Assembly: GCF_003334815.1 (NCBI RefSeq) | Contig: NZ_QOWO01000074.1 | DNA: 5,190 nucleotides | Strand: one strand, 5' to 3' | Source of the DNA: Escherichia coli | Lineage (GTDB): Bacteria > Pseudomonadota > Gammaproteobacteria > Enterobacterales > Enterobacteriaceae | Shown here: positions 1 to 5,190 of the stretch, piece by piece | How positions within the stretch are numbered: position 1 is the first letter of the stretch | Layout: each line of letters opens with the position of its first letter | Made by a program: the position numbers and the translations under genes | The notes under the pieces: model-generated | What the model saw: only the letters and a program-made list of their open reading frames with translations | The model's database searches: none | What the model was told of the DNA's origin: nothing

Positions 1-1196
1 TCAGGGGCGGTTCCTCGCCCCGCAAACCACACTTTCCCTTTTCCCGACTGGTTCAGTTCATCGAGTGTTTTCATTAACTTTTCACTGTTTTTACGGGGCT
101 GGATTTCATCAAATAATCCCGGCTGCGCTATACCCGATGGTGTGAAATCAGCCAGCATGACTCCTGCCTTCATATAGCGGTACCCTTCACGCCAGACATG
201 GTTTAAGGCTCTGCATGCGGCGGCAATAATGTCCCGGCTGTCCTGTGTGGGCAATGGAAGCTTTTCCACAGCGGCATTGCTGTAACAGGGTTCTTTTACT
301 GCAAAGGGGGATGTCCGTACAAATGTCGTCACCTGCCGGCAATACTGACGCTCCCCACGTAGTTTCTCTGCGGCCCGCTCTGCATACTGAACAACAGCCT
401 GGTGCATGGCATCTTTGTCTGTGATTCGTTCACCAAAACTGCGACTACAGACAATCTGCTGTTTTGCCGGTGGTGCTTCTTCCAGGGATATGCAGGACTC
501 GCCGTTGAGTTCGCGTACCGTACGCTCAAGAATGACGCTGAAGTTTTTCCGGATGAATGCCGTGTTAGCCTGCGCCAGCTGCAGTGCTGTGTTAATACCC
601 AGCGCATTCAGCTTTTCCGTCAGTCTGCGTCCTACTCCCCAGACCTCACCAACTGGCTGCAGCCCCAGTAGCTTCAAGGTCCGATTACGGTTTTCTGCCG
701 TCAGCGCGACCACTCCGGAAAACTGTGGCCATTGCTTTGTTGCCCACTGTGCACTTTTAGCCAGCGTTTTTGTAGGCGCAATGCCCACCCCCATGGTGAG
801 TCCTGTCCAGCTCTTTACCTGTTCCCTGAGCTGATGACCAAAAACCTCCGGAGAGATGCAATGATTTATCCCCCGCAAATCAATGAACATTTCATCAATT
901 GAGTAGGGCTCAACTGCGGGAGAAAGCGACTCCAGAACAGCCATGACCCGTTGGCTCATGCTGTGGTACAGCGCATAATTGCTGGAAAATACATGTATTT
1001 TCTTCTCCAGGCGCATCTGTCTCACCTGAAACCAGGGCTGCCCCATTCTGATGCCAAGGGCTTTTGCCTCCGGGCTGCGCGCGATCACACAGCCATCGTT
1101 ATTGCTGAGTACGATGACCGGTTCGTTGCGAAGGTCCGGGCGGAAAACTTTTTCACATGAGGCGTAGAAACTGTTGATATCAGCCAGTGCAAACAT
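1..1196 (-). CDS. impB: Y-family translesion DNA polymerase subunit, UmuC/MucB/ImpB family (partial; C-terminus beyond the window start)
   Basis: Minus-strand frame is open from ATG at 1196..1194 to the window edge (398 codons, no stop; not in the ORF track because it runs off the edge). By-eye translation begins MFALADINSFYASCEKVFRPDLRNEPVIVLSNNDGCVIARSPEAKALG, matching the conserved UmuC N-terminus, and ends within the window as ...VWFAGRGTAP. Start codon overlaps the upstream gene's stop (ATGA). About 20-25 C-terminal residues are expected beyond position 1 by family length. Confidence 0.9.
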   Translation of the reverse strand, partial: MFALADINSFYASCEKVFRPDLRNEPVIVLSNNDGCVIARSPEAKALGIRMGQPWFQVRQMRLEKKIHVFSSNYALYHSMSQRVMAVLESLSPAVEPYSIDEMFIDLRGINHCISPEVFGHQLREQVKSWTGLTMGVGIAPTKTLAKSAQWATKQWPQFSGVVALTAENRNRTLKLLGLQPVGEVWGVGRRLTEKLNALGINTALQLAQANTAFIRKNFSVILERTVRELNGESCISLEEAPPAKQQIVCSRSFGERITDKDAMHQAVVQYAERAAEKLRGERQYCRQVTTFVRTSPFAVKEPCYSNAAVEKLPLPTQDSRDIIAAACRALNHVWREGYRYMKAGVMLADFTPSGIAQPGLFDEIQPRKNSEKLMKTLDELNQSGKGKVWFAGRGTAP

Positions 1197-1633
1197 CAGC
1201 GTAACTCCCGCGTCCTGTGTATCACGTGAGTGACAACACCAAAAATACAGATGTTTTCCGGATACAGTGTGCGGAATTCCGGGCTGTCTGAAACCGGCTC
1301 CAGTGCCGGGCGTGGGCGCAACAGCAGTCGTTTGACGGTGAACTCACCGTCGATCTCAGCGATAACGATGTCCCCGTGTTGTGGTTTCTCGGCCCTGTCC
1401 ACTACCAGCAGATCACCATTCTGCACGCCAGCTTGGTTCATCGATTCACCGCTGGCGCGCAGAAAGAAGGTGGCTGCAGGTCTGCTGATGCAATAGCTGT
1501 TCAGATCCAGTTCCTGCTCAGCATAATCAGTGGCAGGCGAAGGAAAACCGGCCTGGCAACGATCGGCAAACAACGGTCGCACGTAACTGTCATCGCCTGA
1601 AGGGTCAGCCGGACGGTGATAAACGGTACTCAT
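1196..1633 (-). CDS. impA: UmuD/MucA/ImpA-like SOS mutagenesis protein (LexA-like S24 self-cleaving peptidase), 145 aa
   Basis: ORF-track protein MSTVYHRPADPSGDDSYVRPLFADRCQAGFPSPATDYAEQ... contains the UmuD-family hallmarks: an Ala-Gly cleavage region (CQAGFPSPA), the catalytic Ser motif (ASGESM) and Lys motif (FTVKRL). Length is typical. Stop overlaps the downstream polymerase start; start overlaps the upstream impC stop. Confidence 0.9.
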   Translation of the reverse strand: MSTVYHRPADPSGDDSYVRPLFADRCQAGFPSPATDYAEQELDLNSYCISRPAATFFLRASGESMNQAGVQNGDLLVVDRAEKPQHGDIVIAEIDGEFTVKRLLLRPRPALEPVSDSPEFRTLYPENICIFGVVTHVIHRTRELR

Positions 1634-1878
1634 GCTGCAGGCAGCCAGCTGTCGTCCTGCCAGATTTCTTCCAGCAGAGACAGGATACGTTCTTTATCCT
1701 TGTCGTTGCGGGCTCCTGTGACAGATACAGACGGGGCGCTGCCCTGGTCTATACGCAGCCAGATTTCCGGGTAGTGTGGTTTCAGACGTTGTTCGATTTC
1801 ATTCTGTAGCGCCTGAAGTGTGCCTGATTTGAGGTTTTTTGTGCTCTGGCGGTCGAAAAGAATTTCAATGCGGATCAT
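1630..1878 (-). CDS. impC: DinI-like small SOS regulator (ImpC-like), 82 aa from the internal ATG
   Basis: From ATG at 1878..1876 the product MIRIEILFDRQS...VSVTGARNDKDKERILSLLEEIWQDDSWLPAA aligns to the DinI family (RIE start, VSV core, acidic/Trp C-terminal). A Shine-Dalgarno GGGAGA lies about 7 nt upstream. The ORF track extends to an ATG at 1938 (102 aa), but that would place the LexA box inside the coding region, so I prefer the 1878 start. The three-gene order small DinI-like / UmuD-like / UmuC-like is the basis for the imp symbols. Confidence 0.75.
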   Translation of the reverse strand: MIRIEILFDRQSTKNLKSGTLQALQNEIEQRLKPHYPEIWLRIDQGSAPSVSVTGARNDKDKERILSLLEEIWQDDSWLPAA

Positions 1879-1899
1879 GTTCTCATCTCCCTTTTCTAT

Positions 1900-1919
1900 T
1901 GCTGTATGCATATACAGTA
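1900..1919 (-). promoter_or_regulatory. LexA operator (SOS box) for the impCAB-like operon
   Basis: tgCTGTatgcatatACAGta: perfect CTGT-N8-ACAG palindrome (CTGT 1902..1905, ACAG 1914..1917) with AT-rich spacer and TA flanks, 22 bp upstream of the impC start and abutting the candidate -10. Confidence 0.8.
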
Positions 1920-1948
1920 TTCTAATAACTGAATCCACACACAGTCAA
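1919..1948 (-). promoter_or_regulatory. Candidate sigma70 promoter for impCAB (-35 TTGACT, -10 TAGAAT, 18-nt spacer)
   Basis: Minus-strand TTGACT at 1948..1943 and TAGAAT at 1924..1919. The -10 abuts the LexA box, the usual layout for SOS-repressed promoters. Hexamers read by eye; start site unknown. Confidence 0.4.
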
Positions 1949-1992
1949 ATGTCATTATTGTGACTAAAAAACGCTCAATTCTCTGGGAGTGT

Positions 1993-2022
1993 GGCTGTAT
2001 GCCTGCTGTGGACTGCTGTGTC
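1993..2022. repeat. Short tandem direct repeat, 10-bp period (CTGCTGTG core, two clear copies plus one degenerate)
   Basis: ctgctgtg at 2003..2010 and 2013..2020 exactly 10 bp apart, preceded by the related ctgtatgc at 1995..2002. Lies in the divergent intergenic region upstream of the impC -35. Confidence 0.3.
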
Positions 2023-2081
2023 CAGCTTATCCACAGCATTTTGCGCACGGTTCTGTGAATAAAATACCTGGTTACCCAGGC

Positions 2082-2093
2082 CGTGCCGGCACG
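2082..2093. promoter_or_regulatory. Perfect 12-bp palindrome CGTGCCGGCACG (candidate operator or structure)
   Basis: Self-complementary 12-mer in the GC-rich leader upstream of the intron-interrupted gene. No known factor assigned. Confidence 0.25.
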
Positions 2094-2189
2094 TTAACCG
2101 GGCTGCATCCGATGCAAGTGTGTCGCTGTCGCCGGCCTCCTCACCCGGTCACGTTTCGTCGTTCCTCCTCCACGCGCTGCGGCTTCGGG

Positions 2190-2233
2190 GCCGCACCTGC
2201 ATTCGTATGCGGTCGCCCGGTTACAGGTGCGGC
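2190..2233 (+). repeat. Inverted repeat / stem-loop, 10-bp perfect stem (GCCGCACCTG ... CAGGTGCGGC) with 24-nt loop
   Basis: 2190..2199 is the exact reverse complement of 2224..2233. A second small hairpin (ggcct/aggcc, 2236..2250) follows. Both sit in the 5' leader about 40-80 nt upstream of the ATG at 2272; no T-run follows, so not a typical intrinsic terminator. Confidence 0.35.
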
Positions 2234-2271
2234 ACGGCCTGATGGAGGCCGCATGTGAGAGGAGAATTCCC

Positions 2272-2292
2272 ATGCCAAACTGGTGCTCGAAT
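2272..2292 (+). CDS. Host gene exon 1 (7 codons, MPNWCSN) of an intron-interrupted hypothetical protein
   Basis: Strong Shine-Dalgarno GAGAGGAG (2257..2264) 7 nt before ATG at 2272. The 7 codons end exactly at the inferred intron 5' junction and join in frame to the long open frame beginning at 4699. Depends on the inferred intron boundaries. Confidence 0.4.
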
Positions 2293-2900
2293 GTGCGACA
2301 TGAAGTCGTCTGAATAATTGTTCCAGCGGAGTTCGATTCCGTCAGGGAACCTGATGTTCCGTCATCAGTAGCCTACTGACACATGCGTCACTGGTAACGG
2401 TGGGGTGTGAAGCTGTCAGGACAATGAAACCGGATCTTCGGATCGCATGAAACCGTGAGGTTACATGTAATCTGCCAGCATCAGGCGGAGGAGGTCTAGG
2501 CTCGGTAGCATGACTAACATATGTGAACTGCTGAAGCGTCGTTAACCAGAACAAGCCAAAGATGCTGACAGGCTTGAACCAAAAGGTATGTGGTTGGTTA
2601 CTCCTCTGTTTGCTAGGGGTACACGGACAATAAACCACCGGTGTTGTGAGCAGAGTCTAACCTACTGTTGTTATTCAGGTGGAACATGGTAAGCCCGTAT
2701 CGCTGCCTCGTGAGGCAGGTTAACCGCAAGGGATACTGTTGGCGGTGCGGGTAAAAGAAGGTGGAAAAAGCGAATGCCAGTCTGTAATGGACCGGATAAG
2801 GGTTGAGCCCGGCAACATTACCCTACGCGAAAGCGGGCAGACTTCCACTGGGTCTTTCATTACGAGAGAGTTTGAGTAATCTTCCAGAAAGGAAAAGCAG

Positions 2901-4625
2901 ATGACTGAGCAGGCTACAACCTGTAAAGGTGCGTCCTTACTTAACGGTGACTCCTGGCACAGTATCAACTGGCGTCAGTGCTATCGGGAAGTGCGGAGAC
3001 TGCAAGCGCGTATCGTAAAGGCAACACGAGAAGGTAAACATGGCAAGGTCAAATCCTTGCAATGGATACTGACTCACTCGTTTAGTGGCAGAGCAGTTGC
3101 TGTCAGACGAGTTACAGAGAATAGCGGGAAACGTACTCCTGGGGTTGATGGTCAGACATGGTCTTCCCCGGAGGTTAAATTTCTTGCTATTAACCTGCTG
3201 AAACGGCGTGGTTACAAACCACAGCCACTTAAGCGGGTTTATATACCTAAGTCAAATGGGAAGTCTCGTCCCCTTGGGATACCCACTATGAAGGATCGGG
3301 CGATGCAGGCGTTGTATTTGCTGGCTCTTGAGCCCGTTGCTGAAGTCACTGCTGACCAGAGATCCTTCGGCTTTCGGACTGGAAGGTCTACTGCAGATGC
3401 GATAGCACAGTGCTTCTGTGTTCTTGCGCAGAAAACATCCGCTGAATGGGTGCTTGAGGGGGATATACGGGGATGCTTTGACAATATATCTCATCAATGG
3501 CTAATCGATAACACCTCAACAGACAGACAAATCCTGACAAAGTGGCTTAAAGCGGGTTACAGGGAAAATGGGCAGTTATTCCCTGTAAATTCAGGAACTC
3601 CTCAGGGGGGAATAATTTCTCCTGTACTGGCTAACATTGCTCTGGATGGACTGGAGGCGCTTCTTGCGTCGGAGTTTAAAAAGAGAACAGTCAAGGGACG
3701 ATTGGTTAACCCGAAAGTTAACTATGTGAGATATGCTGATGATTTTATTATCACTGGAGAGTCAAAAGAACTTCTTGAGTCTCAGGTATTACCCGTCGTC
3801 AGGCGGTTTATGGCTGAAAGAGGATTAATGCTTTCTCCTGAAAAGACGAAAATCACACATATCGAGGAAGGATTTGATTTTCTTGGACAGAACATTCGCA
3901 AATATGGCGGTAAGATGCTGATCAAACCCTCTAAAGCCAATGTCAGTTCCTTTTTAAAGAAAATACGCGCTGTAATCAAAGGCAACAAAGCTATGGATCA
4001 GCTTACGTTGATCCGCATGCTGAACCCAATGATCAAAGGGTGGGCGGCTTACCATCAACACATTGTGGCCAAGGTCGCATTTAACAAAGTTGACAATGAG
4101 ATCTGGCTGGCTTTATGGCGTTGGGCCGTTCGGCGTCATCCCAATAAGGGAAAGAAGTGGATTCGGAAAAGATATTTCCATCAACAAGGTGCCCGAAACT
4201 GGTCTTTCTCCGTGGCTACCGGAGAACTCCTTGCCAACGGTAAGCCTCAGTATGCAAATCTGAGGAAAGCAATCGATACGCCTATCAACCGGTTTAAACC
4301 GATTAAAATCGCAGCTAATCCGTTCGATCCTCAATGGGAGATGTACTTTGAGGAGCGTTGTGCAGACAAAATGCGGCACAAACTGCAAGGACGGAAAAAG
4401 CTCATTCAAATCTGGTTTGAGCAGCGGGGCCGATGCCCCATATGTGATGAGAGGATTACATCTGATTCCCAGTGGCAGGTTCATCACATCATACGGCGAG
4501 TCGATGGAGGGAGCGACTGCCTCTCCAATTTGATTATGCTGCATCCGATGTGTCACACACTTGTTCATGCGAAAGGTATACATGTAGTGAAACCGGCTCA
4601 TGAGAGTGGGCTTAGAAAGGCTTGA
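2901..4625 (+). CDS. Group II intron-encoded protein: reverse transcriptase / maturase / HNH endonuclease, 574 aa
   Basis: ORF-track protein has RT motifs (RVYIPKSNGKSRPLGIPTMKDR, GCFDNISH, SGTPQGGIISPVLANIAL, VRYADDFII), a maturase X region (MIKGWAAYHQH) and a C-terminal HNH/Cys module (CPICDERI...HHIIRRVDGG...CHTLVH). SD AAGGA 7 nt upstream. Stop overlaps the first bases of domain V. Confidence 0.95.
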   Translation: MTEQATTCKGASLLNGDSWHSINWRQCYREVRRLQARIVKATREGKHGKVKSLQWILTHSFSGRAVAVRRVTENSGKRTPGVDGQTWSSPEVKFLAINLLKRRGYKPQPLKRVYIPKSNGKSRPLGIPTMKDRAMQALYLLALEPVAEVTADQRSFGFRTGRSTADAIAQCFCVLAQKTSAEWVLEGDIRGCFDNISHQWLIDNTSTDRQILTKWLKAGYRENGQLFPVNSGTPQGGIISPVLANIALDGLEALLASEFKKRTVKGRLVNPKVNYVRYADDFIITGESKELLESQVLPVVRRFMAERGLMLSPEKTKITHIEEGFDFLGQNIRKYGGKMLIKPSKANVSSFLKKIRAVIKGNKAMDQLTLIRMLNPMIKGWAAYHQHIVAKVAFNKVDNEIWLALWRWAVRRHPNKGKKWIRKRYFHQQGARNWSFSVATGELLANGKPQYANLRKAIDTPINRFKPIKIAANPFDPQWEMYFEERCADKMRHKLQGRKKLIQIWFEQRGRCPICDERITSDSQWQVHHIIRRVDGGSDCLSNLIMLHPMCHTLVHAKGIHVVKPAHESGLRKA

Positions 4626-4698
4626 GCCGTATGCCGGGAAACTGGCACGTACGGTTCTTAGGGGGCGGTGATGCAGTAATGCATCACTGCTACCCGAT
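4624..4698 (+). ncRNA. Group II intron catalytic domain V and domain VI (branch-point helix) up to the 3' splice site
   Basis: DV: GAGCCGUAUGCCGG-GAAA-CUGGCACGUACGGUUC (4624..4657). DVI: 15-bp helix 4661..4675 / 4680..4695 with GUAA loop and a single unpaired A at 4692, six nt before the ...GAU 3' end. Confidence 0.8.
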
Positions 4699-5190
4699 CG
4701 TATGTATTTTTCTGGTGAACCAGCACAGATCGCTGAGATTAAACGACTGGCCAGCGGTGCAGTCACACCGCTTTATCGCCGCGCCACAAATGAAGGTATT
4801 CAGCTGTTTCTGGCCGGAAGTGCCGGACTTCTGCAGATCACTGAAAATATCCGCTCTGAGCAGTGCCCCGGAGTGACGGCTGCCGGACGTGGTGCTGTAT
4901 CACCGGAAAATATCGCGTTCACCCGCTGGCTGACACACCTGCAGAACGGTGTACTGCTGGATGAGCAAAACTGCCTGATGCTGCATGAACTCTGGCTGCA
5001 GAGCGGTACTGGACAGCGTCGCTGGGAAGAGTTACCGGATGATGTCAGGGAAACTATCACTGTGCATTTCACCGCAAAAAGAGGTGACTGGTGTGACATC
5101 TGGGGTAACGAGGATGTATCGGTGTGGTGGAACCGTCTGTGTGACAACGTACTGCCGGAAAAAACCATGCCGTTTGACCTGCTGACGGTT
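4699..5190 (+). CDS. Host gene exon 2: hypothetical protein of unknown function (partial; continues beyond the window end)
   Basis: Frame beginning at 4699 (CGT ATG TAT ...) is open for 164 codons to the window edge: R-MYFSGEPAQIAEIKRLASGAVTPLYRRATNEGIQLFLAGSAGLL...WWNRLCDNVLPEKTMPFDLLTV. Not in the ORF track because it has no stop in the window. Composition is protein-like. I recognise no family from memory. Confidence 0.55.

Follow-up and report, generated by a model that had tools for sequence, protein, structure and literature searches.

An impCAB-type mutagenesis operon with a predicted LexA operator in Escherichia coli DNA of IncI-complex plasmid type

Three overlapping minus-strand genes and their products

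The window, by which we mean the whole 5,190-nucleotide stretch of E. coli DNA that was analysed, carries three consecutive open reading frames on the minus strand of its first 1,948 positions, and the open reading frame listing and translation gave no internal stop in any of them. The first gene, impC (1878..1630), starts with ATG and encodes a DinI-like protein of 82 residues, followed by impA (1633..1196) for a UmuD-like, self-cleaving subunit of 145 residues and by impB (1196..1) for the UmuC-like catalytic subunit of a Y-family DNA polymerase, of which 398 of the 424 codons, at 1196..3, lie in the window. The genes are tightly packed. At the impC/impA junction, ATGA at 1633..1630 holds both the impC stop (TGA, 1632..1630) and the impA start (ATG, 1633..1631), which have 2 nt in common, and at the impA/impB junction, TGATG at 1198..1194 holds the impA stop (TGA, 1198..1196) and the impB start (ATG, 1196..1194), which have 1 nt in common. 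The sequence-only reading had proposed a DinI-like, UmuD-like, UmuC-like order with overlaps of exactly these lengths, and both motifs could be read directly from the DNA; this packing, with all three genes in one orientation, is the gene order of impCAB.

A ribosome-binding site, GGGAG, is located at 1891..1887, 8 nt 5' of the impC ATG. In addition to its 1-nt overlap with impA, impB has a GGGAG ribosome-binding site of its own, and impA has none. A scan of the impCAB unit for minus-strand promoter-like and terminator-like sites found none inside it. We also considered a longer impC of 102 residues starting with GTG at 1938, but this start is placed 5' of the -10 element, and all annotations, like the ribosome-binding site, favour the ATG at 1878, so the longer form was rejected.

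ImpC matches the Pfam DinI family (PF06183, E=1e-17) and the DinI structure 1ghh in the PDB (E=7e-6), whereas it scores 41 bits against the 111 required by the NCBIfam DinI equivalog. Since it falls below that cut-off, we call it DinI-like rather than DinI itself; judged by these profiles, ImpC belongs to Pfam's broader DinI-like family and is no DinI equivalog. ImpA passes the NCBIfam UmuD cut-off (NF007621; 143 bits against 110) and aligns to E. coli UmuD in PDB entry 8gmt_B with E=3e-36. In the alignment, Ala28-Gly29 of ImpA overlies the UmuD cleavage site Cys24-Gly25, and the predicted Ser/Lys dyad consists of Ser64 and Lys101, equivalent to Ser60 and Lys97 of UmuD. Both marks of the self-cleaving S24 family of UmuD and LexA, a scissile Ala/Cys-Gly bond and a Ser-Lys dyad, were thus found in ImpA.

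ImpB passes the UmuC subfamily cut-off (NCBIfam NF002955; 747 bits against 431, over profile positions 1-397 of 422) and retains the conserved catalytic carboxylates D6, D101 and E102, so that the Asp/Asp/Glu set and the profile match of a UmuC-subfamily Y-family polymerase are both present, with the C-terminal 26 residues falling beyond the window. Frameshifts in the polymerase gene, which the sequence-only reading had named as grounds for giving up its proposal, are absent from the 398 codons in the window. The remaining 26 codons of impB, with its stop, would lie beyond position 1, as would any terminator. The 398 residues are 100% identical to the first 398 of an intact 424-residue ImpB in relative L001, a full-length protein named ImpB (W0FJ15_ECOLX) in an exact-sequence look-up, and the closest full-length relatives have the polymerase annotated as an intact 424 residues. 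Based on these identical relatives, we infer that the ImpB C-terminus is intact.

The imp promoter and its predicted LexA operator

The imp promoter is a sigma-70-like element on the minus strand (1948..1919), in which a -35 hexamer TTGACT (1948..1943) and a -10 hexamer TAGAAT (1924..1919) are separated by an 18-nt spacer. It matches 10 of 12 positions and was the sole minus-strand promoter-like site in 1..2400 in the promoter scan. Directly downstream is the predicted main LexA operator, or SOS box, TACTGTATATGCATACAGCA (1919..1900, minus strand), which was recognised by both consensus and weight matrix. Its first base is the last base of the -10 (position 1919), and the box covers the expected transcription start. 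It was the only site within three mismatches of the 20-mer LexA consensus, and none of 200 shuffled sequences contained any such site. In the LexA weight matrix, a check that the sequence-only reading had proposed, the box scored 24.6 bits compared with 23.3 for the recA operator, a score reached by none of 500 shuffles (best shuffle, 22.3 bits).

A weak second LexA-like site, AACTGAATCCACACACAGTC (1927..1946, no strand assigned), overlaps the spacer as well as the -35 hexamer. It departs from CTGT-N8-ACAG at one position and scores 10.8 bits, which is under the 95th percentile of shuffles and not significant alone. We record it despite this chance-level score because the identical sequence is listed for impCAB of plasmid pTF2 with a published heterology index of 13.49, at -48 (PMC12211044). 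The strong box abutting the -10 was as first described, and the description of it as single needs a slight correction. The main box of pTF2 impCAB has a heterology index of 1.60 and lies 21 nt from the ATG (PMC12211044), the same distance as that between the main box and the impC ATG in the window. The two main operators differ in one central spacer base, ATATGCAT here and ATATACAT in pTF2. In an SOS-constitutive lexA strain carrying pTF2, a near-identical IncI1 plasmid, proteomics found ImpC increased 21-fold, ImpA 9-fold and ImpB 2-fold (PMC12211044).

Plasmid carriage and identity of the operon

Many IncI1/I-gamma plasmids match the window across 1,990 bases at 100% identity. The matching plasmids are typed as IncI-gamma/K1, MOBP and MPF_I with identities of 99.8-100%, and the window itself has no replicon gene. 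A search with the operon matched 3,796 plasmid records, of which 2,227 do so over at least 80% of the query, and of 5,426 complete E. coli genomes, 1,438, or over a quarter, have at least 80% of the operon. The predicted source is an I-complex conjugative plasmid, which, along with related enterobacterial plasmids, is the type of carrier known for impCAB. Together with the pTF2 proteomics, the identity to IncI plasmids supports the proposal that the replicon carries its own SOS-inducible error-prone polymerase. In relatives, imp is flanked by plasmid partition genes and leading-region genes. The whole window is covered to at least 80% by only 47 plasmid records, and elsewhere in it an EcI5 group II intron sits at its natural homing site. 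Back-to-back with imp is a hairpin region that is probably a single-stranded-DNA promoter. The idea that this region (1950..2292) occurs as repeated Frpo-type copies, a possible source of a second intron in L001, was rejected; a BLAST search for extra copies in L001 and L002 found a single copy only, and there is about one copy per plasmid.

UniRef lists the exact sequences of ImpA and ImpC as 'Protein ImpA' (IMPA_ECOLX) and 'Protein ImpC' (IMPC_ECOLX), and the identity check on the three products returned ImpC, ImpA and ImpB, not chromosomal umuDC or dinI. Other umuDC-like families are also carried on mobile elements, and mucAB, samAB, rumAB and rulAB of plasmids or integrative elements have the UmuD/UmuC fold and LexA control in common with imp. 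All of these are known as two-gene operons and none is known to have a DinI-like first gene, and since the products of the window also match sequences under the names ImpA, ImpC and ImpB exactly, we give hardly any credence to the operon belonging to one of them. A chromosomal umuDC locus with dinI adjoining it by chance would explain why ImpA and ImpB score above the subfamily cut-offs for UmuD and UmuC, and why public annotation calls the window genes 'umuD' and sometimes 'umuC'. However, the identities to the chromosomal proteins are just 49% for ImpA (UmuD), 58% for ImpB (UmuC) and 33% for ImpC (K-12 DinI), and K-12 has no dinI-like gene 5' of umuDC; the divergent hlyE precedes umuD there, and dinI is about 110 kb away. 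Moreover, 3,577 of the 3,620 matching places in complete E. coli genomes are on plasmids and 43 are chromosomal, the DNA is fully identical to IncI plasmids, and the neighbours in relatives are plasmid genes as described above. A chromosomal umuDC locus is thus extremely improbable, in agreement with the earlier argument that umuDC lacks the third gene; even a copy from one of the rare chromosomal integrations would count as imp.

Decay of the operon was also considered. Many E. coli plasmids match 1..447 of the window alone, which is the C-terminal part of impB and is annotated as 'DUF4113' or 'DinB/UmuC family', and impB is replaced or interrupted in some relatives, for example S. dysenteriae p92-9000. 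Together with the position of the impB 3' end outside the window, these observations would suit a non-functional remnant such as those on many IncF plasmids, which keep just the impB 3' end. In the window, however, all three reading frames are open, and no damage is seen in the catalytic residues, the ribosome-binding site, the promoter or the operator; the intact polymerase of the closest full-length relatives argues against decay as well, as do the low dN/dS values of imp across I-complex plasmids, which indicate purifying selection (PMC10286972). We therefore regard a decayed remnant as very unlikely.

We found no sequence evidence that contradicts an impCAB reading. Taken together, 1..1948 on the minus strand is, with a probability of about 95%, the impCAB operon of an IncI-complex conjugative plasmid, a single LexA-repressed unit for ImpC, ImpA and ImpB. 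The operon is already known, as the sequence-only reading had acknowledged, and this copy is intact and ordinary.

Proposed working of the operon and comparison with known systems

In an undamaged cell, a LexA dimer on the predicted operator (1919..1900), placed directly after the -10 and over the start site, would thereby block RNA polymerase, and the weak site that overlaps the -35 may strengthen the repression. Overexpression of impCAB leads to a severe growth defect (PMC10286972), which, with the low dN/dS, fits tight repression of the operon. Upon DNA damage, RecA-ssDNA filaments would trigger LexA self-cleavage, the imp promoter would fire, and the three cistrons would be translated from one mRNA. 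As impA lacks a ribosome-binding site, its translation is probably coupled to that of impC through the ATGA overlap. On the RecA filament, ImpA would use its Ser64/Lys101 dyad to cleave itself at Ala28-Gly29, a cleavage chemistry predicted from the alignment with UmuD, and the ImpA' dimer would join ImpB in a Pol V-type translesion polymerase that pays for lesion bypass with mutations. Like DinI, ImpC may bind RecA filaments and temper or time the processing of ImpA.

A main role of imp in plasmid establishment after conjugative entry, with general UV protection secondary, seems doubtful to us. According to this proposal, SOS induced by incoming single-stranded DNA might, for instance, give new transconjugants a burst of plasmid polymerase and of RecA modulation by ImpC. 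IncI and Klebsiella IncFII-type plasmids, the Imp proteins of which are only about 50-70% identical, both have the imp operon where the leading region has its inner edge, and an establishment role could follow from a position that is kept in two plasmid groups and that, in the IncI window, is back-to-back with a probable single-stranded-DNA promoter. On the other hand, deletion of impC, impA, impB or the whole operon left conjugation and SOS levels unchanged (PMC12211044), and both this lack of effect on conjugation frequency and the fact that the imp strand is untranscribable until the complementary strand is made count against it. In more general terms, a plasmid-borne, SOS-inducible, error-prone polymerase is relevant context for the mutagenesis that stress induces in bacteria with resistance plasmids. 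The value of this imp copy is in annotation; it is textbook-level for such plasmids and advances no open question.

The closest known counterparts are the impCAB operons of the I-complex plasmids TP110, pTF2, pMS7163B and pESBL, which have the same gene order, sizes, overlaps and geometry of promoter and LexA boxes (distances of 21 and 48 nt to the ATG); that of the IncI1 plasmid TP110 was reportedly described by Lodwick, Owen and Strike in 1990. Most imp-bearing plasmids differ from the window in having no EcI5 intron in the adjoining leading-region operon. An operon of the same name is present on the Shigella flexneri virulence plasmid, where, as reported by Runyen-Janecky, Hong and Payne (1999), impCAB raises both survival after UV and induced mutagenesis. 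For imp on virulence plasmids we follow the literature, because imp was absent from the corresponding place beside the DUF1281 gene in the one S. flexneri plasmid inspected (224 kb).

The operon follows the same biochemical logic as chromosomal umuDC (DNA polymerase V) and dinI, in that both have an operator for LexA, a UmuD-type subunit that cleaves itself, a catalytic subunit of the Y family and a DinI-type modulator of RecA, and the coordinates of E. coli umuD and umuC likewise place one shared base at their junction. In contrast with the three genes of imp, umuDC has two, with dinI as an SOS gene of its own at another place, and UmuD has a Cys-Gly scissile bond where ImpA has Ala-Gly.

Klebsiella plasmids of the IncFII(K) type (pNJST258C1 and p5512.56-3-VIM1; IncFII/MOBF) have the same three-gene order of DinI-like, UmuD and UmuC genes in the same place, between the partition genes and the methylase/DUF1380 block of the leading region. 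Their products are 47-49% (ImpC), 63-64% (ImpA) and 69-71% (ImpB) identical to those of the window. An 11-nt gap precedes the polymerase gene in these operons, where the window has an overlap. While their upstream and promoter DNA is unrelated to that of the window, each has a near-consensus LexA box just 5' of its first gene.

The three genes and their products

Three consecutive open reading frames run along the minus strand of positions 1..1948, with no internal stop codons. The first, impC (1878..1630), begins with ATG, encodes 82 aa and is preceded by a ribosome-binding site, GGGAG at 1891..1887, which lies 8 nt 5' of the start codon. A longer, GTG-initiated form of this gene (start at 1938) was ruled out, as its start would lie upstream of the -10 element and is used by no annotation. 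The second frame, impA (1633..1196), encodes 145 aa, and the third, impB, starts at 1196 and continues past the left edge of the window, with 398 codons inside. The polymerase gene of relatives spans 1,275 nt (424 aa) and ends 2 bases from a convergent partition/stability gene; therefore, only the last 26 codons and the stop codon of impB are missing from the window. When the junctions were read directly from the sequence, impC and impA were joined by ATGA at 1633..1630, where start and stop codons have 2 nt in common, and impA and impB by TGATG at 1198..1194, where stop and start codons have 1 nt in common, in line with the 2-nt and 1-nt overlaps described by the sequence-only reading.

ImpC matches the Pfam DinI family (PF06183, E=1e-17) and the sequence of the solved DinI structure 1ghh (E=7e-6). 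Considering that it shares only 33% identity with K-12 DinI and scores 41 bits, far short of the 111 bits at which the NCBIfam equivalog model for DinI is cut off, its sequence identifies the product as DinI-like rather than DinI. ImpA lies above the UmuD subfamily cut-off (143 vs 110 bits), and in its alignment with E. coli UmuD, Ala28-Gly29 corresponds to the scissile bond Cys24-Gly25 and Ser64/Lys101 to the Ser60/Lys97 dyad. ImpB matches profile positions 1-397 of the 422 of the UmuC subfamily (747 bits vs a cut-off of 431) and keeps Asp6, Asp101 and Glu102. Exact-sequence look-up returned 'Protein ImpC ... IMPC_ECOLX' for the first product and 'Protein ImpA ... IMPA_ECOLX' for the second, while 'ImpB' was returned for the complete polymerase of a relative that is identical to the window product over its first 398 residues. 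Every feature that we examined places the operon in the impCAB family, and its own induction and mutagenesis phenotypes are predicted. These names and family matches bear out the earlier impCAB-type assignment, and the operon is, as had been said, already known.

Promoter, LexA operator and proposed regulation

A consensus scan placed the imp promoter on the minus strand, with -35 TTGACT at 1948..1943 and -10 TAGAAT at 1924..1919 separated by an 18-nt spacer, and it was the sole minus-strand promoter-like site in 1..2400. The main LexA operator, the minus-strand 20-mer TACTGTATATGCATACAGCA at 1919..1900, overlaps the end of the -10 element by one base. It matches TACTG(TA)5CAGTA with at most 3 mismatches, as does no other site in the window and none in 200 shuffles. 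We further scored it with a weight matrix built from 16 E. coli LexA operators from the literature, two of which were checked against the K-12 sequence. At 24.6 bits, it ranked below only the umuDC operator (27.0) and above that of recA (23.3), and it exceeded the best score among 500 window shuffles (22.3 bits). The strong site that the sequence-only reading described as a single near-consensus box thus stands, but it is not single, since a weak companion, AACTGAATCCACACACAGTC at 1927..1946, overlaps the -35 element with a score of 10.8 bits, within chance. Upstream of impCAB in the near-identical IncI1 plasmid pTF2, both sites have counterparts at matching distances, the main one 21 nt from the start codon (heterology index 1.60) and the weak one 48 nt from it (13.49); the weak sites are identical to each other, whereas the main boxes are one central base apart (PMC12211044). 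Among close relatives, operator variation is confined to the central spacer, which reads ATATGCAT in the window, ATATACAT in pTF2 and ATAAACAT in S. dysenteriae p92-9000.

Diverged homologues and published data carry further signs of function. Klebsiella IncFII/MOBF plasmids (L003 2501..4478; L004 2501..4478) hold a DinI-like/UmuD/UmuC three-gene homologue with 47-49%, 63-64% and 69-71% identity to ImpC, ImpA and ImpB. It is located as in IncI plasmids, with partition genes on one side and the methylase/DUF1380 block of the leading region on the other. The DNA upstream of it did not align with that of the window, and a near-consensus LexA box lies just 5' of the first gene in each copy, AACTGTACATCCATACAGTA (21.6 bits) and TACTGTATATCCATACAGTA (26.1 bits). 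When pTF2 was in a lexA strain with constitutive SOS, ImpC was up 21-fold, ImpA 9-fold and ImpB 2-fold (PMC12211044). Forced impCAB expression caused a severe growth defect, and dN/dS was low across 460 I-complex plasmids (PMC10286972).

In the best-supported account, based on sequence and the published pTF2 proteomics, LexA would sit on the operator, which abuts the -10 element and covers the start site; DNA damage would activate RecA filaments, LexA would cleave itself, and the operon would be transcribed as a single mRNA. We infer the later steps from the residues conserved here together with established knowledge of UmuD, UmuC and DinI. Translation of impA is probably coupled to that of impC through ATGA because impA lacks a separate ribosome-binding site, while impB would use its own GGGAG. 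ImpA would then cleave itself at Ala28-Gly29 on the RecA filament, and the ImpA' dimer would join ImpB in a Pol V-type translesion polymerase. ImpC may, like DinI, modulate the RecA filament and so temper ImpA processing, and this role is the least certain step.

Another LexA-like 20-mer, TGCTGTGTTAATACCCAGCG, lies inside impB at 585..604. Its score of 16.6 bits is close to that of the dinB operator and exceeds the 95th percentile of shuffles. Because the site encodes the conserved ALGINTA motif, its resemblance to an operator probably stems from coding constraint.

The group II intron and the intergenic hairpin

A complete group II intron of 2,406 nt (GTGCG...CCGAT) occupies 2293..4698 on the plus strand, with its reverse transcriptase frame at 2901..4625 (plus strand) and Rfam matches to D1-D4 at 2350..2496 and to domain V/VI at 4622..4698. 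Comparison with an intron-free IncI plasmid gave the exact empty site, ...GGTGCTCGAAT|CGTATG, so that the insertion lies 3 nt 5' of the ATG (4702) of a DUF1281-domain gene. The 5' part of this gene fills 4702..5190 (plus strand); in relatives, it is 903 nt long and heads a block of DUF1281, hypothetical, DNA methylase, DUF1380 and antirestriction genes directed away from imp. The intron is probably EcI5 (subgroup IIB1, CL1-lineage reverse transcriptase), as judged by sequence, because 92.7-kb IncF plasmids of pO157 size carry it at the matching position with 99.6% identity. The pO157 intron is named EcI5 and its critical target bases are C-18, C-17, A-15 and A-14 (PMC8643678); all four are present in the 5' exon of the window. 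Plasmids with both imp and the intron are few, as just 47 plasmid records cover 80% or more of the whole window. Farther along the leading region, the IncI plasmid pRHB07-C14_3 (L001 17079..17190) carries another reverse transcriptase gene (~633 aa), which belongs to a different group II intron and whose flanks showed no similarity to the EcI5 site.

The imp promoter and the intron are separated by the intergenic region 1949..2292, which contains a long imperfect hairpin at about 2076..2242. Single-strand DNA folding of 1950..2292 gave about -75 kcal/mol, and the z-scores for the two strands were -4.9 and -4.7. The hairpin sequence is conserved across 4,820 plasmid records of IncI and IncF plasmids, at roughly one copy per plasmid, including some IncF plasmids without imp. 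In the IncI1 plasmid pESBL, a 'class 3' single-stranded-DNA promoter lies upstream of the M.EcoGIX methylase operon (PMC12672017). Matched by position alone, the hairpin is probably this promoter; no clear -35/-10 boxes were identified in the hairpin region. If so, EcI5 would lie within the 5' UTR of an operon strongly induced upon conjugative entry, and new recipients would experience a burst of intron RNA and reverse transcriptase. For 2076..4704 we hypothesize that the hairpin promoter might link the mobility of the intron to conjugation.

Plasmid distribution and comparison with chromosomal umuDC

A stretch of 1,990 bases was found at 100% identity in dozens of plasmids, among 3,796 matching plasmid records in all, and the matching plasmids that we inspected were typed IncI-gamma/K1, MOBP and MPF_I. 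At least 80% of the operon was present in 1,438 of 5,426 complete E. coli genomes, where 3,577 of the 3,620 matching places were on plasmids. Many E. coli plasmids, mostly of 100-190 kb, keep only the 3' 447 nt of impB (equivalent to window 1..447) at ~97% identity; these widespread pieces, annotated 'DUF4113' or 'DinB/UmuC family', look like what is left of an imp operon.

Top hits to chromosomal umuDC or dinI, the outcome that the sequence-only reading had named as contrary to its view, were looked for and did not occur. Its distinction from chromosomal umuDC also held: in K-12, umuDC has no dinI-like gene upstream, dinI being a separate locus, and the window products share 49% and 58% identity with chromosomal UmuD and UmuC, respectively.

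What the first reader, a model, noticed from the sequence alone, without database searches (positions are those of the whole stretch)
1876..1938. Start codon ambiguity for the DinI-like gene resolved by the operator position
The longest ORF (ATG at 1938) would translate through the LexA box and add 20 residues (MDSVIRILYMHTAIEKGDEN) with no family counterpart. The internal ATG at 1878 has a good SD and gives a family-typical 82 aa. Automated annotation from the ORF track would probably pick the wrong start.
Basis: partly seen in the sequence, partly recalled or inferred. Interest (0 to 1): 0.15.

Follow-up and report, generated by a model that had tools for sequence, protein, structure and literature searches.

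The report
impC start codon: short form correct
The small DNA-damage-inducible gene here is the long-known plasmid gene impC; its real start is the internal ATG that gives 82 residues, and the 20-codon upstream extension is just the promoter and LexA operator read as if it were protein, so the finding is correct but ordinary.

Summary
The gene on the minus strand is impC, first gene of the LexA-controlled impCAB (DinI-like / UmuD-like / UmuC-like) operon of IncI-type plasmids.

Evidence:
- The codon at 1938 lies between the -35 and -10 promoter hexamers.
- Cappable-seq start sites mapped on the near-identical promoter of pCol1B9 correspond to window 1913, 1911 and 1907. These are inside the LexA box and 25-31 nt downstream of 1938.
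- Only ATG 1878 has a ribosome-binding site.
- DinI-family profiles, the DinI structure and 53 of 69 distant relatives begin at that Met.
- In related plasmids the "extension" loses its start codons, gains a stop, shifts frame or is cut by an IS, while the 82-aa ORF stays intact.

Corrections:
- The codon at 1938 is GTG, not ATG.
- A third in-frame candidate, ATG 1911, was overlooked.
- The prediction that annotation pipelines would pick the wrong start is mostly wrong. PGAP aa in all four records I checked. The exact 82-aa protein is on at least 1000 contigs, against 25 for the 93-aa form and 4 for the 102-aa form.

Already known; low interest.

The parts
1943..1948 (-). -35 hexamer TTGACT of the impC promoter. 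It contains the in-frame TGA (1947-1945) that closes the long ORF upstream.
   Evidence: Promoter scan: 10 of 12 matches, 18-nt spacer. TGA confirmed. Conserved in relatives.
1929..1944 (-). Second, weak LexA-like site CTGTGTGTGGATTCAG, between the -35 and -10 hexamers. It contains the GTG.
   Evidence: CTG-N10-CAG found 66 nt before the ATG in most relatives. The same 20-mer is listed with heterology index 13.49 for impCAB of pTF2 in PMC12211044 Table 1. Binding was not tested.
1936..1938 (-). GTG that opens the 102-aa ORF; not a real start codon.
   Evidence: It lies between the -35 and -10 hexamers and upstream of the mapped start sites. It has no SD pairing (+0.7 kcal/mol). It is GCG in 12 of 80 native-promoter loci without an indel.
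1919..1924 (-). -10 hexamer TAGAAT.
   Evidence: The mapped start sites lie 6-12 nt downstream.
1902..1917 (-). Main LexA operator CTGTATATGCATACAG, overlapping the transcription start.
   Evidence: Single match in the window against 0.07 expected. The pTF2 version, which differs by one base, has heterology index 1.60, and ImpC rose 21-fold in a constitutive-SOS strain (PMC12211044). A box at the same relative place is found in relatives that are 50% identical.
1907..1913 (-). Transcription start sites, by equivalence to pCol1B9 17136, 17134 and 17130. These correspond to window 1913, 1911 and 1907.
   Evidence: Cappable-seq table of PMC10268837, mapped on NC_017718.1. Column identity checked. 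The two promoters align without indels. This was not measured on the window's own plasmid.
1909..1911 (-). In-frame ATG in the centre of the LexA box; would give a 93-aa form. No SD. It coincides with one mapped start site.
   Evidence: +0.2 kcal/mol. It is ATA in 34 of 80 native-promoter loci without an indel. It is called as the start on 25 contigs.
1887..1890 (-). Shine-Dalgarno GGAG, 8 nt before ATG 1878.
   Evidence: Duplex with the 16S 3' end is -8.4 kcal/mol; only about 6% of background positions in the window reach -7 or lower. No polymorphism was seen in the last 11 nt before the ATG.
1876..1878 (-). True start codon of impC.
1630..1878 (-). impC coding sequence: 82 aa plus stop, DinI-like.
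   Evidence: Pfam DinI PF06183, E = 2e-17. Named Protein ImpC / IMPC_ECOLX.
1196..1633 (-). impA (UmuD-like S24 peptidase, 145 aa). Its ATG overlaps the impC stop as ATGA, 1633-1630.
   Evidence: NCBIfam NF007621, 143 bits. Sequence. PGAP annotation.
2066..2081 (-). Terminator-like hairpin followed by a T-run, upstream of the impC promoter on the same strand.
   Evidence: Its function was not tested.

Best explanation
The gene is impC, the first gene of the SOS-inducible impCAB operon of I-complex and related plasmids.

Proposed mechanism:
- A sigma-70 promoter (-35 TTGACT 1948-1943, -10 TAGAAT 1924-1919) starts transcription at about 1913-1907, inside the main LexA operator (1917-1902).
- LexA bound there blocks initiation until DNA damage triggers its cleavage. 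A weaker site at 1944-1929 may contribute.
- The mRNA has a leader of about 30-35 nt that carries GGAG.
- Ribosomes start at ATG 1878 and make the 82-aa DinI-like ImpC.
- The ATGA overlap at 1633-1630 couples its translation to that of ImpA.
- The GTG at 1938 is promoter spacer DNA and is not on this transcript. The 102-aa ORF is therefore an accident of a stop-free stretch.

Status of each step:
- Read directly or computed here: the sequence elements, family N-termini, RBS pairing and decay of the extension in relatives.
- From the literature: start sites on a near-identical promoter of another plasmid, and LexA-dependent induction on a third plasmid.
- Inferred: that this plasmid uses the same start sites, that LexA binds these particular boxes, and translational coupling to impA.
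For: Promoter and transcript:
- The promoter scan places GTG 1938 between the two hexamers.
- Cappable-seq on S. Typhimurium SL1344 pCol1B9 (reads mapped to NC_017718.1) lists minus-strand start sites at 17136, 17134 and 17130. The impC ATG there is at 17101 and the promoter aligns without indels. These sites therefore correspond to window 1913, 1911 and 1907.
- All three sites are A residues preceded by T. The next minus-strand site upstream is 371 nt away.
- I confirmed which table column is pCol1B9: the other plasmid column reaches coordinates above 86,908, the length of pCol1B9.

Ribosome-binding site:
- Pairing with the 16S 3' end is -8.4 kcal/mol for ATG 1878, +0.7 for GTG 1938 and +0.2 for ATG 1911.

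Family N-termini:
- The NCBIfam DinI profile begins at residue 22 of the long form.
- The DinI structure 1GHH aligns its residues 2-78 with query residues 23-99.
- In a search of 1.84 billion representatives, 53 of 69 relatives at 70% identity or less put their own N-terminus at the query's Met21. Their median length is 80 aa.
- Only near-identical copies of this same locus align to query residues 1-18.

Relatives at 50% identity:
- They have a LexA box, then AAGAGG, then ATG. An in-frame TAA inside the box closes any extension.

Variation among 121 sampled loci:
- GTG is GCG in 12 loci and ATG 1911 is ATA in 34.
- There is a TAA at codon -6 in 1 locus, a +1 indel in 9 and a -2 indel in 3. An ISL3-type element abuts the box centre in about 25.
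- The 82-aa ORF is intact in most loci of these classes. The exceptions are the three -2 loci and one +1 locus, whose coding sequences are truncated or cut.
- Polymorphic sites number 18 of 60 in the extension against 25 of 246 in the CDS (p = 0.0003).

Annotation and literature:
- PGAP and Swiss-Prot use 82 aa.
- ImpC is induced 21-fold in a constitutive-SOS strain carrying pTF2 (PMC12211044).
Against: - The start sites were measured on another plasmid (pCol1B9, 94.9% identical over the 136 aligned bases of a 141-nt query, window 1985-1850). Cells were uninduced and in mid-log growth. The window's own plasmid was not tested.
- That data set is dense, with 2417 sites on about 180 kb of plasmid DNA, so a single site near a prediction would be weak evidence. 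Here three sites cluster exactly where the -10 hexamer predicts.
- A minus-strand start site at pCol1B9 17507 (equivalent to window 2284) could in principle read through to impC and carry the GTG. Only a terminator-like hairpin (2081-2066), of untested function, lies between.
- The synonymous to non-synonymous ratio does not separate the extension (4:17) from the CDS (9:17); p = 0.33.
- The original papers (Lodwick et al. 1990; Runyen-Janecky et al. 1999) were not available to read.
Confidence: 0.95

Rival explanations
1. The longest ORF is real: translation starts at GTG 1938 and ImpC is a 102-aa protein with a lineage-specific N-terminal tail.
For: - The frame is open for 20 codons.
- The exact 102-aa protein has been deposited on 4 contigs, for example as 'protein ImpC [Escherichia coli H591]'.
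- A distant upstream minus-strand start site exists in pCol1B9, at 17507.
Against: - The GTG lies between the -35 and -10 hexamers and upstream of the mapped start sites.
- It has no SD.
- It is GCG in 12 of 80 relatives. Frame-shifting indels, a stop codon and IS junctions occur in the extension, and the 82-aa ORF is intact in most of the loci that carry them.
- No relative at 70% identity or less aligns to residues 1-18.
- A stop-free 20-codon run is common by chance.
Confidence: 0.01
2. In this haplotype a minor 93-aa isoform is made from the in-frame ATG 1911. One of the mapped start sites falls exactly on its A, so a share of transcripts would begin with AUG and could be translated as leaderless mRNA, alongside the main 82-aa product.
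For: - pCol1B9 start site 17134 is equivalent to window 1911.
- ATG 1911 is in frame with impC.
- About 46 of 80 native-promoter loci without an indel carry ATG here.
- Leaderless translation of mRNAs that begin with AUG is established in E. coli (lambda cI, Tn1721 tetR); this is from my own knowledge.
Against: - The codon is ATA in 34 of 80 relatives, including pCol1B9 and pTF2, so no selection is visible.
- The start sites were measured on an ATA haplotype, not this one.
- A strong SD-led start lies 33 nt downstream.
- The 11 extra residues have no counterpart in the family.
Confidence: 0.04

Closest known systems
ImpC of the impCAB operon (plasmid TP110 and other I-complex plasmids, Shigella virulence plasmid; Swiss-Prot IMPC_ECOLX; RefSeq WP_000618110.1)
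   Same: The 82-aa product is the exact sequence that sources name Protein ImpC / IMPC_ECOLX, and it is the RefSeq protein annotated in plasmids identical over this region. The operon order is the same: impC, impA (UmuD-like), impB (Y-family polymerase). The LexA box upstream is the same.
   Different: Nothing of substance. The main LexA box differs by one central base from the pTF2 version and by two from the pCol1B9 version. That central G creates the in-frame ATG 1911.
DinI of E. coli (81 aa, PDB 1GHH; Pfam PF06183)
   Same: Similar size. The N-terminus aligns residue for residue from position 2. It has the conserved C-terminal acidic/Trp motif and is under SOS control through a LexA box.
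   Different: It is only a distant relative: 40 bits against the 111-bit cut-off of the NCBIfam DinI equivalog model. It is plasmid-borne and co-transcribed with a UmuDC-type polymerase. Its biochemical activity on RecA was not examined here.

Membership tests
DinI-like family (Pfam PF06183) | Significant match to the family profile | tested here: met
   PF06183, E = 2e-17, residues 39-99 of the long form. 1GHH matches at E = 1.1e-5.
DinI-like family (Pfam PF06183) | Single-domain protein of about 80 aa whose N-terminal Met directly precedes the first conserved strand (M-[LI]-R-I-E) | tested here: met
   Met only by the 82-aa form. 53 of 69 relatives at 70% identity or less start at the query's Met21, and their median length is 80 aa. 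The 102-aa form fails this feature.
DinI proper (NCBIfam NF007893 equivalog) | Score above the curated cut-off (111 bits) | tested here: not met
   40-41 bits. It is DinI-like, not a DinI orthologue.
impCAB operon | impC followed by a UmuD-like S24 peptidase gene and a Y-family polymerase gene on the same strand | tested here: met
   impA scores 143 bits against NF007621. There is an ATGA overlap. The polymerase gene runs off the window's end but is annotated in plasmids that match the window over this stretch.
SOS regulon (LexA-repressed promoter) | LexA box CTGT-N8-ACAG overlapping the promoter or transcription start | tested here: met
   The box at 1917-1902 overlaps the equivalent start sites 1913-1907.
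SOS regulon (LexA-repressed promoter) | LexA-dependent induction | not testable with these tools
   Reported for pTF2 impCAB, with ImpC up 21-fold in a constitutive-SOS strain (PMC12211044). Not measured for this sequence.

The most novel reading that the evidence does not exclude
In haplotypes like this one, where the centre of the LexA operator reads ATG, transcripts that start at that A would be leaderless mRNAs. They would encode a 93-aa ImpC isoform with an 11-residue N-terminal tail, made only when LexA leaves the operator. The operator centre would then double as a start codon.
Probability: 0.04. Interest if true: 0.3.

Novelty: already known. Interest (0 to 1): 0.07.

Why it matters
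It matters little beyond annotation hygiene. It confirms that the 82-aa ImpC in Swiss-Prot and RefSeq is right. It also shows that the 93-aa and 102-aa versions still present in public databases (about 3% of the contigs counted, as an upper bound) are mis-calls that read a promoter and LexA operator as protein. The case is a clean worked example of settling a start codon from promoter geometry, public start-site maps and population variation.

Tried and rejected
- The original descriptions (Lodwick et al. 1990, PMC332119; Runyen-Janecky et al. 1999, PMC96475) are not held. I could not check whether they mapped the start experimentally.
- A literature search for impC together with 'transcription start' found nothing.
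- The synonymous against non-synonymous test on the extension was not discriminating: 4:17 against 9:17, p = 0.33.
- My first version of that analysis was contaminated by frameshifted assemblies and was discarded (CDS part).
- The closest distinct homologue (P0029, 63% identity) was only on read-end contigs with adapter sequence upstream, so its promoter could not be read.
- Pfam and NCBIfam could not decide the start of the neighbouring DUF1281 gene.
- I considered that the conserved block at 1983-2100 might hold an upstream promoter for impC. It is the shared region upstream of the divergent DUF1281 gene in IncF and IncI plasmids. The promoter scan found no further minus-strand promoter there.

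Full report
**What is in the sequence**

The feature lies on the minus strand.
- An ORF runs from 1938 to 1630 and encodes 102 aa.
- Two in-frame ATGs follow. The other is at 1878-1876.
- The 20 residues before the second ATG are MDSVIRILYMHTAIEKGDEN, as reported.
- A canonical LexA box, CTGTATATGCATACAG, lies at 1917-1902. It is the only CTGT-N8-ACAG in the window, against 0.07 expected by chance.
- GGAG at 1890-1887 lies 8 nt before ATG 1878.
- The stop codon overlaps the next gene's start as ATGA (1633-1630). That gene encodes a 145-aa UmuD-like S24 peptidase (143 bits against NF007621).
- An open run of 20 codons upstream of a start is not notable. Half of all positions in this window have one, as do 14% of shuffles of these 60 nt.
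- The in-frame stop that closes the long ORF is the TGA inside the -35 hexamer (tTGAct).

**Identity**

- The region is 100% identical to IncI-type plasmids and occurs in more than 2000 plasmids of Escherichia, Salmonella, Shigella and Klebsiella.
- The 82-aa product is the exact sequence that sources call Protein ImpC (Swiss-Prot IMPC_ECOLX). It has been seen on at least 1000 contigs.
- The gene order is impC, impA (UmuD-like), impB (Y-family polymerase). This is the impCAB operon first described on TP110; I could not read the original papers.
- ImpC matches Pfam DinI (E = 2e-17). It scores far below the NCBIfam cut-off for DinI proper (40 against 111 bits). It is DinI-like, not DinI.

**Promoter and transcript**

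- The only sigma-70-like promoter in 1600-2300 has -35 TTGACT at 1948-1943 and -10 TAGAAT at 1924-1919. The GTG at 1938 therefore sits in the spacer between the two hexamers.
- It also sits in the middle of a second, weak LexA-like site (1944-1929). That site is listed for pTF2 impCAB with heterology index 13.49, against 1.60 for the main box (PMC12211044).
- Public cappable-seq data for S. Typhimurium SL1344 were mapped on NC_017718.1, plasmid pCol1B9. This plasmid keeps the impC promoter and a truncated impC.
- The table lists minus-strand start sites at 17136, 17134 and 17130. The impC ATG is at 17101 and the promoters align without indels. These sites correspond to window 1913, 1911 and 1907. 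They are inside the main LexA box, 6-12 nt after the -10 hexamer, and 25-31 nt downstream of the GTG.
- All three are A residues preceded by T. I checked that the column is pCol1B9: the other plasmid column reaches coordinates above 86,908, the length of pCol1B9.
- Caveats: the data come from another plasmid and from uninduced cells, and the data set is dense. The next minus-strand site upstream is at 17507 (window 2284). Only a terminator-like hairpin (2081-2066) separates it from impC, so read-through cannot be excluded.

**Ribosome binding**

Pairing of the 20 nt upstream of each candidate with the 3' end of 16S rRNA gives:
- -8.4 kcal/mol for ATG 1878
- +0.7 kcal/mol for GTG 1938
- +0.2 kcal/mol for ATG 1911

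The background mean is -2.6, and about 6% of positions reach -7 or lower.

**Family N-termini**

- The NCBIfam DinI profile starts at residue 22 of the long form.
- The solved DinI structure (1GHH, 81 aa) aligns its residues 2-78 with query residues 23-99.
- A search of 1.84 billion representative proteins with the 102-aa form gave 106 hits.
- Among the 69 hits at 70% identity or less, 53 place their own first residues at the query's Met21. Their median length is 80 aa.
- Five of them carry N-terminal extensions of their own of about 20 residues or more. None aligns to query residues 1-18.
- The only alignments reaching residues 1-18 are copies of this same locus at 90% identity or more.
- Relatives begin M-[LI]-R-I-E.
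- Two phage-associated relatives at 50% identity have the same layout: LexA box, AAGAGG, ATG. An in-frame TAA inside the box closes any extension after 8 codons.

**Variation within the lineage**

A degenerate pattern for the first ten codons retrieved 120 metagenome loci. Of the 128 loci then held, which also included the window and seven loci fetched earlier, 121 had enough flank:

| Class | Loci |
|---|---|
| GTG and ATG 1911 both present, as in the window | 40 |
| GTG present, ATG 1911 replaced by ATA | 27 |
| GCG in place of GTG, ATG 1911 present | 6 |
| GCG in place of GTG, ATA in place of ATG 1911 | 6 |
| TAA at codon -6 (GTG present, ATA) | 1 |
| +1 insertion between the box and the SD | 9 |
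| -2 deletion | 3 |
| Spacing of 66 nt (the distant relative L007) | 1 |
| No native promoter | 28 |

- Most of the 28 loci without a native promoter have an ISL3-family element abutting the centre of the LexA box.
- The 82-aa ORF is intact in most loci of these variant classes. The three -2 loci and one +1 locus are the exceptions: their coding sequences are truncated or cut.
- The +1 haplotype fuses a different upstream frame to impC. This explains deposited proteins of 136 and 151 aa whose extensions are unrelated to the window's.
- Among 42 clean haplotypes, 18 of 60 extension sites are polymorphic against 25 of 246 coding sites (Fisher p = 0.0003). The last 11 nt before the ATG are invariant.
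- The synonymous to non-synonymous ratio was not discriminating.

**Annotation practice**

- PGAP annotates a 249-nt CDS starting at the equivalent of 1878 in all four records I opened. One of them, pSTY1-1898, matches the 301-bp intron junction of the window exactly.
- By exact-sequence look-up, the 82-aa form is on at least 1000 contigs, the 93-aa form on 25 and the 102-aa form on 4.

**Mechanism and verdict**

- LexA bound at the box that overlaps the start site represses the impC promoter.
- After DNA damage, transcription starts at about 1913-1907.
- Ribosomes use GGAG and ATG 1878 to make the 82-aa ImpC, and probably couple into impA through the ATGA overlap.
- The 102-aa ORF is promoter and operator DNA read as protein.
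- The one reading that remains formally open is a minor leaderless 93-aa isoform. One mapped start site coincides with the A of ATG 1911 in this haplotype. The codon is ATA in 34 of 80 relatives, so I give this about 4%.
- The finding is correct, already known in substance, and of low interest.

Noticed in passing
window 2293-4698 (+): A complete group II intron. It has a GTGCG 5' end, Rfam domains at 2350-2496 and 4622-4698, and an RT/maturase-HNH ORF at 2901-4625 (TIGR04416, 372 bits). It is absent from the otherwise 99.6-100% identical plasmid p85 (L001). About 180 plasmid records, including pO157 of E. coli O157:H7 Sakai, cover at least 80% of a 301-bp query spanning the intron's 5' junction, which suggests the same insertion site.
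   Followed up: partly
window 2260-2292 and 4699-4704 (+): The neighbouring DUF1281 gene has its own start-codon ambiguity, and the intron sits exactly between the two candidates. ATG 2272 has a strong AGGAG (2260-2264) and would give MPNWCSN|RMYFSGEP after splicing. PGAP uses ATG 4702, three bases after the intron. If the upstream ATG is real, the intron interrupts the coding sequence. If not, it separates the RBS-like AGGAG from the start. The Pfam DUF1281 model begins at residue 30 and does not decide. pCol1B9 has plus-strand start sites at 17457 and 17511, against the PGAP start at 17519.
   Followed up: partly
window about 1924 (+), by equivalence to pCol1B9 17147: The cappable-seq table flags a plus-strand start site as a divergent pair with the impC start sites. 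The impC -10 region may therefore act as a bidirectional promoter, with an antisense or divergent transcript running through the -35 region (PMC10268837).
   Followed up: no
L025 3360-5215; also L019, L014, L022, L024, L028 and others: In roughly a quarter of the sampled metagenome impC loci, an ISL3-family element (transposase 329 bits against NF033550) abuts the centre of the main LexA box (...GGGGAAGACCC|ATATACATACAG). The native promoter and left half-site are removed while the SD and the 82-aa impC stay intact. impCAB expression in those plasmids may have escaped LexA control.
   Followed up: partly
L130 (NC_017718.1) 16839-17518: pCol1B9 of S. Typhimurium SL1344 retains the impC promoter with a perfect-consensus LexA box (CTGTATATATATACAG). 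Its impC is truncated (59 aa as read in loci with the same upstream sequence) and it has no impA or impB. The remnant is not listed in the gene table for this record.
   Followed up: partly
window 1983-2100: This block is about 90% identical to an unannotated intergenic stretch between the DUF1281 gene and sopB in many IncF plasmids that lack impC. It belongs to the region upstream of the DUF1281 gene rather than to impC.
   Followed up: partly
P0150, P0128, P0159, P0106: A few distant DinI-like representatives of 97-101 aa carry N-terminal extensions of about 20 residues, unrelated to this one. They may be analogous over-long start calls in other lineages.
   Followed up: no

Follow-up and report, generated by a model that had tools for sequence, protein, structure and literature searches.

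A probable single-stranded DNA promoter, a short hairpin of the class 2 family, ahead of the EcI5 host gene and separable from the neighbouring LexA-controlled impCAB promoter

Single-stranded DNA (ssDNA) promoters of class 1, the Frpo/ssi elements, are active only before the complementary strand is synthesised (Masai and Arai 1997; Couturier 2023, PMC9849209). In pESBL, a close relative of pEK204, RNA-seq of donor-depleted matings and 5'RACE identified six zygotically induced operons, and that report divides the promoters into class 1 (ssi1-3), class 2 (the ardA and klcA hairpins) and class 3 (M.EcoGIX) (Wen 2025, PMC12672017). Class 2 promoters have starts mapped by 5'RACE and are induced zygotically, according to two reports (Wen 2025, PMC12672017; Fraikin 2026 preprint). 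Class 2 corresponds to ssp2 of F, which also acts as a roadblock to complementary-strand synthesis that is resolved by UvrD (Fraikin 2026 preprint); a preprint on F reports no likely promoter ahead of the gene cluster that follows. The second system relevant here is impCAB, which in IncI1 plasmids is described as a umuDC-like operon repressed by LexA (Lodwick et al. 1990, cited through PMC11541004).

Both kinds of control meet in the window analysed here, a stretch of 5,190 nucleotides from an Escherichia coli contig (NZ_QOWO01000074.1), in which impCAB and a plus-strand gene for a DUF1281 protein, the host of a group II intron, diverge from a short gap. The impCAB side and the border of the gap comprise the following features, in order from the left.

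Leftmost, minus strand: 3' end of a Y-family polymerase gene
1196-1633, minus strand: impA (umuD-like)
1630-1878, minus strand: impC, DinI-like, 82 aa, first gene of impCAB, from the list of open reading frames
1902-1917, no strand assigned: LexA operator CTGTATGCATATACAG, just downstream of the -10 hexamer of the impCAB promoter
1919-1948, minus strand: sigma70-type impCAB promoter, TTGACT (1948-1943), 18 nt, TAGAAT (1924-1919), from a promoter scan
1983-1989, no strand assigned: module seam, impCAB-specific to the left and shared with IncF plasmids to the right, from megablast and an alignment with pYSP8-1

The start of impC is the ATG at 1878 on the minus strand, preceded by a GGAG Shine-Dalgarno sequence, and in p2RM8082, a 100%-identical plasmid that also bears the intron, impC is annotated as a DinI-like protein of 249 nt. 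Its promoter matches 10 of 12 consensus positions and is the sole sigma70-like match that the scan returned in 1600-2500. CTGTATGCATATACAG is a perfect LexA box and the only CTGT-N8-ACAG in the window, where 0.07 would be expected by chance; its position directly after the -10 hexamer (1902-1917, next to 1924-1919) places impCAB in the SOS (LexA) regulon. The initial annotation, which had reported a LexA box and promoter and about 390 bp between the impC start and the host-gene start, was accurate on these points: promoter scan and motif count put both elements on the minus strand ahead of impC, and 393 bp (1879-2271) separate the impC start from the plus-strand ATG at 2272.

Does the plus-strand gene share in this control? 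It had been described as lying beside an SOS-regulated promoter within a shared divergent control region. The first half of that description stands for this IncI-type plasmid; the second gives way to separable modules. Megablast of the region against 72,556 plasmids, with a query starting at 1879, found it in about 4,800 plasmid records, and in a large IncF group the match begins only at window positions 1983-1989 (query 105-111), at ~96% identity. In pYSP8-1, F and pO157 the right-hand segment directly follows sopB/sopC and impCAB is missing, and we found no LexA box within ~1 kb upstream of the right-hand module in its F, IncF and pO157 copies. Because this module abuts sopC in IncF plasmids, with neither impCAB nor a LexA box, the gap is not one shared divergent control region. 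It is instead the seam of two independent modules, at the oriT-distal end of the plasmid leading region. LexA control belongs to impCAB only, and the segment from about 1983 to the ATG, as far as the plasmid alignments tell, travels as a module of its own.

It could still be argued that LexA bound at 1902-1917 co-regulates the plus-strand gene and makes the intron host SOS-inducible through a common control region. The two promoters are physically adjacent in IncI-type plasmids, and conjugative entry of ssDNA is reported to induce SOS in recipients (PMC2958807), so that their firing times could be similar. However, the LexA box is associated with the minus-strand promoter only; for the host gene it lies ~317 nt upstream of the predicted start, beyond the hairpin described below, and it is not conserved with the gene, since the right-hand module, with or without the intron, mostly occurs without any LexA box. 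We regard co-regulation by LexA as extremely unlikely, and take the two modules to be controlled separately.

The right-hand module and the gene behind it have the following features.

2004-2038, no strand assigned: small nested inverted repeat TGCTGTGGA / TCCACAGCA, inner GCTG / CAGC, with arms at 2004-2012 and 2030-2038
2027-2035, plus strand: perfect DnaA box TTATCCACA, a motif match with a putative function
2054-2062, minus strand: second DnaA box TTATTCACA with 1 mismatch, a motif match
2077-2241, minus strand: long imperfect hairpin, a short-type member of the class 2 / ssp2 family (covariance-model match 2068-2250)
2091-2096, minus strand: -10-like hexamer TAACGT in the 3' arm of the hairpin, separated by 15 nt from the -35-like hexamer ahead of it
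2112-2117, minus strand: -35-like hexamer TTGCAT in the same arm, its first T in a G.T wobble pair
2231-2237, plus strand: predicted transcription start, about 2234, by analogy with class 2 relatives
2257-2265, plus strand: Shine-Dalgarno sequence GAGAGGAGA of the DUF1281 gene, read from the sequence
2272-2292, plus strand: exon 1 of the DUF1281 gene (MPNWCSN), its junction deduced from the intron-less F and pEK204
2293-4698, plus strand: group II intron EcI5, from Rfam domains and comparison with intron-less copies

The Shine-Dalgarno sequence GAGAGGAGA is spaced 7 nt from the ATG at 2272, and the DUF1281 gene is interrupted by EcI5 after seven codons. Rfam matches put intron domains D1-D4 at 2350-2496 and D5/D6 at 4622-4698 (the intron-domain matches there reach from 4615 to 4698), and the intron ORF (2901-4625) encodes 574 aa. 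Compared with the intron-less copies of F and pEK204, the spliced product begins MPNWCSN and continues across the junction as RMYFSGE; the host protein has 300 aa, no NCBIfam match, and PHROG matches only to families of unknown function. In pEK204 its gene occupies 17408-18310. The intron occupies the identical junction in 182 plasmid records, pO157 of E. coli O157:H7 Sakai included, and impC adjoins the intron-bearing locus in only a handful of these. Since the exon junction is the same in pO157, where the mobile intron EcI5 is known to reside naturally (PMC8643678), the intron in the window is EcI5. In F itself the DUF1281 gene is a frameshifted pseudogene that carries no intron.

What, then, drives the plus-strand gene? 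The initial annotation had seen no convincing sigma70 promoter for it, and the promoter-prediction scan, run on 1600-2500, agrees in finding no sigma70-type promoter on the plus strand. The best candidate it had offered, TAAAAT at 2060-2065, is present but is not conserved as a -10 element: in IncF copies it reads CAAAAT (pYSP8-1 alignment) while the hairpin is unchanged, and with no match in the scan either, we rejected it as the -10 of the host gene. A tandem repeat with a 10-bp period, also claimed for this region, has to be withdrawn. Tandem Repeats Finder reported none even at a minimum score of 30, and the two adjacent 10-mers CTGCTGTGGA and CTGCTGTGTC, which are identical at 8 of 10 positions and accompanied by loose copies of TGCTGTATGCA, are the 5' halves of the nested inverted repeat at 2004-2038, which folds as DNA with a z-score of -3.6 (minus strand); a tandem repeat or iteron array was accordingly rejected in favour of the inverted repeat. 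A terminator-like hairpin with a 6-bp stem also lies on the minus strand at 2066-2081, and such structures occur at chance rate.

The main element of the right-hand module is the GC-rich segment just ahead of the gene, which forms a 165-nt hairpin with arms at 2077-2103 and 2215-2241 and folds as ssDNA with z-scores of -2.9 and -3.3, the latter on the plus strand. Of the best 5000 matching plasmid records, 4062 carry the hairpin with at least 99% identity, so that direct orthologues cannot supply covariation. More distant relatives can be aligned. The hairpin can be aligned to the stretches immediately ahead of ardA and the klcA-like gene in pEK204, and to three candidates listed by Samuel et al. 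(PMC11541004, Supplementary Table 2): Frpo' 4, Frpo* 1 and Frpo* 3. A scan of one genome per species for the 3'-arm blocks CTTG-N11-GCCCGGYTA-N9-CACGGC returned 58 stretches, almost all from Enterobacterales and 52 of them non-redundant, and these 52 members split by the distance between the arms into a long group (213-225 nt, class 2 proper) and a short group (153-166 nt). With an arm distance of 153 nt, the hairpin in the window belongs to the short group.

Nineteen short members, the window copy included, were aligned, and a covariance model was built from the 18 others, which come from other genera. Their consensus fold comprises 44 pairs; 96.4% of cells are paired, and 16 pairs are changed on both sides. 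None of 500 shuffles came up to the observed values, and pairing fell to 34-43% when the partner was shifted by 1-3 columns. Two controls addressed the circularity of the pattern scan: members were retrieved with 5'-arm and loop anchors only, and the model was built without the window. This window-free model scores 2068-2250 at 87.1 bits (E 7.6e-20) on the minus strand, compared with 26.6 bits on the plus strand; it also gives 63-75 bits to the validated hairpins of ardA, klcA and F-ssp2, and 88 bits to a copy in F that had not been reported. Family members lie 22-32 nt before start codons (22 nt before the ATG in the window), and the genes behind them encode M.EcoGIX-like ssDNA methylases, ArdA, KlcA/ArdB and, in a few cases, unknown products. 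The hairpin is almost certainly homologous to the class 2 (ssp2) ssDNA promoters, and it is a short variant of this recently described kind of element.

The strand on which the structure is built bears on what it does. In pEK204 and p2RM8082 the DUF1281 gene is oriented like the methylase, klcA-like, ssb, psiB and ardA genes, all towards nikA/oriT, which lies about 19 kb away. This orientation makes the minus strand of the window both the transferred strand and the template of the host gene; in pEK204 the canonical ssi1-3 elements are on the same strand as the hairpin match. Across the family, the non-Watson-Crick pairs on the transferred strand number 36 G.T against 4 A.C. An A.C pair on the transferred strand would be a wobble selected on the opposite strand, so the excess of G.T favours the transferred strand; the opening T of the -35-like TTG is G.T-paired in 17 of the 19 members. 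The transferred strand also folds more stably in all 19 (mean -55.0 against -47.1 kcal/mol), as does the consensus fold of the alignment (-20.8 against -9.4 kcal/mol), whereas in the window copy alone the two strands are nearly equal (-50.3 and -49.5 kcal/mol).

The initial annotation had called this segment a GC-rich structured leader. Its GC-rich structure is confirmed by the arms and by fold z-scores near -3; that the structure works as an RNA leader is another matter. On such a reading, a weak sigma70 promoter near 2040-2065 would give a long 5' UTR controlling translation or termination, and there is something to be said for it, since the plus strand folds well too (z -3.3) and TAAAAT does exist at 2060-2065. 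But the scan shows no plus-strand promoter, the change of TAAAAT to CAAAAT in IncF copies leaves the hairpin untouched, no Rfam family matched 1879-2271 at E values up to 1 (intron domains were matched only elsewhere in the window), and the wobbles and stabilities of the family, together with covariance scores of 87 bits on the minus and 27 bits on the plus strand, point to the transferred strand. An RNA leader is thus very improbable, and the structured leader is better explained as a hairpin in transferred-strand DNA.

The hairpin carries promoter-like hexamers in the correct arm and directed towards the gene. They are weak: TTGCAT and TAACGT each match 3 of 6 consensus positions and are separated by a short 15-nt spacer. 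The TTG is preserved throughout the family. The second hexamer reads TAnnnT in essentially all family members, its final T lying outside the search pattern, and members retrieved by the 5'-arm and loop anchors alone still carry TTG...TAnnnT; TAACGT itself recurs in three other lineages that were retrieved without the promoter blocks. In the window the -10 region is more base-paired, with a smaller, 2x3 internal loop, compared with an internal loop of 5-7 nt in most relatives. By analogy with these relatives, transcription would start ~7 nt past the -10 hexamer, at 2084, which pairs with 2234 in the fold, and this predicts a 5' UTR of ~38 nt. From its homology, structure, strand, position and orientation we infer that the window copy probably acts as an ssDNA promoter, as its class 2 relatives do.

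How would such a promoter work? On entry of the plasmid as single-stranded DNA, the hairpin would fold on the transferred (minus) strand, and its 3' arm would offer TTGCAT, 15 nt and TAACGT as a pseudo-duplex promoter. Host RNA polymerase would start near 2234, leave the hairpin at its base, and copy the transferred strand into an RNA covering the Shine-Dalgarno sequence, exon 1, EcI5 and the remainder of the gene, until complementary-strand synthesis removed the hairpin and turned the promoter off. The left module (1879 to ~1982) is an ordinary LexA-repressed sigma70 promoter reading leftward into impCAB, and the right module (~1983 to 2271), with the 165-nt hairpin as its core, belongs to the DUF1281 gene.

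The published screen for such hairpins used 300-nt windows, RNAfold with DNA parameters and a cut-off of -75 kcal/mol (Wen 2025). When we repeated it, the window copy reached -73.1 kcal/mol at best, narrowly missing what is an operational cut-off and not a biological definition, whereas class 2 and class 3 hairpins scored -87 to -94 kcal/mol. The screen may simply have missed the window hairpin, or the hairpin may be weak; a fixed energy cut-off can, in any case, miss shorter variants. The DUF1281 gene is not named among the six induced pESBL operons, of which ssi1-3, ardA, klcA and M.EcoGIX are named (Wen 2025, PMC12672017). Promoter activity at this copy is further called into doubt by the weak hexamers, the more tightly paired -10 region, the near-equal stability of its two strands, the frameshift of the gene in F and the lack of a likely promoter in the preprint on F.

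The missed cut-off and the absence from the named operons also feed the main alternative, namely that the element is a true ssp2 relative whose promoter is lost or weak and which serves as a structural roadblock or pause, or as a priming site together with the hairpin that holds the DnaA box. In F, ssp2 is a UvrD-resolved roadblock independently of transcription, and F keeps the hairpin of the DUF1281 locus although the downstream gene is a pseudogene; a perfect DnaA box, moreover, travels with the hairpin at a fixed 41 nt. A purely structural element is nevertheless unlikely, since this copy retains the TTG, the TA...T, a Shine-Dalgarno sequence and a distance of 22 nt to the ATG, as active relatives do, and near-invariance over thousands of plasmids with an intact gene fits regulation in cis equally well or better. 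The roadblock and promoter roles are, besides, compatible in ssp2 itself, and we continue to favour promoter activity.

The fixed distance of 41 nt between the perfect DnaA box and the hairpin holds in pEK204, pYSP8-1, F and pO157, and the box overlaps the 3' arm (2030-2038) of the nested inverted repeat by 6 nt. Such boxes are not typical of the hairpin family as a whole, for only 7 of 52 flanks contain one.

In leaving it open whether the host gene responds to DNA damage or to another signal, the initial annotation judged rightly: the signal is most likely conjugative entry and not DNA damage. Since the intron in the host gene behind this ssp2-type hairpin is EcI5, native EcI5 expression may be coupled to conjugation. 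In the literature searched here we found no discussion of the native EcI5 site lying just downstream of an ssp2-type hairpin. As entry of ssDNA is also reported to trigger SOS in recipients (PMC2958807), both divergent promoters could respond to transfer, by mechanisms that have nothing in common. The idea of SOS coupling is replaced by a testable one, transient expression of DUF1281 and EcI5 from the entering strand. Were it right, F, pO157 and IncI1 plasmids would have one more, so far unrecognised, promoter in their zygotic induction, DUF1281 would become a candidate establishment or anti-defence protein, and the location of a model group II intron would have a natural rationale.

A bolder reading, less likely than not as a whole, is that each plasmid entry brings a burst of EcI5 RNA and reverse transcriptase, that the hairpin is an unreported promoter, and that it is paired with the hairpin holding the DnaA box. 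If so, the expression of a retroelement, and possibly its retrohoming into the DNA of a new host, would be coupled to conjugation. The module would then count as a fifth (in F) or seventh (in IncI1) ssDNA promoter, situated at the distal border of the leading region, and the hairpin with the DnaA box beside it could load the replicative helicase on the entering strand.

Several described systems invite comparison with this locus. The impCAB SOS system of IncI1 plasmids, LexA-repressed and umuDC-like, has the same promoter and LexA box before impC as are found here, the difference being that it concerns the minus-strand operon only. The region at 2027-2035 is a putative counterpart of the A site of the ABC primosome, since a small hairpin holds part of a perfect DnaA box in its stem and the DNA enters the cell single-stranded; here, by contrast, only 6 of 9 box positions lie in the stem, and a DnaA box is not general to the hairpin family of the window.

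With class 1 Frpo/ssi1-3 (F, ColIb-P9) the hairpin shares the location in the leading region, and it would share the principle, a transferred-strand hairpin that rebuilds -35 and -10 elements; the difference is that the two have no sequence similarity. BLAST with all five reference elements gave no match in the window at E values up to 1e-3, which leaves no similarity to Frpo1/2, ssi1-3 or ssiD, and we rejected a canonical Frpo/ssi identity for the hairpin. The same search gave strong matches elsewhere, in pEK204 and in the IncF locus, and in pEK204 canonical Frpo/ssi elements lie upstream of ssb and of two other operons.

The low-certainty candidates Frpo* 1 and Frpo* 3 (Samuel et al. 2024, PMC11541004) are of the short type, with the same architecture and size class as the window hairpin, and their sequences are those of the two Candidatus Erwinia dacicola copies that our 19-member alignment includes. 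They differ in belonging to other genera and in preceding KlcA-like and methylase genes, and are likewise candidates only.

The closest relatives are the class 2 (ssp2) promoters, called Frpo3 in one preprint and found at ardA and klcA/ardB in pESBL and F, which fall in the same covariance-model family. They have in common with the window the blocks GCCGTG...CGGGCG...AAGCCGCA...CGGGTGA...CTTG-N11-GCCCGGYTA-N9-CACGGC, the same strand, the same orientation towards the gene and the same spacing to the start codon. The window hairpin differs in being ~60 nt shorter (arm distance 153 against 213-225 nt), in its -10-like TAACGT in place of TAAGAT with a smaller bubble, in its lower stability (-73 against -87 kcal/mol per 300 nt) and in the gene that it precedes, a DUF1281 gene, while the reported starts and induction belong to its class 2 relatives. 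The comparison thus extends class 2 promoters by a widespread shorter variant that occurs across Enterobacterales, usually before ssDNA methylase genes.

The hairpin that precedes the DUF1281 gene lies beside two DnaA boxes, found by sequence match, and beside a terminator-like stem, found by a scan:

window 2027-2035, plus strand: perfect DnaA box, TTATCCACA
window 2054-2062, minus strand: inverted DnaA box with one mismatch, TTATTCACA
window 2066-2081, minus strand: 6-bp stem resembling a terminator, GCCTGGGTAACCAGGT, then ATTTTATT

The spacing between the hairpin and the perfect DnaA box is a constant 41 nt in IncI1, IncF, F and pO157, and Rahnella (L049) and Pantoea (L044) stretches also carry perfect boxes, oriented as in the window, no more than 200 nt from the hairpin. 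Counting the window's own, three independent lineages have a perfect box in this orientation near the hairpin, where chance would give about 0.08. The terminator-like stem adjoins the base of the big hairpin and might end antisense transcripts short of impCAB. In the scan, such sites turn up about as often as expected by chance.

Where does impC begin? The RefSeq annotation of the IncI1 plasmid pEK204 (L001) gives a DinI-like ImpC of 93 aa, whose ATG lies within the LexA box (window 1909-1911, minus strand), and the intron-bearing plasmid p2RM8082 is annotated with an 82-aa form that starts at window 1876-1878 (minus strand) with a GGAG ribosome-binding site. The longer form, starting at window 1911, is probably an over-extension.

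The same hairpin (88 bits) is found in plasmid F (L062, NC_002483.1) at 5652-5834, upstream of a DUF1281 gene (about 5880-6400) that is frameshifted, reading ...LPEKPCRLTC* versus ...LPEKTMPFDLL.... This gene has no entry in the gene table of F, which may be why the locus was overlooked in studies of the F leading region.

The intron at window 2293-4698 is EcI5 (IIB1, with a CL1-lineage RT), inserted at the same site in pO157. Its junction is common to 182 plasmid records, but among the best matches only some six also have impC next to it, and the IncI-type context of the window is therefore the rarer one.

Exact copies of E. coli-type or class 2 hairpins also occur in stretches L016, L051, L060, L007, L035, L005-L006, L029 and L034, in assemblies labelled Alicyclobacillus, Aeromicrobium, Raphidiopsis, Oscillibacter, Lachnospiraceae, Streptomyces morookaense and Collinsella; most likely, these contigs are contaminated by enterobacterial plasmid DNA.

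Elsewhere in pEK204, the strongest hairpin directly 5' of the M.EcoGIX-like methylase gene (20561-20860, -93.6 kcal/mol) is presumably the class 3 promoter. It overlaps an ORF (20487-20798) annotated as a 103-aa "hypothetical protein", also in IncF plasmids and p2RM8082, which may not be a real gene. In the K. pneumoniae IncFII plasmid pKPC-e937 (L003), a long-type hairpin of the window's family (3989-4242) has a divergent SOS-response-associated peptidase/umuDC block on one side and an ssDNA methylase gene on the other. The boundary is laid out like that of the window: SOS-type genes, hairpin, leading gene.

Follow-up and report, generated by a model that had tools for sequence, protein, structure and literature searches.

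The window, as we call the whole stretch of 5,190 nucleotides that was analysed (Escherichia coli contig NZ_QOWO01000074.1), is the far end of the leading region of an IncI1/IncF conjugative plasmid, and it contains impCAB, a hairpin and then a DUF1281 gene split by a group II intron. The genes impB/umuC, impA/umuD and impC/dinI are encoded on the minus strand, divergent from the DUF1281 gene. Their promoter was identified at 1948-1919, beside a LexA-type box (CTGT-N8-ACAG); promoter and box together occupy 1901-1948, about 150 bp from the hairpin. A perfect DnaA box is found inside an inverted repeat at 2004-2038, some 40 nt from the hairpin. The DUF1281 gene belongs to family 27 among the families enriched in leading regions (Samuel et al., 2024, PMC11541004). 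It has a Shine-Dalgarno sequence, GAGAGGAG, at 2257-2264 and an ATG at 2272, both checked by script, and the following structure:

2272-2292, plus strand: exon 1 of the DUF1281 gene (yfdA/yubB/yccB-type), seven codons encoding MPNWCSN (annotation of pESBL, CP082483)
2293-4698, plus strand: group II intron, with an RT/maturase ORF at 2901-4625 (Rfam RF02012, RF00029)
4699-5190, plus strand: exon 2 of the DUF1281 gene, running off the window (92.9% identical to F over 494 nt)

The intact exon junction is visible in uninterrupted copies of the gene, that of F among them, and pO157 carries a group II intron at the same position that is at least 99% identical over the first 708 nt. The plasmid pESBL (IncI1, NC_018659.1) has an identical copy of the hairpin element upstream of its own DUF1281 gene (L004 770-959; here and below L004 refers to pESBL and L071 to F). 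In that plasmid DUF1281, the M.EcoGIX methylase, klcA, ssb, psiB, psiA and ardA follow each other in this order, all co-oriented, towards nikA/oriT. From this orientation, and using also the map of F, we infer that the minus strand of the window is the transferred strand and the template for the leading genes. The same element is present in F with two substitutions, and both F and pO157 carry the module directly after sopAB.

The element is very widespread. About 4,800 plasmid records have a match of at least 80% identity to a 401-nt query containing it (1900-2300). The element and the leader are 98.8-100% identical to those of F and pO157, against 87% for the 90 nt upstream and 93% for exon 2 (Fisher p 0.002 to 2e-6), although this local excess of identity could correspond to a recombination patch rather than to selection.

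The long hairpin and its parts

The region upstream of the interrupted gene had been described in an earlier note, made from the sequence alone, as a GC-rich and highly structured leader, in which mutually exclusive hairpins next to the ribosome-binding site could act as a riboregulatory leader or as a protein operator. The individual observations were all reproduced by script. Between 2101 and 2250 the fraction of G and C is 0.68, compared with 0.51 in the window as a whole and 0.425 in 200 nt on the left side (1851-2050). The perfect 12-bp palindrome at 2082-2093 (CGTGCCGGCACG) is there, as is the perfect 10-bp stem formed by 2190-2199 (GCCGCACCTG) and 2224-2233 (CAGGTGCGGC) around a loop of 24 nt. 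So are the GCGGC/GCCGC hairpin within 2179-2194 and the small hairpin GGCC-TGATGGA-GGCC at 2236-2250, just 5' of the Shine-Dalgarno sequence. However, these features are fragments of one larger dyad, which the note had missed. In their minimum free energy (MFE) folds, the RNA and both DNA strands each form one long imperfect hairpin at approximately 2077-2241, and an inverted-repeat search gave arms of 27 nt each (2077-2103 and 2215-2241) that are 81% complementary. The RNA folding of 2060-2280 that the note had proposed did yield a stable structure (-99 kcal/mol, z = -3.2), but its MFE is this one long hairpin. The parts that could be distinguished in the hairpin and at its base are the following:

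2077-2241, minus strand: long imperfect hairpin of the transferred strand, 165 nt (DNA folds, inverted repeat, leave-one-out covariance model, covariation)
2198-2241, minus strand: near (5') arm, putative template strand of a pseudo-duplex promoter (pair table)
2229-2241 paired with 2077-2090, minus strand: basal stem (the basal helix is invariant or covarying in the family)
2118-2197, minus strand: apical part, with the family-conserved motifs GAAGCCGCAG (plus-strand 2177-2186) and CCGGGTGAGGAG (plus-strand 2137-2148) (alignments)
2066-2081, minus strand: small terminator-like hairpin followed by a T run, just past the base of the big hairpin (terminator search)

The apical part (2118-2197) is shorter than in other members of the family described below, and both substitutions that separate the element from that of F, the only ones, are located there. 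As to the stability of the long hairpin, it stands out only to a moderate degree (z = -2.6 to -3.2, with 2-4 of 200 shuffled sequences folding equally well), and the case for something more than chance is therefore made by homology and covariation, not by stability. The search for intrinsic terminators gave no site at all on the plus strand, and the sole site found was the small one on the minus strand (2081-2066), outside the main hairpin. This terminator-like hairpin is not conserved among the other family members. Speculatively, it could stop leftward transcription from the -35 and -10 boxes (see below) once the DNA is double-stranded.

Homology to the class 2 hairpins of leading regions

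In leading regions, genes are expressed from promoters active only on single-stranded DNA (ssDNA): a hairpin of the entering strand reconstitutes the -35 and -10 boxes, and the synthesis of the complementary strand silences it (Masai and Arai, 1997; Couturier et al., 2023, PMC9849209; Samuel et al., 2024, PMC11541004). To screen pESBL, Wen et al. (2025, PMC12672017) folded its DNA in sliding windows of 300 nt with a threshold of < -75 kcal/mol, and they mapped six start sites of this plasmid by 5' RACE. They distinguished in it class 1 (ssi1-3, Frpo-like), class 2 (5' of klcA and of ardA) and class 3 (5' of M.EcoGIX). The induced operons were six in pESBL and four in F; not all the leading genes were induced, and the DUF1281 gene goes unmentioned in the text of that paper. 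The four operons of F have four ssDNA promoters. One of them, ssp2 (class 2), is a replication roadblock that stalls complementary-strand synthesis (preprint 10.64898/2026.01.09.698686), and no roadblock activity was seen for another, the ssDNA promoter hairpin ssp3. The class 2 element of F was found independently by another group, as 'Frpo3', with no promoter found upstream of the next gene cluster beyond ardB. The class 2 promoters are described in Wen et al. (2025, PMC12672017) and in two preprints (10.64898/2026.01.09.698686 and 10.1101/2025.04.03.647016).

It is to these class 2 hairpins that the element is related. By BLASTN, its minus strand matches those of klcA and ardA in pESBL at 74% identity over 73 nt (E 8e-5), and the same searches link it to the candidates Frpo'4, Frpo*1 and Frpo*3 of Samuel et al. 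A scan with the shared motif GCCCGGYTAMNNTNNNGKCACGGC, using one genome per species, retrieved 66 loci, mostly from Enterobacterales (Pantoea, Erwinia, Enterobacter, Klebsiella, Buttiauxella and relatives). The hairpins at these loci are 159-231 nt long and followed, after 29-44 nt, by the start codons of genes for KlcA/ArdB-like, ArdA-like and methylase proteins; the 33 nt that separate the hairpin base from the ATG in the window are inside this range.

We have built a covariance model from 13 short-form members (hairpins from Pantoea, Erwinia and Rahnella plasmids), with the copy of the window excluded. This leave-one-out model detected the window at 2074-2244 of the minus strand, over the full model length, with 79.8 bits (E ~6e-15), and the plus strand with 29.2 bits. 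The class 2 promoters of pESBL (P_klcA and P_ardA) scored 64-65 bits and ssp2 of F 62 bits. When 49 sources were searched with the model, 81 non-overlapping sites were found, 76 of them distinct and often several per plasmid; the family has at least 76 distinct members in Enterobacterales plasmids, including P_klcA and P_ardA of pESBL and ssp2 of F.

A covariation test across homologues had been named in the earlier note as the arbiter, and once run it revealed that the long-range pairing covaries. RNAalifold predicted 47 pairs in an alignment of 14 sequences, with compensatory double changes in 19 of the 47. In this alignment 95.5% of the paired cells could pair, against 32-40% when the 3' partners were slid by 1-3 columns, and none of 500 shuffles reached the observed pairing or covariation. 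Across the 76 members the paired cells included 143 G·T pairs versus 24 A·C mismatches, a count biased towards the minus strand because the 76-member alignment was fitted to the minus-strand model. Read with this bias in mind, the excess favours the minus strand as the folded strand under selection. Judging from sequence and structure, we are highly confident that the element belongs to the class-2-type family, of which it is a further and apparently undescribed hairpin. We have found no paper describing the element or any promoter for yfdA/DUF1281.

The element and the class 2 promoters (P_klcA, P_ardA and ssp2) share the strand and the position relative to a leading-region gene, the -35, 15-nt spacer and -10 arrangement (with boxes assigned here from family conservation), the GC content (68%, against 68.6% reported for the F element) and detection by one covariance model. 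They also share a series of sequence blocks, GCCGTG...CGGGCG...CAGG.GCG...GAAGCCGCA...GGGTGAG...CTTGCAT...GCCCGGYTAnnnT...GGCACGGC. On the other hand, the element is 165 nt long instead of ~222-231 nt, with a truncated apical part, is less stable (-70.5 versus -81 to -84 kcal/mol in 300-nt windows), is only ~74% identical over the best 73 nt and precedes a DUF1281 gene rather than klcA or ardA. It also lacks the conserved flanking motif GGAGCGCAGCGACATCC found beside many family members. In size (168-171 nt) and architecture the closest relatives are the short-form hairpins, the very set whose model detects the element. These candidate promoters precede methylase and KlcA-like genes, and they carry a conserved apical sub-hairpin, GCGGACTGAATGTCCCGC, that is missing from the window copy. 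Two of them are the low-certainty candidates Frpo*1 and Frpo*3 (Samuel et al., 2024, PMC11541004, Supplementary Table 2).

When the screen of Wen et al. was repeated on the pESBL transferred strand, the windows below -75 kcal/mol fell into exactly six clusters. These are the six published sites, and the element studied here is absent:

L004 1971-2270: directly before the methylase, class 3 (-91.8 kcal/mol; z = -6.1 for the 1940-2285 fold)
L004 4541-4840: klcA
L004 6351-6650: ssb
L004 11481-11780: ardA
L004 12651-12950 and L004 16101-16400: the remaining clusters

The folding energy of the element, -70.5 kcal/mol in pESBL and -70.0 in F, does not reach the threshold of -75 kcal/mol, which is an operational filter and not a property that defines these promoters. 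With such a sub-threshold energy the element may be weak or inactive as a promoter.

Pairwise BLASTN among the pESBL hairpins reproduced the published class structure, and this allowed us to place the element relative to the other classes. Its identity with the published class 3 'M.EcoGIX promoter' was rejected, the hairpin 5' of the methylase being the one at L004 1971-2270 in pESBL and ssp3 (L071 7851-8150) in F, where the screen gave an equivalent result. Class 3 membership was equally rejected, for lack of a BLASTN match. The class 3 hairpins have the same orientation and principle and are found in the same leading region, ~1 kb away, but their sequence is unrelated and they are much larger and more stable, as the values listed above for pESBL illustrate. 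Membership in class 1, the Frpo/ssi type (Frpo1 (ssiD) and Frpo2 of F, ssi1-3 of ColIb-P9; Masai and Arai, 1997; Bates et al., 1999; Couturier et al., 2023, PMC9849209), was rejected as well. The element has no BLASTN match to the ssi-type elements of pESBL, and ssiD and ssiE of F map elsewhere (class 1 in F is at L071 12267-12614 and 17657-18004). Class 1 hairpins are ~330 nt long, have an A/T-rich apical promoter part and show no detectable sequence similarity to the element. By analogy, what would be shared with them is the principle, i.e., a transferred-strand hairpin of the leading region that rebuilds the -35 and -10 boxes and is active only before the complement is made.

A different hairpin can stand in front of a gene of the same family. 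At a divergent DUF1281 locus in a Citrobacter IncFIA plasmid (46% amino acid identity) the upstream hairpin is of the class 3 type (76% over 223 nt), and no class-2-type member was found upstream of that gene (one distant locus was examined, tblastn being dominated by near-identical plasmids). The presence of a class-3-type hairpin in the same place suggests that hairpin promoter modules have been exchanged in front of the DUF1281 family.

Putative promoter boxes and candidate functions

A way to assign a function to the hairpin is to look at the conservation of its two arms. The features assigned from this conservation, and the leader predicted from their geometry, are:

2112-2117, minus strand: -35-like hexamer TTGCAT on the far (3') arm (position script; family conservation)
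2091-2096, minus strand: -10-like hexamer TAACGT (family consensus TAnnGT), 15 nt after the -35 (conservation across 76 members)
2234-2271, plus strand: predicted mRNA leader of 38 nt, with the hairpin 2236-2250 and the Shine-Dalgarno sequence 2257-2264 (box geometry)

The CTTG and TAnnGT columns on the 3' arm carry 1.3-2.0 bits across the 76 members. In the -35 box CTT is invariant and the G near-invariant, and in the -10 box the T, the A and the final T reach 1.8-2.0 bits, with 0.1-1.2 bits for the facing loop columns of the 5' arm. In the consensus structure of the family, the second T of TTGCAT forms a G·T pair (13 of the 14 sequences, alignment columns 48/143). In the same consensus a helix is closed by the T of the -10 hexamer, whose other bases lie in an internal loop. 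According to this structure the non-template -10 would be presented already unpaired. Sigma-70 reads the -10 element at positions -11 and -7, and an unpaired presentation fits with this. In the MFE fold of the window copy, the -10 hexamer is partly to mostly base-paired. The spacer of 15 nt is short for sigma-70.

Since the boxes sit on the far arm, they aim at the DUF1281 gene only when the hairpin is folded. In duplex DNA they aim at impC, into the terminator-like hairpin at 2081-2066. With +1 placed ~7 nt after the -10 hexamer, the start is predicted at about A2234 (give or take a few nucleotides), and if this is right the transcribed leader would comprise no more than ~38 nt of the region. 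As to a conventional promoter for the DUF1281 gene, no promoter-like site was found on the plus strand between 1850 and 2320, and the one such site detected was the divergent imp promoter.

The structure, its strand, its family membership, the conserved boxes, their position and their orientation were obtained directly, and taken together they make us favour, with moderate confidence, the view that the GC-rich region is a hairpin promoter working only on single-stranded DNA and not an RNA leader. Polymerase binding, the start site, the activity and its shut-off would then be predicted as follows. In conjugation the minus strand of the window would enter the recipient as single-stranded DNA, and the stretch from 2241 down to 2077 would fold into the 165-nt imperfect hairpin. 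The far arm would act as the non-template strand (TTGCAT, 15 nt, TAACGT) and the near arm as the template, with the -10 hexamer pre-melted in the internal loop if the family consensus applies (it is partly paired in the window copy). The sigma-70 RNA polymerase of the host would bind this pseudo-duplex, start near A2234 and leave through the base of the hairpin into the DUF1281 gene, and the transcript would include the group II intron, 21 nt into the ORF. Synthesis of the complementary strand would flatten the hairpin to duplex, leaving the boxes aimed away from the gene, and with no plus-strand promoter the expression would stop. The net effect would be a transient, 'zygotic' expression of the DUF1281 gene. 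By analogy with ssp2 of F, the hairpin may also slow complementary-strand synthesis.

The main rival to the ssDNA promoter reading takes up this last property. The element could be a decayed or repurposed relative of class 2 that folds in the transferred strand without useful transcription and has a structural role. It could make the synthesis of the complementary strand pause at the distal limit of the leading region, or it could provide a priming site in combination with the DnaA-box hairpin close by. Its stability under the published threshold and its absence from the published induced operons would both be expected in this case, and the related ssp2 of F is a demonstrated roadblock (preprint 10.64898/2026.01.09.698686). 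Along the same lines, there is a perfect DnaA box in an inverted repeat at ~40 nt (2004-2038), and every leading-region locus of F, the site beside yfdA included, converts to double strand later than predicted. However, a purely structural element would not need promoter boxes, and here they are intact and match the family consensus, at a spacing to the Shine-Dalgarno sequence and ATG that agrees with the other family copies. The element and leader are moreover better conserved than both flanks, and the lack of roadblock activity in ssp3 indicates that stable hairpins are not automatically barriers. We consider a solely structural role rather unlikely.

The regulatory modes put forward in the earlier note are much less probable still. 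It was right in suspecting a cis-regulatory structure for the interrupted gene, but neither of the mechanisms it proposed agrees with the data. An mRNA leader, whose alternative hairpins would control the translation or stability of the DUF1281 transcript, appears very improbable to us, even if the RNA of 2060-2280 folds stably, the Shine-Dalgarno sequence has the small hairpin 2236-2250 right beside it and locally competing stems do exist (inverted-repeat search). Those local alternative stems, which the note had taken for mutually exclusive hairpins, are not conserved in the relatives. The plus strand has no sigma-70 promoter upstream and the neighbouring gene is divergent, while the Rfam scan that had been suggested returned no RNA family for the region: with E up to 1 over the whole window only group II intron families appeared (2350-2496 and within 4615-4698), and 2040-2290 was empty. 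The conservation of the structure is specific to the minus strand. Both the model scores of the two strands (79.8 versus 29.2 bits) and the 143 G·T pairs against 24 A·C mismatches, with the bias already mentioned, speak against the plus strand or RNA as the folded molecule. An operator in double-stranded DNA, in which a dimeric regulator, encoded by the plasmid or the host, would sit on the palindromes and repress either the DUF1281 gene or the divergent imp operon, has in its favour the perfect 12-bp palindrome (2082-2093) and the strong overall dyad symmetry. In the alignments, though, neither this palindrome nor the 10-bp local stem is conserved in the relatives; what is conserved instead is the long-range pairing and the -35/-10-like boxes of the far arm, and the compensatory changes keep the pairing, not the sequence. 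With the imp promoter and its LexA-type box ~150 bp off (1901-1948), and a 165-bp dyad with conserved internal loops being unlike an operator, we regard this last explanation as scarcely credible.

Significance for leading regions

The ssDNA promoters determine which genes of a plasmid are switched on within minutes of its conjugative transfer, anti-restriction, anti-SOS and methylase genes among them, and these early functions give them a central part in the spread of resistance plasmids. In the published maps F has four of these promoters and pESBL six, and the most distal conserved leading gene, DUF1281/yfdA, is left without an assigned promoter. The element may be the missing one, a plausible promoter of DUF1281/yfdA in very common IncF and IncI plasmids that escaped a screen based on an energy threshold. 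Such a threshold misses real members of the family, while a model that combines sequence and structure finds them without a cut-off. The analysis of the family (76 members) also places the -10 hexamer in an internal loop and finds the module in front of different genes.

A more far-reaching scenario can be put forward only tentatively, and we hold it to be possible rather than probable. In it the hairpin would be an active and overlooked ssDNA promoter, the fifth in F and the seventh in pESBL, that marks the far boundary of the zygotic leading region. In the window plasmid and in pO157 the intron begins ~59 nt past the predicted start, and each entry into a host would then be accompanied by a burst of intron RNA and reverse transcriptase, at a time when single-stranded target DNA is abundant. 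If the copy is active, DUF1281 would be a zygotically expressed protein, and the expression of a group II intron would be linked to conjugation.

Surroundings of the main hairpin

The sequence next to the imperfect hairpin (2077-2241, minus strand), a class-2-type predicted single-stranded-DNA promoter, holds several further signals.

1901-1948, LexA-type box CTGT-N8-ACAG within this interval, just downstream of the impCAB promoter
1948-1919, minus strand, divergent impCAB promoter TTGACT-18-TAGAAT
2004-2038, 9-bp inverted repeat with arms TGCTGTGGA (2004-2012) and TCCACAGCA (2030-2038)
2027-2035, perfect DnaA box TTATCCACA, within the inverted repeat
2066-2081, minus strand, terminator-like hairpin GCCTGGGTAACCAGGT followed by ATTTTATT, directly past the base of the main hairpin

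The divergent impCAB genes are an ordinary mutagenesis operon under SOS regulation. The inverted repeat with the DnaA box, some 40 nt away from where the main hairpin has its base, is also found in F and pO157, and partially (a 29-nt match) in the Citrobacter IncFIA plasmid L072. The repeat is reminiscent of those DnaA-box hairpins that serve for priming on single-stranded DNA. Speculatively, the terminator-like hairpin could halt leftward transcription from the -35/-10 boxes when the DNA is in duplex form; it is not conserved among the other family members, i.e., the plasmid hairpins akin to the main one.

Many hairpins of the transferred strand, from different classes, are followed 40-70 nt past their 3' end by a conserved motif, GGAGCGCAGCGACATCCTT. 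Examples are the 3' flanks of family members in the loci L023, L060, L044 and L007, and also the end of the class 3 element of pESBL. The motif is missing beside the window element (2077-2241).

Group II intron and probably vector-derived copies

The DUF1281 ORF is interrupted 21 nt from its beginning.

2293-4698, group II intron

The C-terminus of its RT/maturase is HNH-like. The first 708 nt of the intron appear at no less than 99% identity in 182 plasmid records, and pO157 of EDL933 carries it at the identical site, between the hairpin and DUF1281. The predicted start of the single-stranded-DNA promoter lies ~59 nt before the intron, which might therefore be expressed upon plasmid entry.

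Assemblies of Raphidiopsis, Aeromicrobium and Alicyclobacillus also contain copies of the element's left half.

L041, 10057-10210
L059, 2629-2783
L013, 10248-10402

These copies stop at about window position 2134, equivalent to the SalI site (GTCGAC) of F, and they are most likely leftover mini-F-derived BAC or fosmid vector sequence.

Class 3 hairpins and the exchange of promoter modules

An ORF annotated as "hypothetical protein" lies between DUF1281 and the methylase gene in three loci.

L004 (pESBL), 1895-2206
L071 (F), 7785-8090
L073, 6816-7121

This ORF shares sequence with the class 3 hairpin, whose stability is very high (in pESBL, -91.8 kcal/mol in the 300-nt screen and z = -6.1 for the fold of 1940-2285), and is probably a spurious gene call. 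Two class-3-type hairpins are present in the Citrobacter plasmid.

L072, 2690-3003
L072, 4700-5068

One precedes a divergent DUF1281 gene and the other the methylase, which shows that promoter modules have been duplicated and swapped among leading-region genes.

Follow-up and report, generated by a model that had tools for sequence, protein, structure and literature searches.

The stretch of DNA analysed here (5,190 nucleotides of Escherichia coli, referred to as the window) comes from a conjugative plasmid of IncI/K type, within its leading region, and carries a full-length, probably active group II intron EcI5 between codons 7 and 8 of the plasmid gene yfaB. EcI5 is a mobile intron that splices itself and resides on plasmids of E. 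coli. Splicing would restore a 308-codon open reading frame that thousands of plasmids carry without interruption, and the intron is best understood as a brake on its host gene and not as a switch; this overall reading is given a probability of about 0.88. The earlier note on this DNA had presented the intron without naming it; judged by its sequence, the element at positions 2293-4698 is the already known and well-studied EcI5 on its natural homing site, and an implied novelty is not supported. The following features define the intron and its host gene.

2257..2264, + strand: Shine-Dalgarno sequence GAGAGGAG of yfaB, 7 nt before the ATG at 2272
2272..2292, + strand: coding part of exon 1, start codon and codons 2-7 (MPNWCSN) of yfaB, assigned from homologue N-termini
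2293..4698, + strand: group II intron EcI5 (2406 nt; subgroup IIB1, CL1 RT lineage), assigned from Rfam matches and identity to the pO157 Sakai copy
2901..4625, + strand: intron-encoded protein of 574 aa in domain IV (RT, maturase, DNA-binding and HNH endonuclease regions), assigned with TIGR04416
4624..4657, + strand: domain V catalytic hairpin with AGC triad and GAAA loop, from RF00029 and RF04356 alignments, identical to pO157 EcI5
4660..4696, + strand: domain VI with the bulged branch-point A4692, 7 nt from the 3' splice site, from the RF00029 structure line
4699..5190, + strand: exon 2, yfaB codons 8-171, assigned with Pfam on the full 308-aa protein; the gene continues for 137 codons past the window

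The element shows the conserved ends of group II introns, with GTGCG at 2293 (GTGCGAC is read there) and a closing GAT at 4698. It is identical at 2397 of 2406 nucleotides (99.6 %) to the pO157 Sakai intron, which was identified as EcI5 (PMC8643678), and none of the nine substitutions falls within domain V, domain VI or the EBS sites. Rfam model RF02012 matched positions 2350-2496 (133 bits, E 4e-29; gathering score 34, model positions 1-151), and RF00029, which describes D5/D6, matched 4622-4698 over its full length of 1-77 (66 bits, E 7e-12; gathering score 40) and stopped precisely where the 3' splice site is predicted. The reading frame at 2901-4625 scored 372 bits against the group II RT/maturase model TIGR04416 (cut-off 300). 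Together, these Rfam and TIGR04416 scores far exceed what chance would produce. The intron protein carries a YADD motif at residue 278 and an HNH region at residues 510-562 that matches an IscB nuclease model, and it differs from the pO157 version by only three amino acids (N223K, V438T and D539N). In the RF00029 alignment, A4692 sits in a bulged UA of domain VI, and the domain VI helix of a related intron, L024, shows a compensatory change from U-A to C-G. The helices and loops of domain I were found to be retained in an alignment with six relatives. The homing site has the same flanks in L002.

Comparison with intron-less alleles bore out the boundaries, the length and the in-frame continuation over 164 further codons that the earlier note had predicted. 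Hundreds of intron-less plasmids match the joined exons (1940-2292 and 4699-5190) with 100 % identity across 845 nt, and approximately 4,580 plasmid records align to 2193-2292 and end exactly at 2292. As the intron-less alleles equal the joined exons, the intron boundaries are fixed independently of the intron itself. The shared sense orientation of intron and host gene was likewise confirmed, while the observation that the intron length is a multiple of three has no bearing on the spliced frame.

Recognition of the target by EcI5 would involve the following elements.

2275..2279, + strand: distal 5'-exon recognition bases C-18 (2275), C-17 (2276), A-15 (2278) and A-14/IBS2a (2279), at published EcI5 positions
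2280..2284, + strand: IBS2 CTGGT (-13 to -9), a perfect Watson-Crick partner of EBS2 ACCAG at 2545-2549 that covaries in related introns
2287..2292, + strand: IBS1 TCGAAT (-6 to -1), assigned from pairing with EBS1 GUUUGC
2543..2549, + strand: EBS2a (U2543) and EBS2 (ACCAG, 2545-2549) in domain I, from published numbering and covariation
2608..2613, + strand: EBS1 GUUUGC in the terminal loop of the Id3 hairpin, from covariation
4699 and 4703, + strand: C+1 (IBS3) and T+5 at the start of exon 2

The target base positions C-18, C-17, A-15 and A-14 (PMC8643678, PMC2882425) and the published recognition base T+5 are all present in the window. All five EBS2-IBS2 positions form Watson-Crick pairs, EBS2a-IBS2a is a U-A pair, and the published numbering agrees, with A258, the base that follows EBS2, falling on position 2550. 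The EBS1-IBS1 pairing is weak at the window allele, with three Watson-Crick pairs, two G.U pairs and a mismatch at -6 (five of six positions paired). Neither a search for perfect IBS1 complements in domain I nor MFE folding of 608 nt located EBS1, and its assignment comes from covariation with relatives only. Across the six related introns compared, EBS2 and EBS2a covary with exon positions -13 to -9 and -14 (L009-L014), and the loop homologous to EBS1 pairs with exon positions -6 to -1 in four introns at other sites (GCGCAC/GTGCGC in L012, CCAGTT/AACTGG in L013, CTGACT/AGTCAG in L009 and TCGTAG/TTACGA in L014). The sister intron L024, which is 83 % identical, retains the same EBS1. A second site, CAAAC at -17 to -13, was considered and rejected, even though it matches EBS1 better than the real IBS1 does. 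This better match arises because the motif holds two xCA-AAC codon pairs, namely Pro2-Asn3 and, in other alleles, Ala6-Asn7.

The position of the intron relative to the host gene depends on where translation of yfaB starts. RefSeq/PGAP often places it at the counterpart of the ATG at 4702 (300 aa, MYFSG), and does so in intron-less alleles too. With this start the intron would fall in the 5' untranslated region, so that its location in the coding sequence required proof. Under this alternative, the intron would end three nucleotides before the start codon and unspliced RNA would suffice for production of the protein. The 300-aa product is annotated in intron-containing as well as intron-less plasmids, and three database homologues begin at the equivalent of Met9. 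However, the stretch just before the ATG at 4702, gcatcactgctacccgatcgt, contains no Shine-Dalgarno sequence, as the earlier note had said, and in the unspliced RNA this ATG lies 4 nt past the domain VI helix. Among 65 full-length homologues, 61 begin with MP[ND]WC[ASC]NR, and in 43 of these position 9 is Leu, Val or Ala; the L024 host allele has no Met near this position at all. Seven of the first eight residues (M1, P2, N3, W4, C5, N7 and R8) are invariant in an alignment of 24 sequences, and the MPNWCxNR motif is kept in homologues of 38-60 % identity. In the distant alleles L015, L017 and L019, codons 1-8 differ by synonymous changes only and the Shine-Dalgarno sequence is conserved; homologues from Salmonella, Klebsiella and Pantoea carry AGGAG equally far from the start codon. 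Structural and profile comparisons point the same way: residue 3 aligns to residue 3 of PDB 2IJR (the Api92 crystal-structure sequence), the YfaB structure model shows strand beta-1 at residues 4-12, a PHROG profile spans residues 1-308, and PGAP itself annotates the 308-aa form in the pESBL record. A start at 4702 is thus hardly credible, and the comparative evidence places the true start of yfaB at the ATG at 2272.

With this start and an intron after codon 7, the full-length protein needs splicing, as the earlier note had proposed. Its description of the reading frame also holds. The Shine-Dalgarno sequence and the ATG at 2272 open a frame that encodes MPNWCSN up to GTGCG and, without splicing, continues as MPNWCSNVRHEVV to a TGA at 2311-2313, so that by its sequence unspliced RNA could yield only a 13-residue peptide. 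The spliced frame (MPNWCSN followed by RMYFSG) stays open to the end of the window. RefSeq holds two starts for one gene (300 aa and 308 aa), and the short form masks that EcI5 interrupts a coding sequence.

The host gene, named yfaB in R64, is a conserved plasmid gene of the DUF1281/Api92-like family. Its full 308-aa product matches PF06924 (E 1.6e-46) and PF18406, a ferredoxin-like C-terminal domain (E 2.9e-15), and resembles PDB 2IJR in sequence (E 3e-47) and fold (TM 0.81-0.88). A fold search of the PDB with YfaB returned Api92 alone, and a search of NCBIfam matched neither the host protein nor the neighbours of L024.

The earlier note had regarded an insertion this close to a start codon as unusual for homing. 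This view was not upheld, as no stretch of yfaB is more strongly conserved than the target: the longest run of invariant residues in the protein is specified by the 21 nt of exon 1 together with the opening codons of exon 2. The DNA target from -18 to +5 coincides with the beginning of the coding sequence. The invariant residues P2, N3, W4, C5, N7 and R8 fix the critical bases of this target, and C-18, C-17, A-15 and A-14 occupy positions 1 and 2 of the invariant Pro2 and Asn3 codons. As these critical bases fall on non-degenerate positions of invariant codons, selection on the protein is expected to preserve the homing site across plasmid families, which would allow one intron lineage to occupy one junction in very different alleles. 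L024 lies at the same junction of codons 7 and 8 (intron 82.9 % identical in nucleotides, intron protein 84 % in amino acids) in a homologue whose protein shares only 38 % identity, and L023 occupies this junction as well. The system offers a clean example of a homing site held stable by protein-level selection, with a sister intron on the same junction of a distant homologue. A metagenome scan found two occupied DUF1281 sites, and none was found in two scans of one genome per species. Relatives with 74 % identity in Serratia and Klebsiella plasmids were set aside, as they lie at unrelated sites.

Occupancy of the site is low. PLSDB holds 3,637 records in which the 45-nt site is uninterrupted and 180 in which it is occupied; the latter number, based on junction-spanning records, compares with 184 records that contain a copy at least 99 % identical. 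Complete E. coli genomes that bear the site are occupied in 143 of 2,987 cases. Approximately 5 % of the available sites are therefore filled.

The 394-nt gap upstream of yfaB contains one further feature.

2077..2241, - strand: large imperfect hairpin with arms at 2077-2103 and 2215-2241, a candidate ssDNA promoter of the yfaB-methylase operon

The inverted repeat spans 27 nt with 81 % complementarity, and DNA folding gave z scores of -2.3 for the - strand and -3.3 for the + strand. The hairpin lies directly upstream of yfaB as a single copy and is 100 % identical in pESBL, 97.5 % in F and 98.3 % in pO157; in pESBL no other large intergenic hairpin precedes the yfaB-yfbA-methylase operon. A Pantoea plasmid has homologous arms with three compensatory pairs, where arms of distant hairpins were compared by eye on single-sequence folds, as alignment with MAFFT and RNAalifold was poor. 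No similarity to other Frpo/ssi hairpins (ssi1-3) was detected. A dsDNA scan found no sigma-70-like promoter on the + strand at 1850-2300, and inspection of the hairpin arms by eye gave weak -35/-10 candidates only (TTAACG-17-TAACCA), without convincing hexamers. The orientation of hairpin and operon is that of ssb, psiB and ardA, and they lie about 17 kb from the nikA/oriT side. A large stem-loop on the transferred (-) strand, upstream of an operon in early-gene orientation, is the arrangement of a leading-region ssDNA promoter. The gene yfaB stands first in a leading-region operon, and the conserved hairpin before it is probably a single-strand promoter. One study describes, for intron-less plasmids, an operon with an anti-restriction methylase that is induced immediately after conjugative entry, and, for pESBL operons, transcription starts mapped in transconjugants and activity only while the DNA is single-stranded (PMC12672017). 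By its position, the hairpin would correspond to the class 3 ssDNA promoter of that study. The 77-nt gap immediately ahead of the methylase gene was considered as the class 3 site and rejected: it folds no better than shuffled sequences (z -0.4) and is an unlikely place for a large class 3 hairpin. The downstream genes of the operon have their own ribosome-binding sites.

Published work on the cloned pO157 intron indicates how the window copy may behave. Splicing and lariat formation were demonstrated by primer extension and Northern blot (PMC8643678, PMC6003770), and EcI5 splices in E. coli when its RT is present, with retrohoming of about 88 % in overexpression plasmid assays (PMC8643678). 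In a fusion of the homing site to GFP with EcI5 overexpressed, only 17 % splicing was measured, and mRNA and GFP were strongly lowered, although some GFP was still made (PMC6003770). As established for EcI5 elsewhere, the 574-aa protein would be translated from the precursor, bind domain IV and assist splicing, which would proceed through EBS1/IBS1, EBS2/IBS2, domain V and branch point A4692; the lariat-protein particle would then reverse-splice into empty yfaB sites. Spliced product would be made but far less of it, as expected of a brake rather than an evolved switch. With less certainty, the hairpin would serve as a single-strand promoter shortly after the plasmid has entered by conjugation and account for most of the transcription. 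New recipients would in that case see a burst of YfaB, of intron RNA and of the protein that the intron encodes.

Two other readings concern the consequence for the host gene. Since splicing reaches only 17 % even with overexpression, the practical outcome may be near a knock-out, and the insertion might simply have inactivated a dispensable gene, with natural splicing too poor to give useful YfaB. The weak EBS1-IBS1 pairing at the window allele would fit such a loss, yfaB is frameshifted in the F plasmid, which means that the protein is dispensable at least there, and truncated EcI5 remnants leave the gene disrupted in several plasmids. Nevertheless, the window intron is intact and nearly identical to an experimentally active copy, the published fusion still yielded GFP through splicing, and yfaB is otherwise conserved under strong purifying selection across genera. 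An effective knock-out is accordingly considered improbable. The earlier note had further concluded that expression is gated by splicing. That the full-length protein needs splicing stands, but an evolved regulatory gate does not follow, as the published tests show mainly lowered expression. A gate or timer, in which temperature- or intron-protein-dependent splicing times YfaB and perhaps the methylase to the benefit of the plasmid, would suit a gene that heads an operon probably induced on entry and a junction that is occupied in diverged alleles, and a precedent exists in Ll.LtrB of the pRS01 relaxase gene, a proposed cold sensor (PMC7293003). Yet the sites are mostly empty despite efficient retrohoming in the overexpression assay, which fits a cost or poor natural expression and not a benefit; nothing in the sequence goes beyond an ordinary selfish insertion, and the downstream genes have ribosome-binding sites of their own. 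A gate is therefore even less probable than a knock-out, and what looks like gating is a cost that any intron inside an open reading frame brings with it.

Within the preferred reading of EcI5 as a brake, a tentative extension, more doubtful than not, is that the lineage of EcI5 specialises in the opening seven codons of genes that stand first in leading-region operons driven by single-strand promoters, with expression in an entry burst and occupancy limited by cost. Each plasmid entry would then produce a burst of intron RNA and RT, a 'zygotic induction' of a retroelement that would coincide with the first meeting of resident plasmids bearing empty yfaB sites. The 2.4-kb insertion would delay or lower YfaB and possibly the downstream anti-restriction methylase operon, and this expression cost would keep occupancy near 5 % despite very efficient laboratory retrohoming. 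A retroelement at the head of an entry-induced operon would provide a testable link among intron expression, intron spread and plasmid establishment. As element and site are known, these points on annotation, intron biology and plasmid biology leave the overall verdict unchanged.

The closest known system is EcI5 in pO157 of E. coli O157:H7, which is the same element at the same insertion point in the same gene behind the same upstream hairpin; the window copy agrees with what is published for it on target bases, on EBS2/EBS2a numbering and on RT lineage. The two differ in their carrier, as pO157 is a non-mobilizable IncF plasmid whereas the window copy resides on a conjugative IncI/K-type plasmid. 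EcI5 has been used as a targetron, and the cited EcI5 papers treat the location as a 'target site' and describe neither the host gene nor its true start. Positionally, the hairpin matches ssp3 (class 3) upstream of the M.EcoGIX operon in pESBL and F (Wen et al. 2025, PMC12672017), which suggests that they are the same structure. The group II intron in yffB beside ssi3/ssb of p1ESBL also lies in an IncI leading region and moved between co-resident plasmids during a 15-day experiment (PMC10104558), but it occupies another gene in opposite orientation to ssb and encodes a different intron protein. This jump was considered as live EcI5 homing and rejected, as the supplement shows the different intron in yffB. 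The closest characterised ribozyme and RT relatives are the IIB1 introns TeI4h / Th.e.I3 of Thermosynechococcus, which follow the same EBS2a-IBS2a logic; they share about 50 % identity with EcI5 and are thermophilic, with relaxed protein recognition and many genomic sites instead of one. Ll.LtrB in the ltrB relaxase gene of Lactococcus pRS01 is likewise an intron with RT, maturase and endonuclease functions that interrupts a protein gene of a conjugative plasmid, and there too the host protein needs splicing and host expression is lowered (PMC6003770). Ll.LtrB, however, is a IIA intron located centrally in a gene that transfer requires, whereas EcI5 is a IIB1 intron at codon 7 of an apparently non-essential leading-region gene.

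The element that interrupts the host gene yfaB (DUF1281/Api92-like; exon 1 from the ATG at 2272 to 2292, exon 2 from 4699) is a group II intron already known as EcI5, and its position here is the natural site known for it. The following parts were located:

2350-2496, group II intron domains I-IV (Rfam RF02012, 133 bits)
2543, a U serving as EBS2a, pairing with A-14 (negative numbers denote exon 1 positions)
2545-2549, exon-binding site EBS2, ACCAG, in perfect pairing with CTGGT at -13 to -9
2901-4625, group II reverse transcriptase/maturase ORF of 574 codons (TIGR04416, 372 bits)
4622-4698, domains V-VI (Rfam RF00029, 66 bits)

The RF00029 match ends exactly at the 3' splice site predicted in the earlier note, and every coordinate given there proved correct when checked against the sequence. 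The ORF carries a YADD motif and an HNH nuclease region. Over its 2406 nt (2293-4698) the intron is 100% identical to a copy on an ECOR 3 plasmid and 99.6% identical to that on pO157 of E. coli O157:H7 Sakai. Of the nine differences from the pO157 copy, eight fall in the ORF and change three amino acids, and the ninth is close to the 5' end of domain I; domain V, domain VI and the exon-binding sites contain none. The pO157 intron was named EcI5; its ribozyme belongs to subgroup IIB1 and its reverse transcriptase to the CL1 lineage, its retrohoming reached about 88% in plasmid assays and it is in use as a gene-targeting vector (PMC8643678).

The earlier note had called for a database search with the joined exons. 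Exons 1940-2292 and 4699-5190 (845 nt) were joined and searched in PLSDB; many plasmids without the intron, from E. coli, Shigella and Salmonella, matched them at 100% identity with no break at the junction. With a 200-nt query over the 5' junction, 180 PLSDB records spanned the junction and about 4,580 ended exactly at 2292. EcI5 copies at no less than 99% identity are present in 184 records, so nearly all copies reside at this one site. The 45-nt joined target (-30 to +15) was unbroken in 3,637 PLSDB records (2,925 of them at 99% identity or more). Among complete E. coli genomes, the 200-nt query detected the site in 2,987 of 5,426, with 143 sites occupied; occupancy of available sites is only about 5%.

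In RefSeq/PGAP the host gene begins at the ATG corresponding to 4702 (300 aa, MYFSG...), both in intron-bearing plasmids and in one intron-less plasmid. If this start were right, the intron would precede the gene by 3 nt and gate nothing. The 300-aa product WP_001739825.1 is assigned in both kinds of plasmid, whereas PGAP's own call in pESBL is the 308-aa form WP_001134370.1 (MPNWC...). One gene is thus annotated with two starts, at 4702 in the window, 4357 in locus L001 and 6410 in L003 versus 8471 in L008. Several observations contradict the downstream start. The motif MP[ND]WC[ASC]NR stands at residue 1 in 61 of the 65 full-length homologues retrieved, and in 43 of these 61 position 9 is Leu, Val or Ala, so that a second Met is absent. 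In an alignment of 24 sequences with identities down to 44%, M1, P2, N3, W4, C5, N7 and R8 are invariant and the M1-R8 stretch is the longest invariant run of the protein. Residue 3 of the Api92 crystal-structure sequence (2IJR) aligns with residue 3, and the first beta-strand comprises residues 4-12 in the AlphaFold model (pLDDT 87). At the DNA level, all differences from the window in codons 1-8 of the Salmonella, Klebsiella and Pantoea homologues are synonymous, and AGGAG is found 7 nt before the ATG in each; ATG 4702 has no SD and is located 4 nt 3' of the domain VI helix in unspliced RNA. The 300-aa model is short by 8 conserved residues and conceals the interruption of the coding sequence by EcI5. 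The homologue N-termini, the invariant M1-R8 stretch, the purely synonymous changes and the SD thus bear out the proposal that the intron lies within the coding sequence and that the full-length protein depends on splicing. This structural reading is right and corrects a widespread annotation.

The accompanying idea that splicing gates expression holds in the trivial sense that the full-length protein needs splicing, but no evidence was obtained for gating as a regulatory device. When GFP was fused to EcI5 in its homing site in E. coli, splicing amounted to 17%, and mRNA and GFP were sharply reduced in comparison with a ligated-exon construct (Qu et al., PMC6003770). In the F plasmid (NC_002483, about 12856-13790), yfaB is frameshifted near codon 163 and missing from the gene table, so the protein is not essential there. 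Structural and family matches of YfaB were limited to Api92 and an uncharacterised PHROG.

The insertion had also been regarded as unusually placed, which is mistaken, as the homing site is the DNA encoding the invariant motif. EBS2 was placed by the published numbering, in which the following base is A258. EBS1 was not revealed by complement searches or MFE folding, and domain I was therefore aligned with six IIB1 relatives (about 70% identical) at other insertion sites. The loop homologous to 2608-2613 complements each relative's own exon -6 to -1 (e.g. GCGCAC/GTGCGC, CCAGTT/AACTGG, CTGACT/AGTCAG and TCGTAG/TTACGA), and EBS2 covaries likewise. EBS1 GUUUGC (2608-2613) faces TCGAAT in the window; three of the six positions form Watson-Crick pairs, two are G.U wobbles and -6 is mismatched. 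All the bases published as recognised by the intron protein (C-18, C-17, A-15, A-14 and T+5) are present and coincide with positions 1-2 of the Pro2/Asn3 codons and with the Arg8-Met9 codons, while IBS2 covers the Trp4 codon. In the Pantoea plasmid allele (L019, 1501-1524), codons 6-7 (GCA AAC) can form Watson-Crick pairs with EBS1 at all six of six positions. From the few alleles examined, the cognate site of EcI5 may be an Ala6 allele, and the E. coli Ser6 allele (TCG AAT) may be a near-cognate site, which is only a lead from two alleles. CAAAC at -17 to -13 (2276-2280) is fully complementary to GUUUG of EBS1 and takes in C-17, A-15 and A-14, which are published as critical to the intron protein; this match is probably due to two xCA-AAC codon pairs in the motif.

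A metagenome scan for P-N-W-C-A-N directly before GTGCGAC matched two contigs. The first (L024, RCUM01000098.1, 783-3186) carries a full-length intron with 82.9% nucleotide identity to EcI5, an intact protein (571 aa, 84% identical), unchanged EBS1 and EBS2 and a compensatory U-A to C-G change in domain VI. It is inserted between codons 7 and 8 of a DUF1281 gene whose product has just 38% identity to the window's homologue. This L024 allele keeps C-18, C-17, A-15, A-14, IBS2, C+1 and T+5 and has no Met until about residue 133; the neighbouring genes gave no NCBIfam matches. The two introns resemble each other far more closely than their host genes do, a pattern that favours homing from one allele to another over strict co-descent. 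The second contig (L023) is a piece of an F-type plasmid; its allele has Ala6, and of EcI5 it holds only the first 153 nt (10724-10876); an adjoining small ORF resembles the C-terminus of an IS66-family transposase (candidate). Fragments of the EcI5 5' end (first 153, 308, 447, 577 or 909 nt) occur in E. coli/Shigella plasmids; they appear to be products of decay whose presence keeps yfaB disrupted for good.

The window belongs to the leading region of a conjugative plasmid of IncI/K type. Upstream of the host gene it contains:

truncated by the window start, minus strand, Y-family polymerase gene
1196-1633, minus strand, umuD-like gene
1630-1878, minus strand, DinI-like gene
2077-2103 and 2215-2241, arms of a long imperfect hairpin in the gap before the host gene

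A perfect LexA box CTGTATGCATATACAG (1902-1917) adjoins a sigma-70-like promoter (TTGACT-18-TAGAAT; 1948-1919, minus strand) directed at the three minus-strand genes, which would make up an imp/umu-type operon under SOS control, running divergently from the host gene. The gap between the DinI-like gene and the host gene measures 394 nt, and a scan of it found no sigma-70-like promoter toward the host gene in double-stranded DNA. The hairpin is more stable than its shuffled versions (z -2.3 and -3.3). Each plasmid has one copy of it, and it shows no relationship to the Frpo/ssi hairpins located by ssb and psiB. Directly upstream of yfaB it is 100% identical in pESBL, 98.3% in pO157 and 97.5% in F, which keeps it despite the frameshifted gene. 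The Pantoea gene is preceded by a homologous hairpin with three compensatory pairs, and the L024 gene by a different, strongly folding sequence (z -5.0). A small GC-rich stem-loop with a T-run after it (GCCTGGGTAACCAGGT ATTTTATT; 2066-2081, minus strand) lies at the base of the large hairpin and resembles a terminator.

In pESBL, yfaB heads the operon yfaB-yfbA-M.EcoGIX methylase. Wen et al. (PMC12672017) showed that expression of the M.EcoGIX operon rises up to hundreds-fold in the first 15 min after conjugative entry, and ascribed the rise to a 'class 3' single-strand promoter whose hairpin differs from the others. As the window hairpin lies upstream of the operon head and the 77-nt gap immediately before the methylase does not fold, we infer that the hairpin would be this class 3 promoter; convincing -35/-10 boxes were not found in it. 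If so, a burst of intron RNA and protein would be expected in each new recipient, with a 2.4-kb insertion separating the promoter from the anti-restriction operon.

Over 1,800 plasmid records, most of them from Klebsiella and E. coli, contain IIB1 introns about 70% identical to EcI5 (loci including L011, L012 and L014), and one such relative adjoins a hok toxin gene. An unrelated group II intron disrupts yffB beside ssi3/ssb (PMC10104558 supplement), and group II introns may recurrently colonise the leading regions of plasmids.

Follow-up and report, generated by a model that had tools for sequence, protein, structure and literature searches.

The window, a 5,190-nucleotide stretch of an Escherichia coli contig (NZ_QOWO01000074.1), almost certainly carries the group II intron EcI5 (subgroup IIB1, CL1) in intact form on its plus strand at 2293..4698, where it is inserted at the canonical homing site in a DUF1281 gene of an IncK/B/O/Z-type conjugative plasmid. 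The intron is an already known element and not a discovery: EcI5 has reportedly been known since 2002, its target rules are said to have been mapped in 2009, and it is sold commercially as a targetron, a gene-targeting tool. The target rules were mapped again in 2021 (Monachello et al., 2021, PMC8643678). The present analysis establishes the identity of the intron as EcI5, its boundaries, the integrity of its motifs, and the location and pairing of its exon-binding sites (EBS). A previous interpretation made from the letters alone (the sequence-only reading) had proposed an intact, apparently mobility-competent, endonuclease-encoding group II intron, and this proposal is supported by the open reading frame, its motifs and the near-identity to EcI5.

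Identity and boundaries of the intron

The EcI5 copy of plasmid pO157 from E. coli O157:H7 (E.c.I5; AB011549.2, 35666-38071) aligns with the intron over its full length at 99.6% identity (2,397/2,406 nt). Both have the same length, insertion site, flanks, EBS2 and EBS2a; the nine nucleotide differences comprise one in the ribozyme (C17U) and eight in the ORF. It is this near-identity to the pO157 reference, together with the shared homing site, which places the intron in EcI5. The plasmid backbones differ, being of IncK2/Z type for the window and non-mobilizable IncFIA/FIB for pO157 according to MOB-suite typing. A copy on an IncK2/Z plasmid of E. coli ECOR 3 (NZ_LT985320.1) is 100% identical to the window intron.

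Both intron ends are exact. The 5′ end, GUGCG at 2293, and the 3′ end, ...CUACCCGAU (...GAU) at 4698, fit the GUGYG/AY termini of group II introns. A ligated-exon query of 400 nt (200 + 200 nt) was searched against plasmid records and was found uninterrupted and 100% identical in intron-less plasmids; 4,068 plasmid records (PLSDB) match it without a break over 80% or more of its length. Excision at the limits proposed in the sequence-only reading restores the contiguous sequence of intron-less plasmids, which contradicts its suspicion that the 5′ boundary might be slightly off. In intron-less plasmids the DUF1281 CDS is annotated across the junction. The insertion point lies after codon 7 of this gene, in the plasmid leading region; its product had no family match in NCBIfam. 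RefSeq annotates in the window region only ltrA and a truncated DUF1281 CDS whose start is placed at the ATG directly following the intron. Beyond this, the annotation of the window is now settled (Table 1).

Table 1. Features of the EcI5 copy and its flanking exons in window coordinates.
Feature	Position	Strand	Basis
5′ exon: codons 1-7 of the host gene DUF1281 (MPNWCSN)	2272..2292	+	ligated exons in frame
Distal 5′-exon target bases C-18, C-17 (2275-2276), A-15 (2278), A-14 = IBS2a (2279)	2275..2279	+	
IBS2 CTGGT, -13..-9	2280..2284	+	5/5 Watson-Crick with EBS2; retained at the two ectopic EcI5 sites
IBS1 TCGAAT, -6..-1	2287..2292	+	pairing with EBS1
Complete group II intron EcI5, 2,406 nt	2293..4698	+	near-identity, empty-site comparison, Rfam
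Domain I: basal helix 2299-2302/2685-2688; IA, IB, IC, ID inside	2299..2688	+	RNAalifold
EBS2a U2543 (U251), pairs with A-14	2543	+	family covariation
EBS2 ACCAG, intron nt 253-257	2545..2549	+	complementarity, family covariation
Upper ID3 hairpin ACUCCU/AGGGGU, 9-nt loop CUGUUUGCU	2600..2620	+	
EBS1 GUUUGC, intron nt 316-321	2608..2613	+	covariation, terminal loop of ID3
EBS3 G2646 (G354), pairs with C+1	2646	+	family covariation
Domain II	2693..2752	+	RNAalifold helix 2693-2704/2741-2752
Domain III	2755..2856	+	RNAalifold helices 2755-2766/2843-2856
Intron-encoded protein (IEP) ORF in domain IV, 574 aa: RT, X/maturase, HNH	2901..4625	+	uninterrupted; Pfam, TIGR04416
Domain V: 34 nt, AGC triad, GAAA loop, 2-nt bulge	4624..4657	+	RF00029, fold
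Domain VI with branch-point A at 4692	4661..4695	+	fold
IBS3 = C+1 (4699); T+5 (4703)	4699..4703	+	both found at each of the three distinct EcI5 insertion sites
3′ exon: rest of the DUF1281 gene, running off the window	4699..5190	+	in-frame ligated exons, intron-less plasmids

Ribozyme, protein and classification

The six-domain organization of the ribozyme is evident from Rfam model RF02012 and from helices I(i), I(ii), IA-ID, II and III of an RNAalifold consensus fold, computed for seven of the eight aligned related introns. RF02012 matches domain I at 2350-2496 (IB/IC) with 133 bits (E 3.9e-29), and RF00029 reaches 66 bits (gathering score 40; E 6.7e-12). The Rfam covariance search suggested in the sequence-only reading was thus positive for both models, and the GUGCG 5′ end, textbook domain V and single bulged A in domain VI which it had described were recovered where it had placed them. 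The fold of domains V and VI has a z-score of -8.1 and leaves one A unpaired, A4692, which lies seven nt upstream of the 3′ splice site. The sole change relative to pO157 outside the ORF, C17U (window 2309), turns a C-G pair with G2679 into U·G and keeps the pair.

The full-length RT-X-HNH reading frame had also been read correctly. Pfam assigns four domains to the protein (RVT_N 19-98, RVT_1 115-332, GIIM 349-426, HNH 512-557), and the NCBIfam equivalog for group II RT/maturases, TIGR04416, scores 372 bits versus a cut-off of 300. Inactivating substitutions in the YADD or HNH motifs, which had been named beforehand as an argument against an active element, were not found: YADD at residue 278, CPIC (CxxC) at 512 and HH at 528 are intact. 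Three amino acids differ from the pO157 protein, all at variable positions (N223K, V438T, D539N; window to pO157). At residue 539 the Asp of the window is the residue found in related proteins, closer to the family consensus than that of pO157.

The intron belongs to subgroup IIB1 and the CL1 RT lineage. Within ID, EBS2 occupies a multibranched internal loop and EBS2a lies two nt further upstream; the 3′ exon is recognized through EBS3, likewise in ID, instead of through a δ next to EBS1. The CL1 assignment is based on the nearest solved RT (TeI4h, 6ME0 chain C). Introns of class C (IIC) are marked by a short domain I without EBS2, a site after a terminator hairpin and the lack of an En domain. 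This class, already dismissed in the sequence-only reading, is rejected by the covarying EBS2, the presence of the HNH domain and the insertion inside a coding sequence.

The best match among solved relatives of the protein is chain C of 6ME0 (E 4e-200); LtrA scores 3e-40, with a match that spans only residues 66-255 of the IEP. The former belongs to the Thermosynechococcus TeI4h/Th.e.I3 RNP (PDB 6ME0, 6MEC), which shares the IIB1-CL1 subgroup and RT lineage as well as the EBS1/EBS2/EBS2a/EBS3 architecture with EcI5 (PMC8643678). However, TeI4h is thermophilic, has ~50% sequence identity to EcI5, and its protein recognizes targets less stringently (PMC2882425). Several related IIB1/CL1 introns from other Enterobacteriaceae plasmids (lineages L008, L009/L010 and L013) share RF02012 with EcI5, with domain I ~70% and proteins 51-58% identical. 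They likewise sit in plasmid leading regions, but have their own EBS sequences and target sites, and several are antisense to neighbouring leading-region genes. An example is the 2,343-bp intron of pHN7A8-type IncFII-33 plasmids (PMC8765060).

Exon-binding sites

The exon-binding pairing, which the sequence-only reading had left partly open, can now be given with coordinates for EBS1, EBS2, EBS2a and EBS3. All four covary with the exons, as judged against permutation in 59 related intron lineages (34 for the EBS3 column). The coordinates of EBS1 and EBS3 were derived here, from lineage covariation and two ectopic EcI5 insertions.

The EBS2-IBS2 pairing proposed previously proved correct. In addition to the complementarity of both partners, 3.85 of 5 pairs are formed across the family versus 2.08 upon permutation (z 12.8). 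The loop bearing EBS2 (2542-2551) sits between helices 2537-2541/2640-2644 and 2552-2557/2571-2576. Nucleotide A258, which adjoins EBS2 on its 3′ side (PMC8643678), corresponds to window position 2550, in agreement with EBS2 ending at nt 257. The location of EBS2a two nt upstream of EBS2 in EcI5 (PMC8643678) fits U2543, for which 0.71 Watson-Crick pairs were observed versus 0.26 permuted.

For EBS1, domain I was scanned for stretches of 5 to 8 nt complementary to the end of the 5′ exon. No Watson-Crick hexamer turned up at the expected place, and the top complements (2331-2336, 2870-2875) lie outside ID and are no better than chance. The sequence-only reading had reported an EBS1 gap; it was right that a 6-bp Watson-Crick partner is missing, but a partner, GUUUGC, does occupy the expected ID3 loop. 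With UCGAAU it forms the series G·U, U-A, U-A, U·G, G-C and C×U. The search for six Watson-Crick pairs failed because of the two G·U wobbles and the mismatch at -6; EBS searches need to tolerate G·U pairs and helices of five pairs. Covariation with exon positions -6..-1 amounts to 4.95 of 6 pairs versus 2.54 permuted (z 15.5). In all 59 lineages the homologous hexamer is found in a terminal loop closed by at least six pairs, with differing stem sequences and a modal loop size of 9. A single-sequence fold of the ID3 region gave an uninformative alternative (z -0.72); the hairpin emerged only when related sequences were compared. With ~-1 kcal/mol, the EBS1-IBS1 duplex is weak and takes rank 44 among the 59 lineages. 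The two true ectopic EcI5 copies, in gpU and in a permease gene, are inserted at ...CTGGTGATCAAAT/C and ...CTGGTTCGTAAAC/C (slash, junction) with TCAAAT and GTAAAC as IBS1. The match to GUUUGC is improved at -4 in both sites, and in the permease site at -1 and -6 as well.

The EBS3 column was found by anchoring on the conserved CCGG after ID3 in 34 lineages. It is Watson-Crick to +1 in 32 of them, with all four pair combinations represented (permuted mean 8.9, maximum 18). Other EBS3 candidates were discarded: nt 110 in the IC stem, from a scan of eight sequences aligned with MAFFT, was a chance match, a one-column misalignment having hidden the true column, and neither the 3′ strand UAAC nor the conserved 12-nt bulge AACAUAUGUGAA (2516-2527) covaries with +1. 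A pairing of GUUUG with CAAAC at -17..-13 was also rejected, as the ectopic sites carry CATAC and CCTAC there.

That EBS1 might be the IA loop GUUCGA (2331-2336) and not the ID3 loop has practically no chance of being correct, even though GUUCGA pairs 6/6 with UCGAAU (five Watson-Crick pairs, one G·U) and is the best match in domain I. In 600 nt, chance alone would give about 1.2 such 6/6 matches, as estimated from the pairing odds per IBS1 base, and two were seen; it is the ID3-loop columns which covary with IBS1 in the 59 lineages, and the ectopic TCAAAT and GTAAAC fit GUUUGC better and GUUCGA worse. To our knowledge, IA is not an exon-binding site in any group II intron. With EBS1 in the ID3 loop, the EBS1-exon helix has only three Watson-Crick pairs, two G·U pairs and one mismatch, and its energy falls in the weaker third of the family. 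An ectopic (retrotransposed) insertion into a poorly matching site, as considered in the sequence-only reading, would explain this. We regard it as extremely unlikely: between -30 and +20 the flanks do not differ from the pO157 site, the reference homing site of mobility assays and natural EcI5 target with a retrohoming efficiency of ~88% (PMC8643678). Every published critical target base is present in the window flanks, namely C-18, C-17, A-15 and A-14 (PMC8643678, PMC2882425) and T+5 (PMC2882425). Many independent plasmid backbones, among them IncF, IncK2/Z and pO157, carry the intron at the same site, whereas the genuine ectopic copies have sites differing from the canonical one.

A decaying, immobile fossil which merely looks intact is likewise very unlikely. 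The three amino acid changes and the one ribozyme change relative to the tested pO157 copy would be compatible with decay, and other plasmids do carry truncated EcI5 fragments. However, the ORF is unbroken with all catalytic motifs conserved, C17U keeps its base pair, and residue 539 is nearer to the family consensus in the window than in pO157. Moreover, identical or near-identical copies occur in ~150 plasmids and 128 E. coli genomes. Roughly 96% of the plasmids carrying the site have it empty (~4,068 empty versus ~154 intron copies in PLSDB), which is consistent with an active but non-saturating element.

Splicing, mobility and the leading region

From the established group II pathway and published EcI5 experiments, the following course may be proposed. 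The intron would be transcribed within the DUF1281 mRNA, and the 574-aa protein translated from domain IV would bind it as a maturase. The ribozyme would then splice by branching at A4692, with the 5′ exon presumably held by EBS1-IBS1 (UCGAAU), EBS2-IBS2 (CUGGU) and EBS2a U2543-A-14, and the 3′ exon by pairing of EBS3 G2646 with C+1. The lariat-protein particle could reverse-splice into intron-less DUF1281 alleles via the same pairings, the protein additionally recognizing C-18, C-17, A-15 and T+5. HNH would cut the bottom strand and the RT would copy the intron into DNA (retrohoming).

Splicing and mobility of the window allele (U17; N223, V438, D539) are predicted from the literature on the 99.6% identical copy. 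Splicing has been published for the pO157 copy (PMC8643678, PMC6003770), and retrohoming of EcI5 was ~100% in another study (bioRxiv 10.1101/2024.12.23.630110). In one reporter construct splicing was only 17% and host mRNA was reduced (PMC6003770); efficient DUF1281 expression is therefore not assured. Lowered host-gene expression is a property shared with Ll.LtrB (PMC6003770), which is also a mobile intron in a gene of a conjugative plasmid (the pRS01 relaxase gene), encodes an En-plus protein, and retrohomes by target-primed reverse transcription as EcI5 does. Ll.LtrB differs in belonging to group IIA and the ML lineage, another structural class, with δ-δ′ instead of EBS3-IBS3 and EBS2 in a terminal loop.

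Upstream of EcI5 there is a long imperfect hairpin (2077-2241), which looks like a putative leading-region single-strand promoter (Frpo/ssi-type); the intron interrupts the first gene after this hairpin, 21 nt into its sequence. We see a small chance that the IIB1 intron family exploits the leading region, being transcribed in the early-expression burst when a plasmid enters a new cell. If so, RNPs would form early enough for the invasion of intron-less alleles on resident plasmids, and EcI5 would also throttle a leading-region gene. Under such conditions the weak, wobble-rich EBS1-IBS1 pairing might be tolerated, or perhaps even favoured because it would limit re-attack of the spliced mRNA.

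Identity and integrity of the intron

By its sequence, the intron at 2293–4698 is EcI5 itself, an already known element. It matches the copy on the IncK2/Z plasmid of E. coli ECOR 3 (NZ_LT985320.1) at 100% identity and the pO157 copy of O157:H7 Sakai (AB011549.2, 35666–38071), from which the experimentally studied EcI5 comes (PMC8643678), at 99.6%. Compared with the pO157 copy, the intron has nine nucleotide differences. One of these affects the ribozyme (C17U, window 2309) and turns a C-G pair with G2679 in helix I(ii) into U·G; the remaining eight are in the ORF and lead to N223K, V438T and D539N (window to pO157). When six related intron proteins were aligned with it, all three residues proved variable; these proteins carry Asp at residue 539, as the window does. 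Over its full 5.2 kb the window shares 99.9% identity with the ECOR 3 plasmid, and its arrangement recurs in 47 plasmid records. At least 80% of the intron is present in 154 plasmid records and in 128 of 5,426 complete E. coli genomes.

The intron begins with GUGCGACAUG at 2293 and ends with CUACCCGAU at 4698. The complete group II intron proposed by the sequence-only reading stands with exact coordinates; the covariance search which that reading had called for matched both RF02012 (domain I) and RF00029 (domains V–VI) (Table). Its 34-nt domain V and its domain VI with a single bulged A were likewise recovered, by the RF00029 match and by folding. The ORF, as had been noted, is uninterrupted: profile search identified RVT_N, RVT_1, GIIM and HNH domains, and the protein scores 372 bits against the NCBIfam group II RT/maturase equivalog (curated cut-off 300). 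The inactivating substitutions considered earlier for the YADD and HNH motifs are absent, as YADD (aa 278), CPIC (512) and HH (528) are all unbroken. Among solved structures the protein is closest to the TeI4h/Th.e.I3 maturase-RT (6ME0 chain C, E = 4e-200), with LtrA much more distant (3e-40); this ranking is consistent with the CL1 lineage. Because EBS2 and the HNH domain are present and the insertion lies within a coding sequence, the intron is not of class C, again in line with the first reading. EcI5 shows every family feature that can be tested from sequence.

Table. Coordinates of features in the window and in compared loci
Feature	Location	Description
Domain I match	2350–2496	Rfam RF02012 group-II-D1D4-7, 133 bits, E = 3.9e-29
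Domains V–VI match	4622–4698	Rfam RF00029, 66 bits, E = 6.7e-12
Domain V	4624–4657	34-nt hairpin
Domain VI	4661–4695	fold with single unpaired A at 4692, 7 nt ahead of 3' splice site
Intron ORF	2901–4625	574 aa; sole long ORF within intron
ID3 terminal loop	2606–2614	CUGUUUGCU, closed by ACUCCU/AGGGGU
impCAB-like operon	3–1878	minus strand
DinI-like gene	1633–1878	minus strand
UmuD-like gene	1199–1633	minus strand
UmuC-like gene	3–1196	minus strand; continues beyond window
Long imperfect inverted repeat	2077–2241	arms 2077–2103 / 2215–2241; between impCAB-like operon and DUF1281 start
Ectopic full-length EcI5	L003 301–2706	E. coli O157 chromosome, prophage gpU; antisense to gene
Ectopic full-length EcI5	L004 301–2706	O157-lineage chromosome, amino-acid permease gene; sense orientation
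Related IIB1/CL1 intron	L008 2544–4947	plasmid leading region
Related IIB1/CL1 intron	L009 and L010 2539–4881	plasmid leading region, adjoins ssb
Related IIB1/CL1 intron	L013 2427–4785	plasmid leading region, adjoins hok/sok and psiAB

Boundaries and homing site

Having found no EBS1 partner, the sequence-only reading had considered a slightly shifted 5' boundary or a non-optimal, ectopic site. The scan of domain I confirmed its starting point, as no Watson-Crick hexamer complementary to TCGAAT is present there. Neither explanation fits the flanks, however. When 200 nt from each flank were joined and searched against plasmids, this 400-nt junction was contiguous and 100% identical in the intron-less plasmids H61 and H62, and therefore both intron boundaries are exact. 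In total, 4,068 records, with an annotated DUF1281 gene, span at least 80% of the junction in one piece. The joined exons are in frame (ATG CCA AAC TGG TGC TCG AAT / CGT ATG ...), with the insertion after codon 7. Between -30 and +20 both flanks match those in pO157 exactly, and every base that has been reported to be critical when EcI5 retrohomes (C-18, C-17, A-15, A-14, T+5) is found in the window. The insertion thus occupies the canonical homing site and is not ectopic.

An in-frame ATG lies at 4702–4704, four nucleotides past the 3' splice site. RefSeq starts the DUF1281 CDS of intron-bearing plasmids at this codon, which leaves the first eight residues of the real protein out of the annotation.

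Exon-binding sites

EBS2 is ACCAG (2545–2549), as proposed earlier. In EcI5, A258 lies directly 3' of EBS2 and EBS2a two nucleotides upstream of it (PMC8643678); intron nucleotide 258 is window 2550, which agrees with EBS2 ending at 2549, and the spacing makes U2543, opposite A-14, EBS2a.

The EBS1 of a IIB intron is expected in the terminal loop of ID3. From the sequence of this loop we assign EBS1 to GUUUGC (2608–2613), predicted to pair with UCGAAU by G·U wobble at -1, U-A pairs at -2 and -3, U·G wobble at -4 and a G-C pair at -5, with a C/U mismatch at -6. The duplex is weak (about -1 kcal/mol), ranking 44th of 59 lineages, and is no outlier. GUUCGA (2331–2336) and GUUUGA (2870–2875) pair with IBS1 at six of six positions including G·U; both lie outside ID. 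Chance alone should give about 1.2 matches of this kind per 600 nt, so we treated them as coincidence.

The assignment was tested in two independent ways, on other EcI5 insertion sites and by covariation among relatives. The compared sites, in the O157 prophage gpU gene (...CCATA CTGGT GA TCAAAT/C), in the chromosomal permease gene (...CCTA CTGGT TC GTAAAC/C) and in the DUF1281 allele of other plasmids (TCAAAT/C), have CTGGT, A-14, C+1 and T+5 in common with the window. At every other site, -4 is A instead of the window's G, which improves pairing with GUUUGC. At the permease site, C at -1 and G at -6, each in place of T, also improve pairing, but at -5 (T for C) a G·U wobble replaces G-C. Codon 6 of DUF1281 is polymorphic, the synonymous TCG/TCA difference falling at window 2289 (position 297 in L005 and L006). 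This is IBS1 -4, where TCA pairs U-A with EBS1 compared with U·G in the window; EcI5 occupies both alleles. Among the ectopic copies, NZ_CP028693.1 has a second, candidate place.

For covariation we used seven plasmid introns with domain I about 70% identical, plus 120 loci found by scanning species-representative genomes for a conserved domain I motif. At each locus the 5' splice site was located, and the 3' site where the contig allowed, and the ID3 region was aligned; pairs were counted over 59 distinct lineages, with exons permuted among introns as null. The EBS1 columns formed 4.95 of six pairs with exon -6 to -1 (permuted 2.54, z 15.5), and the EBS2 columns 3.85 of five with -13 to -9 (permuted 2.08, z 12.8). 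EBS2a was Watson-Crick to -14 at a frequency of 0.71 (permuted 0.26). Every one of the 59 lineages has its EBS1 hexamer in a terminal loop with at least six closing pairs of differing sequence. G2646, the fifth nucleotide past the conserved CCGG which follows ID3, can form a Watson-Crick pair with nucleotide +1 of the 3' exon in 32 of 34 lineages, and each of the four possible pairs occurs, against a permuted mean of 8.9 and maximum of 18; this identifies it as EBS3. Of the loops sought by the first reading, EBS3 is located by covariation and EBS1 supported by it; EBS1 is not the 6-bp Watson-Crick partner envisaged.

Mobility and plasmid surroundings

The intact ORF, catalytic motifs and ribozyme and the near-identity to the tested pO157 copy support the earlier view of a probably mobile intron. 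From group II biology and the published work on that copy, the window EcI5 would be expected to splice as a lariat and to retrohome, the latter by reverse splicing, HNH cleavage and target-primed reverse transcription. Retrohoming of the pO157 copy to the same target reaches about 88%, depends on YADD and requires EBS2a-IBS2a (PMC8643678); a second figure for EcI5 is about 100% (bioRxiv 10.1101/2024.12.23.630110). In one study EcI5 reduced host mRNA and reporter protein and spliced at just 17% in the construct used (PMC6003770), and DUF1281 is therefore probably expressed at a lower level from the window's plasmid. The gpU copy, being antisense to its gene, cannot be spliced from gpU mRNA.

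Immediately upstream of DUF1281, the arms of the inverted repeat are 27 nt long and 81% complementary (ssDNA fold z -5.05). The location and shape of the repeat are like those of Frpo/ssi single-strand promoters in plasmid leading regions (PMC11541004), and it is a candidate for one. The same plasmid has a further, weak copy (74% over 73 nt) at L002 10017–10085, 5' of its antirestriction gene. In the impCAB-like mutagenesis operon, the UmuD-like and UmuC-like genes overlap as ATGA at 1196.

The one loose thread is that this intron family recurs in plasmid leading regions beside candidate single-strand promoters. The related introns of L008, L009, L010 and L013 are about 70% identical to the window's in domain I, and those of L008–L010 run antisense to the neighbouring genes. 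The L008 intron lies between a hypothetical gene beside DUF1380 and one beside DUF1281, a gap which holds a DNA methylase gene in intron-less relatives. L009 and L010 carry copies of the same intron and, at 2509–2538 of each, share IBS2 but differ in the last seven exon bases (GTGGGCG versus GGTGCGC); EBS1 of this intron, GCGCAC, pairs with the L010 version only. The IncFIA plasmid that carries the L010 intron also has, about 1.3 kb away from it, the RT gene of another group II intron of a different kind (L010 1–1277, minus strand).

Follow-up and report, generated by a model that had tools for sequence, protein, structure and literature searches.

An EcI5-split DUF1281 gene at the head of a plasmid leading-region array, with a candidate single-stranded DNA promoter hairpin upstream

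The end of a 5,190-nucleotide stretch of Escherichia coli DNA (contig NZ_QOWO01000074.1; hereafter the window) carries a gene whose product belongs to the DUF1281 family (Api92 / YubA+YubB / YccB), which is catalogued and functionally uncharacterised. We hold our best explanation as a whole with high confidence; it comprises the family identity, the place of the gene in a conjugative leading region, its splitting by the group II intron EcI5 and, at the lower strength given in the Discussion, a proposed role of the protein and a proposed benefit to the intron. The intron follows the seventh codon, and a hairpin upstream of the gene is a candidate for a promoter that would work on single-stranded DNA (ssDNA).

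Results

Structure of the split gene

The gene is composed of two exons separated by a group II intron (Table 1). Exon 1 reads ATG CCA AAC TGG TGC TCG AAT, and the frame of exon 2 is open from 4699 through to the end of the window. The first-pass annotation had put the spliced frame at more than 170 codons; joining 2272–2292 to 4699–5190 gives 513 nt, or 171 codons, free of stops. The predicted junction of the ligated exons is ...TGGTGCTCGAAT/CGTATGTATTTT... (...TCGAAT/CGTATG...). The intron-less IncI1 plasmid pEK204 reads atgccaaactggtgctcgaat/cgtatgtatttt at this site, which is the predicted junction exactly, with the sequence after the junction starting cgtatgtat, and its uninterrupted open reading frame reaches a stop after 308 codons.

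The window is 99.9% identical to the plasmid RCS85_pII of E. coli ECOR 3 (IncK2/Z), from which, together with pEK204, the missing C-terminus was retrieved as had been suggested. The complete gene has 308 codons, of which 137, followed by the stop, lie past the end of the window. RCS85_pII bears the intron and an intact downstream part of the gene, and its spliced coding sequence matches the pEK204 gene at every position. The window is a segment of an IncI/IncK-type plasmid, with an IncK2/Z- or IncI-type conjugative plasmid as the host replicon.

Table 1 Features of the window (5,190 nt).
Feature	Position	Strand	Remarks
umuC/impB-like Y-family polymerase gene, 5' part	1–1200	−	
umuD	1196–1633	−	
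DinI-like gene	1630–1878	−	
LexA box CTGT-N8-ACAG	1902–1917		Overlaps − strand promoter
Promoter of DinI-like/umuD/umuC operon (imp-type)	1948–1919	−	TTGACT-18-TAGAAT
G+C-rich structured region	about 2040–2250		Ahead of the DUF1281 gene
Long imperfect hairpin, 165 nt	2077–2241	+	Candidate ssDNA promoter or replication roadblock
Shine-Dalgarno sequence GAGAGGAG	2257–2264	+	Serves the ATG at 2272; read from sequence
DUF1281 gene, exon 1	2272–2292	+	Codons 1–7, MPNWCSN; also 5' half of the EcI5 homing site
Group II intron EcI5, full length	2293–4698	+	2406 nt; IIB1, CL1-lineage RT; from Rfam and pO157 identity
Intron-encoded RT/maturase/HNH endonuclease	2901–4625	+	574 aa; from ORF list and Pfam
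DUF1281 gene, exon 2	4699–5190	+	Codons 8–171; runs off the window

Start codon and N-terminus

The true start codon is located at 2272, so that the intron interrupts the coding sequence. We place the start there because the ATG has a Shine-Dalgarno sequence and the most conserved motif of the family begins with it. The GGAG of this site lies 7 nt 5' of the ATG and is present in F and pO157 as well, and the Pantoea homologue retains GAGGAG. The motif, MPNWC[A/S/C]NR, is the best-conserved stretch among DUF1281 homologues and is kept to approximately 44% identity. Across 47 homologues, with identities as low as 44%, residues M1, P2, W4, C5, N7 and R8 do not vary, and the motif is still discernible in far more distant ones. 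According to the predicted join, MPNWCSNR arises only upon splicing. In the structural model, residues 4–12 form the first strand of a ferredoxin-like domain. The intron follows codon 7, and therefore the full-length protein requires intron splicing.

The RefSeq/PGAP protein WP_001739825.1 has 300 residues and starts at Met9, both in the intron-less pEK204 and in intron-carrying plasmids. The annotated start is an in-frame ATG one codon inside exon 2, ahead of which there is no Shine-Dalgarno sequence. The PGAP start leaves out the best-conserved family motif and conceals that the gene is split.

The intron is EcI5 at its natural homing site

The intron is identified by its sequence as EcI5, residing at its natural homing site in the DNA that codes for the conserved N-terminus MPNWCSNR. 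Its ends, GTGCG at 2293 and ...CCGAT at 4698, fit the consensus GUGYG...AY. The Rfam model RF02012 (D1–D4) matches positions 2350–2496 with 133 bits, and RF00029 (domains V/VI) matches 4622–4698 with 66 bits, the last position of the match coinciding with the predicted 3' splice site. The intron-encoded protein, annotated ltrA in the 99.9%-identical record, contains the Pfam domains RVT_N (2.7e-32), RVT_1 (2e-45), GIIM (8.9e-24) and HNH (8.9e-10). Together with the empty site in pEK204, the Rfam matches and this reading frame bear out the first-pass proposal that a group II intron splits the gene.

Over all 2406 nt, the intron is 99.6% identical to the copy in pO157 plasmids, including that of EDL933, which occupies the same insertion point of the same DUF1281 gene. 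EcI5 has pO157 as its natural host, belongs to subgroup IIB1 with a CL1-lineage reverse transcriptase, splices, and retrohomes efficiently (PMC8643678). The critical bases of its target are C-18, C-17, A-15, A-14 and T+5 (PMC8643678). All five are present in the window, the first four of them supplied by exon 1. A naive scan of intron domain I for EBS/IBS complementarity returned many 6-nt candidates, ambiguous without the published secondary structure; given that the intron is 99.6% identical to EcI5, a pairing of EBS1/EBS2 with IBS1/IBS2 in the flanking exon is to be expected.

The pO157 host of EcI5 is an IncF virulence plasmid, whereas the intron resides here in an IncK2/Z- or IncI-type conjugative plasmid, and the two host alleles differ. 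The intron copies diverge by 0.4% and the host alleles by a dS of 0.18; therefore, the intron moved between alleles and was not co-inherited with them. Movement across diverged alleles on IncF and IncI/IncK backbones would be expected of homing into conserved N-terminal codons. At least 80% of the intron length is present in about 154 plasmids, which is about 3% of the plasmids that carry the gene (154 versus 4,786).

Protein family and predicted fold

The first-pass annotation could place the protein in no family, and this claim is overturned by Pfam, PDB and UniProt (YubA/YubB, YccB). The full-length protein matches DUF1281 (PF06924) at residues 30–206 over the full model (E 1.6e-46) and DUF1281_C (PF18406), described as 'ferredoxin-like domain in Api92-like protein', at residues 209–282 (E 2.9e-15). 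The 171 residues encoded in the window suffice for a match to DUF1281 (E 1.4e-32). Database names of the family are DUF1281, YccB, YfdA, YfaB and YubB, and the exact 308-residue sequence, labelled YccB or DUF1281, is found on at least 1000 contigs. NCBIfam and PADLOC gave zero matches for the protein, and PHROGs gave only families of 'unknown function'.

The closest entry in the PDB is 2IJR, the 'hypothetical protein Api92' (E 3.1e-47), and the predicted structure has the fold of this crystal structure. A ferredoxin-like domain is formed by the N-terminal strand and residues ~210–280, and an all-helical domain (residues ~30–205) is predicted to be inserted into it. Profile and structure searches, both advised in the first-pass annotation, thus led to the DUF1281 family and the 2IJR fold. 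In AFDB50 and a viral structure library, the matches were solely DUF1281 or 'YubB ferredoxin-like' uncharacterised proteins, and the structure searches detected no fold neighbour of known function, enzyme-like folds included. The earlier statement that the protein has no recognisable catalytic, NTP-binding or helix-turn-helix motif holds. The match to a known family removes the novelty that had been claimed for the protein, although the family itself is uncharacterised: full-text literature searches found no functional study of DUF1281 or of yubB, yccB, yfaB or yfdA.

Api92 of Yersinia pseudotuberculosis (2IJR) shares Cys5, the DFD motif and HWY-x-E with the protein studied here. It has an N-terminus of the MSEWCKNR type and lacks Pro2, which is present in our protein. 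The name Api92 presumably refers to a chromosomal pathogenicity island, whereas the gene in the window belongs to a plasmid leading region. The 308-residue protein is acidic, with a pI of 4.5 and 45 Asp and Glu against 22 Lys and Arg residues, and contains 16 Trp.

Among the PHROGs families, phrog_37043 gave a near-perfect match, which traces to a 1.9-kb record without annotation, probably of plasmid DNA. The same record is the sole close match in the 'phages' collection, and the gene is essentially absent from phages.

Position in the leading region

The DUF1281 gene is the oriT-distal first member of a leading-region array and is oriented for transcription from the T-strand. The order of the array is DUF1281, small ORF(s), an orphan N6/N4 DNA methylase, YubE, DUF1380, ArdB/KlcA, SSB, a ParB-like protein, PsiB/PsiA, ArdA and the oriT side (nikA). 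DUF1281 heads the co-oriented array in six backbones: pEK204, RCS85_pII, pO157, F, a Salmonella plasmid (60% identity) and a Pantoea plasmid (49%). Around three distant homologues (P0183, P0212 and P0249), there were only runs of small ORFs of no assigned family, or the contigs were very short.

As the first-pass annotation stated, the gene is divergent from an SOS-inducible mutagenesis operon, which consists of the DinI-like gene, umuD and umuC on the minus strand and has a LexA box (Table 1). The upstream neighbour varies among the backbones, being umuDC/DinI, sopAB or a chemoreceptor gene, and the downstream array is constant; therefore, the gene is part of the leading-region array rather than a companion of the mutagenesis operon. 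In the Pantoea plasmid, other genes are located between DUF1281 and DinI-like/umuDC.

The association with leading regions is on record. Supplementary Table 1 of Samuel et al. (2024, Nature) lists a leading-region-enriched family 27, 'Uncharacterized; DUF1281', with a size of 1949, an FDR p of 0, a median ORF position of 22 from oriT and T-strand orientation. That study detected no relation in sequence or fold between DUF1281 and the known anti-CRISPR or anti-restriction proteins, and in it UmuC is also leading-region-enriched, at position 24 and on the opposite strand (Samuel et al. 2024).

A hairpin upstream of the gene resembles ssDNA promoters

A long imperfect hairpin lies within the structured region upstream of the gene (Table 1). 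Its arms, 2077–2103 and 2215–2241, are 27 nt long and 81% complementary. Folded as ssDNA, the minus strand of 1960–2275 reaches −73.3 kcal/mol, against −54.0 ± 3.4 for shuffled sequences (z −5.6). Both arms bear the motif CCGTGCC-N6-KTARCCSGRC, which gave 0 matches in 200 shuffles of the window. In pEK204, the motif has 4 matches against 0.06 expected, and these are both arms of the klcA/ardB hairpin and both arms of the ardA hairpin; the motif had been derived without the use of ardA. It also marks hairpins located 5' of DUF1281, the methylase and ArdB in the Pantoea plasmid.

The klcA and ardA hairpins are the two class 2 ssDNA promoters of Wen et al. (NAR 2025, PMC12672017), who mapped class 2 and class 3 promoters by 5' RACE in an IncI1 plasmid. 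In F, the copy 5' of klcA (ssp2) additionally forms a roadblock, resolved by UvrD, to synthesis of the complementary strand (bioRxiv 10.64898/2026.01.09.698686). The candidate hairpin at 2077–2241 is homologous to these class 2 promoters 5' of klcA and ardA, with which it has in common the arm motif, several internal blocks and a consensus structure. The consensus structure is common to seven homologues, with compensatory changes in 17 of 42 pairs. The distance to the start codon is also similar, at 35 nt against 45–46 nt; by its coordinates, the hairpin ends 30 nt ahead of the ATG. The differences concern the central part and the putative promoter elements: the centre is ~60 nt shorter than that of class 2 ssp2, and the putative −10 element is weaker. 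On the T-strand, the putative elements read TTGCAT-N15-TAACGT, aligned with TTGCAT-N15-TAAGAT in klcA and TTGACC-N15-TAACGT in Pantoea, and both the spacing and the −10 are non-canonical. A simple consensus scan found no sigma-70 promoter on the plus strand upstream of the gene.

In the Salmonella plasmid, DUF1281 is preceded instead by a copy (85–89% identity) of the sequence that directly precedes the methylase, and it is there that Wen et al. (2025, PMC12672017) place the class 3 promoter. Hence the hairpin homology, the Salmonella class 3 copy and the lack of a sigma-70 consensus match together indicate that the gene may be wired like its early-expressed neighbours, and the hairpin suggests early expression in recipients. 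That study counts only six induced operons and does not name the DUF1281 gene among them (Wen et al. 2025, PMC12672017), and thus its hairpin may be a weak or inactive promoter.

Hairpin and exon 1 are found together at 95% identity or more in 4,676 plasmids, and most copies of exon 2 reach just 90–95%. By this comparison, the hairpin is better conserved than the coding sequence.

Distribution, selection and the F-plasmid copy

Exon 2 DNA is present in 4,786 of 72,556 plasmids, ~80% of which are predicted to be conjugative. The carriers are mostly conjugative plasmids of Escherichia, Salmonella, Shigella and Klebsiella. Searched with a profile, a set of 1.84 billion representatives yielded 3,919 cluster representatives at E ≤ 1e-3. 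The gene had been taken for the likely cargo of the locus; with about 4,800 enterobacterial plasmids carrying it and the exact protein so widespread, it is instead a backbone gene.

The dN/dS ratio is 0.22 relative to the pO157 allele (dN 0.04, dS 0.18) and 0.16–0.17 relative to the 60%-identical Salmonella allele. These values of 0.16–0.22 show that the frame is a constrained gene. Judging from the comparisons, the locus is real and correctly delimited and is no chance open reading frame, because an intron-less allele has the exact exon junction, dN/dS is 0.17–0.22 and the N-terminus is conserved.

The majority of alleles have an intact frame and evolve under purifying selection, and many truncated ones also exist. 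The copy of the F plasmid is frameshifted into YubA (YUBA_ECOLI, 168 aa; 183 aa from the first in-frame start) and YubB (YUBB_ECOLI, 145 aa), which are two halves of one broken gene. The split allele of F is common, as each half is found on at least 1000 contigs. The yubAB locus of F is orthologous to that of the window: the upstream hairpin is 97.8% identical and the methylase/ArdB array likewise follows downstream. The two loci differ in that the F copy is frameshifted and has sopAB upstream, whereas the window copy has an intact frame, is split by the intron and has umuDC upstream. F conjugates well with its frameshifted copy, and therefore the gene is not essential for transfer; under laboratory conditions, F can apparently do without it. 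The first-pass annotation had held that frameshifted homologues would speak against a real gene. Such homologues are found in one lineage, that of F, but the prevalence of intact alleles and the purifying selection on them identify the gene as real.

Discussion

We propose that the DUF1281 protein would be produced early in the recipient from the entering T-strand and that it may serve as an establishment or anti-defence factor that binds rather than catalyses. An acidic, early-expressed, non-enzymatic factor of this kind, acting by binding, is a reading to which we give somewhat less than an even chance. It is suggested by the T-strand orientation, the leading-region enrichment and the ssDNA-promoter-like hairpin. 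The leading-region anti-defence proteins share the island, the strand and the presumed timing of expression with the DUF1281 protein. ArdA is an acidic DNA mimic, and the DUF1281 protein is likewise acidic. The first-pass annotation had guessed at an establishment or anti-restriction role. The conjugative leading-region position fits that guess, but the protein has no sequence or fold similarity to the characterised anti-defence proteins ArdA, ArdB/KlcA, PsiB and the orphan methylases.

The intron may benefit from this location. Residing in such a gene, EcI5 would gain expression right after transfer and could home into intron-less alleles on resident plasmids. That its residence aids homing through post-transfer expression is a tentative idea, which we consider rather doubtful. 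A fuller version is also unlikely in our estimate: the locus would be an unlisted zygotic transcription unit on the outer border of the leading region, driven or guarded by a hairpin paralogous to ssp2/class 2, encoding an establishment or anti-defence protein of a new fold, and with the EcI5 site chosen for expression after entry.

Two alternatives concern the protein itself. Pro2, Cys5, Asn7, Arg8, His103, Asp227, His251 and Glu255 could form an active site on the ferredoxin-like sheet, so that the protein would be an enzyme, such as a Cys/His hydrolase or an N-terminal-Pro catalyst. None of the eight residues varies among 47 close homologues, with identities reaching down to 44%, Api92 retains Cys5, the DFD motif and HWY-x-E, and the residues are plausibly on neighbouring strands, as judged from the strand order of the model. 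A catalytic N-terminal proline or a Cys-His site was rejected as a general feature, since Cys5, Pro2 and Trp4 are replaced in distant full-length homologues. We favour a binder over an enzyme because C5, H251, D227 and others are lost in distant full-length members and no enzyme fold was found, and we consider an enzymatic role very improbable. The gene could instead be functionally dead in this plasmid, with the insertion after codon 7 inactivating a dispensable backbone gene and the open frame reflecting how recent the insertion is. The common frameshifted YubA + YubB of F, the many truncated alleles and the presence of the intron in just ~3% of gene-bearing plasmids, as fits recent and possibly deleterious insertions, agree with such a loss. 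It is nevertheless improbable: EcI5 is competent for splicing and homing and its RT/maturase/HNH reading frame is intact, the exons share 100% identity with the uninterrupted allele of pEK204, dN/dS is about 0.2 family-wide, and the same intron site is occupied in the diverged IncF (pO157) and IncK/IncI alleles, all with intact downstream reading frames.

A third alternative assigns the gene to the divergent SOS mutagenesis operon, as its functional partner, and not to the anti-defence array. In the window, pEK204 and the Salmonella and Pantoea plasmids, the region a short way upstream holds a DinI-like gene or umuDC on the other strand, and UmuC shares the leading-region enrichment. However, the upstream neighbour in F and pO157 is sopAB/sopC, without umuDC, and the invariant neighbour is the downstream same-strand methylase-ArdB array. 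There is also no LexA box ahead of DUF1281, as the only one overlaps the minus-strand promoter. We regard the partnership as extremely improbable.

The locus is not new: it combines a catalogued DUF family, a solved structure, a known niche and a well-characterised intron at its published natural site. Its discovery value is small, since earlier work already covers the family, the crystal structure, the leading-region enrichment, and the intron together with its target. What we add to the record is only the homology of the hairpin and the annotation errors. By size, DUF1281 ranks within the top 30 of the families enriched in leading regions, and screens for establishment or anti-defence functions could reasonably include it. 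Should this copy of the hairpin be active, the four-operon model of the F leading region would gain a fifth unit, and the hairpin could account for the late conversion of even the oriT-distal leading-region loci.

A class 2-like hairpin upstream of the DUF1281 gene

The 165-nt hairpin located just 5' of the start codon of the DUF1281 gene is, judging from sequence and predicted folding, a shorter paralogue of the class 2 (ssp2) ssDNA promoter hairpins found 5' of klcA/ardB and of ardA. In common with them it has an arm motif, internal blocks, and a consensus structure with compensatory changes. The ssDNA promoters named in the accessible part of the literature do not include this hairpin. The non-coding upstream element together with exon 1 (window 2040-2292) is at least 95% identical in 4,676 of 4,826 plasmid records, whereas the coding exon 2 (window 4699-5190) retains 90-95% identity in 3,168 of 4,786 plasmid records. 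Across plasmids, the upstream element and exon 1 are thus better conserved than exon 2, which suggests a constrained cis-element.

The minus strand carries a terminator-like stem at the hairpin's outer foot (window 2081-2066), reading GCCTGGGTAACCAGGT and then ATTTTATT. The stem could block antisense transcripts heading for the imp operon, or just belong to the base of the hairpin. The first-pass annotation placed this divergent mutagenesis operon under SOS control, and a perfect LexA box overlapping the operon promoter bears this out.

Positions of features in the window and in compared replicons
Feature	Position	Remark
165-nt hairpin	window 2077-2241; F plasmid (L004) 4661-4825; Pantoea plasmid (L007) 7788-7964	just 5' of DUF1281 start codon
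LexA box CTGT-N8-ACAG	window 1902-1917	overlaps DinI-like/umuD/umuC promoter
Promoter TTGACT-18-TAGAAT	window 1948-1919	DinI-like/umuD/umuC operon, - strand
Met9 ATG	window 4702; pEK204 (L001) 6004; RCS85_pII (L002) 8703; pO157 (L003) 6410	DUF1281 start in RefSeq/PGAP
YubA, YubB	F plasmid (L004) 4811-5362 and 5344-5781	NC_002483
Structured segments compared	Salmonella plasmid (L005) 7749-8000 vs L005 9873-10026, L002 9818-9938, L001 9299-9419, L004 5896-6115	
Arg-rich ORF of ~100 aa	L002 9602-9913; L004 5785-6090; L001 9083-9394	annotated 'hypothetical protein', between DUF1281 and methylase
P0183	L009/L010 7001-7987	metagenomes

Apparent exchange of promoter-hairpin modules

The class 2-like hairpin is not the element preceding the DUF1281 gene in the Salmonella plasmid. 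Its place is taken by a copy, at 85-89% identity, of the structured stretch that directly precedes the orphan DNA methylase and at which the class 3 ssDNA promoter has been reported. Promoter-hairpin modules therefore seem, from this comparison, to have been exchanged in front of the DUF1281 gene. The Arg-rich ORF between DUF1281 and the methylase overlies G+C-rich DNA that folds strongly, at about -100 kcal/mol for 390 nt, and is presumed to be the class 3 promoter region. Given this overlap, the ORF may not be a gene at all but an artefact of annotation.

Variation and annotation of the DUF1281 gene

The F-plasmid ORFs YubA and YubB together make up a single frameshifted DUF1281 gene, YubA being its N-terminal half and YubB its C-terminal half. 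This split allele is common, as each half occurs on at least 1000 contigs. P0183, a distant DUF1281 homologue, is situated within a long array of small co-oriented ORFs of unknown function, with a Y-family polymerase gene nearby in one of the two metagenomic contigs (L010). These surroundings look like those of a leading or early region carried by an unrelated mobile element.

The EcI5 intron copies of the IncK/IncI plasmid (window 2293-4698) and of the IncF plasmid pO157 (L003 4001-6406) differ by only 0.4%, whereas their host DUF1281 alleles have diverged to a dS of 0.18. The intron has therefore moved horizontally from one diverged DUF1281 allele to another. The RefSeq/PGAP coding sequence of DUF1281 begins at Met9 (300 aa), whether or not the plasmid carries the intron. 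The Met9 start call loses MPNWCSNR, the most conserved motif of the DUF1281 family, and conceals the interruption of the gene by the intron.
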